Assembly (NCBI GenBank): GCA_964016885.1
Contig: OZ024747.1
Coordinates: forward strand, 58,466,001 to 58,530,000
Source: Eledone cirrhosa
Lineage: Eukaryota
DNA length: 64,000 bases
Direction of reading: 5' to 3'
Positions 1-64,000 of the stretch are shown piece by piece. The translations under genes and the position numbers were made by a program. The notes below the pieces were generated by a model. The model was given only the letters and a program-made list of their open reading frames with translations, did not search any database and was not told the DNA's origin. Positions within the stretch are counted from its first letter, which is position 1. Each line of letters starts with the position of its first letter.

Positions 1-322
1 TCTAGAGATGTGTATGATAGTATGAAGGTATGAAGGTGTCAGTGTTTATGTACTTATGCTTGTATTTGTATGTTAATATTTGCATACACACGTATATGTG
101 TTTGTGATACTGAGACAATGAGAAAGAAATGTCTATCCGATTAATTAGACAGCTTGTTGTCTCTGATGACAGGTAGTCATATGCTCTGCTTTCCTTTTGT
201 TTAGGTGTTTTCAACATAAAAACGTACAGCTCCTGAAAAGCTAGGTTTTGCTAATCATAAACCGTCTACACAATTTCAGTTTTCTCTTCTAAAATTCACA
301 CATACACACGGTTTTATAACCA

Positions 323-1358
<1,036 letters not shown>

Positions 1359-1677
1359 TAGTTTTGAATCAACAGTCCTATTGCCAAAAGTACATGTTCT
1401 AGTACGTTTTCAGAGACACTATATTCCCGAGTACGTTATTCAGTGTGGTCTTCATCTTTTCCATGTCAGTGTATGATAGTTTCAGGAGCTATGGTCGCTA
1501 TGTTGATGAAGTAATACAAGCGTACAAGCGGGTAGAGGCGTTCTCGTTCACTAGTTATAGGGACCTTAAACTGGCAGATGTTCAAGAAATCTATTGAACA
1601 GCAAAGAGTTAGAGGAGATTGAATTGACTCATTACTACATGTTATATTGCCTCTCCTTCTCTCTCTTCCACTCTCAG

Positions 1678-1811
<134 letters not shown>

Positions 1812-2277
1812 CGTATATACATGTATATATACATATACATGTATATATACATATGTATATAGATGAATATGTATATGTATCGTAGATTGAATTGACTCAT
1901 GTCTGCAGGTTATATTACCAATTATAATGAGATGAAAGTTGAAGTCAAACACAGTGATATTTGATTGTAAAAGGCACAAGTATGATGATACTGGTTCTGA
2001 GACATTTGCGTCTTCAAATTCTGTTTATGCAATAACGTAATTAAATCAAATAATTAAGCAACATCCAATAAGGAATTATGATTTAGCTAAACAAGAAAGC
2101 AAATCAGTGGACTTATTAGAGCTTACTACTTGATGGTTTGTGGTATCAGTTCTGGCTATTTATGTAGTGAGTTCATGAGCTGAAAGCTGCGCAAAAGGTA
2201 TTTGGCCAATGTTGACACACACAGACATACACACACACACAGACGCACACAGACACACACATACACACACACACGCA

Positions 2278-2355
<78 letters not shown>

Positions 2356-2407
2356 TACATACATATATATACATATATATATATATATAGTCATATATAT
2401 ATATATA

Positions 2408-2486
2408 TTGTTTTTATTTGGGGAGGGCCATATTGTTATAATATTGCCAGAAATAATAAAACACACTCGCTGTTTGGTTTGGATCA
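2408..2486 (-). mobile_element. Short family D terminal fragment (others at 31421-31477, 46078-46172, 51734-51855)
   Basis: Matches the reverse complement of 50785-50858 (ggggagg...atattgccagaa.taataa...acacactc.ctgtttggtt). Confidence 0.7.
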
Positions 2487-2501
2487 TATATATAGGGCCT
2501 G

Positions 2502-2548
<47 letters not shown>

Positions 2549-2549
<1 letters not shown>

Positions 2550-3507
2550 CAGGCCCTAACGGGTCTTTCCGTATCCGCCATTCCTTTACCAGACCATCCA
2601 CCCAGGTTGTTCCTTTTGTATTCTTCCGGTGTTTTTTTTTTTGCGGGTCTTTATATATTGGACAAACGGGTCGCCGTACAGCGGAACGTTTTGCCGAATA
2701 TTTGAGAGACATACGACTCGGTTTGGATACTCCTGTCGCCCGTCATTTCTGTTCTCCTGGTTATTCTTCCCTACATGTTTCAGTCCTGAGTGACCTTTAC
2801 ATCATGGATCACAGGGCTCGCGCACCAGGACTGAACAAAGTCTGATTCACCGCCTTGGGTCCTATTCCCTTCTTGGACTCAACTCACCTCCCCAATTTCT
2901 CTAATACCCCGTCCATTATCACACCCCTAGATTCCTATCGGTTTCACTTGATCAGTAATATCTCTTACAACTAATACATGCCGACTATATATGCTCAACC
3001 CACTTTTCTCTTTACTGCTCTATATACACACATACACCCCCTTATATTAACATACTTTTGCTCATAGCTTCGTACTTACATGGACACACACTCTTTTACT
3101 CACATGTACACACACATTTCTTCTTAGCTTCATACGGACGTATAATAACACAGACACACACACATGCATCCGCACGTGCACAAGTATAGCTCTTTTTACA
3201 AATCATTTTTTTTTTCCATTTCAGGTAGACGCGCTCTATCATCCACTTTTCTAAAAAAAATAAATCATACACAAAAGCCCAGCACCAACAGTTTTGCAAG
3301 AGATGTCAACATGAATGGACCTGTTATTTTTATCTAAAGACAATTTTTCCATTTCCTACCCACCCCTCTCCTCAATCTATCTTATTTCTCATTCTTTCTT
3401 CTGGTGAAGGACTAGCGTCCGAAACGTTAAGACCCTATATCAAGCGTTAACCTAATATATTCCTTCGATGTACTGTACCGATTACCTTGTTATTTCTGTT
3501 TAACTTT

Positions 3508-3510
<3 letters not shown>
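2549..3510 (+). mobile_element. 5'-truncated copy of the same Neptune-type PLE (EN C-terminus + 3' UTR)
   Basis: Colinear with 9741-10710 (TGPNGSFRIRHSF...GSLYIGQTGRR...PVARHF); HHR 3397-3432; (TA)n on both sides. Confidence 0.92.
3397..3432 (+). ncRNA. Minimal type-I hammerhead motif with variant core CUGGUGA
   Basis: TCTT-CTGGTGA-A-GGAC(TAGC)GTCC-GAAA-CG-TT-AAGA: stem I TCTT/AAGA, stem II GGAC/GTCC, palindromic stem III ACGT. Confidence 0.75.
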
Positions 3511-3569
<59 letters not shown>

Positions 3570-3663
3570 GGAGGTGAGTTTATGTATATACATTATATAA
3601 ATGTTGATTTAACACTTCACGGCACGCAAGTGTTTTTTAAGCTTCATATCATGTCTCCCTATT

Positions 3664-3723
3664 TTATCTGATGAGAACGCAAATATCATCCGATGATGAT
3701 ATTTGTTTTTGAAATGCTCATAA
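3664..3723 (+). ncRNA. Type-I hammerhead with long stem II, in a ~200-bp island between (TA)n arrays
   Basis: TTAT-CTGATGA-[GAACGCAAATATCATC CGAT GATGATATTTGTTTTT]-GAAA-TGC-TC-ATAA: canonical core, stem I TTAT/ATAA, perfect inner hairpin in stem II. Confidence 0.72.
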
Positions 3724-3760
3724 TAAAATACATGGAACTCTTTTAACCATCTTTTGATCT

Positions 3761-3852
<92 letters not shown>

Positions 3853-3883
3853 TTATTTTTTTATTAGGGCTGAATTGCGAGTT

Positions 3884-3929
3884 TTTTTACTCTGGAGCTT
3901 CGCTTGTTTATCACACGGTCATCAGACAA
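3884..3929 (-). ncRNA. Degenerate hammerhead motif
   Basis: Minus strand CTGATGA-CCGTGT(GATAA)ACAAGC-GAAG-CTC(CA)GAG-TA; GAAA mutated and stem I weak. Confidence 0.4.
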
Positions 3930-4580
3930 TCTCTTGACCTAATAAAATGAATATGAAAACTCTACGTCGGTATTAAGACTACTCTCTCAGCTGTCAACGA
4001 AATATGGATAATTTATATATATTTGTGTGTGTGTGGGGGGGGGGGGGTATTTTGAAAGTATGCTATTCTATAAGTGACAGCATTGTTATAAAAAATATAC
4101 CGTAACCCTGCATCGTCGCCCACGGAAATCATTGTTATTCGTCATATACTGAGTTCTGGTTGTGAAATAACTATTGCGTTTTAATATAAGCTTAACTAAA
4201 AACATACTTTCAAACTACATCTAAGGAAATGTCAAGAAATCGGGAGAAGTAATCACAATATATAATATATTGATAAAAATTAAAATCAATAATTTAATAG
4301 CTTATATTTTCTTCATAATCAATTGTTATATAGAACATTTATTGAATGATCGAATCGAAAGATTTTCAGTTATAAATCAAACCATTATATTCTATTTTAA
4401 GTTAATTTCTTTATATTTTTCACGTTTTTATTTTGCAGGTAAATCAAGAGACCATATATAAAATGGAATATATGTGTCAAGTCATCTGTACCTTTATACT
4501 GTTGATCGAACGGTACGCATATATATATATATTTTATATATATATTATATATATTATATATATATATTTTATATATAATA

Positions 4581-4760
4581 TTGGCAGTATCGATAGAGTG
4601 ACGGACGCCATGCTTTGACGCATAGAGTTACGGCCCTTGCCATTCTGATTTCAAATCCCGTCGATGTTAACTTTGCCTTTCATCCTTACGGGGTCGATAA
4701 AATAAAGTACCAGTAATACACTGGGTTATTGCTGGCCTTGTGACAGAAGTAGAAACAATT
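4581..4760 (+). mobile_element. Nin-core SINE
   Basis: Colinear with 47784-47964. Confidence 0.88.
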
Positions 4761-5262
4761 CTATATATATATTTTATATATAATATATATATATATAATA
4801 TATATATATTTTATATATATATTATATATATAATATATATATATTATATATATATTATATATATATTATATATATATATATTATATATATATATTATATA
4901 TATATTATATATATTATATATATATTATATATAAATATTACATATATATTATATATATATATATTATATATATATATTATATATATATTATATATATATA
5001 TATATTATATATATATTATATATATATATTATATATATATATATTATATATATATTATATATATATTATATATACATTATATATATTATATATATATTAT
5101 ATATATATTATATATTATATATATATATTAATTATATATTATATATATATATATATATTATATATATATATTGTATATATATTATATATATATATATATT
5201 ATATATACATATTATATATATATTGTATACATAATATATAATATAATATATATATTATGTAT

Positions 5263-5445
5263 AATTGTTTCTATTTTAGGCTGAAAGCAAGCAATTACCC
5301 AGTACATTACTGGTACTTTATTTTATCGACCCCGTAAGGATGAAAGGCAAGTTAACCTCGGCGGGATTTGAACTCAAATCATAAAAGGACGTAACTCTAT
5401 GTTTCAAAGGTTGGTGTCCGCCTCTCTACCGATACTGCCAATCCA
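5263..5445 (-). mobile_element. Nin-core SINE
   Basis: Reverse complement of the family consensus. Confidence 0.88.
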
Positions 5446-5696
5446 ATAATATATATATTATATATATATTATATATATATGATATATTATATATATTATA
5501 TATATATATCATATATATATATATATAATATATATATATATACTTTCTTGACCACTTTTTCAGCTTGTATGACATTTTAACATATTATTTAGCTCTGGTT
5601 TTTTAACTATGGAGCGCTCGCCAGCATAATTCTGATTTTTGCGTTTCGTTTCGCTTTTTCTACCCGCCGAAATGCGATTCTCGCAGAATCTATATT

Positions 5697-5761
<65 letters not shown>

Positions 5762-5763
<2 letters not shown>

Positions 5764-5942
5764 CACGTATAGTGTAGAACTGGCTTCTACCGGACTATAA
5801 CTGTTTCATCCCATAGAAATCTTCATTGAATGAAACAGTTCTAATCTTGGAGAAAACACTTTTATATTAAACGTGATTTCTACAGTCTATTAAACTACTG
5901 AGTACATTACTTACTGTGATTACCTCCAATTCCACCCGACAC
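5762..5942. mobile_element. Family A fold-back HHR element, degenerate copy
   Basis: aactgtttcat...atgaaacagtt inverted core; tail ctgagtacattacttactgtgattacctccaattccacccga matches 21138-21180. Confidence 0.7.
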
Positions 5943-5951
5943 ACAGACACA

Positions 5952-5984
<33 letters not shown>

Positions 5985-6740
5985 TCACACACACACAAAA
6001 CACACAAATACTCTCTCTCTCTCTCTCTCTCACATACACACACACACACACTTATATATATATATAATGCCATATATAACTCAAAAGAATACTCGTCAAT
6101 GTTTACAGGTAGAGTGAATTCAGCTAGAGACAGGCTAAATTTCAGTATTAGCCATGATGTTCGCAATATCATAATCTTACTAGAATCATAGTCAGACGAA
6201 TGTTCTTGTGATGAGTGTTTCAAATGTAAATGACAATGACATCAGGAGAAATTAGATAGGCAAACATAGATGGAAGTGCCTGAGACAAGAAAAAACAGCA
6301 CGAATACACACACCCATACATACACATGTGTGTATGGTGTATACGGACATTTAGAAATGTGTTGGTCTTTCAGAACGTCGAAATACATATGCCTTGGTGT
6401 TTGTTCCAGCACATTTTGGTCTTAATTCAAATATATCCTATGGCAAATTTATATTTTATCCTTATGAGATCGGTACGTAGATGCCAATCTTGAGGAGGAG
6501 TTCGTTTCCTCCTCTCTCACCCCCCTCTCTCATCTCTCTCTCTCTCTCTCTCTCTTCTTATTCCCCCAACTCTCTCTCCTCTATGATTTCACACATTTTC
6601 TCTCTCCTTCTCCCACTCTCCCCAAACCTGCTTCCGGTTGGTTTAAAATGTCGAAGGTGAGCGATGACCCTAACGAATCTAACAGGTGTTTATGAGTATA
6701 CATACACACACACACACACTCATATATATATATAACAGGT

Positions 6741-6781
<41 letters not shown>

Positions 6782-6782
6782 G

Positions 6783-6928
<146 letters not shown>

Positions 6929-7505
6929 GTGTGTGTGTAAAACATAATATTCACATCTACTGCACAACTGCATTAATAAGACATAATAGGTTTAAAGTGT
7001 ACCTCCATGTTATATTACCTATAGCCATTAAGCACAGTTCATTCAACGATATACGTACCACGATGATAAATGAAGCGGAATGATTCCTGTGAATTACCAT
7101 AGCTAAATCAGATCTCAGATTTTTAATTTCATTATGATTTATACGAGGCAAAGTTATTCAATATCCTCTAAGTAATTGTGTCTTTCAAATTTACACATAT
7201 CCAAAGATCTCTTTCAATTTTTCAAATCAGAACCGAGTCTAAATGACAAGCCAAGCATAATCTAATGTTTCCAGTTGTTGCCTCTAAATATACTCTCTGA
7301 AAAAGGAATGCTTCACTCTCCTCTCTGTCCTTCTACCCAGCCCCCATTTCCTCATATTTTTCTATTTCTCCCCTCTGCCTGCTGCTCTTCTCCATCCCTG
7401 CTGTTTGGTTTCTGTTCATTGCTAAAATTAATTGACGTGCTAAAAGCGTGTAATTGACTAGAAAGCGGTCTTCAATCCTTTGTAGGGGATATATGCACAC
7501 ACACC

Positions 7506-7578
<73 letters not shown>

Positions 7579-7593
7579 GAATACGTATATGTA

Positions 7594-7627
<34 letters not shown>

Positions 7628-7932
7628 AATATATATATATATGTCGGGGTATGTATATATATATATATAATGTAAATATATATGTGCGTGTGTATATGTA
7701 TATACACTGTAAATCCATGTCCGTAGTTGCACGTTTATTATCATGTGTAAGTAGATATATTTATATAAAAGAAAGAAATACGTGAAAGTCTATATATACT
7801 TTTTTAAATATTTTCTGAAGACTATGCACAATTATCTCAACATATCACCCATGGACACATCTACACACATACATGTATTTATTTTAAAAAATCACTCACA
7901 TAAACACTCACAAGCACACAAGGAAACACACA

Positions 7933-7976
<44 letters not shown>

Positions 7977-8283
7977 TCCCCAGTGTCCGCGCATTGCCTG
8001 GAGACTTGGCTGAGAATAGACCTCTCTGATGACGCAATGAAATTCTCAACAGTTCATTACGTAACTGTCTTTATCCCATTGCAGAAACTAATTAGTTGGA
8101 GTGAAAATTTAAGTAAGTAAGTTAATTTAAAATTTTTTTTTTTTTAATTTTCTTATTTTACGTCTTTTATATTATTGTTCTGCATCCTCCTGCATTGAAC
8201 CACCTAGGTACTATGACATAATCTGTGTATTTGCTGGCATTAGCGTACATCTGTGCGCTTATGTTAGTAGATATATTAAATTA

Positions 8284-8315
<32 letters not shown>

Positions 8316-8339
8316 GCGAGAGAGAGAGAGAGAAAATAA

Positions 8340-8695
8340 GAATGTACGAAGTAGTGGTAAATATTAGTGTTCATACATATTTCAATGACGAAAGTGACCA
8401 CGCGAATCCATGCAGCCAGTGCCATGACGTCATAAATCAGCTTCCTTACATGATAAGGTTACGAACCCAATCCAATCAAAACTAAAAAGGCAATTGGAAT
8501 GGACAAAGATGATGTTTTTGAAGCCTTTGCCCCGAGAACGTAACTTTACTATGTAATGAAGCTGTCTGATGAGATCATGGCACTGCTTGCTTGGAATGGT
8601 GTAGCCCCTGTCGTCATTGAAATATGTATCACAGCATTGTCAATAAAGTACTTTATCATTTGCAACTACGTTGTATTTTCTTATTCGAAATATAC
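8340..8695. mobile_element. Old fold-back (head-to-head) HHR element, family C
   Basis: Reverse complement of 8372-8463 aligns to 8549-8630 (cgtaac.tta...gaagctg...tcatggcactg...tcgtcattgaaatatgtat) with many substitutions; left HHR core decayed. Confidence 0.75.
8561..8635 (+). ncRNA. Type-I hammerhead ribozyme motif
   Basis: GCTGT-CTGATGA-[long imperfect stem II]-GAAA-TATGTA-TC-ACAGC: 5-bp stem I GCTGT/ACAGC, near-palindromic stem III, AUC cleavage triplet. Confidence 0.78.
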
Positions 8696-9494
8696 TCCGT
8701 TATTCCTATGTGGAAAAACTACTTAGAGAGCTTGATTTGAATTGCATCAATGATTACCCTCGCCCTGTTGGTCGACAATCCCCCCACATCCACGATACAA
8801 AGTATGCTCTTAGACTCTTCAACTCTTTCTCCTTCCCTCCAGGTCCCTCCCGCCTTCTCTTTACCCTGGACATCACCTCTCTCTATACCGTCATCCCTCA
8901 TGATGACGGCCTCCGCGCCCTCCAACATATTTATATTTACGCCCTACCCCTTACCCCAGCACTACCACCCTTCTCCGTCTGGTTGAGCTTGTTCTCACCC
9001 TCAATGGATGTTCTTTTTCGGGTGAATTTTATCAACAGGTCTCTGGGGTAGCGATGGGAACCAGAATGGGGCCAATCTATGCCAATTTGTTTTTTGGCTA
9101 TATCGACGACTGTATCGGCGCCACCTCTTTATTAAGATTACAGCTCGACTGTTTTCTTTCTTTTGTCTAATCTTTCCATCCTGCTCTCAATTTCACCGCC
9201 TCCGTCTCAGATTCTTCTGTCGCTTTTCTAGATATTTCTCTATCTATTAATCACTCTCACAACACTCTCTCTACTTCCATCTTCATTAAACCATACCTAT
9301 ACCCAATTCCTCTGTCTTCGTCGACTTTGTAGCCAGGACGACGATTTCGAAACACATTCCCTTCGCATGGCTTCCTACTTCATCCAGCGTGGATACCCCC
9401 CCCCCCCCTCCCCTGATCCAAGCTGCTCTCACTCACCCCCCTTGAAACAGACCGCACTACAGCCCTCTCACCTCATCCCGTCCTCCCAACACCC

Positions 9495-10088
9495 TTGTTC
9501 CTTTCCCTCTCACCTACCACCCCATCACCCTACCACTCCGGCGACATATCCTCCGTTCCTTCCGTATCCTCTCGCTTTTTTCCAAACCCACCCATTACTG
9601 CTTTTAAGCGCGCCCGCAACCTCCGTGACCTCCTGGTTCGCAGTTCCTTTCCGTCCTCTGCCACGACTCAACCCGGCTCTCGTCCTTGTTCCCGTTCCCG
9701 CTGCAAAACATGTCCCTTTATTTCCACCCTCACCACTCTTACAGGCCCTAACGGTTCTTTCCGTATCCGCCATTCCTTCACCTGCACATCCACCCATGTT
9801 GTCTATGCCCTCCGGTGTTCCCTTTGCGGGTCTTTATATATCGGACAAACGGGACGCCGTTTGATGGACCATTTTGCCGAACATTTGAGTGACATACGAC
9901 GCGGTTTGGATACTCCTGTCGCCCGTCATTTCTGTTGTCCTGGTCATTCTTCCCTACATGTTTCAGTCCTGAGTGTCATTTTACATCATGGATCACAGGG
10001 CTCGCGCACCAGGACTGAACAAAGTCTGATTTACTGCCTTGGGTCCTATTCCCCTGTTGGACTCAACTCACATCCCCAATTACTCTAA
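9495..10088 (+). pseudogene. GIY-YIG endonuclease domain of the Neptune-type PLE (fragment of a disrupted single ORF)
   Basis: 197-aa ORF with VVY-x-L-x-C-x2-C-x3-YIGQT, EH, ARHF and terminal GLN motifs typical of PLE endonucleases; upstream RT frame is broken. Confidence 0.9.
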
Positions 10089-10586
10089 TACCCCATCCAT
10101 TCTCACAACCCTAGATTCCTATCGCTTTCTCTTGATCATTAGCAGCTTCACTTACAACTAATACATGCCGACTATATATGCTCACTCCACTTTTCCCTTC
10201 ACTGCTCTATATACACATGTACACAACCTTATATTAACACACTTTTGCTCATAGCTTCGTACTTACATGCACACACATTCTTTTACTAACATATATACAC
10301 ATGTCTTCTTACCTTCATACGGACGTATAATAACACACACACAGACGCGCGCGCGCGCGCGCTTACGCACGTGCACAAGTATAGCTCTTTTTAAAAATCG
10401 TTTTTTTTTCCATTTCAGGTAGACGCGCTCCATCATCCACTTTTATAAAAATAAATCATACACAAAACGCCAGTACCAACAGTTTTCCAAGAGATGTCAA
10501 CATGAATAGACCTGTTATTTTTATCTAAAGACATATTTTCCAATCCCACCCACCCATCTGCTCAATCTATCTTATTTCTTATTCTT

Positions 10587-10622
10587 TCTTCTGGTGAAAG
10601 ACTAGCGTCCGAAACGTTAAGA
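10587..10622 (+). ncRNA. Minimal hammerhead motif (Neptune PLE 3' UTR)
   Basis: TCTT-CTGGTGA-A-AGAC(TAGC)GTCC-GAAA-CGTT-AAGA; one stem II mismatch. Confidence 0.7.
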
Positions 10623-10720
10623 CCCTCTTCGTGCTATATCAATCGTTAACCTAATATATCCCTTCCATATACTGTACCGATTGTGTAGTTATTTCTGTTT
10701 ACCTTTTACATACATATATA

Positions 10721-10765
<45 letters not shown>

Positions 10766-10778
10766 GAGAGATAGAGAG

Positions 10779-10868
<90 letters not shown>

Positions 10869-10880
10869 GAGAGAGAAATG

Positions 10881-11050
10881 AATTCTACAGAAGAACTCGA
10901 ACTGTTTTATTCGTATGAAATCACCAAGACATCCTTGATGATTTCATACGAATGAAACAGTTATAGTCCTGTAGAAGTAATTTTTATGTAAATAATGAAG
11001 ATAGTTAACTGTGGCTATCCACCTACCCCTACAGAATTTGGGGATCTACA
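10881..11050. mobile_element. Family A fold-back HHR element, diverged copy
   Basis: Imperfect palindrome 10883-10976 with TTGATGA-TTTCATACGAAT-GAAA-CAG(TTATAGTC)CTG-TA-GAAG on + and a decayed mirror on -. Confidence 0.75.
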
Positions 11051-11051
11051 T

Positions 11052-11124
<73 letters not shown>

Positions 11125-13565
11125 GCATGTGTGTGTGTTTGTGCGTGTGCGTGTGAATGGGTAAACCTAGATAGGCCTACATAAAGAAATCTAGAAATAT
11201 GAGACATATACAGAAAACATAAATAAAATAAATCGGTCATGTTTGGGTAATGTTACCGAAAAAATATGAATTCATTTCTTTTAACTATAAGGTTTCCTTT
11301 CACAAAAACCCAGTAATGCATTACATTGTTCGAATTAGCATAATCATTAGACTATATGATTAAATGTCTGGTGTTATTACTCCGGTTCTTTATAACTCGG
11401 GGTCATATACAACCAAGGTCAACTGTGCATTTCACCTTTTAGGACTTTAGAAATCAAATACCTGTCCATGAAGGAGGGGTGGCGGAATTTTAAGAACGTC
11501 GGATATGATACATTGCTTTCGCAGCTGTGTCATCATAGTTTGCATGCAACATCACTCGTCTCAAGATGCATAACACTCTAGATTTTCCTTTGGCATGATC
11601 GGTGCTGCGAAGAGAAAAATATTTGCATACAAAAGGAATTGTTGTTCTCCCAACAAAACTGTTTTCCATACCTGCTCCTTTGAAAGGATAGATACAATTA
11701 TAGGTTCTATCCATATGTCCCGGATATACTTCCAGCGAAAAAAAAACACCCAATTGTAAACAAAAAACAGTTAGAATATCTCTGAGCACGACAGAATTAT
11801 CGCCAGACAGAAATATCAATTGAAATTGCCAGTATACTTTATTGGTAGCTGTCGCATCTCTTACTAAAAATGATTTTCCTTTAAGAATAGGTAATAGATT
11901 TTGTGAAATTAATTCTTAATTTTTCTGAAATTACCTCCTCTATTCTTTAAAAGTTGCTGACATTTACCAATAATTTTTTTTCCTTTGCATTCTTGTTAAA
12001 CTAAGGCACAAGTTGCAATTGAAAACTGTTTGCCTACGTCATTTGTTGTATTACGTCTTGTGAAAATGATCTAAATTCATATCCTTAGCTTATTTAACTC
12101 ATTTTCTTTAGATTAGAAATATGTTTTCAATTATATCACCATTTACCCAACTTCAGATTCATGCCTGACATTTTGAGGTGCGTAAGCAATTTTAATATTT
12201 ATCACTTAGAGATTTGAAAGCACCGAGCTTTTGTGAATTTGTGTTGCTATTCATCACACAAGAACATATATTTGATGGTATTTGTGTGGGTTTATACAAC
12301 GATGTGAAGTTCATGATTATCAAAATATTAAAGATATTCTGACGACAATCTAGAAACTCAATGAACTTAACACGTGACACTGATAGTGTTTAAACATTGT
12401 GGTTCGATTTACTATAGTTACCAGTTAAATTTATTTCGACTCCGAAACAAATGTAATCAAAAATAGTACACAATGCTTAATGTAGTAAGCGTTTCACCGT
12501 CTGAAGAAAAGTTGGGATGGTTGTGGTTGGAATGATTTCCATCATATATCTGTTCGGTCTTTGTTAACATGTGTCCAAATGGCCACAAAAAATATAGTAT
12601 TAATAACACCAAACAAGTTTGGCTTTGCTGTAGCAGTTCAAGTAAACGTAATGATGGCAGACAGCAATGATGTTACGCCTAACTTAACTTCGAACTCATG
12701 GCAGCACTTTAATACATCAAACGTAAAACCACACAAAGCAAAGCACCATTAAGCTACAAAATAATTAACAATATAGAAATCAATTTGTCCTCAGCTGAAT
12801 TCAGGTGAGTAATAAATCGAGGGATATTAACACACGCACTACAAAGTAAAAACTTAAGTACTCACTACTAATAAACTTAAATATTCGAGGAGTAACATCT
12901 ACCATATTTCATCGATGTAAAATTCAGTGTAGCGAGAATCGTTCTCTCTTTAAATGAAATACATGTCCTGGATAGTAATGAACCCATAAAAATCAATGTA
13001 TAATGACGAAATGCAGAGTTCTATTCCCTGAGTAATGTTGTGAGGAATACATAATTCATGGTTTGACTTTACTATAAACATCTCCATAACAGAGCTATAA
13101 ATGACAGAGAAATCAGCCATTCAAATATTGGTTGCTGCAAACAATATATTCGCCCATCAGTAACAATTGAAGAGGAGTAAAATATTCTCTGAATTTATTT
13201 GAAGACTGTGAGATGTGGGAAGGAACACAAACATCGAATTGAGAAAATCTGAAGAGATCAACAATGTTTAAAAATTACTGAAATATTTATTTGTCATGAA
13301 AGTGAAATATGGCTATGGATTAAAAATCTAATCTTTTTTTTCTCGTGGGGAGAAGTGTTCAGTGAGAAACAAAAATGATTCATTAGACACATCTGCTTTC
13401 CGATGTCGTTAAAGAGATAAAATAAATTATCACTCAAGTCCTAGGGTCAAATTCATCGATTGATATTTTTGCCTCTTAGCGTAACTCAAACTTGATGAAA
13501 AGCTGTGAATCAAAAGCGAATATCATAAATCTGCTAACACGTTTAGTACATATCATTATTACTAT

Positions 13566-13754
13566 GGCGGTGGATTGGCAGTATCGGTAGAAGGTCGGAC
13601 GCCATGCTTCGACGCATAGAGTTACGGCCCTTGCCATTCTAAGTTCAAATCCCGCCGAGGTTAACTTTGCCTTTCATCCTTACGGGGTCGATAAAATAAA
13701 GTACCAGTAATGTACTGTGTAATTGCTGGCCTTGTGCCAAAAGTAGAAACAATT
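13566..13754 (+). mobile_element. Nin-core SINE, first of a tandem pair
   Basis: Full length; flanked by ATTATTACTATG. Confidence 0.9.
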
Positions 13755-13773
13755 ATTATTACTATGATGCCAA

Positions 13774-13963
13774 GGTGGGTGGATTGGCCGTATCGGTAGA
13801 GAGTCGGACGCCATGCTTTCTAGCATTGAGTTACGTCTCTTTACGGGCTGATTTCAAATCTCGCCGAGGTTAACTTTGCCTTTCATCCTTGCGGGGACGA
13901 TAAAATAAAGTACCAGTAATGTACTGGATAATTGCTGGCCTTGTGCAAAAAGTAGAAACAATT
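13774..13963 (+). mobile_element. Nin-core SINE, second of a tandem pair
   Basis: Full length; followed by ATTATTACTATG. Confidence 0.9.
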
Positions 13964-14728
13964 ATTATTACTATGAGGCACATCATCCTTAAGTATTATT
14001 TTCTCTGAGAGGCATTGATGGAACAATGTTGACTCGCTCTCTATAAAAAAGTGATATCTTTAATATCTGTCTTTCTCCTAGGCACAATTCAACTAAAGAT
14101 AAAATCTATAAATTTATGATGTTAGTTGGAAGTTATTTGAAATGACCACACCTCATACCAATGTTACCAAGAGATGTTGTCCCTGTTTCAGTCAAAACGT
14201 TAGAATGATACAAGGTTTGTCGTCTCTGAACAATAATTATTTGAAATCAAAGAACGAGGTTTTTAGAGGATGTCTGCATCCCACATACCAACTCCTTCCT
14301 ATGTGGAAACCAATTTTCGACAAACTACATATTGTTTTATATAATTTCTTAATATCTGTTTTCGTTTCCCACGTTTACATAATACGGTACACCTTCTATT
14401 ATACCAATCTACTCAGCTTCATAAACACTAAGACCCCTGTATTACACACCACCACATAATACCATACATCTGCTATATTGCCTACGCACTAACTCAAGTA
14501 GACGTACATTGTCATTTCAAATTTGCTCCTTTGAGTTATTTCATTCTGTTTCTCTGTGTTTGCTTAAGGAAGCGTTTAATACGCTCTATTATTAACTATA
14601 TCTCCACATTTGTCCGAGCGACTGCAGACTGGGTCACAGATTTGATCTATCTTACACAATGGAGACATGGTCAAAATTGAGCCTACAAAACCTAGGTAGA
14701 GCTGTTCCGTGTATGAACATAAATGAAT

Positions 14729-14890
14729 AATTGTTTCTACTTTTGGCACAAGGCCAGCAATTACCCAGTGCATTACTGGTACTTTATTTTATCGACCCCG
14801 TAAGGATGAAAGGCAAAGTCAACCTCGGCGGGATTTGAACTCAGATCGTAAAGGGACGTAACTATGCTGGAAAGCATGGCGTCCGACCCT
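14729..14890 (-). mobile_element. Nin-core SINE, 5'-truncated, ~20-bp TSD
   Basis: GTATGAACATAAATGAATAA at 14711-14730 and 14891-14910. Confidence 0.9.
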
Positions 14891-15417
14891 GTATGAACAT
14901 AAATGAATAATAATGTCCATACATATATATGCGTGTGTGTGTATGTGAGTGTTTGTGTGTATGTATGTGTATGAGTGTGATTGTGTCTGCTTGTATATGC
15001 ATGTATATGAATATGTGTATGCATATCACATGTATGTATATATGTGTATATGTATGTGTATATATATATGTGTGTATGTATGTATGTATGTATGTATGTA
15101 TATATATATATATATTGTGTGTGTGTGTATATGTATATATATATATATATATATATAAGTATGTACACGTAGACACTACGGCTTAATACGGGATGTTTGT
15201 TTACAAACACACCGAGCATTATAATAAATGTTAGGTGAATCCATACGTACATATATATATGTGTGCATGTATGTATATATATATATACATATATACTACT
15301 GTACGTTTGTCTGTATACATATATGTATGTACGTGAACATACTTATATTTAAGTAACAGCCGTACTAAGAGTGGGAAATGAAATTTCGTTTCATTTTTTC
15401 CGTTTATATATTTATAT

Positions 15418-15630
15418 AACGAAAGAATTGTGGTAAGGAACCAGGTGGACCATAACGCACTAGAGTACTCAATACTTAGGGTAGTAGAGTGGGTAATAGG
15501 AAAAATGATGGCGCCGACAGCAGAGCGGAAGCCGTTTCGACGGCTATTTCTGGACTAAATTAGAATTCAAATTTAGTCAAGAAATAGCCGTCGAAACGGC
15601 TTGAGCTCTGCCGTCGGGGTCATACTTTTT

Positions 15631-15634
<4 letters not shown>
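15418..15634. mobile_element. Fold-back mini-element family B (3' half of a hammerhead on each arm)
   Basis: Arms ~15496-15562 / 15569-15634 centred on GAATTC; the right arm reads GAAA-CGGC(TTGAGCTCT)GCCG-TC-GGGGTC and the left arm is a diverged mirror; flanked by TA repeats. Confidence 0.8.
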
Positions 15635-15668
<34 letters not shown>

Positions 15669-16547
15669 TCATCTGTTTATATATTTCTTTTATTTGGTCT
15701 TTCTTTATATATGTATATATATATATAGAGCGGGGAGAAAGAGAGAGAGAGATGGGGAGAGAAAGAGCGAAATCCGGAGTGAGGAAAAATACATACATTT
15801 ATATTGAGAGCAGTAAAGTAATATATATTGTTAAGTCGAATAGTTAAAAAGATTGTAGAAAGATATATCGTATTAGAAAGAAAAAAATAAATGCTTTTAG
15901 CATACAAACGGAGTATATCATTTCTCATAGAATAATTATTTCAAAAGAACCGGGATTTGTTTTATTTTTTATTGTATTATTATTCTGTATCAATTGTTTC
16001 ATATTATTTCTTATGGTTATGTGAGATGCTTAAATAAATTGAATAAATTGGATAGTGGAAAGCAGAATATCTTATTTCAGTCGTTTTCCTTGGCAACGAC
16101 TGTAACTCTGAAACTAATTCCAGTAAAATTCTGAAACAATTCTACTTATTGCCTTTGATGATTGCCATGATAATAGATGAACTCACGCAAACGGCTTCTT
16201 CAATGTATTATTTCAGTTATTAACGAGTTAGGAAAGAAATAGATAGAGGTATCGTTCCTACATCCAGCGTATTCTTAACCATTATTTACATATTATATAT
16301 AATGTCGTTTGGCAATATTATTCTACGACTAATATGAAATGCTTGAATCTCCTTCACGAAAAAGAGTTTACTCTTTTAGACTGACCCAACTTGGCTATTA
16401 TTAAATATTTTTTTTATTATATCTAGAAATTAACTAAATAACTTGAATTTCGCCTGCGCCTCTTGCCCTCTTTTCATCTCTCGAATATATTGTTACAATC
16501 TTTCCGTATATATGAATTTATATACGTATATATGAATGAAATTGTAA

Positions 16548-16645
<98 letters not shown>

Positions 16646-16699
16646 TCACAAACACATACACACACACACAAACGTACACACGTACACACACGCGCGCGC

Positions 16700-16806
16700 C
16701 AATGAAGACAAGTTAAATCGGTGACTGACAAAATTCTTTTCGTCCAATCCACAAGAATTCTACAGAGATGGAATCCTGAGCGTTCCTAAAAGATACAAAT
16801 TAATAT
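16700..16806 (+). mobile_element. Mariner transposase C-terminal relic
   Basis: FFSSNPQEFYRDGILSVPKRYK resembles the mariner C-terminal FF.S.P.EFY..GI..L..RW. Confidence 0.5.
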
Positions 16807-17229
16807 GACATGTAAAATTTTCCAAATGTTAAAAAATGCCAAAATCGATAAAAGGTCAGGGCTCCGGTTTGCCCTTTTGCTAACAGATTTTAACCACCTA
16901 ACGGAGGCGCTTTGTGCATTTAAATCAGATGGAGATGTAGCCAAGATCTAGCTTGACTTTCGATACGTTTCCTTTGCTTTTAAACCTATATTTAAACGGT
17001 TTCTTGAGCTCAGAGAAATAACGATGGTACTCATGGTCGCGGTGAGAGGTCAACAGTGTCACTGGCAGCACCAGTATTCCATTTATGATTCTTTCAGAGT
17101 TACTTCACATAGAGTACTTTGAAATAAAAATATAATTCCATCAAACGCAATGGAGGTCGTGTTTATTCCTCTATAAATATATTTGCGTGTGTCTGTGTCT
17201 ATGTGTTTGTGTGTGTGTATACATATTTG

Positions 17230-17578
17230 TACACACAGACACAGACACACAGGCACAAAACGTTTTTTTTTTCCATTTCAAGTAGAGGCGCTCCATCATT
17301 CAGTTTTCTAAAAATATATATCATACACAAAACGCCAACATCAACGGTTTTGCAAGAGATGGTAACATGAATGGACCTATTGTCTTTCTCTAAAAAAAAT
17401 GTTTACAATTACACCTCATCCATCCCTTCAGTCTATCTAATTTCTCATTCTTTCCTCTGGTGAAGGACTAGCGTCCGAAACGTTAAGAGCCTCTTCATGC
17501 TATTTCAAGCATTAACCTAATATATTCCTTCTGTATACTGTACCGATTGTGCTGTTATTTCTGTTTACCTTTTACACA
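17230..17578 (+). mobile_element. 3' UTR-only copy of the Neptune-type PLE
   Basis: Matches 3200-3510 and 10400-10710 (ttccatttca.gtaga.gcgctc...ggactagcgtccgaaacgttaag...ctgtttacctttaca), followed by (TA)n. Confidence 0.88.
17453..17488 (+). ncRNA. Minimal hammerhead motif (Neptune PLE 3' UTR)
   Basis: TCCT-CTGGTGA-A-GGAC(TAGC)GTCC-GAAA-CGTT-AAGA. Confidence 0.7.
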
Positions 17579-17581
17579 AAC

Positions 17582-17631
<50 letters not shown>

Positions 17632-17641
17632 AAATATCTAA

Positions 17642-17926
17642 GACTAAAGACTGCCTCAAGCCAGACGGCTCATCAGGCCAGTCTTTATTCCGGTTTCAAT
17701 GGCGTTAGGTGATTGACAGAACAATAATCCCCCTGGAGAGGACGCCATGCATCGCACGATTTAAAGTCCCAGGTATTGGTGGTTATCATTTTCAACTGAG
17801 TATACTGGAGCAACATGAAATGAAGTATTTTATCAAGAACACAACACACAACGCAGTCCGGGAATTGAACCCACAACTTTATGATCATAAGTCCAACACC
17901 CTCACCATTGCTCAACGTGCTTTCAC
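17642..17926 (-). mobile_element. Second tRNA-derived SINE family (V/Meta-like core)
   Basis: Minus strand tRNA-like head with B box GGTTCAATTCCC, core tgtgttcttgataaaatacttcatttcatgttgctccagtatactcag and 3' gaaaccggaataaagactggcctgatgagcc; a faint relative lies at ~57025-57135. Confidence 0.7.
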
Positions 17927-18561
17927 ACACGCTCACACAGACACACGTATATATGTATATATATATATATATAAAGTGAGAGCGGTCCACCTTTCTTCCC
18001 ATCACAAAAGGACGTGGATGGAGAGATACCTTCGCACACATAATTGATGAGTGAATCGTCATGAAAATAATTTATTTGCTGAGTTAAAAGCAACACGGTG
18101 TGAGAATTTAAGCTCATCATTTGAAATAAGGCATCAAATTTAATGGCTCGGTGATATCGTTTCAGTGACTTTGATGTTTACTGAAAGATTAACACAAACA
18201 TTTTGATACGATGTCACATCAGTGTAAAAGTTTTTAGCAGTAGGGTGTGTTACGGTTATTAGATTTTTCAAGTCAGTAGTTAATCTGGTTTTATTAATGG
18301 TGGTTATCACGCTTCCATCGACGGTCGTTCAGTGAGATAGTATAGATTTCACTTTGTAGTTTCCAGTACTGAAATGGTAATCGGTCTAGGTAGACGAGTA
18401 ATATTTAAGTCTTTATTAGATGATCAACAAGTGTGAGGTGTTAATGCTGTAATAAGTCAAGCAGAATATTCCGATGGTAATTGACTCATTAGTAAACCTC
18501 ACAAAATGACATATATTGGGTGTCTATGTGTATGCATAGGATTATATGTACGTCTGTATGC

Positions 18562-18617
<56 letters not shown>

Positions 18618-18749
18618 ATGAATGTCTGTCAGAGATTATGTGCATATATATGCGTGATTTCGTGTGGATATACATAACTCTCTCGCGCACACACACACAC
18701 ATACACAGATATATACATACATACATACATACATACATACATACATACA

Positions 18750-18782
<33 letters not shown>

Positions 18783-19528
18783 GTGTGTGTGTGTATGTGT
18801 GTGTCTCTCTCTGTGTGTGTGTGTGTGTATTTGCTTAACAGACATTCTTCGCGATTTTTTAGTCAAAGAGTAAATAGTACATGCGAGAAGGAGAGCAACT
18901 GACTCACAATGACGTAGCTGGTTATTTACCCGAGAATGCTTAAGCCTTGCGAAAGCTAATGCATAACGAACAATTATTTGCTAAAAAGTTACCTTCTGGA
19001 CGTTATCGATGTTATTCAAGAGAATGGCAAATACCTTCATATCAGTCAGGGATACGAATTTGTGCATGATATCTTGTGCATGATATCTTGCCCAAAATTA
19101 TATCTTTTCTACTAATATTCCGATATATATATATATATATGTATAAAATATATATAACCAATTACAACAGTGATATATGCAGATACCTAGGTTTCGTAGG
19201 CATATACTCCCATGCAGGTGTATATCACAACGAGGCAGAGTCCCTTGTTTATATATAACTGGCTGAATGCGTTGATGTGTATAACCGAACGAAAATTAAC
19301 TACCTCTATATGTGACAGTTGTAACTGGTTATACTTAATTTGTGCTATGAACTGAGTGGTCTTACCCTTGAATATTTCTACTAAACTTCTATGCCTACAT
19401 ATACCTAATTGTATACATACATAGTCACACACACACACACACACTCACATACACACACACACATACATACACACACACACATATATATATATTATATATA
19501 TATATATATATAATATATATATATATAT

Positions 19529-19694
19529 AACAGAGATGGTGTGGTAAGATACCAGGTGGGCCATAACACACCAGAGTACTTGATACTCGGGGTAGTAGAG
19601 TGGGTAATATGAAGTGAATTAGGACCCCGACGGCTGAGCTCTGGCCGTTTCAACAGCTCGATCCGAACTGAATAGCCGTCGGTGTCCTGATTCT

Positions 19695-19700
<6 letters not shown>
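19529..19700. mobile_element. Family B element, related subfamily
   Basis: gtggtaagataccaggtgggccataacacaccagagtac...gaccccgacggc matches 38163-38255; partial inverted arm to 19700. Confidence 0.75.
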
Positions 19701-19780
<80 letters not shown>

Positions 19781-19799
19781 TATATGAACACACTCACAA

Positions 19800-20432
19800 A
19801 CACTTACACTATTTTCGCACCTCGCAACCATACATCCACTCCACACAGAAACACACACACACGTCGTGCGTATCCTCACATACACACACTCAGCCTCCGG
19901 ACTCAACACGCCCCCTCTCCCCCACCCCCCTGATCCCTCTCCATCTACATGCACACACACACACCGACTTTCACCGGATGTACACACCGGTTTCCCTATT
20001 ACCCGAACAAGGAACCTCGTTCTTCCCCCAACTCTCACATTCACATGCACACACACACACACACCTACACATATACAGGCACCACCTACAGCCCTCCCCG
20101 CTCGGTCCCCCCGTATCCCTCTCCCGTCCCTCTCCACCCACCACCACCCCTACACGCCTCACACAGTTTCACCACTTGTTTCATTTTAATTTTGTTTACC
20201 CTCTAAAAAATGTTTTTCCTCCCTTTTCTCTCCCCCAATTTCAATGTCTTTCCACCACTCCCCCTCACATCCTCGGAACTCTTGTCCTGCCAACTTTTCT
20301 CCCGATGAAGAGCTTATGCCCGAAACGCCCCCCTCCACCCACTCTCAAGCATGAAACTAATATTAACATGTGTACTGCCTCTTCGCTTCCACGTTGTTTT
20401 TGTGTGTTTTGTTTACTGTCTCAACTATAAGA
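19800..20432 (+). mobile_element. C-rich PLE-type 3' UTR with degenerate hammerhead
   Basis: C/A-skewed tract; 20302-20328 CCGATGA-A-GAGC(TTAT)GCCC-GAAA-CG; TA repeats on both flanks. Confidence 0.55.
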
Positions 20433-20461
20433 TATATCTATATCTATATATATATTATATT

Positions 20462-20670
20462 AAATAACAGGAGGCTAGACGTGTAATACCTTGAAAGGTT
20501 TATATTCCATGATCATTTCAATAACCGGGTTCAGTATGAGTCCGGTGACATCATCAGGTATTTGAAGCATAACAAAGGAATAGAATAGACAAAATCCATG
20601 GGGCTGAAAATCAGAGTCATGAGGGCGACCGATCATTTAGCAGCTTCTACCCCGGTCGGCCGCCCTCAAA
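20462..20670 (-). mobile_element. HHR-bearing island
   Basis: Minus strand AATAC-CTGATGA-TGTCACCGG...CCGGTTATT-GAAA-TGATCA-TG (~20562-20507); terminal hairpin GAGGGCGACCGA/TCGGCCGCCCTC at 20621-20667; its terminus acgtc..gcctcctgtt recurs at 31564-31583. Confidence 0.55.
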
Positions 20671-20943
20671 TATATATATATATATTTATATATTGTAGGG
20701 ATTTTCAAACACGGAAACAGCTGTGAGACCGCCGGCTGTTGCAATGACCATAGCAAAGTGTTGGACACAATACCTCTTGATGAATGGAACAGCATGCAAA
20801 GAAGAGGTGAAAGTGAAAATATGCTAGGAGTGCGAGACAGAACGAAAGGAAGTGAGCGTATAGCATATGGTGAGAGATGGGAGTGTGATAGTGAGAGAGG
20901 GAAAGGCAGAAAGAGTGACAGAGTGGGAGAGAGAGATCATATA

Positions 20944-20988
<45 letters not shown>

Positions 20989-21001
20989 TTAATATAGAAG
21001 A

Positions 21002-21050
21002 GATTCTACAGGACTAGAACTGTTTCATTCATTAGAAATCATCAGGAATC
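21002..21050 (-). ncRNA. Mirror-image complete type-I hammerhead
   Basis: Exact reverse complement of 21054-21102. Confidence 0.85.
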
Positions 21051-21053
21051 AGG

Positions 21054-21102
21054 GATTCCTGATGATTTCTAATGAATGAAACAGTTCTAGTCCTGTAGAA
21101 TC
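21054..21102 (+). ncRNA. Complete type-I hammerhead motif
   Basis: GATTC-CTGATGA-TTTC(TAAT)GAAT-GAAA-CAG(TTCTAGTC)CTG-TA-GAATC; predicted cleavage after GUA at 21097; U.U mismatch at base of stem II. Confidence 0.85.
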
Positions 21103-21185
21103 TCTTCTATATTAAAACTGTTATACTCTGCTATGTATTGAGTACCTTACTTACTGTGGTTACCTCCGATTCAACCCGGAATAAC

Positions 21186-21258
<73 letters not shown>

Positions 21259-21269
21259 TCACATATATT

Positions 21270-21700
21270 TTTATTGTTTGACCCGAATTACTAGGTCGAT
21301 TTTTTTGCCTGTGCGGATGATTGGTTTAACCACCTTCTCAGTGTGTTTGGCCTTTAACGTATGTTATAGCTCTGATTCATATGAATCATCGAGCGCTTGC
21401 CACACATCTCGGAATTTGTTTTTCGTTAATTCCTGAGCTGAAATACGTTTCTCGCTAATTTATATTTATATATATATACATATATATATATAATTTCAGT
21501 GAGGTCGAATTTGGTAGTGGTCGAAAACAAAGCGAAACGCAATTTCCGAGTTATGCGGCAAGCGCTCCATGGACTAAAAAAAGACCAGAGCAATAAACAT
21601 AGGTTATAGAGGCCAAACAAACTGAGAATGGCGGTCAAGAAGCCATCAGTCACCTAAGCCAAAAAAAACAAAGCAAGCTAAACAGGTCAAACAAAATAAT
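21270..21700. repeat. Inverted pair of an unclassified ~190-bp repeat around a short (TA)n; third copy at 5543-5700
   Basis: ttctcagt.tgtttggcct...gctctg...gagcgcttgcc..cat..ctcggaa on + (21325-21415) and on - (21540-21628). Confidence 0.65.
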
Positions 21701-22115
21701 ATTTACCTGGACCTCCGCAATTGATGGTATAATCCAGTAAAGGATTTCTGCGACACCTAAATCAATTATACTGCCTGCTTCCATATTAAACTTTTGGTTT
21801 AATGATCGATCAAGGCTGCCACTTCGTCTACAGTTATTTTGTTCTCAGCCATATATATAAATATATATAAATGTAACCTGAGTTTTTCGAATATCAATAA
21901 TAACATTCGATTCGTTTGCAATTATGCAAACAAGGTGCAATGTTATAGCCATGTCAATAGAATGACTCTTCATTCTTGATTCTATGTTGGCATGCGAACA
22001 GAACTGCAGATACTAATGTTTCTGGGTATGACCCTTCATCAGTACAGCTCACTGTTCACCTGCCAAACTGTCAGAGCTAGTGAAAATATATGCTATTTTC
22101 AAAAATACACAGTGA

Positions 22116-22221
22116 CTGATCGGCCTGATTTGCATATTAGCAGGCTGGCTGACCAGTCAGACTGCATATTAGCAGATCCACTGATCAGCCAGATTTGTAT
22201 ATCAGCAAATTGACCAATCAG
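22116..22221 (+). repeat. ~32-bp minisatellite, three full units plus a partial
   Basis: Units ctgatcggcctgatttgcatattagcag / ctgaccagtcagactgcatattagcag / ctgatcagccagatttgtatatcagca. Confidence 0.75.
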
Positions 22222-22333
22222 TTTCCTGTATGTGAGCGATAAATGTCCGGCTTTGCCAGATTCAAATAAAAAGAAAATTTCGCCCTACATGGCTGAATAC
22301 AATAAATGTAATCTGAGTTTTTCGAATATTAAT

Positions 22334-22518
22334 AATTGTTTCTACTTTTGGCACAAGGCCAGCAAAAACCCAGTGCATTACTGGTACTTTATTTTATCGA
22401 CCCCGTAAGGATGAAAGCCAAAGTTAACCTCGGCGGGATTTGAACTCAGAATGGAAAGGGGCGTAACTCTATGTATCAAAGCATGGCGGCCGACCCTCTA
22501 CTGATACTGCAAATCCAC
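22334..22518 (-). mobile_element. Nin-core SINE inserted in a local duplication
   Basis: Family match; flanks 22306-22335 + 22519-22582 duplicate 21872-21964. Confidence 0.88.
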
Positions 22519-22621
22519 AACATTTGATTCGTTTGCAATTATACAAACAGAGCCTCAATGTTATAGCCATGTCGTTAGAATGTATAGCGTCCGACCTCCT
22601 ACCGATACTGCCAATCCACAA

Positions 22622-22830
22622 TGTTTCTGATTTAGGTACAAGAACAACAACCTTTGGGGAAGGTAAAGTCGATTAAATGACCCCAATGCTAAACCGGTAC
22701 TTTATTTCATCGACCACCACATAAGGATGAAAGGAAAATTTAACCTTGACAGGATTTGAATTCAGAACGTAAAGAGCCGTAACACTATGTCGAGAAGCAT
22801 GGCGTCCGACATGCTACGAATACTGCCAAT
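22622..22830 (-). mobile_element. Older, longer Nin-core SINE subfamily
   Basis: Same head and core with an extra ggggaaggtaaagtcgattaaat segment. Confidence 0.8.
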
Positions 22831-23070
22831 GTAGTTGGTGTTTACAACAATAATAAATAGAATGTTGCAGAACATTAAATAAGTGTGGCGAATGAAAATA
22901 AAAAAAATAAAAAAATATATCTTCCCCATCAACCCGCCACCTTTTAATTCCATGGTTAAATGAAGTATTGCATATTATTAAGCGAAGGTGTGGAACAAGC
23001 CATCGAAAAGATGCATATGACAAAACACAACATACAGACGAATATATATATATATATGCATCAGAATGCA

Positions 23071-23166
23071 GGTGGTAAAAACCAGTTAGACCATTACTCA
23101 CCAGAGTACACGGTACGTGGGGTCTAGCTGTTGAAACGGCAAGAGTATAGCAGCCGGGGTCCCGAA

Positions 23167-23172
<6 letters not shown>
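23071..23172. mobile_element. Family B fragment pair
   Basis: ggtggtaaaaaccag...ccagagtac (terminus, minus) joined to gctgttgaaacggc...ggggtccc (plus). Confidence 0.6.
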
Positions 23173-23203
<31 letters not shown>

Positions 23204-23206
<3 letters not shown>

Positions 23207-23912
23207 TATTTGTGGTTTGGCGGGAAGTTCTTCTCTAGGATATTAAAGAATTTTTTAGGTATATTATCCTTAATTTGTAAATTAAATGGAGCATTATACC
23301 AAGTAACTCGTCTATTACGGTTTCGATGTTGTTTATTGTTTTTATAGGATGTATCCTGATGTTTATTAAGATAATTATTGTTAATGATTTCACCACACAC
23401 GTTTTGAGTTAGATTTATTGATTTAGGTGTTTCAGCTTGTTTATTAGGAGTTTTATTATTAACATTTATTAGAGTTGTAGGATGAGTAGTTTTTTGAGAG
23501 TTACTATATTGTATATTAGAAGAGTTAGAGAAATTTGGTTTTATGTTGGTGTTTTGGGGTATAGTGTGAGTGGCATTTAGGTGTGTATGTTTCATTTGGT
23601 GTTTGTTGATAATATTAGGTTGTGTGTTTGTAGTGTTATTGGTACAAGGTATATATATTAATTTATTTTTGTGGCCACTTCTAGCTAGAGCTTCGTTATA
23701 AAAGGTCGCATTTTTATCAAATACATCCTGGTTAGACGAAAGGTTAGAAATTCTAAGTGATATATTATATGAAAGGTTTTTAAGGATAGATTTAGGGTGA
23801 TTAGATTGTGAGTGTATGTAGTGTAAATGTTGGTTAGGTTTATGGTAAGGTTGGTAAATACCCGTAGATAAGTCTAATGTTATATCTAGGAAATTAACTA
23901 CTTTACTTGTGT
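23204..23912 (-). mobile_element. Penelope-like element internal fragment (RT C-terminus/thumb + linker), different lineage from the Neptune copy
   Basis: Open minus frame upstream of and including ORF 23170-23595: KVVNFLDITLDLSTGIYQPYHKPN..YIHSQSNHPKSILKNL...RISNLSS...FYNEALARSG, an N/T-rich tract, then RRVTWYNAPFNLQIKDNIPKKFFNILEKNFPPNHKY. Confidence 0.85.
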
Positions 23913-23929
23913 TATATACCTTTTACTGA

Positions 23930-24388
23930 CCTATTTTCACCCCTAAAATAACCTTCTCATTCATCACACTCCATTCAAAACTGAAATCTGCCTTATTCTA
24001 CACCCTAAAATAAACTTCAATTACTACTATTTTACCATTTGGCCAATTATTAACTTTCTATTGGTTAATTCTAAACCTGTTACCAAACAGACAGACTATA
24101 TTAGATCTTTGTTGGCTTCATTCAATGAACAAATATAATTATTTCTGAGGTCAGCATACAACCTATTTTCATCCCTAAAATAATCTTTCATTCATAATTT
24201 TCTTTTCCATCCAAAACTGAAATCTACCTTCCTCTACCCATAATTTAAGGTTCTTTTACTACTATATTACAATCTTGACCTTCACTATCTTTCTATTGGT
24301 CAATTCAAAACCTGTTCCCAAACAGACCTATTGTATTGAATCTTGGTTTTTTCAATAAACAAATATCATTATTTCTGAAGACAGCATA
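23930..24388 (+). repeat. Two diverged tandem units of ~230 bp
   Basis: 23930-24161 and 24162-24388 both start cctattttca.ccctaaaataa and end aacaaatat.attatttctga.g.cagcata. Confidence 0.85.
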
Positions 24389-24410
24389 TATATGTGTAGG
24401 TATGTATATT

Positions 24411-24502
24411 CCCTCTGATAGTTTGTATAAATATTTTACATAGATCTATAGAATATGCATACCAACACTAACACATATATATCCTAGAAACGATCGTAAA
24501 AT
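24411..24502 (+). ncRNA. Degenerate hammerhead motif
   Basis: CCCT-CTGATAG...GAAA-CGATCG-TA: palindromic stem III intact; core and stem I decayed. Confidence 0.35.
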
Positions 24503-24984
24503 GATGAATGTTTTTAATATAAGGAACTGTTTCTTTGTTTATTCATTATTTTATTAATTTATCTTGACTCTGTTTTCCGTTAATTTTCACCGCAAATAGC
24601 TTTTTAATGCATCTATTTTCATGATATCCGGATTACATTGAGTTCTTCATATGGATTGGACACTACCGTAAATTTTTGGTAGATTTATCTACATATATAG
24701 ATATATATATATGTGTGTGTGTGGGGGGGGGGGGGGGTTAGTAAAACACTCATGTGCTGAAGGCCCTTTTGTCCTTCCTCTCAGAATGCAACTTGTTCTC
24801 GGTCAACGACCGATTAGTTAGGGGTCCACAACATATGAGGACGGTAACTGAGAAATGTTTGGTTCAATGACGGGTGATTGCGGGTGTATGTACCGATCAT
24901 ATGGCCCTCCGGTGCGATTAAGCCATGCGGCTTCGTTTTCTGATGTGAATAGACCCGCAAACTATTTTGGTACAGGTGCACAAA

Positions 24985-25012
24985 TATATATGTATGTACA
25001 CACACACACACA

Positions 25013-25075
<63 letters not shown>

Positions 25076-25110
25076 GAATATAAATATATATGTATGTACA
25101 CACACACTCA

Positions 25111-25187
<77 letters not shown>

Positions 25188-25291
25188 GTATATAAATGTA
25201 TATGTATGTATGTATAGATATATATAAAGATATATGTGTATGTATATGTGTGGTGTGTATATATATATATATATAAATAAGTATATACGTA

Positions 25292-25353
<62 letters not shown>

Positions 25354-25402
25354 TACATATATATATATACATACATACATATGTATATATATATATACAT
25401 AC

Positions 25403-25433
<31 letters not shown>

Positions 25434-25565
25434 CATATATATACATATATATATATATATACATATACATATGCATATATATATATATATATATATACAT
25501 ATATATATACATATCTACATATATATATATACATACATATATATATATATATATATGCATATATT
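24985..25565. repeat. Compound (TA)n/(TACA)n microsatellite
   Basis: Directly visible. Confidence 0.95.
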
Positions 25566-25916
25566 CACAAATAAATTCATATATATTTGATACTTGTTAG
25601 CACGTGTTATGGTGTGTTTCTGTATATAATACAAATGAGGCAGAATGGAAACTTGGCAAAAACGGATAATGCTTGATGAATTGAATTAATTGCGACATGC
25701 TCGGTGGCCAATTTTTAGCAGTGAATCCCTGTTGTTGTCATGTATATGATCAATCACAGCCGTTAGATGGTGATATACTGTAGGACGTAACAATCAAACC
25801 TAAAGGGAAATTACAGAATCTAATCAATCATTGTTGCTATTTTGTAAGAAGCAGACGACAACCATACCTTATCATATCAATTTTGGTCAGTAAAACATTC
25901 ATTCGTGAAAGATCGC

Positions 25917-25997
<81 letters not shown>

Positions 25998-26046
25998 GTA
26001 TATATGTATATATATATGTATATATGTAGATATATATGTATATATG

Positions 26047-26109
<63 letters not shown>

Positions 26110-26259
26110 ATACATATATATATATAAATGTATATATATATAAGTATATCATTATACATGTGTGTGTTCGTGTGCGCGTGCACGCGTATGTGCGCGCACG
26201 TGTATGTGTGTGCATGTGTGTTCCTTATAATGTAATTTTGTCAGTCAGTATATATATAT

Positions 26260-26357
<98 letters not shown>

Positions 26358-26606
26358 AGAGAATGGCAGAGGAAGAAAAATAGAGAGATAAATACATATA
26401 TCTATGTCTATTACGATGTACTTGTGTGTGTGTGTATTTTTTATCGCATGATATGTTTCTTGTCTTGACCATTTGTAATATAGATGTCCCAGTCATAGTA
26501 TGAAATACTAAAGTGAAATGAATCGGCTTGCTCAAGAACCCAAAGAGCTGCTTGCTGAAGAAACCAGCCATAACTTTCTGATATTGAGTGCAACACCCTT
26601 CTAGAC

Positions 26607-26945
26607 CAACGGTTCTCAACCTTTTTTTCGCTGTGGACCACCAAAATAAGTAATTTTTTTCCTGTGGACCACCTAAACTTTTAAATCTTTTGTAATAGAA
26701 CTGCTACTTATAAGCATCAGTAGATGTTTTTTTTCACTGAATTAGAAAATGCTATTATCATGTCACAGTGCCTAAAAATCTACGCAAATAAACAGCTGAA
26801 GTCATACTTATGCGAAGAATAAGAACAGCGCTTTAAGTTAAATGCATGGATCAAGAAAGAATTTGCTATTGAAAATTTTCTGTGGACCACCTGAATTTTC
26901 TTGTGGACCACTAGTGGTCCACATGGACCAGGTTGGGAACCCCTG
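26607..26945. mobile_element. hAT (Charlie-like) MITE
   Basis: TIRs CAACGGTTCTCAACC / GGTTGGGAACCCCTG, perfect 8-bp TSD TTCTAGAC (26599-26606, 26946-26953), subterminal TGTGGACCAC repeats. Confidence 0.92.
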
Positions 26946-27069
26946 TTCTAGACCACCTTTTAAGAAATGTGGATAAGAAATGTGGATAAAAACAATGTAA
27001 AATCATGAAAATCATGTAAGATTATATAGTTACATTAAATGATAAAATTGCTGTTTGTTTGCAAACACG

Positions 27070-27270
27070 CCTGGCCATATCGGTAGAGCATCAGACCTGC
27101 TTTGTGGCATAGAATTACGTCCCTTTACGTTTCTGGTTCAAATTCCGCCGAGGTTAGCATTGCCTTACGTTGTCGATAAACTAAAGTACCAGTAACACAC
27201 TGGAGTAGATTTATTTGACGGTTTCCTCCCGCAAAATGTGTTGGCCTTGTGTCTAAATCAGAAACCATTA
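27070..27270 (+). mobile_element. Older Nin-core SINE
   Basis: ggttcaaattccgccgaggttagcattgcc...gtcgataaactaaagtaccag. Confidence 0.75.
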
Positions 27271-27462
27271 TTCTTCTTCTTTGTAATCAGTAAACTAATT
27301 ATGATACACCCTGTAATTTGTCTTTGTATTGCCTCTCGGCATATTAGGAACTGGTTGTCACTAACCATATACATTTATTCTACTGGGTACATATTATCAG
27401 TTGATTTACTTAGATCCTCTCAATCACTATCGCCAGAAGTTACATGTTTCAATATGATAAAT

Positions 27463-27571
27463 ACTACTACTACTACTACTATTCTAATATTACTAATACT
27501 ATTACTGATGCTGCAGTAATAGTAATATTATTAAAATTGCTACTGCAGCTGAGGATCATGAGATAATGCAT

Positions 27572-27603
<32 letters not shown>

Positions 27604-27672
27604 TAACTACCAACACCACCACTACTAATAATAATGCTGCTACTACCACTAATATTGCTACTACTATTACTG
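27463..27672 (+). repeat. (TAC)n/(TAA)n trinucleotide tract
   Basis: Directly visible. Confidence 0.9.
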
Positions 27673-29139
27673 CTTTATTAAGTCAATTCTTTCAGTTGGT
27701 GCATTGTTCAATCTTCACCCCCAATTTTTCAATGAATGGTAGTAAATTTTACAGCAGTCATCGTTATATTGGTGAAATACATTAACATCAAGCTCGGCAC
27801 TCTTCAATAGATTATGTCTCCTTCTGTTCAGCAGCAACTGAGAACTGAAGAACTCCAGTCAATAAACCAATGCCATTAACACATGCATATCGTATTCAAT
27901 AATTTGGATTACAGTTCGCTGAAGTGTTTCCATATTTAAAAGAGATCTGTGCTGTGATTCCTTTATTATTTTTGCAATTCATTCTCAAAAGTATTAAAGT
28001 AAATTTTCGCTTGGAAATTTTACGTCCTTATCACGTACAAAGGGAAAAAGAATGCGTTAATAATACTATCCTGAAGCAATAATTCCAACATTATAAAGAA
28101 CGGTCAAAAATGGAAATTTCAAAACTAGATATCCAAATATATTACATTCTGGAATATGAATTGCAATATTACTCAACAGCTATATGAAGTTGAGTGTTAT
28201 CATTCATGCCATCTAAACCCCCCTTTAAATAAACGCTGCAGACCTTTAAGTTCTGTATAAAACGAAAATATTGCAGCTGAATTGAAAATACCCATTAATA
28301 TATCATAGTACTTAGATATGACGTGACCAGAGATGAATAACTATATGGAAATAACAATACACAAGAGATGTTTCAATTTAGAATAACACAGTACACTACC
28401 ATTGTACATTATGTAACATTTTGGCTTAAAAATAGCTAAAAGATATATTTTACAGCCCAAAGCTCCACCGATTCTATTCTAACTATCAATGGCAGCACAT
28501 TAGCATTATTCCTGACCCATTGAAAAGCTAAATGAGGTCACTGAAACCATCCTTTTATGTATGTTTCTCCACATTCCACGCACAAACAACATTTCTATAA
28601 CCGATTCTACTAAACCATCATAAAATTTCTGCGACAGTTCAGCCAAATTTTAACTCTTTGATGCTGGTTGGGGGAGGTGGGAGGAGATGTCCTTAAACTG
28701 AAAACATGGTCCAAATGTTCGCAGGTGATTGATCTCTGGTAAATCTTACATGAGCTAGTTGCTGGTGTTGAACCAAGCAACACATTAATTCTCCCACCAA
28801 TCACATCGTAGCTAAATGTTGATCGACCAATCATCCGTTTACCTCTCATTCCTTATATTTTGTCATCTTCTCATCTGATGTGTATCATTCAATCGCATTT
28901 CCGGTCATAATAAATTTGTGTTATTGTATAAATCACAAATATTGATCAAATATCTATGTATGGAAATGGAGACAATGTCCAAGTGTTACATTGAATTCAT
29001 AATAAAGCTGCTTGCCAATTTTACGTATATATGGACTAAGTAAAACAAAACGACTATCAGAACAAACACAAATACTAGTTATTTCTGTAATCTCTGGCAA
29101 CTGAATTGAGACATTAAGAGGCCTAGTACAAAATATTCG

Positions 29140-29346
29140 TTTTTAATTCAAGCAAAGCCTAAGGAAGTTAAGGGAAGAGCAAAGGTAATTGCATAAACGC
29201 CAGAATTTAATTGGTACTTTTGTTATCGACTCTGGAATTAGAAAAATTAAAGTTGACCACCATGGGATTTGAACACAGAATGTAAAGAGCCAGAAAACAA
29301 ATGAAATGACATTTTTTCCGACGCTCTACTAAATCTGTCATTTGGC
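29140..29346 (-). mobile_element. Degenerate Nin-core SINE
   Basis: tggtactttt.ttatcgac...aaagttgacc...gggatttgaac. Confidence 0.6.
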
Positions 29347-29797
29347 CACTTTTTTTGTGTGCGAAATGTTGATGTGAAACATTGGTTTAAGCCAAAGATT
29401 CTGTAAGGAAATCAAAATCATTTCTGCATAGAACAGACCATGTCATTTTTTACTTAATGATTATCATGTTTATACACACCATCTTGTCCTTATGTGTCTA
29501 TATTTCATTCTGCTTTATGCTTCCGTCCCAGCTCCCCTATTTGATGATAGTTCTCTCCTTAAAATATCATGGGCATTTATCTTCCATCCCTAACTAAACA
29601 GTGAACCAAATATTTAAGGACGAGGTAACAACGAAAGAGAATGTATTTTTGAACAGAACGCTGAAAATGAAGAGCTGCAAAAGAGCGTTTAGTCTGTCCA
29701 TCCAACATTACACAACATTAAGAAGTAATGTTGTTAGGTACTGCTATATTTTAAGCTAATTCGCAAGGCTTTAATGGCACGATTATTTAGATACGAT

Positions 29798-29876
<79 letters not shown>

Positions 29877-29995
29877 GTGTGTGTATATATATATGTATGT
29901 ATGTATATATATGTATGTATGTATATATAATATTAGTATAGATTAAAGGTCTAAGCAATAAATGTCTGCTTTCACCCTAAGTAGGATCACCTGAA

Positions 29996-30083
<88 letters not shown>

Positions 30084-31362
30084 CTTATCGAGTCATGTTA
30101 GGATTTTGGTCTTTGTATTTATTATATATTACTAGAGATAGAGAGAGCTATATGAGGGGAGGGGGGTAGATACTCCAAGTGTATTATGAATATAACCCCT
30201 AAAACATCATGTTCAAAAACTAATGTATGTGAAACTAAGTAATGATATTTTTTGTTCAGTTTAAAACCGTATCGTAACACAATCCTTCGGGTTACATCAT
30301 TCTTTTAAGATATTTCAGATATATCTGATATCAATCAAACGATTTTCTGGTTTCCAGGTGAGTGGAACAAAAGCACTTATACAAACATATATTATTATAA
30401 CTTTGATGAACAATCATTCTTTTTAAAGTAATTATTGACTACTTGCCAAATAACCACTTAACATCCGAAATAATCACTTAATTTCTTTCTTCATCCCTCA
30501 AATACTCACTTATCATACTTGACGATAAATCTACTTTCGTAGGGTTATTTCATCATTTTGTATTTACTTGGTGGTAATAATAATTGTCTGGCTTTGTCTA
30601 TATTTAATCCAGAGACCGGCAAACTACAGACCTCGGGATAGATTTAGACAATGACTTTCTTTAATCTCGTCTAAACATTTTATAACTATGTGGCATTGCA
30701 GACAAAAATTATGTCGATTAAGAAAAAATAAAATTCAGACATAAGAAAATAGAACAAATTTCTCATTTTGTTCAGCTATAAGTTCGTAAAATGTAAATAT
30801 TTCCCGAAGCACACAATTTTAAACTATAAAGGCTTTCACCTTCCGGAATGGACCCATAGAATTTAACATCATCTCATTAACATCACCGCACACATGCGTT
30901 ACTTGAATAATAAATTATAAGATTCAAGGGCGTGGTGAAAAATGCTCACCTTCTTTCCACAACTGACAAGTAAACTTGTTAGAGTCACGTTTACCTCGAA
31001 GTGACAAACGCCCTTAATCACGCTGGCTATGAGCCGTGTGGTGTATAGTACATATTGTCGTGTCATATGTGGCAGTTACCGATTTTTAGCTAATTAAATC
31101 TTTAACAAAAATCATATTGCAAAATGTGATGTACTTAATTATTTACCAAATTTCTATCTTAGGGACATTTACTCTGACATATATTTAGGATGTATGAAGT
31201 AAACTTCCCGACAATTATTCTCACTTTTACTCAACCCCAGTCAGTTCAGATGTTATCTGACGGTTTGTACTGTGTCAGGAGTAAAATAAGGACACTAACA
31301 TTCACACTAAAAACATCAATAACAACAATGACAATGAAGACGACAACAGCAGTATCAGTTTC

Positions 31363-31425
<63 letters not shown>

Positions 31426-31591
31426 TTCTGAATTTATTTGTTTATTGGCAACATGACCCTCCCAAAGTATAACAATATATATACAAAGTTTAGTGGTTTA
31501 CCACTGGATAGAACTCGTCATTCCGTATAATTAACCATGAAACATTAGTAGGAAAAGCAATCAACGTCACGGCCTCCTGTTGTTCTCATCA

Positions 31592-31691
<100 letters not shown>

Positions 31692-31877
31692 TTTTGTGTG
31701 TATTGTATGAGTTTATTTGGGTTTTGCTTTTAATTGCAATCATTGTTACTTGATTTATGTTTGGTTATAACTGTGTAATTGTTGCCACGAATCTATTCAG
31801 TATATTACATAATAGATTATATTATACAATATTATATTATATTATATTGTACTAATATTATATTATATATTATACTA

Positions 31878-32037
31878 GGGCGGCGAAATGGCAGTCATTA
31901 GAACGTCTGATCTGATAGAATGCTTTACACTGGTCATTCCGACTCTCTGCTCTCTGAGTTCAAATTATGCCGAGGTCAACTTTGCGATTCATCTTTTCAA
32001 GGTCGATAAAAAAAAAGTAGCAGTCCAGTACTGGGGA
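31878..32037 (+). mobile_element. Older Nin-core SINE
   Basis: gggcggcgaaatggcag...ctgagttcaaattatgccgaggtcaacttt...ggtcgataaaa. Confidence 0.72.
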
Positions 32038-32176
32038 CGATTCTTCCTCTCTCTGGAAGATATCTGCTGAACTCAGGCCTGGAGAAGGGTGGGTTTCACC
32101 AACGTTAAACATTCCAAGAAACGACATTACCATATTATATTATATTTATTATATTATATTATATTATTTTATACTA

Positions 32177-32350
32177 GCAGTATCGGTAAAGGGTCGACGC
32201 CATGCTTTCCAGCATAGTTACGTCCCTTTACGATATGAGTTCAAATCCCGCAAAGGTTGACTTTGCCTTTCATCCTTACGGGGTCGATAAAATAAAGTAC
32301 CAGTAATGCACTGGTTAATTGCTGGCCTTGTGCCTAAAGTAGAAACAATT
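32177..32350 (+). mobile_element. Nin-core SINE
   Basis: Colinear with the family consensus. Confidence 0.88.
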
Positions 32351-32626
32351 ATATTGTTTATACTATATTATATTACATTATATTATGTTATATTACAGAG
32401 ACATCATAGTTTTGCCATTTATGTATATATTCCGCCAGTCTTTAGACATTTACTTTATTCATCTTCTCCATCAGATAACGTAGGAAAACGAGACAACGCA
32501 ATAATAAAATCCGGGGCAACAGACAAGGCAATAGACGAAAAAAGGCCATAGGGTAGATTGCAATAAAAAAGGAATAATTACGAACACGAATATAAAAATT
32601 GGATTAAGAATATCGTTATAATGATG

Positions 32627-32815
32627 ATTGATTTTACTTTAGGCAAAAGGCCAGCAATTTGGGGAGAGGTGGAAAGTCGATTAAATCGACCCAGTGCATT
32701 ACTGGTGCTTTATTTTATCGACCTCGTAATGATGCAAGGCAAATCCAGCCTCGGTGGGATTTAAACTCAGAACGTAAAGGGATGTAACTCTATGTTACAG
32801 GGTGTCCACCGTTCT
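32627..32815 (-). mobile_element. Older Nin-core SINE
   Basis: aggccagcaatttgggg...actggtgctttattttatcgacc...gggatttaaactcag. Confidence 0.75.
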
Positions 32816-33233
32816 AATATTAATAATAACAATATTAATAATAATAAAAAATAATAATGTTTATAATGTTTGCTCATTTATTGATTAATCCCTTGATCTA
32901 TAGATTTTTCTTTCTTTATTTAGTAATTTATTTATATGTATTTTTAGTATTTTGCTTTACAAATAAATTCGTCTATGAAGAATGAAACTGTCGAAGATAT
33001 AAAGATGAAAGCTGATTTTAAATGGAACGAAGATAAAAGAAATTGAATTCCAGTCGATGTCGGGATATTGCCAATACCAATCATTCAATAATATAATTTG
33101 GTATCTTGTTTATCACTTTATGTTTGTGAGGGTGTTTATATATATATATATATATGAGTATCTTTCCTCCAAATGTCAGATACTCGTTTAGTTTCAAAGA
33201 CTGTGTTAAATGTTTGTGTTGATGTGTATACAT

Positions 33234-33308
<75 letters not shown>

Positions 33309-33809
33309 CAGCATGGCCTCTGCCTCGTGACTCGAATACGTTGTAGATTAAAAAAAGTTTTCATTCAGTAACTATAGATATTTTACTAACTATGATATAT
33401 CGACACAAAATTACGCTCACTAAAATATAACGAAATATGTTCAGGCCATGACCGTACTAGATTTATTTCAGAGATAATTTACATAGAAACAACTTAATGA
33501 ATGCGTCCAGGCATTTTCAAGACAGTAGAGTAAGACTTCGTGGATGTTTAGCCATCATATCTAACAGAGTGAACTTTAACATACTCGCTAACTCATTAAC
33601 TCATAACAATTGATTCGAAAGAAATATAGAGCCTTTACAAGGTTTGCAAATTACCTTGTGTCCTTAAGAAGCATGAAATCAACAAAGATGTGGATGATTC
33701 AGAGAAGAACAGTTGACTATCAATACTCTATAGACATTGCTTCTATAACTCAGTTCTATAAATATTTCCATGGCCATACCAAACAAGATATGATAAAATA
33801 CATTCACTC

Positions 33810-34070
33810 ATTACCTCCATCTCTCTCGCTCTCCCCATCTCTCATTATTATAAGCAAATTGGGAGCCATTTGCTGACCACACCTCAGCACCGGCGGACAG
33901 AATAGAGAATGAGTTTCCCCAGAGGATGTGAGGGTAACGCGTTGAAAGATACATTCCAGCTCACGGGGTTTATACCTGCGTGTAGCCAAATCCGTGCCAA
34001 TAGCGGTGAATAGATAGAGAGGTGGTCCTTGAGCCAAAGACATCAGATGTCTCCACAGCTAAAACAGGGT
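33810..34070 (-). mobile_element. CRE-like non-LTR retrotransposon C-terminus (restriction-like endonuclease), frameshifted
   Basis: Across frames: LAVETSDVFG...LFTAIG..LA....PRELECIFQRVTL..ILWGNSFSILSAG, matching the CRE-clade pattern AVET.G..G...FQR.S..I.RGNA..IL. Confidence 0.72.
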
Positions 34071-34953
34071 ATAGTGTAACACGATGACTTACAAGGCAAC
34101 GATGTATGTAATCTCTATCTGCTGGTCAATGGATTCTCCCTCAGATTACCGCTTGCTACAATCAGAACAGAAATGGAACATTTAAAAATCTAATTTTATA
34201 TGCCCCTTTAAATATGTGATTATCACACCTGGAATATCCCTGATTGAAGTTCGACCCAAACAACAACAAAGAAGGTTGAATGATTTCATACCATGACTTA
34301 TTGGATTCCATCAGGTAGCGAATATATTTTCAGTTCTTTTTTTAACTAAAGTGATGAATAAAAAGTAACTAAGGGCTATCATTCACATTCGAAAATAGTA
34401 ACATGGACTATGCATTCCCTCGTGGATTTAGATGCACGTACACTCGTGATTATATACAGATATACTCTCTCGACACTCTTAAAATAGATGTAGCCGAACA
34501 GCCAGGTTGTAATTGATTTAAAGTGATCTGAACAAGCACTGAGATGGTACATTTTTAACGAGTCCTTAAATGATAAAAAGTGAATGATACATGAGCATGA
34601 TATCGATACAGAGTGCAAAGATTCGGTGAATCTATAGCAACAAATTCTATCTGAAACTCTAACGACACTTACAAATCGACCGGATTTGCGGGGTAAATAT
34701 GTCCAATCTATTTTGGGTTGTGCTTTAACCGTTTGAAATCAATAATAAAATGATTTCTACAGTTTATTAATGACCTTTCACCACTCTATCTTTATCGAGT
34801 GACATTAATGTTAAATATAAGATAATTTATAATTTGAACCCGTGTCCTTTACTTTAATGGACAGTAAATAATAAAATGTATAAACGAAATAGACAGTCTC
34901 ATCCTTTCATCGGTACATTATAATGTAGTGTTGAAAATAGTGGTAACGTCTTG

Positions 34954-35089
<136 letters not shown>

Positions 35090-35819
35090 CAATCTTTATT
35101 TTGGAGCAATAAAAATGCGTGTTAAATATAGCGAAAGTAGATATTTAGTAGAAAAACAAATCAATTGCAAGGCTATGTATGTTGAATGAAATACTGATAT
35201 AGTGATATAGTGCATTGAGATGGCCACAAGATATCAAACAGATCAATCACCTATTCACAAAGGCCATCAGAGAAAACCTTAAATTCCGAAATATCACATT
35301 TATATAACAAAAATATTACTATTTTTGTTTTCGTTAAAACTTCAGTAATATTTTAGAAGATAGAGATATATAATGATTACCAGTTGTCATATATTTGTTT
35401 CTGCTTATAGCACATTCTGTCATAGGTAAACTAACTTTGACAAGTGGCATGAGATGGGGCGGATTGATATAGAGGTGAATCGTTAATACATGGTATACAA
35501 CACCTACCTTCTTATTGAAATATATTAATGCTGACTCGATACGATGTAACATTTCTAAGGACGAAATGAATTTAGCATTCATGGTTCGGATTATATACAT
35601 TCTACGTGAAAGGTTACTAAAATGTGCGATGCAGCGCACTGTTGCACCTTATTATGTAATTAGGTGCACCGCGATAAAGCATTAAAAACACAACTTAAGA
35701 TTTGTAATACAATTCCTATATAACTGTATACCAATAGTAACACTACCGCACAACCAAGACCACCACTGCTAAGCCCCCACAATCACACTGTCAAATTTGA
35801 TAAACAATGAAAATAAGAA

Positions 35820-36035
35820 TGGTTTCTGATTTAGACATAAGGCCAAACATTTTTTGGGGGGGTGGGGGTTAGAAATCGATTAAATCGACCACATTGCTAA
35901 ACTGGTACTTTATTTTATCAACTCCGTAAGAATAAAATGCAAAGCTAACTGCGTGGGGATTTGAACTCAGAACGTAAAGAGATCTAACTATATACACCAA
36001 AGCATAGTGTCCGACGCTGTACAATGACTGCAAAT
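35820..36035 (-). mobile_element. Older Nin-core SINE
   Basis: actggtactttattttatcaac...gggatttgaactcagaacgtaaag. Confidence 0.75.
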
Positions 36036-36864
36036 CAGTACCCAAAACTAACTCGGCGCATGTTTCCCTCTGATAACAGATTTGCTCCATTTAATGGTTA
36101 AGGAAAAAGCTATAAACAAGTTTTCTGTATTTGTAAGTATCTATATTTCTAATTTATGTGATAGTAGTTTGTATAAAGGAATCTAGAATAAAGCACCATA
36201 TTTAGACACAAAGTGCATCAAAATATTTTTAGTTGTTTTAAGGTGCGAAATGAGTAAAAATGCTAACCACTGCTCTGGCGCATCTGAGGAGAGAAAGGCT
36301 TAGACAGACATATGATGTTGTGTACAAAATACTTACAGATTGAATGTTTATAACAGTATACAAGGTGCACTCAGGAAGTTTTGAGACTTGTAGATATTAC
36401 GTGCCTGTGATGTATTGATAACTGACAACTAATTCGTCTATTTACGGTTCGATTCTTAGATATCAATGAGTATTTTACAAAGAAACGAACAATGACAAGA
36501 GAATTTGTGTCAGATACTTTATATAAAGTCGTATTAAAGTAGATGTCTTACAAAGCAACCGTTTAAAGGAAGAGATGTAGGCGAGGTATTACGATGGAGA
36601 CAATTAAGTTAATGAGTCTACTCTTCTCAAATAAAATGGTCACGTAGCCAGCGGAATGTCAAAATGTCGTAATGTATATCAAGTCACATTTCGTGAATAC
36701 AGAATAAAGTGGGATTACGTACTTTAAAATGTCTACTAACATATCAAAGTAGGCATCTCCAAAAATGTGATAAAATACATACAGTATACAAGGATTTTTT
36801 GGAATATGCGATGCCCAATTATTTTAAAGGTAAATATGGGGTGAGTAGTTAACAAATATGAAAC

Positions 36865-36953
<89 letters not shown>

Positions 36954-37505
36954 TGTTTATGTGTGTTACTATGTCTATGTGTGTTACTATGTTTATGTGT
37001 GTGTCTGAGGGGAGTGTACGTGCTGAAATGTATTCTCTTAAGAGGGAAGGACGTAAAAATATACAAGTCAATAATATATTGAAATTCAGTGTAGTTGATT
37101 CTAATGCCATAAAAATCTGAGACCAAATTAGTATCAGTCATACAAATTATGATGGATATTTTATGGTTATATAACAGTTAATATGCGTAACAAAAATTAT
37201 TCCACTTGATATTTATCACACAGAATTGACGCATATTTCTATATTCTCTTTTCGGTTTATGTCTTCGAATAAATTCTATTGTAATTTCCTTATCTCATTC
37301 AAAATGGTATATCAAGTTGATTGAAAAATGTGCTGATATATTTTGTTTTGCAATTCAGATTGTACAATTCCTACAGTCGTACAATCAATCATATATACAG
37401 TCGTTCAATTAAAGATATACAATCGCTTACACATATATAATAACATAGATACATATAAACCATCACATACACACATATATATCTACACAACAATAACTAT
37501 TTATC

Positions 37506-37536
<31 letters not shown>

Positions 37537-37676
37537 TAGTTCCAGAACAATATATATATATATAAGCCTTTCTGAAGGGAGTGTATATTTGTATATCAAT
37601 CTAACTATCTATTTAACTACTATATATAGATATATATATAGATATATTTATATATATGTTTTTATATATATATATA

Positions 37677-37776
<100 letters not shown>

Positions 37777-38104
37777 TAGTTAAGTACATAGTTGTGTATA
37801 TATATATATATATGAGTGTGTGGTGCGATTTGTATATGCTGACAAAATACACATTCACTCACAGATTACACTCACAGATGTGTTTGTATCATACAAATGG
37901 TCTTCGGGTAAGAGATAATCAAATATATGATTGGGTTGTATGTCAGACCTCTACATCAACATATTTAACACAAAACTACACACATATCTGCATACATATA
38001 AACACATTAATGTTACCATTATTTGTCTTCGTTTAATATTCCTTTATGTTACTCTTCACCCAACTCTGACAAACAAAACCATAAACATATACATACAACA
38101 ACAC

Positions 38105-38150
<46 letters not shown>

Positions 38151-38152
<2 letters not shown>

Positions 38153-38343
38153 CGAAGCAAATGTGGTAAGGAACCAGATCGACCATAACGCACCAAAGTA
38201 CTCAATACTTAGGGTAGTAGAGTGGGTAATAGGAACAAGTATGACCCCGACGGCAGAGCTCAAGCCGTTTCTACGGCTATTTCTGGACGAAATAGCCGTC
38301 GAAACGGCTTGAGCTCTGCCGTCGTGGTCATACTTGTTCCTAT
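38151..38343. mobile_element. Fold-back mini-element family B
   Basis: Arms 38229-38283 / 38289-38343, spacer TGGAC; homologous to 15418-15634; (TA)n on both sides. Confidence 0.82.
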
Positions 38344-38348
38344 GTATA

Positions 38349-38407
<59 letters not shown>

Positions 38408-38809
38408 ATCTGTGTATGTATATATATATATATATATGTGTGTGTATGTGTATTTGTGTATGTATATATGCATGTATTTATGTATGTATGTACGTATTTA
38501 TATGTTTGTGTGTCTATATATATATATATATAGATATATATATGTATGTATATATCTATGTATGTGTGAATATATGTATGTAATATATATATGTATATGA
38601 ATATATATATGTGTGAATATATATATATGTATGTAAGCATATATGTATTGAGATTCAAAAACAGAAGACAATGATAGAGTATGAATTCACATTTACAGAG
38701 ATGAACAAACGATTTTGAATTACGCAGATAATTATCTTTCTCTGCCACTCTCATTCTTTTACTTTCTCTCTCCTTCTCTCTGTGTATATATATATATATA
38801 GTAGAGATG

Positions 38810-38881
<72 letters not shown>

Positions 38882-38994
38882 TGTATGTTTATAAACACAC
38901 CCATATATTACACACATATATGTATAAACTCACACACATACACACACGCACGTACACACACACTCACGCACACACACATACATTTATATATATG

Positions 38995-39082
<88 letters not shown>

Positions 39083-40709
39083 TGTGTCTGTATTCCTCTG
39101 TTTGTATGTTGTTTGTGTACATAAAATTATAAATCTGAGACTATTAGATTTGCAGATTTATGGTGTTGATGAAAATATTTCATTTGAAAACAATGATATA
39201 AATCTTTAATAGATTCTTTAACGTGGGCAAAGGTCTGGGAGTGATTTTGTTTTTCCATGAAATAATTTGATTATTTTGCAGTTTGTTGCCATCTGAAATA
39301 AATTTGTATGCATTGCTGTCTACTGAATATAGCATAACATTCCGTGCTCACAAATACAAAAATATTTACATATATATCCTCACACACATAGACACACAAG
39401 TAGACACACACAAACAAGCCCACACAGACGCTCACGCACATACAAGCGCACACACACACATATGAACTAGATGTTACTAAATGAGACTTGTAAGGACATT
39501 ACTCAACTAAATGCTTATTAGAAAGCATATCAACCTGAAGGCTTTCGCCATCAAAACGACTTATACTTAGGTCATCGACTTTACAGAATTTCCTCTTCAA
39601 ATTCATCATTATCCATTTAAGCCTTCTCTAAGTTAGCCTCGAATTTGTTACCTTCACTCTCAATTTCATAATCGTTAAATGTAGTTTCGACATCTTCAAA
39701 TATAATCTCGTCATCATCAAATTTAATTTCGTCGATATAAGATTGACTGAGGTTTATGAAAATAGAGTATTTTAAAGTTTTGCAAAGGATTACATAGTTT
39801 GTATAAGAAAGTACTGCAATCTACATTACCGTAAATATGCATACATTTACGTAAACTATATACAAAGGTCTATACTACACAGCAAAGTCAAAAACGACTA
39901 AACTAAGTTTTTTCGTTATTCACATTGTTTTAAACTCTTAAAATATTTCAAAAACCAGCCTACACAACTGTTTTAAATAAACAAAGTCCACTCAATGTTG
40001 GTCAAACTCTTGTATTTACACTAGAATTGTTGAGTAGATCTTAACCATCCCATATAAAATGACGATTATGTTTGAGATATCTACGCAATGTGTCATGCAA
40101 ATCTAACCTTCTATAATGTGTCTTAGTTTTAAATACAATAATTGCCAAATAGCCCCATTTAAATATGAAACGATAGCCTTCGCTATGACATTAGTGGAAT
40201 TAGTAAAATTCTGGTTTCCATATTTTAATATTCTGCCCATGGTTTTCAATCCATCGAACTCTCAGAATTTCATGACGCTCAAAGGAGCAGCTATGATGGC
40301 AAGTTATACTACACAATTCTATCGAATGATATATTCTGAATATTGTACAGTAATAACGATCTATTCTATTAGATATAACTTTATTTCTTCTCTTTGATGA
40401 TATAGTGATATTCTAAAAAATATATTTCTATGGCACTCATTTCAACATAAATTGAAATATGCTCTAATAATTGTATATTTTTTCAGACGCGGACTCGGTG
40501 TGTGAATGTATGTATAATTATTTGACAGCTGTCAGACTCAAATCAAGTAATAATAATAATAATCGATTTCTATATAAAATGGTAAGAAAAATACTGTACA
40601 GTATTCCTGGAGAGGGGAAGTAGTTCTCAGAGTGTATATATACATATATATATATATTTATATATATATTTACATATACATAGTGATATAGGCACACACG
40701 CACACACAC

Positions 40710-40753
<44 letters not shown>

Positions 40754-41073
40754 TTGTATATATGATTACGCATACACATACATATAAAAATATATAACTG
40801 TGTGTATGAATAGAGAAAATGAGATTGAGCCAGACAAAATGCCTGCCACTTTAATTATCCAAAGAACATTTCATATTTCATACAGTAATGGTGTTGAGAT
40901 AGTTTATCTTTAACTAATCTCTACATAGACAGTCTGTGTGATTGGGAAACCATTTTTTACTGGCACTCTATTAACGCTGCAAGTCATGGAACATTATCGA
41001 TTCTAATGTTGTAAATACCGTATAGGTAAGCAATACATTAGAGTGGTTCTGATTGAGCTGAAGGCTATCGTAG

Positions 41074-41154
<81 letters not shown>

Positions 41155-41396
41155 TATGTGTGTGTGTGTGTGTGCGTGTGTGTGTGTGTTTATGTGTGTG
41201 TGTGTATGGGTGGATGTGCGTGGGTGTATAGGTATGTATATATATACCTATGTAGATATATATATATATATATGTATTTATATGTATGGAGGCACGTATA
41301 TATACATATACATGTACATTTATATATATATATATGTGTGTGTATGTAAGCATGTATATATAAATATATGTATGTGTGTGTATGTATGTAAGCACG

Positions 41397-41511
<115 letters not shown>

Positions 41512-41706
41512 CATAATAAGCATTTTGTGTGATGTATATGCAATCAACATATTCACACAGAAATCATCAATCAGTCAAGATTATAAAAGGTATCGTTGAT
41601 TAAATGAGGTATTTGTAATAGCCTTTCATAAGCACTCATACTGTTTCATAACAATATGTCCACACAGCCACTCAAAGCAGCATACATTCGTACGTATATT
41701 TCTTAG

Positions 41707-41766
<60 letters not shown>

Positions 41767-41809
41767 GTATGCTTCTTAGGCCTATATATATATATATATA
41801 CACACATAT

Positions 41810-41874
<65 letters not shown>

Positions 41875-41878
41875 TGTA

Positions 41879-41914
<36 letters not shown>

Positions 41915-41954
41915 CACACATATAGGTATATATATATATATATACATATATACC

Positions 41955-42011
<57 letters not shown>

Positions 42012-42113
42012 ATAGGTATATATATATATATATATATATAGATATATATATATATATATATATACCTATAGGTATATATATATATATATATATATATAGA
42101 TATATATACCTAT

Positions 42114-42180
<67 letters not shown>

Positions 42181-42185
42181 CCTAT

Positions 42186-42239
<54 letters not shown>

Positions 42240-42272
42240 ATATGTATATATGTGTATATATATATATATACC

Positions 42273-42348
<76 letters not shown>

Positions 42349-42353
42349 CCTAT

Positions 42354-42441
<88 letters not shown>

Positions 42442-42474
42442 ATATGTATATATGTGTATATATATATATATACC

Positions 42475-42519
<45 letters not shown>

Positions 42520-42530
42520 ATATATATACA

Positions 42531-43146
42531 GGTCAGGTCACCAGTTGGTGCTACTGGTAACATGTATTCCAGTACAACCTGTCTCATGGTCGGGTTTCTT
42601 GGCGACTATACTGGCAACCCCACCAAGGTTTCTTGGTGAGGAGGGTGACTTTGGACATCCTGCAGGACTAAAAACAAAACCTTTCAAAGGGCAAAGGAGT
42701 TCTTAAGAGTCTATGGCCATCCAAATCACCGGGAGAGGTGACCCCTTAGCCTTTTGTCAAGGTAGAATTCTAGGAGAAGGAAAACTCTGATATAATACCT
42801 GCAAATCTGATGGTATCCAATGAAGTTGACTTGTTTTTCTTTTTGGTAAATATCATCTTGTTTAAGAGAGTGGGACTGGCTTTGTGCAGTGCCTTTCCTC
42901 ACTATAAAAGCTTCACGGCACGGCACAGGCATTGCTTCATATCTGGAGATCTCTCTGCACTTGCCGTCACATGGTACCATGGGCCCAGCACTGTGTGTCA
43001 ATAATTGTCACAGGTGTAGTGTTTGTACCAGAGTTTTCAAGTCGCTGGCTGGACTAAAAAGTCACACTCGTTCAGCGTATCAGTAGGGGTTCTCCTACAT
43101 GGATATAAAGTAGTGGCTGTACTCGAAAACGAGTTGGCAGCCACCA
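42531..43146 (+). mobile_element. Non-autonomous RTE-derived element (5' UTR + C-terminal zinc finger + 3' UTR)
   Basis: ggagaaggaaaactctga motif of RTE-type 5' UTRs; [19 protein letters not shown]; tail ctcgaaaacgagttggcagccacc; homologous to two minus-strand copies at 47.7-49.0 kb. Confidence 0.72.
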
Positions 43147-43164
43147 TATATATATATACCTATA

Positions 43165-43246
<82 letters not shown>

Positions 43247-43254
43247 TATACCTA

Positions 43255-43297
<43 letters not shown>

Positions 43298-43320
43298 CTA
43301 TATGTGTATATATATATATA

Positions 43321-43362
<42 letters not shown>

Positions 43363-43367
<5 letters not shown>

Positions 43368-43835
43368 ATACTTTGGGAGGGTCATGTTGCCAATAAGAAA
43401 CACACGCACCAGTTGCTTTCACTTCAATTTATTATATATTTATAAATTTATAAATTTACAAATCTACAAACTTATAAATTTCTGGTTGGTTGGTTGGTTC
43501 CACAACCAGATAGTCATAGTCCTTTCGTCACACACTCTGTGACCTCTTCAGTGACTGGGGATTCCTTTCTTTGTTTCTGTGCCTTTCCTTTCTTCTATCC
43601 TACGCCATTTTGTTTCTGTGTGTGTGTTGTGTGCTCAGTTTGCGCATACGCCACATCCGGGTGTCTGTGTGTGTTTGTGTTCATTTATCTATTTGTTTAT
43701 TTATTTATTGTTGGTTGGTTGTTAGTTCTATGTGTGTGTGTGTTTTCATTTTGTCCTTAATTGTAAGTTGTGATGTTGCTGTTCCACTCATATTTTCTAT
43801 TTAATTTTGGTTGTAATTCTTTTATGCTTACTGCA
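43363..43835 (-). mobile_element. PLE 3' end (family D): last codons, 3' UTR and intact hammerhead
   Basis: Minus strand begins with PLE-like C-terminal codons (..PKLNRKYEW), then an A/C-rich UTR, HHR 43512-43556 and terminus gaccctcccaaagtataacaa joined to (TA)n. Confidence 0.75.
43512..43556 (-). ncRNA. Intact minimal type-I hammerhead
   Basis: AGTCA-CTGAAGA-G-GTCACA(GAGTG)TGTGAC-GAAA-GGAC-TA-TGACT: 5-bp stem I, 6-bp stem II, canonical core. Confidence 0.88.
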
Positions 43836-43931
43836 TGTATGTATGTATATATATATATATATATATACATATATACCTCTATGTGTGTATATATATATAT
43901 ATACATGTAGGTATATATATATATATATATA

Positions 43932-44150
43932 TGTGAATATAGACATAGAATATTCGAAAATATTCTGTATGTTTATAATAAACATTTTGAAGACCTAATC
44001 GCTATAGAATAGAATACGTCACGTATTACAATTAGATTCGCGATTAGGTCTTCAAAATGTTTATTATAAACATACAGAATATTTTCGAATATTCTATGTC
44101 TATATTCACATATATATCGCTATTTCAGAGCATTTATTCAAATTTCTAAT
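43932..44150. repeat. Perfect 71-bp inverted repeat with 37-nt spacer inside a (TA)n satellite
   Basis: 43932-44002 is the exact reverse complement of 44040-44110; unique tail to ~44150. Confidence 0.85.
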
Positions 44151-44199
44151 ATATATATATATATATATACATACATGCAGGTATATATATATATATACC

Positions 44200-44295
<96 letters not shown>

Positions 44296-44318
44296 TATAT
44301 ATATATATATATACATGT

Positions 44319-44353
<35 letters not shown>

Positions 44354-44378
44354 TATATATATATATATATATACATAT

Positions 44379-44497
<119 letters not shown>

Positions 44498-44540
44498 TAT
44501 ATATATATACATAAAGGTATATATATATATATATATATAC

Positions 44541-44609
<69 letters not shown>

Positions 44610-44615
44610 CATATA

Positions 44616-44653
<38 letters not shown>

Positions 44654-44668
44654 TATATATATATACAT

Positions 44669-44762
<94 letters not shown>

Positions 44763-44765
44763 ATA

Positions 44766-44812
<47 letters not shown>

Positions 44813-44925
44813 ATATGTATATATATATATATATACACCTATATGTATGTATATATATATACATATACATATATGTATGTATATATATATATACATATAT
44901 GTATGTATATATATATATATATACC

Positions 44926-44990
<65 letters not shown>

Positions 44991-45039
44991 ATATGTGTAT
45001 ATATATATATATATACCTTTATGTATATATATATATACC

Positions 45040-45077
<38 letters not shown>

Positions 45078-45089
45078 TATATATAAACC

Positions 45090-45169
<80 letters not shown>

Positions 45170-45195
45170 TACCTATATATATATATATATATATA

Positions 45196-45238
<43 letters not shown>

Positions 45239-45301
45239 ATATGTATATATATATATATATACCTATATATATATATATATATATATATACATACCTATAT
45301 G

Positions 45302-45355
<54 letters not shown>

Positions 45356-46173
45356 TGTACGTACCTACGTATGTGTGTATGTATATATGTATTATGTATG
45401 TATGTACATCTGTGTGGCCGGAGACAATTATGGGAACGTATAAAGAGATGGCCCTTGTAATCTAACTCAATGTCGCTTGACCCAATTACTTTATATTTGA
45501 CCCCTAACTAAAGTGGGTTTTTTTCCACCGCTCTGAATTTTAATCCAGTTAAGTAAGTAGAAATCCCGTATGCTCTAAATGTGAAATGTTTGTTATAATC
45601 TCACAAGTAGCCATTAGTGAATTGATTGGTATTTTTGTTGTTACATGCAGTGAGGGTGAGGTTGGTGACTTGAGATTATTGGTGTATCTTCGTATAGAAT
45701 ACTTTGCAGCATTTCTGTTGTGTGTTCAAAACCTCTCATCCTTCTATAGTCGATAAAATAAATCCCCAATCAAGTACTCTTGCTGTTATAATCGAATTTC
45801 CATTCTTCTAAAATTGCTTGCTTTGTTCCCAAACCATAAAATCATTATTATCAATGTGGTTCAAAGTGGTGGTTTGACAAAATCGTTAGAGCGTCGTTAG
45901 TTGTGCGATTATCATATTAACTGTTGGCGATGATGGAGACATCAAACTAGTTTCCGGGTCTAACAGAACAGTCAATTACATACGTTCACAAAAATATGAA
46001 AAATAACAGTTCAATAAGGTATTTAACGAAATCTCTTAACCTTTAACGGCGTGTAAGGTATGTGCTGTGGAATTGTATGATGAAACAGATATTGTCATGT
46101 TGGGGAAGGGTCATGTTGTTATAATATTGCCAGAAATACACCCATTATTTGGTTTGGGCTGGTTTCCACTTAA

Positions 46174-46247
<74 letters not shown>

Positions 46248-46329
46248 TAAAAAATAGAGCAAGCAGCCAGGACTATCCATCATCAGTGATCTTCTGGCCA
46301 TCATATATATATATATATATTATGTTTTC

Positions 46330-46450
46330 ATAATCTATTGACCTGGCAATCAATGTTTATCATTGATTGACCAACAGTTAAAAATATAGATATAAATATA
46401 GTTTCTCAGAGTTCTTTCGTTACAAATGAATGACATCATCAGCGATGTTG
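46330..46450 (-). mobile_element. Family D HHR-bearing 3' fragment
   Basis: Minus strand CG-CTGATGA-TGTCATTCATTTGTAAC-GAAA-GAAC-TC-TG followed by tttttaactgttggtcaatcaatg, matching 50613-50728. Confidence 0.65.
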
Positions 46451-46489
46451 TTAACCTTTAATTCTACAAAATACTGCAGCAATGCTGGT

Positions 46490-46648
46490 ATAGTCACTGC
46501 CTCCGTCTCTCTTGCTTTCCCCATCTCTCACTATTATAAAAAAATGGGGGACAATGTACTGGCCGCACCGCTCCCCAGCGGACAGAATAGAGAAGGCTGT
46601 TTCTCGGAGGATGATGAGGGAAACGCGTTGGAAGCGCCATTCTGACAA
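46490..46648 (-). mobile_element. Second CRE-like C-terminal fragment + 3' UTR
   Basis: EWRFQRVSLIILRETAFSILSAG; DNA aligns with 33810-33957. Confidence 0.7.
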
Positions 46649-47207
46649 TTGCGTGTGAAAATGTTATTCATTTGCATCTAAATTAAACGAGCAGAGTGGT
46701 CCTTTATTCGAACAACAGAAACACTCATCATCGAAAGCAATGGAGGTCTGACATACGTGTATGTGTGTGTGTATGCTTGTATGTGCCCGTATATATATAA
46801 GTCTGTTCACCTAGTTATACGTTATTACGAATTATATAATCTTTCTGTAAAATATATCAACTTTTTCCACACACACACAGATAGAGGCGCACACACAGAG
46901 ACACACACATAAACACATACACACACACACACTGAAACACACACACAGACACACATCCTCTCACACACATACATAGCCACAATTCAAACAGACACACAGA
47001 CACAGACACAGACATTTTATAGCATATTGTGACCGGAAGAAGCAAATTACTTTGTAATATATGTGAAGCCATACATTCAATATAAGCTGTATGAATATGT
47101 TTCTCTTGTGTATATCACATCTCATGTATAGAACACTGCAAGATATGGAATCCCGGAGTGTAATCTAAATAATTCAAGGTATTTCTAACAATGTAATCCT
47201 ATTTATA

Positions 47208-47345
47208 ATCGTTTCTAATTGAAACGCAAAAGCAGCAATTTTGGTGGAAAAGGAAAGCCGAGTATATCATATCTAGTACTTGGTTGATCATTTTTTTCAT
47301 CGACCCCGGAAGGATAAAAGACAAATATTACCTCGGTGGGACTTG
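47208..47345 (-). mobile_element. Degenerate Nin-core SINE 3' part
   Basis: atcgaccccggaaggataaaagacaaat.ttacctcggtggga. Confidence 0.6.
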
Positions 47346-47694
47346 ATTGTATCTGATCTGGAAGTAAGGAGCCAAAATAAATTACATAAGCCTTCTTGTC
47401 CTTAGCGAGGCCCAATATATGCTAAGGTTCAGTCATTTCAGAAGATATTATCTCACTCTCAATATATGTGGTATTGTTATCGATCAAAGATATAATTTAG
47501 CTATAAAATCTACTAATTCACAATGAATATATAAATAGTATGCAGCTGATAGATCTATTCTAGATCGAACTTAAAGAGATTTATGTAAGATAAATGACAG
47601 TTAATTACATTTTTGTTCGTAATATTTTAAGTAATACTGTATACAAAACGCACTGCTTTTACTACATACACACATACACACATACATACATGCA

Positions 47695-48489
47695 TGATGG
47701 CTGCCTCCTCGTTATCGAGTATGGCCATTGCACAATATACCATTATTAATAATTATTAATTAATTCTATCATAGGGCGGTGGATTGGCAGTATCGGTAGA
47801 GGGTCGGGCGCCATGCTTTGAAGCATGGAGTTACCTCCCTTTATGATCTGAGTTCAAATCCCGCCGAGGTTAACTTTGCCTTTCATCCTTACGGGGTCGA
47901 TAAAATAAAGTACCAGTAATGCACTGGAATAATTGCTGACCTTGTGCCAAAAGTAGAAACAATTAATTAATTCTATCGTGCAATGCCTGTGCGTGAAGAT
48001 ATTTTTTAAAGTGAGGAAAAACTGTGCACTGAGCCAATCCCACTCTCTGAATGACAGTAGCTATAATCTGAAAAGAAGAAAAGATCAACATCATCCGTAA
48101 CTACTGAGCCGCAGGTTTTATATCGGAGTTATCCCAGTTTCCTGAGTTGCCTTCTCCTAGAAGAATGCGCTGACAAAGGCTAGGAGTGCTTCACTTCCAG
48201 TGGTTTAACCGCGTGATCGGGTTTCCAGCCCGGCTATTTCTATGTTCCACGCATATACATACATATTTACATTGTGTATATACATATTTACACACTTTTG
48301 GATGGCCGTTGACTCTTATGAGTTCTTCCGCCCTTTGTCAGGTTTTGTTTTTTGTCCTGCAATGTGTCCAAAATCACCCTCCTCGCCAACTAAACTTGGT
48401 AGGGTTGCCGGTTTAGTAGCCGTCGACCCGATCATGCGACACGTTGTACTGGGTTACATTTTACCAGTAGCATTAAAGAGTGACCCGAC
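47695..48489 (-). mobile_element. Same RTE-derived family, interrupted by a SINE
   Basis: 48296-48489 is the reverse complement of 42531-42725; 3' end gatggctgcctcctcgttatcgagtatggcca at ~47696-47728. Confidence 0.75.
47774..47964 (+). mobile_element. tRNA-derived SINE with Nin/Deu-type core, full length
   Basis: A box TGGCAGTATCGG, B box GAGTTCAAATCCC, core ccgaggttaactttgcctttcatccttacggggtcgataaaataaagtacc, tail gtagaaacaatt; TSD TTAATTCTATC. Confidence 0.9.
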
Positions 48490-48512
48490 ATAACATACAT
48501 ACATAGATACAT

Positions 48513-49041
48513 GATGGTTGCAAACTCTGCTAGAGTATTGAAATCGCTTGTCAGATTATAGAGTTTGGTGCACTTTTAGGCTATCGCCAGCCACACAAAC
48601 CTGTAACAGATTCTGAACAAGCAATGCCCGTGTTTTGAAAAGTTTTAAGTGGTGAAAGACCTTGCACTTGACCAATCCAACTCTCTGAGTATCGAAAACA
48701 CTACCCGGAAAGGAGAACTAGTCAACATCATCGGATGCTTCCGCGGCAGCAGTTTTTTTTTTTTTCACTTTCTCTCTCTTAGAAAAGCGTTGTGACAACA
48801 ACTGGGGGCGTTTCACTCACAGGTCAAAAAAAAAAGAAAAAGAGCAAGAAAAACTAGTATTTGGATGGCCGTTGAGTTCCTCCGCCTTTTGCCGGGACTT
48901 GTATTTCATCCAGCAAGGTGTCCAAATATCACCCTCCTCACCAAAATAGCATGGTTGGGTTGCCGGTAGTCGCCGACGACCCGACCATGAGACAGGTTGT
49001 ACTGGGTTACATGTTACGAGTAGCATTTGAGAGCGACCTGA
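48513..49041 (-). mobile_element. Same RTE-derived family, tandem upstream copy
   Basis: 48860-49041 matches 48298-48489 and the reverse complement of 42531-42725; flanked by (CATA)n. Confidence 0.72.
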
Positions 49042-50113
49042 CATACATACTACATACACCTCTTAGGAATATGTGTCACCGTACTGTTAAGAGAATACAC
49101 TATATATTTTGCTGATTATATATTTTGCTGACTGTAGCTTAAGCAAATGTGAAAGGCAATGATCATGACCTTTTTACAAGACACTCGAGACCAATTAAAG
49201 AAATGGAGTAGATTTTCTTCAAATCGGAACCCAGGCCCTGATGGTTGCTACTGACTAGACATAGAAAAACACCCAGTGAAAGATTACACCTACTACCAAA
49301 ACAAAAACAATTAATAACGATTCATTACGTTGGTGCACTATAAACATCACTAGTCACTAGTAATAGCAATATTACGACTTTAGTATTCAGTTTTTATCAA
49401 ATAAATTCTCTAGTATTTATGAACATTGTGCTCCACTTAGTAAATAAGAAATTTGCGGCGCAGTAAAGAAATTGGACGATATAGTAGAAAAAGTCTTAGT
49501 TAACATTTACCTTTCAGACTCGATCAAATATGTTCTTAGTTGAGATATTCAAAAGCACACGCAACTTTTTGTGACAAGCAGAATAGATTAGTATTGGATA
49601 ACAATGGAAACCTATTTAAAAATCGATAAAACTACAAATATCAAGAAAAGTTATCTTTGAAGTGAACACGCTTAAAATGGACCGTTCGTCTATAAAGACC
49701 AGTTCTTTGTTTATACATTTTATTCTATACGGTACGCCATATTTTTTTACCGGCTACTAAACTTCCGATTTGCAATAAACATGTCTTTTTGGTAAAGACG
49801 ATCTTTTCAATGGTTCAAAAAGATTTGGTGACTTTAAAAGCACTGATGTGTGTTGGTGTCCGAATATTTGTCTGTTTATGACGATGTATGTATGTGTAAG
49901 TATCTGTGTGTTTCCGATCGCTACTATGATTCGATGCTGGTTGCTTTCAGCTGTTTTTCTCGTCTGCTGGCTTGCTATTAAATTAATTAATTGATAGTTT
50001 GACGTTTCTTTTGTAAGAGATCTAACGTTTTGATATCACTATATCATTTGAATGGGCGATGTTTGTAAGTATGATTGCCCACACACTCACACACACACAC
50101 ACACACATTATAA

Positions 50114-50200
<87 letters not shown>

Positions 50201-50228
50201 TATAATATATACAGTATGTGTATATATC

Positions 50229-50259
<31 letters not shown>

Positions 50260-50317
50260 GAATATATATATACAGTATGTGTGTATATATATATATGAAT
50301 ATATATATATATACAGT

Positions 50318-50852
50318 AACACACTCACTGTTTGGTTGGTTTTCGCTTTTCGCTTCTGTGTCCTTTATATCGGTAATCTAATTTATTCGGACCTCAATGT
50401 TGCCATTGACTGACCGGCGGTCAAAAATAATACAGATACAATATAGACACAAACACATATATATAGTTTATCAGAGTTCTTTCGTTGCACATCTGCAACA
50501 TCGTCAGTGGTGCTATTTTTTCCTCCCGTTGCATTGTATGTCTACGCCATTCTTATTTAGTCTAAATAAAAATGGCGTAGACATACAATGCAACGGGAGG
50601 AAACAATAGCACCACTGACGATGTTGCAGATGTGCAACGAAAGAACTCTGATAAACTATATATATGTGTTTGTGTCTATATTGTATCTGTATTATTTTTG
50701 ACCGCCGGTCAGTCAATGGCAACATTGAGGACCGAATAAATTAGATTACCGATATAAAAGACACAGAAGCGAAAAGCGAAAACAACCAAACAGTGAGTGT
50801 GTTCTGTTATTAATTCTGGCAATATTACACAAATATCACCCTCCCCAAGTAT

Positions 50853-50858
<6 letters not shown>
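50318..50858. mobile_element. Long fold-back element (family D) with twin hammerheads
   Basis: ~243-bp near-perfect arms 50318-50560 / 50562-50803 with a 1-nt spacer; long arm runs on to ccctccccaagtataacaa(TA)n. Explains the duplicated 70-aa ORFs on opposite strands. Confidence 0.88.
50613..50650 (+). ncRNA. Minimal hammerhead (mirror copy at ~50472-50509 on -)
   Basis: CA-CTGACGA-T-GTTGCA(GATG)TGCAAC-GAAA-GAAC-TC-TG; stem I short. Confidence 0.75.
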
Positions 50859-50909
<51 letters not shown>

Positions 50910-51499
50910 TGGGGTAGGAATATGTGATATGTTCCTCAGTATGAGTATATGTAATTTATGTACACACATATACAAGAGACTGGAAAACACAGACACTCAT
51001 TTGCACAGGCGTGTAGCTTGCAGATATATTGTACACATCAGCAATGGCTAACATTAATGTCTATATATATCATGATGCATAAATTTTGTGAGATTAAAGT
51101 ACCGTATTTTATAGATCGGAATAAAGTATGAAGCGAAGCCATTTTCTATCAGATATTTAGAATTTTCTAACTTATTGAGATACTATAATCTGAAATGGTG
51201 TTGCTTAAAATGCACTGTGATTCCATCAAGCGCAAATACTTCAAACAGCATTCGTAACGTCGCTTCACTTTGGAGGAATGGCATGGAAAATTAATGGTTG
51301 AGAAGTTAAGCAAATTTCATACGTGTAATTCAAAGTTTCATATTTCTGTGTTCTAATTCCACTGAGTTTTCTATATTGCTTATCGATTATTTTTATATAT
51401 TGTAGGAGGGCCTATGGCGTTGAAATATATTAGTTTTTGTTGTGCATTCCTCTCGATTTAGTTTCAATGAGTAATTGTTAACAGTTCAGCAGACACCGC

Positions 51500-51726
51500 G
51501 GGCAATGGATTGATATAATCGTTAGAGCGTCAGATAGAATATATTATTGTATCTAGCAACTGATTTTCCCGTTCTGAGTTCAAACACCGCCCAGGTCAAC
51601 ATTGCATTTATTCCGTCGAGGATCAATAAAATACAATATCAATTAAGCACTAGGATCAATATAAAGGTTACTGCCCACAAAATAAACCAAAATAAATTGC
51701 GTATCTTATATAAATTAGAAGCAATC
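51500..51726 (+). mobile_element. Degenerate Nin-core SINE
   Basis: gttctgagttcaaacaccgcccaggtcaacattgc...tagaagcaat. Confidence 0.6.
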
Positions 51727-52169
51727 ATATTGCATTGTTTTATTTGGGGAAAGTCATGTTGTCCTAATATTTCCAAAAATAGTAAAACACACTCACTTAT
51801 AACAATATCAGTTTCAACACACGATTTCATATGATAAACCTTGCAAAACAAATAAATCGACGCCACACTCCCATTATAGATTTCCGCGAAATGTTTCGTC
51901 GTCCCAACAGACAGAACCAGATAATGTTTTACTTTCAATATCAATAAGTGGGATGTGTTAAAAGAATCATTCCTTCTAATTGTGTTACATATATCGGATG
52001 GTCCTTTACTGTCTGATTAACCAGTGTATAGAAGTGTTTCGGAAGAAAAGGAGACCAGACCAACCCAACTTTTAGATTTCAAAGGTAAAATAATATTTTG
52101 CTAGCATGGTATTATCCGCTTGTCGGACAAGGAAACTTGCACCTAACAACGATTTCACTCCGCTGCCTT

Positions 52170-52505
52170 CCACTTCTACTTCTTCTTCATGGGGCATAAT
52201 CCTCAAAGAGCCGGTCATGTCGGAGGCAATTGTCTCCAACTGCTCCGGCTGGATCCCCAAGTGAGGCTGGCCAAGCTCAAGGATGTTATCCTACCATCTT
52301 CCTCGGTTTCTACCCCTGTGATCTCTCCGTTCGGAGAAGTAGCTGCTCTATCTGGAGTGACTCTGATCTCTGAGCTACGCACTTTATCGTGTAACGCTAC
52401 TTCAAATACCCTTCTGAGAAACCTCAATTCGGCTGCTTGTATTCACGATCATTTTAATTCGGTCATTACCCAGGATTCATGAGCATAGGTAAGGGTTGGC
52501 ATAAA
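52170..52505 (-). mobile_element. RTE-clade LINE 3' fragment
   Basis: PTLTYAHESWVMT...IQAAELRFLRRV...LHDKVRSSEIR...EQLLLRTERSQ with stops and frameshifts; GAA-rich tail. Confidence 0.8.
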
Positions 52506-53049
52506 TACCGAATAATTTAATTACCTGAGCCGTAAGTTGTGAACACCAAGACATACGTAGCTTGTTCAATAGTAGATCAACAAGATCAATACAGTATCAC
52601 TTGTAACGTATTGAATCCAATCACCTCCACTATGACGGAAGATAGGAAATGATTTAGTAAGACTATCATTTTTTGTCCGAAACTCATTTCCCATTAGTCT
52701 TCTCATTCGTAATTATAGTTAATCACTGTAATTTGTTCTCTAATCGACTTTATTTTCCTACTTTAATCAATGAAACCTGTGCGATTATCTTGTGATTCCT
52801 CCGTCTATATACCATCAAATGTGGCGTAGGTCGGGCTTAGCTAATGATGTCAGTAACATCCGAACGTCTCAGGAGTTGTCTTCCATACTTGCAGAAACAT
52901 TTAACATAATTTTAGTCTTTGACTAATAGTATTGTTTTTAATGTATATTTAGTTCTAGCCATACACACACACACACACACACATACACACACACACACGC
53001 ACAAATACACACCCATACACAGACATATGTATGTGTGTATGTGTGTATA

Positions 53050-53085
<36 letters not shown>

Positions 53086-53103
53086 TAGATATATATATAT
53101 ATA

Positions 53104-54798
53104 TATAAACAAATAGTAGAAAGGAAAAATATATTTTCTGTAGACAAAAAATACAAGGTTTGGTTCGGATTGGCTTGAAAGGGTGGGTGACCATAGAGTT
53201 GACCGGGGGGCGGGTGCTTCTAAAAATATCTATCTTGGTATTTTTCTCAGAAGAAATCAGCATTGACCTTGTTTTTTTTACCACAAAGATTTAGAATTAT
53301 TGAAATATTAATTCCATCCCAAGCAGGAATTTTAGATTTAGGGAGATGGAGAAAATGTTGCTAGAGTTGACCGAGGGGAAGGGTGTTGCTTCTAAAAATA
53401 TCTATCTTGGTATTTTTTCTCAGAAGAACTCAATATTGACCTTGTTTTTTGCCACAAAGATTTAGAGTTATTAAAATTTTAATTCCTTCCCTAGCAGGAA
53501 TTTTAGATTTAGCGGGATGGAGAAAATGTTGCTAGAAAGAGGGGGTCAGAGCCACTGGGATACCCATTCTATCTTCAGCAGAAACTTCCAGATTCAGGAG
53601 AATGTAAAGCATTTAGCTTGACACCTGAATGCTACCATTTATCCGATTACCTTCGTGGATGTCCGCCAGGGCTTGCTGATGTGGGTGTTACTATGAAGTT
53701 GCTTGGTATGCATTATATAGTTGTCAGAGGTTGCTGGAAAATCCCGCCGAGGTTAACTTTGATTTTCATCCTTACGGGGGTCGATAAAATAAAGCACCAG
53801 TAATACACTGGAATAATTGCTGGCCTTGTGCCAAAAGTAGAAACAATTATATAGTTGTCAGAGGTTGCTGGAATCTTGGAGAAGGATACATTGCTAAAGG
53901 GTTAATATATCTAGGGTGTTGATTTTAAAGTGTGCCAGCTTTGGTTTAGTCAGAAGTGGAAGCATTTAGAAGATGTTGGCGATGAATTGTGATTCCTTGC
54001 TAATGAGTTGGATGTAGGATGCGTTGTCTTTGAATTTGTAGATGGGAAAAATTCTAAAATTAGGTTGTTCATTAGATGTGTAGGTCGCAATGTGTTCACT
54101 TAGTGCTATCTTTCTGTATGCCCGTATTTTGATTTGAACCCACTCTGAACCCCTATTTGTAGCAACATTTTCTCCATACTCCTAAATCTAAAATTCATGC
54201 TAGGTATGAACTAATATTTCAATAACTCTAAATCTTCTGTGTGGAAAAAAAATCAAGGTCAATGTTGATTTCTTCTAAGAAAAAATACCGAGATAGATAT
54301 ATTTAGAAGCATCCGCCGCCCCAAGTCAACTCTATGGTCACCCAGCCTTTCAAGCTAATCCCAGCCAAACCTTGTATCCACTATTCAAAGGGTCCCACAT
54401 AGCAGGTCGCGGCCACAACCATCCCCTACCTCCTCCCCCTCCCCCTCCCTATCCCCCACTCCCCTCCTGCCTCGTCCCTCTCCAGTTACAACAAAGCCAT
54501 TAGCAGAGTAGGATGGACTGACAAAATGACTGTCGTCTCTGAAGGACTAAGTATATGAAAATTAACTTTTCTTCCCCTCTCTATGTATGTTTTTTTTCTT
54601 TTTCTTTTTGTCATTTTCATTATTTTTCACTATTTCTACAGATATACAACTTAACCATATTCTGCATTTTCCCAATTGAAAATGCATTTAATGCTGAAAC
54701 CGGTATTGTAAATAAATTAATGTCTTAAAATTTCACCAAAAATATCTCTTCAACATTGTCTACAGAAAATATCTTTTTCCTTTCTACTATTTGTTTAT
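53104..54798. mobile_element. Complex inverted PLE insertion (EN C-terminus, duplicated UTR, degenerate HHR) with nested SINE
   Basis: 53104-53146 is the reverse complement of 54757-54798; 53151-53362 is inverted vs 54160-54377; ~170-bp tandem duplication 53194-53533; minus frame ~54130-53966 YRKIALSEHI...NFRIFPIYKFKDNASYIQLISKESQFI resembles a PLE GIY-YIG C-terminus; HHR relic at 54673-54708 (CAA-TTGAAAA-TGCA..TGCT-GAAA-CCGG-TA-TTG). Confidence 0.75.
53740..53845 (+). mobile_element. 5'-truncated Nin-core SINE with 28-bp TSD
   Basis: ATTATATAGTTGTCAGAGGTTGCTGGAA at 53712-53739 and 53846-53873. Confidence 0.9.
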
Positions 54799-54904
54799 AT
54801 ATATATCAACTCGTGTGTTACCTTTCTACATTCGATATATATATATATGTGTGTATGTGTGTGTGTGTATGTGTGTGGTGTGCGTGTGTGTGTGTGTGTA
54901 TGTA

Positions 54905-55012
54905 TCGGGTTCAATCGAGAGTAAACACAGTTAGTAGGGTACTCAATATATTAGTACAGTGTATACAACACAATTTAATATGGAAATGGCTTCTACAGGT
55001 CTCCAAATTTCA

Positions 55013-55016
<4 letters not shown>
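54905..55016 (-). mobile_element. Family A 3' fragment
   Basis: Reverse complement gaatgaaa...cctgtagaag...tattgagtaccctactaactgtgtttactctcgattgaacccga matches 21074-21180. Confidence 0.7.
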
Positions 55017-55053
<37 letters not shown>

Positions 55054-55055
<2 letters not shown>

Positions 55056-55441
55056 TTTCTGAATTTGTTTAGCAAGATTCTTTATCTGAAAACGTGTGTT
55101 GAAACCGATATTGTTATGCTTTGTGACGGTCATGTTGCCAATAAGAAACACACGCACCAGTTGCTTTCACTCCAATTTATTGTAATTTAAATTTATAAAT
55201 TTGAGAATTTATAAATTTCCGGTTGGTTGGTTGGTTCCATAACCGGACGGTTGTTCATATATTGTCGAAGTTCTTTCGGCACACATTATGTGACCTCTTC
55301 AGTGATTGGAGATTCTTTTCTTCGTGTTGTGCCTCTCCTTTGTTCTGTCTTACGCCATCTTATAATAAATTGGAGTGAAAGCAACTGGTGCGTGTGTTTG
55401 TTATTGGCAACATGACCCCCCCCCCCCCCAAGCATTACAAT
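55054..55441. mobile_element. Family D element with inverted 3'-end duplication
   Basis: 55111-55180 is inverted relative to 55365-55440; minus-strand HHR at ~55263-55305 (CTGAAGA-G-GTCACA(TAATG)TGTGCC-GAAA-GAAC-TT); homologous to 43363-43610. Confidence 0.8.
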
Positions 55442-56333
55442 ATATATATATATATATATATGAAATACACCTGTAGATCCAAGCAGCAGCCATGTTACGC
55501 ACAGTGTCGCGCTGAGTCTCCACATAATGGTTACTAATGTATTTCAAATATTCAAAAAATTGCATGTTAATTACACTGGTATAGTCTACCGTCGCAGAAG
55601 GTCACACAAACACAACATTCCTTTTTTGAGACAACTCAAGAAGCTGATCAGATACAAAACGTTGCCATTGGTTTACATTATTTATCACCGTAGTTATATT
55701 TTTTTTTGAGATCCTCAAACTTTCATCATTTGAAGCGATTTTTAAAAAAACATAGGTAACATAATGAATGGAGGTGACACAGCATGACCTCAGTCCGTCG
55801 GCTGGAACACGTAAGAGAGTAATAGAGTTACAGAAATATTGAATGATATTTTGTTTATGCTTTTGTATTAGTTTCGAGACATTCTGATGTGAAATTGTCT
55901 GCTGAAACAACACACATAGACGTATTTTGGGATGGTTAGGCTGCCATTTAAAACAGACGCAAATAATGAGGAAATTAATCCACCCATCAGTTAGTTAATC
56001 ATCCAATCAGTTAAGTAATTGTCAAAGCTCATTCATTAATCAAAGAGTCTGTGACATTATCGATATTTTTTCTGTGTATCTCAAACACGTTATCAGTTAA
56101 TTCTGCTTCGAATTTACTCCATATTTTTTTTCTGACATTGTCTTACAGTCTGCAGATTGTGGTGTGCGCATGCGTACGTCGAACCACATGCTCATGTATG
56201 TTATCTTTATTGCTTTCTCTGCTGCTGCTGTCTTTTTCTCCCTCTCTATATCCCTCCTCTCTCTCTCTATATATATATATATATCTATATATATATTTAG
56301 AATTTCGCTTCGACCATAGCTCTATACAAATAT

Positions 56334-56777
56334 GTATTTGAATTTCGTATTTCTAAAGAAGTACGGTATGTTTACATATAAATATTTAGAAAGCCATAGC
56401 TATGAATGATACTGGCAGCTAACGCTACCAAACTGTGCTCGGTAGAAGCAAGGGGTAAAATCTTCGTTGAAATGCGCACTCAACTGGTACGCATCAGGAC
56501 GTTCTCTCACGCTGTTGCCACTGCCGAACAGGCGAAAATATATAGTCTTTCGTCTGTGTAAATGAGGTGATTAATCTCATTTGTATATGAAGCTGTATAA
56601 GTTGCCTCAACTTAATATAGAATATAATTAGCTTCGAATGCATCGACGATTGTCCCCCTAGCCCCTGCCGAGCACCGCTTGGTGGAGTTAGCTGCCAGTA
56701 TCATTCAGAGCTATGGCTTTTTAAAGGTTGACTTCTAAACATGCCGTATTTCTTTAGAAATACGAAATTCAAATACT
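56334..56777. mobile_element. MITE-like element with ~135-bp diverged inverted repeats
   Basis: gtatttgaatttcgtatttctaaagaa...gatactggcagctaac (56334-56470) is inverted at 56640-56777. Confidence 0.75.
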
Positions 56778-57525
56778 ATATTTAAAATAAGACAGTATAG
56801 ATTTGCAATACATATATCAGACAGTTAAGTTTTTAAGCATTTAGTAATATACATCATATATATTAATAAATTAATCAAAGCTGGACTGCAAGCCTAAGTA
56901 TAGTATACCAACAACCTATTGCTACATAAATTAGTTATTTTAAGATAATAAATATAGTGCAGCGGTATTAACCATCGAATCATATTGTGATATATGGATA
57001 TGTCTTGCACGACGCTTACTTGTGAACGCAGGTGCCTTAGTGGCTTGTGTGTAGGACTCAGGAACGTAAGGTCATGCGTCGTTTCCTTGAGGAAGATGCT
57101 TTTTTTACTCTGCTACTCCGGACATCAGTTGCGAACGACATGTACTGTTAATGGACTAATGGATAGATGAATTCCCTTGCTCGACCCGACTATCACCTCT
57201 TTCCTTTCCTTTTAATGGTACAAAAGTCAAACTTTGTATATTTCATAAATGATTCTGGAATCCAATGAAACCAAACAGTGTAACATGAACCTATAGTTGC
57301 ATCTGTATGCTCCAGTCATCCCACCCCTCTTCCACTCACTATTATCTAGGCACACATAAGTACATAAACCCACATTAAGAGGTGCAACATGGTTTTAATC
57401 CGGCAGCGTCTCATCATAAGGGAATAAATAATTTACCATACAAGATGGGATTTACAGCTTCGGAATACCTAAGCATAAACATGAATAATAATAAAAAAAA
57501 TGCAGCAGCAGCGCCACAGCAGCAA

Positions 57526-57526
57526 C

Positions 57527-57594
<68 letters not shown>

Positions 57595-57686
57595 AGGTGG
57601 TGGCAGTAGTAGTATAGGTGGTAGCAGTAGTAGTAGAGGTAGTAGCAATAGTAGTAGAGGTAGTAGCAGTAGTAATAGTAACAGTA
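57526..57686 (+). repeat. (TAG)n trinucleotide tract
   Basis: Directly visible; source of the poly-S and poly-T ORFs. Confidence 0.95.
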
Positions 57687-58429
57687 AGGAAAACTAATAC
57701 TGGAATAGCGGTTGTAAATAAAAGAGAATACGATTGTATTCGCCTGCAGTAAACAATAAAGTGTACATTATCATTCATTATTATTTCATGATGTTGCTTG
57801 TAAAGTATTTCCATACGTCATGAACAAAAGTAGAAACAAAACGATTTGGAAATAAGATAATATTTGTTTTGATATTTTCCTTTTCTATTTATTATTTTGT
57901 TTTTATTATTAAAAAAAAAACAACTTTTCTATTCATTTACGATTGCACAAAGAATGGATGTGTTGTTTTGCTTACCGTATTAGTCTGAACTGGAATGCTT
58001 AAATAGTAGATGTATTGTATGTGTTTAAGAATACATGTGTTGTAACAAAGGTTTAACAATATGTACATAGCACTGCATCTACTAATGAAATTTATTACAA
58101 TAGTGACACCCCGTACAGATGAAAGCAATTTTGACGCGAAATGTTTAGAAAAAAGCAAAAGTAATAAAATGCAGAAGCAACATATACAAACAGGTAAAAA
58201 GTTGTAAAAGAAACAACGAAAAGAATAAAGATGTGAAGTAGATTTAGAAAGTGTATATATAATTAATGAAAACCAGTCGACACATGAAAACGAATGACAA
58301 AGTAAGTTGTTTTTTTAAATACAATCTTGCATTATATATGTTTTCTTCATATTTTTGAACTCTCATCCGTAATTAAAAAATAAACTTACACACAATCCCA
58401 CAAGTAGTCAAACAAAAACATATGAACAA

Positions 58430-60746
<2,317 letters not shown>

Positions 60747-60904
60747 CATGGTTATTTGTATGTACGAATGGGTAGGTGTCTGTATGGATCAGTGGATGCA
60801 GGCATGTCTTTGTATTCATCTATAGGCATCTTTATGCTAATAAATATGTGTATTATAAACTTTAAAACCAAAACAACGAATGAGCAAACTAAAATTAAAT
60901 GTGA

Positions 60905-60939
<35 letters not shown>

Positions 60940-61823
60940 TAATAATAATAATAATAATAACAAAAATACTAATATATGAAAGTAAAAATGAAAATGATAC
61001 AAAAGAGAGAATACTTAATAGGTATCTATGTGCATTCAATGGAAGCATTACGCATGCGCATATGAACTGTTTACAAGCTGAATATTGTTTCCATATTTTT
61101 CGAAATTGTTTCGTTATAGATGTTGTTACTACTGTTGCTGTTATTGTTACGTTTGTTATTTACTTGGAACAAAGCGAGCGACGTACGTTATAGGTCGGCG
61201 CCGATTGAGAACAAACACCTACTGAAAAAAAAAACTGATAGAGAATGGAAAATGGTTTGAAGCGAATGGTAACACGTGTAAAGAGGTAATTCTCGTTTGA
61301 GAAAGTGAATTACACGTAATTAGGAAACAACGTACAATCGAATAATAATTTTCATTTTTTTACCATCGTTCTACATACATACTTATACATAAATTATCTG
61401 TCTATCTCTTTCTCTTTCTGTCTTTATCTCCCGAAGGCAATAATGTTTATCTCGGTCGCTTTGTATTTAACCCGATTGCAACCTATTTCTAATTAACGAC
61501 ATTTTGATGAATGAAAACTCCAAAATGAAATATCTACTGACTTGTGTTTACATCTTTTTGGGGGGAAACGTAAAAAGGAATGCCCTGGTTTGGATGTATT
61601 CATGTCATCAAGTTCGCAATTGTCACTGGTTATTTAAATATGGTTGCATAAACAGTATCATATGTATCGTACACGGTCATGCCACAATAACCTAACAATT
61701 TACAGATTTCTTATATGAGAGAGCTATAATAATTATATATAAACGCACACGCGCATATGCACTCACACACACACACTCGCATTAATGCATGTATATATGT
61801 ATGTATATATACATACATATATA

Positions 61824-62145
61824 TATAGTGAAAAGATAACAAGGGCGATTAGTCTTTCATTACATTTATTGGTTGGTGACGCGCGTTTTGCCACTGATCA
61901 GCTCAAGGTTCGATCTGTATCAATCTTACCCGACTCTGTAATCTGCAACTCGACGGACCCCTTGAAATGCTAGTAGAAAATGAATACATGCTACATGATA
62001 AAGTCAGAAGTTCATATGTCAGTCAATAAAGTTTGTTTTGATTGGGCAATAGTTCATAGGGATGTTTTTGACTGGCCAAACGCGCGTCACCAATCAATAA
62101 ATGTAATGAAGGAGTAACCAATGTCCTTCTTATCTTTTCACTATA
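61824..62145. mobile_element. Inverted-arm element with hammerhead 3'-half relics
   Basis: 61824-61893 inverted vs 62073-62145; each arm reads AAA-CGCGCG-TC-ACCAA then AATAAA and ends cttttcactata. Confidence 0.6.
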
Positions 62146-62268
62146 ATACACTCTGTATAGCTCTACACCTCGACACTGAAGTGAACCTAAACATCGAGTG
62201 CTCATCCGGGTGAACTCGAGTGAACCTACAGTAATACCAAGTTACACCGCCTGGATATATATATATAT

Positions 62269-62706
62269 ACTAGACTTGAAAAATGCTCAAGCTCAAAAGA
62301 ACCACAGAATGTTATAATAACCCTTCAAAAGTGTGGGACTAGAGTTGTTGCTCAAAAATATTGTAATCATTATCTATAGTACACTCTGTGGCATCCTTTT
62401 ATAAAAAAAGAGACTCATAACGAACTCAAGACGACACGATAATTATTTAAGCTAATGTTCAATAACTCATATTAGATGTTTAGTAATGATTAATACGAAA
62501 TGCACTTAAATCGAATTCTATATTATAAATTCACTTAAATAATTATCGTGTCGTCTTGAGTTCGTTATGAGTCTCTTTTTTTATAAAAGGATGCCACACT
62601 GTGTACGATTACAATATTGTTGAGCAACAACTCTAGTCGCACACTTTTGAAGGTTTATCATAACATTCTATGGCTCTTTTGAGCTTGCGCATTTTTCAGG
62701 TCTAGT
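62269..62706. mobile_element. MITE-like long inverted repeat
   Basis: Arms 62269-62451 and 62534-62706 (actagac...gtctagt), 82-nt spacer, TA-rich flanks. Confidence 0.8.
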
Positions 62707-63217
62707 TTATATTTTTTTAAGGCAACGCTTGTAATAACACTAGTTAAACGTGACATATATTAATAATAAATTATCGTTGTAATGTAATTAGATTATATAA
62801 TTGTTATTTTATAAATGATCTTATTAATATTATTGTAAGATGTATAAAAGTATTTTCAAACTTTTAAAAGTTAATATAAATTTTAAAAAATCATATATAA
62901 ATTAACAATATAACTTACCAAAACAAGAAAAATATTTTGATGATAAACGACGAAATACTGGAGGAAGATTCGAATGCGAAACGATAAATAACCGTGGAAA
63001 CAAAGTGGCGGATGCTTTTGACCAACAATTACTCTCGTTGGTTGAGTAGCCAATAAGACGATGAAATTAGCCAATAAGACGATGCATTACAAAACATGTT
63101 TGGGAGACATCACCACGGCCAGCGATACCCTTTGAATGTTTTATTCACAAGCAACGCATATATGTCAGAAGACACGCAGACATAAAACATTCTGTTGTTA
63201 GTCACTGCGTGTCTAAC

Positions 63218-63294
<77 letters not shown>

Positions 63295-64000
63295 CATGTC
63301 AAACTAAGAAGTAATCTTATTCCTTACCATGTGTGTCAGTTAATGGGAACTGAAAATTTACTACGTCAGGTAGTTATACTGGATTGAAAACTTTGCAAGC
63401 TTCATTTATGTACAGCATATATTGTTAATAACTATGTCACTATCAGATGTAACTTAACAACATCATTAGTGAAAATTCAAAATCTGTAATTAAGCGGTTT
63501 AAAAAATGTATCCTATGCATGAACAATACAATATGTTTACTCAAAAGCTTGATATGTTGAACAAGACATGAGACTTGTACTATAAAGTTATATATGAAAG
63601 TAATCATATGTTGTAGCAATTCTATTTGCCAACAAGGTATATATATGTATGTATTTATTTATGTATGTATGTATGCATGCATGTACGTATGTAGGTTCTT
63701 CTGGTTTTATAATTTCACAAATTTTTACCAATAGAGAGAGAGTCGGTTTCTAACATAGACACAAGACTCTCTCATTGGAATTTACACAAGCTCAACTAGG
63801 TAGATTATGTATGCATGCCTGGATGCATGCATGTGTAGATATGGATGTTATTGGTTGTGTGGATGTGTATTTTTGAGTTGTATGTGTGTATGCTTTGTAT
63901 CTGTACATGTGTATATGCAGTTATAAGATACAATATTTTTGGCATGTTTTACATATTTTTACTGTTCCATTAATGGATTGTACTTGTAATTTCCTAACTA

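Follow-up and report, generated by a model that had tools for sequence, protein, structure and literature searches.

The twin-hammerhead palindrome at positions 20985-21186 of the window, by which we mean the whole 64-kb stretch of DNA analysed, is a real feature with a known kind of structure from an uncharacterised family, and in all likelihood it is the stump of one insertion of a high-copy Penelope-like retroelement (PLE), in which two short copies of the 3' end lie head to head. The original prediction had offered two origins for it, and the first, repeatedly generated minimal inverted PLE insertions, fits: the layout is the one published for PLEs, there are two 3' ends, and the joints vary. 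According to the accessible text of two earlier studies (PMC8557442, PMC3846280), PLE insertions often contain an inverted 5'-truncated copy and a one-sided tail, and favour microsatellites. At the present element (A1, of what we call family A) we likewise find the traits of an EN+ PLE insertion, namely an inverted 5'-truncated copy with a one-sided tail, two defined 3' ends bounding that tail (21119 and 21184, both recovered in two raw-read runs) and an AT-rich microsatellite target. The PLE origin of family A is one that we infer; no ORF is attached to it in the window.

Anatomy of the element

A1 and its flanks are composed of the following parts:

20946..20984: (TA)n left flank, the presumed target
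20985..21050, - strand: short inverted arm, with the hammerhead (HHR) core and 22 nt past the predicted cut, to the tail-less 3' end
21051..21053, + strand: spacer AGG, unlike both upstream consensus sequences in reads
21054..21102, + strand: type-I hammerhead motif, with core 21059-65, stem II 21067-69/21074-76, GAAA 21078-81, stem III 21081-84/21093-96 and predicted cut after A21097
21103..21119, + strand: remainder of the repeated part, holding 21110-21117 (TATTAAAA)
21120..21186, + strand: one-sided 67-nt extension, equivalent of the PLE 'tail', ending 89 nt past the predicted cut
21187..21259: right flank of (TA)n, interrupted once

The palindrome set in (TA)n with a hammerhead on each strand is thus as predicted: the arms 20985-21050 and 21054-21119 are complementary at 66/66 positions around the 3-nt spacer, and each strand carries a full type-I HHR core. 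The hairpin has a predicted energy of -107.8 kcal/mol (z -20.6), a stability that 0/200 shuffles equalled. Its description as a palindrome of ~200 bp is right as to the perfection of the arms, but it is palindromic over 135 of its 202 bases, 21120-21186 being one-sided. Both flanks are (TA)n, within which no TSD is discernible.

The fold-back had further been said to coincide precisely with the 5' edge of stem I. This does not hold on the + strand, where the spacer AGG pairs with 21103-21105 and lengthens stem I to 8 bp; stem I of the - strand arm has 5 bp. AGG itself is either native to the A1 subfamily or junction filler. Judging from the letters, 21110-21117 could additionally pair with TTTTGATA upstream in other copies and so form a predicted distal stem I; this partner is absent at A1 and present in the upstream loose-end consensus of reads (pairing judged by eye). 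No ORF starts in the HHR of A1, where both ATGs reach a stop within 9 codons.

Fit to the hammerhead type and predicted folding

Each arm holds a GATTC/GAATC stem I, CUGAUGA, a 3-bp stem II, GAAA, and GUA with the predicted cut. The conserved positions C3-U4-G5-A6-N7-G8-A9, G12-A13-A14, A15.1-U16.1 and H17 are present in both arms, as are three helices with helix I open (5-8 bp, 3 bp plus U.U, and 4 bp). Stem II is closed by U.U and not by G-C, the pair G10.1-C11.1 being replaced by U.U. Stem III is made of 4 bp (A-U, C-G, A-U, G-C) with an 8-nt loop, which places A1 outside the minimal HHR class with helix III absent or a short palindrome, a type that does fit families F and D and the motif at 43551 of the window (see below). 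With at most one mismatch, the 24-nt core pattern has 7 matches in the 64-kb window against 0.35 expected, and 0/100 shuffles reached 7. The Rfam comparison suggested along with the original prediction found no hammerhead family at E ≤ 10 for the whole element or a single arm; what it did return, also for the window as a whole, were hairpin-type hits scoring below their gathering thresholds.

The claim of a full type-I ribozyme in each arm therefore stands for the core and the three helices, but the arm probably comprises, as read from its sequence, the core and proximal stem I and falls short of the whole natural ribozyme, because the family as seen in reads continues upstream of 21054. Variation in reads was examined among the variants listed: loop II positions differ in 18, 56, 31 and 71% of the reads of one RAD run (X20), whereas the two listed core positions do so in 7-8%. 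T21101G occurs in 890/2763 and 848/2867 reads of the two RAD runs; comparing totals, rather than linking the two on single reads, it goes with the upstream form whose consensus ends in GC, and it would then be a compensatory change from A-U to C-G in stem I.

A transcript of either strand had also been proposed to choose between an active HHR and a 66-bp dsRNA hairpin, as a built-in switch. A lone arm can indeed take the HHR fold (-3.7 kcal/mol against an MFE of -5.6, or -8.9 against -9.2 with AGG). In the 202-nt transcript, however, the hairpin is predicted at -119.0/-121.9 kcal/mol against -40.7/-43.3 with the HHR enforced, a penalty of 78.3 (+) and 78.6 (-) kcal/mol. In the same kind of prediction the core is paired with the upstream arm at 7/7 tested transcript lengths that contain it, because on either strand transcription reaches the antisense arm before the core, which is bound by that arm as soon as it is made, so that the HHR could fold only in a transcript starting within the spacer. 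Folding prediction thus speaks strongly against a switch, which we regard as extremely improbable; the RNA of A1, if the locus is transcribed at all, is predicted to be an inert dsRNA hairpin.

Related copies and other palindromes in the window

The window holds these further copies of family A:

10883..~11050: copy A2, decayed fold-back near the HHR 5' edge, long arm on +
5762..5940: copy A3, asymmetric fold-back, long tailed arm on +; the short arm extends 66-72 nt into the repeat
54906..55017, - strand: copy A4, solo 5'-truncated copy with tail and no inverted arm

The diverged copies at 10883 and 5762 were originally described as folded back at or near the HHR. Both are real and both are folded back, but the one at 5762 is not so at stem I: its left arm reaches CUGA and its right arm begins at the 3' strand of stem II. 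Tails homologous to that of A1 are found in the copies at 5940 and 54906, and the junctions of the family-A fold-backs differ in 3/3 cases. In the alignment of the window palindromes, the arms of one locus mostly share locus-specific bases, which implies either a single source element for both arms or later homogenisation; this sharing does not separate two primings from self-priming as the route to the second arm. We also considered arms made from different templates. One clean column (21087) groups the long arm of A2 with the short arm of A3, and the other split columns sit in poorly aligned stretches; most informative columns group the arms by locus, leaving too little for such a claim.

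More generally, the window is rich in PLE remains and in palindromes of like plan, and the layout of A1 (short inverted arm, long tailed arm, (TA)n) recurs in at least four other families. These remains and palindromes are:

15412-15635, 19529-19700 and 38152-38343: family B, a second HHR family, three fold-back insertions
50316-50857: palindrome D, 236-bp arms (230/237 columns identical), ~50-nt tail, (TA)n flanks
43340-43640 and 55050-55430: relatives of palindrome D with similar ends, the former with an intact minimal HHR (43551, - strand), the latter with a short inverted arm
43933-44150: palindrome C, 70/70-bp arms, 37-nt spacer, ~40-nt tail
62270-62757: palindrome E, 163/189 columns identical in the compared part, ~50-nt tail
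8647-10709, 2555-3510 and 17264-17575: family F, decayed PLE; ACGT palindrome in its minimal HHRs (3401, 10591 and 17457)
21900-23922, - strand: second decayed PLE, HHR-like core at 22042

In family B the end of the short arm is fixed, at one base 20 nt past the cut in 3/3 copies, the three junctions all differ, the CUGAUGA half is lost in all three copies, and the tail of 80 nt has TATTGAGTAC in common with family A. Taken together, the fold-backs of families A and B lie inside the HHR span in 6/6 cases, at different places. Palindrome D has a minimal-type HHR core in both arms (50615 on the + strand and 50507 on the - strand), folds back ~55 nt upstream of the core and ends ~155 nt (short arm) and ~209 nt past the cut, and in palindromes C and E a core-pattern scan found no HHR core. 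A fold-back upstream of the motif will accordingly always yield twin hammerheads, and a hammerhead is no prerequisite for folding back: D does so upstream of its core, C and E without one. From the predicted cut to the tailed end there are 89 nt in A1, 96/96/98 in family B, 82/91/91 in family F and 209 in D; since D ends ~155 and 209 nt past its cut, a spacing of ~90 nt is not general. On at least one side, (TA)n borders 8/8 of the palindromes listed, and it makes up 11% of the window.

Family F retains RT-like and GIY-YIG remains at 8647-10088 with the HHR downstream, the Pfam match to GIY-YIG being weak (E 0.035, under the curated cut-off). These remains are preceded by a C-X4-C-X2-C motif of the kind described as Neptune/Nematis-like in the accessible part of PMC8557442. 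Further elements bounded by inverted repeats, with arm identities of 68-86%, lie at 56328-56783, 61826-62143, 21300-21667 and 8373-8629, and from their sequences may be MITEs or old PLE palindromes. In the second decayed PLE, the frame 23170-23922 (- strand), for which no Pfam match was found, is one that we take to be RT C-terminal-like. The window also contains a dispersed SINE-like repeat of ~180 bp in more than 10 copies (e.g. 4584-4760), which together with the microsatellite content presumably recalls cephalopod genomes.

Family A in reads of the same species

Records from four of the 22 runs listed were placed on the reference 21051-21187 at 80% likeness: 11009 from contig set X1, which may be the source sample of the assembly and hence not independent; 414 from contig set X4, whose sample type is not on record and which is therefore not counted as evidence of expression; and 7243 and 7413 from the raw RAD reads X20 and X21, which carry the same species label and come from another study. 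Family A is very abundant in these data, although read depth is not taken as copy number. Two (TA)n-flanked 3' ends recur in the two RAD runs, one behind 21119 (437 and 549 reads) and the other behind 21184 (489 and 494); they match the ends of the short and the long arm of A1, respectively. On the other side, ~1,500 reads per RAD run go on upstream past the HHR edge, with continuations before 21054 whose consensus ends in TTTTTTGATACCCA (849 and 900 reads) and before 21056 whose consensus ends in GC (718 and 686 reads), the agreement within these consensus sequences being 0.49-0.64. The upstream motif of the reads has 2 matches in the 64-kb window against 1.6 expected, which is no more than chance. 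As a side observation, CAG at 21052-54, splice-acceptor-like and at the 5' end of helix I, is present in both upstream consensus sequences of X21 and in one of the two of X20.

Joints between opposite strands are few: those listed account for 225/7243 (X20) and 286/7413 (X21) reads and 27/11009 X1 contigs, and at least 12 different ones occur among the rows listed for these three sets. In 24 of the 27 contigs with a joint listed, 21056 forms one of the two sides. Among the loose ends listed, one before 21055 (451 further X21 reads) has a consensus that reads as an inverted HHR half. The junction of A1 itself is absent among the opposite-strand joints listed (12 of 31). This absence and the perfection of the arms are what one would expect of a fold-back artefact of assembly or library preparation. 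However, the arms stop at an element-specific site found in hundreds of reads of other individuals, the flanks differ, the decayed fold-backs of family A have imperfect arms, and fold-back joints occur in X1 contigs and in both raw-read runs, so an artefact is scarcely credible.

The same joints bear on whether the palindrome is itself a non-autonomous mobile unit, its read-through hairpin RNA being copied in trans by the PLE enzyme. Consistent with this, both outer ends of A1 are 3' ends of the family, its arms have locus-specific bases in common, and the joint classes 21056/21056, 21056/21059, 21056/21075 and 21056/21073 recur in 8, 6, 4 and 3 X1 contigs; yet these classes may lump different junctions, as up to 40 letters between the two sides can go unseen and the reference starts at 21051. 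The RT would moreover need to cross a 66-bp duplex, the A1 junction is not one of those listed, and the fold-backs of the window differ in their junctions throughout families A and B. The self-propagating palindromic element, the second of the origins originally offered, thus appears to us a very unlikely account of A1, given the differing family-A junctions and the variety of opposite-strand joints in reads. With the reference starting at 21051, letters between the sides possibly unseen and the listing covering 12 of 31 joints, neither exact junction sharing nor clustering is established from the reads. Joints far upstream are invisible with the 137-nt reference, and the clustering in reads is thus ascertained.

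Joints of the head-to-tail kind were also found: the two listed (21115/21116 to 21054) are present in both RAD runs and in X1 contigs, and that from 21115 to 21054, with 15-16 letters between, defines a unit of ~77 nt (72 reads with 17 starts in X20), equal to one extended HHR.

Origin of the palindrome

We therefore favour the PLE insertion stump and picture its formation as follows. The RT/GIY-YIG protein of a PLE would nick both strands of a (TA)n target; reverse transcription of uncleaved RNA would begin at two internal sites of the family, of which one accounts for the tailed end at 21186 and the other for the tail-less end at 21119; and each cDNA would break off soon, close to the HHR on its 5' side, where the two would be joined. 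The hammerheads would then ride along as passengers, kept inactive by the hairpin whenever RNA reads through the locus. Within this explanation, two primings have a modest edge as the route to both arms, and self-priming or a template switch, the former favoured in the Discussion of PMC3846280, is a less probable route; the short arm, ending at a fixed site of the family, is easier to explain as a second start. The 5' ends in families A and B might have gathered near the HHR because RT stalls at structure, because transcripts start or a splice boundary lies there, or simply because truncations are short.

Several observations sit less well with a PLE stump. No ORF-bearing parent of family A was found in the window, and no longer copy turned up in metagenome or viral scans. 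The tails of 67 nt in A1 and 80 nt in family B exceed the 30-40 nt in print, stem III is a real 4-bp helix unlike the minimal HHR of most animal PLEs, the ends of palindrome D depart from the ~90-nt spacing, the GIY-YIG match of family F is weak, opposite-strand joints are few, and the joint class 21056/21056, with its 8 contigs, could be a subset mobilised as a unit. The metagenome scan for the HHR pattern yielded 0 loci; two loci matching the tail pattern had a likeness limited to 23-26 nt and were taken as chance. The viral scan returned four contigs with one identical stretch, which we rejected as an unrelated type-III hammerhead-like motif. In these phage contigs (L003-L006, ~1978-2026) the identical motif lies just before an ORF and, like A1, has U.U closing a 3-bp stem II.

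The original prediction also suggested that the breakpoint is set by the ribozyme fold. A version of this compatible with the PLE stump is that the extended HHR acts in cis as a landmark, independently of cleavage: its 3' base would fix the tail-less RT start and its 5' base the point at which the cDNA stops or jumps, and the genome would fill with ribozyme-sized palindromes and ~77-nt head-to-tail single-HHR units (a seedbed for retrozymes), some of which, having junctions in common, may be mobile as units. From the sequences, the edges of the extended HHR may coincide with the RT start and join points of family A: the fold-backs of A and B fall within the HHR span, the tail-less end lies 2 nt beyond the predicted distal stem I, the head-to-tail unit has the size of one extended HHR, and the short ends stand 22 (A) and 20 (B) nt past the cut. 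Nevertheless, those fold-backs are at different places, palindrome D folds back well upstream of its core with its short end ~155 nt past the cut, C and E fold back without a core, many reads of each RAD run extend beyond the HHR edge, the clustering in reads is ascertained by the short reference, and the picture would look no different if a splice acceptor (CAG at 21052-54) or the start of the transcript lay there. A breakpoint set by the ribozyme fold is thus weakly supported by the sequences, and we hold the landmark model to be an unlikely but not negligible possibility.

As a PLE stump, A1 would be an ordinary product of a known retroelement class. The accessible text of PMC8557442 and PMC11167929 names as open questions the route by which PLE ends become inverted and the role of PLE hammerheads. 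In a genome with very many palindromes of 130-500 bp from several PLE families, start sites and junctions are countable, making the choice between two primings and self-priming decidable. If it is true that the edges of the HHR set the start and stop sites of RT, PLE hammerheads would have a function free of cleavage.

Comparison with known systems

The comparisons below draw on the accessible portions of the papers cited. In the literature covered, in which subscription papers are sparsely represented, we found no account of a twin-HHR palindrome mobilised as a whole, nor of a ribozyme fixing the junctions, and in PMC6962438 the hammerheads of a squid are, in the portion available, only counted. 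Retrozymes are tandem, PLE-derived and 170-400 nt in unit length (PMC7229834; bioRxiv 10.64898/2026.07.22.740005; PMC7761336). With the animal non-LTR retrozymes (PMC7229834; bioRxiv 10.64898/2026.07.22.740005), A1 has in common that it is non-coding, PLE-related and equipped with a type-I HHR, and family A includes some head-to-tail units; in contrast to their head-to-tail 170-400-nt HHR units, A1 is inverted and the tandem unit of its family measures ~77 nt. The axolotl HHR_Amex2 (PMC7229834) resembles A1 in having a 3-bp stem II closed by U.U.

Closer parallels are offered by PLE hammerheads (Cervera & de la Pena 2014, PMC4209133), which share with A1 the type-I core, the dispersed high-copy motifs and the opposite-strand twins. 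Such opposite-strand pairs, with 100-700 bp between the motifs, have been explained in Schistosoma by truncated PLEs, and in Penelope of D. virilis an intron ends at the 5' end of helix I (PMC4209133). A1 differs from these hammerheads in not being minimal, with its 4-bp stem III and 8-nt loop, and in having its two motifs just 3 nt apart. The EN+ PLE unit with an inverted pLTR (Arkhipova et al. 2013, PMC3846280; Craig et al. 2021, PMC8557442) agrees with A1 in the head-to-head inverted 3' copy, the one-sided tail, the microsatellite target, the HHR in the repeated end and the partial tandems, whereas A1 is very short, lacks an ORF and has a tail of 67 rather than 30-40 nt.

Finally, in PAc, a Poseidon element of Anolis (Frangieh et al. 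2024, PMC11167929), both strands are nicked and extended, and two internal RT starts bound the tail; the RNA used is uncleaved, and HHR cleavage is not needed. Its main start lies 111-118 nt into the ORF and its HHR cut at +26 (PMC11167929), which by our subtraction puts the start 85-92 nt past the cut, compared with 89 nt in A1, 96/96/98 nt in family B and 82/91/91 nt in family F. Unlike PAc, A1 has no ORF starting in its HHR; A1, known from DNA alone, and PAc nonetheless share two defined 3' ends past the HHR, ~90 nt from the cut to the long end and an AT-rich target.
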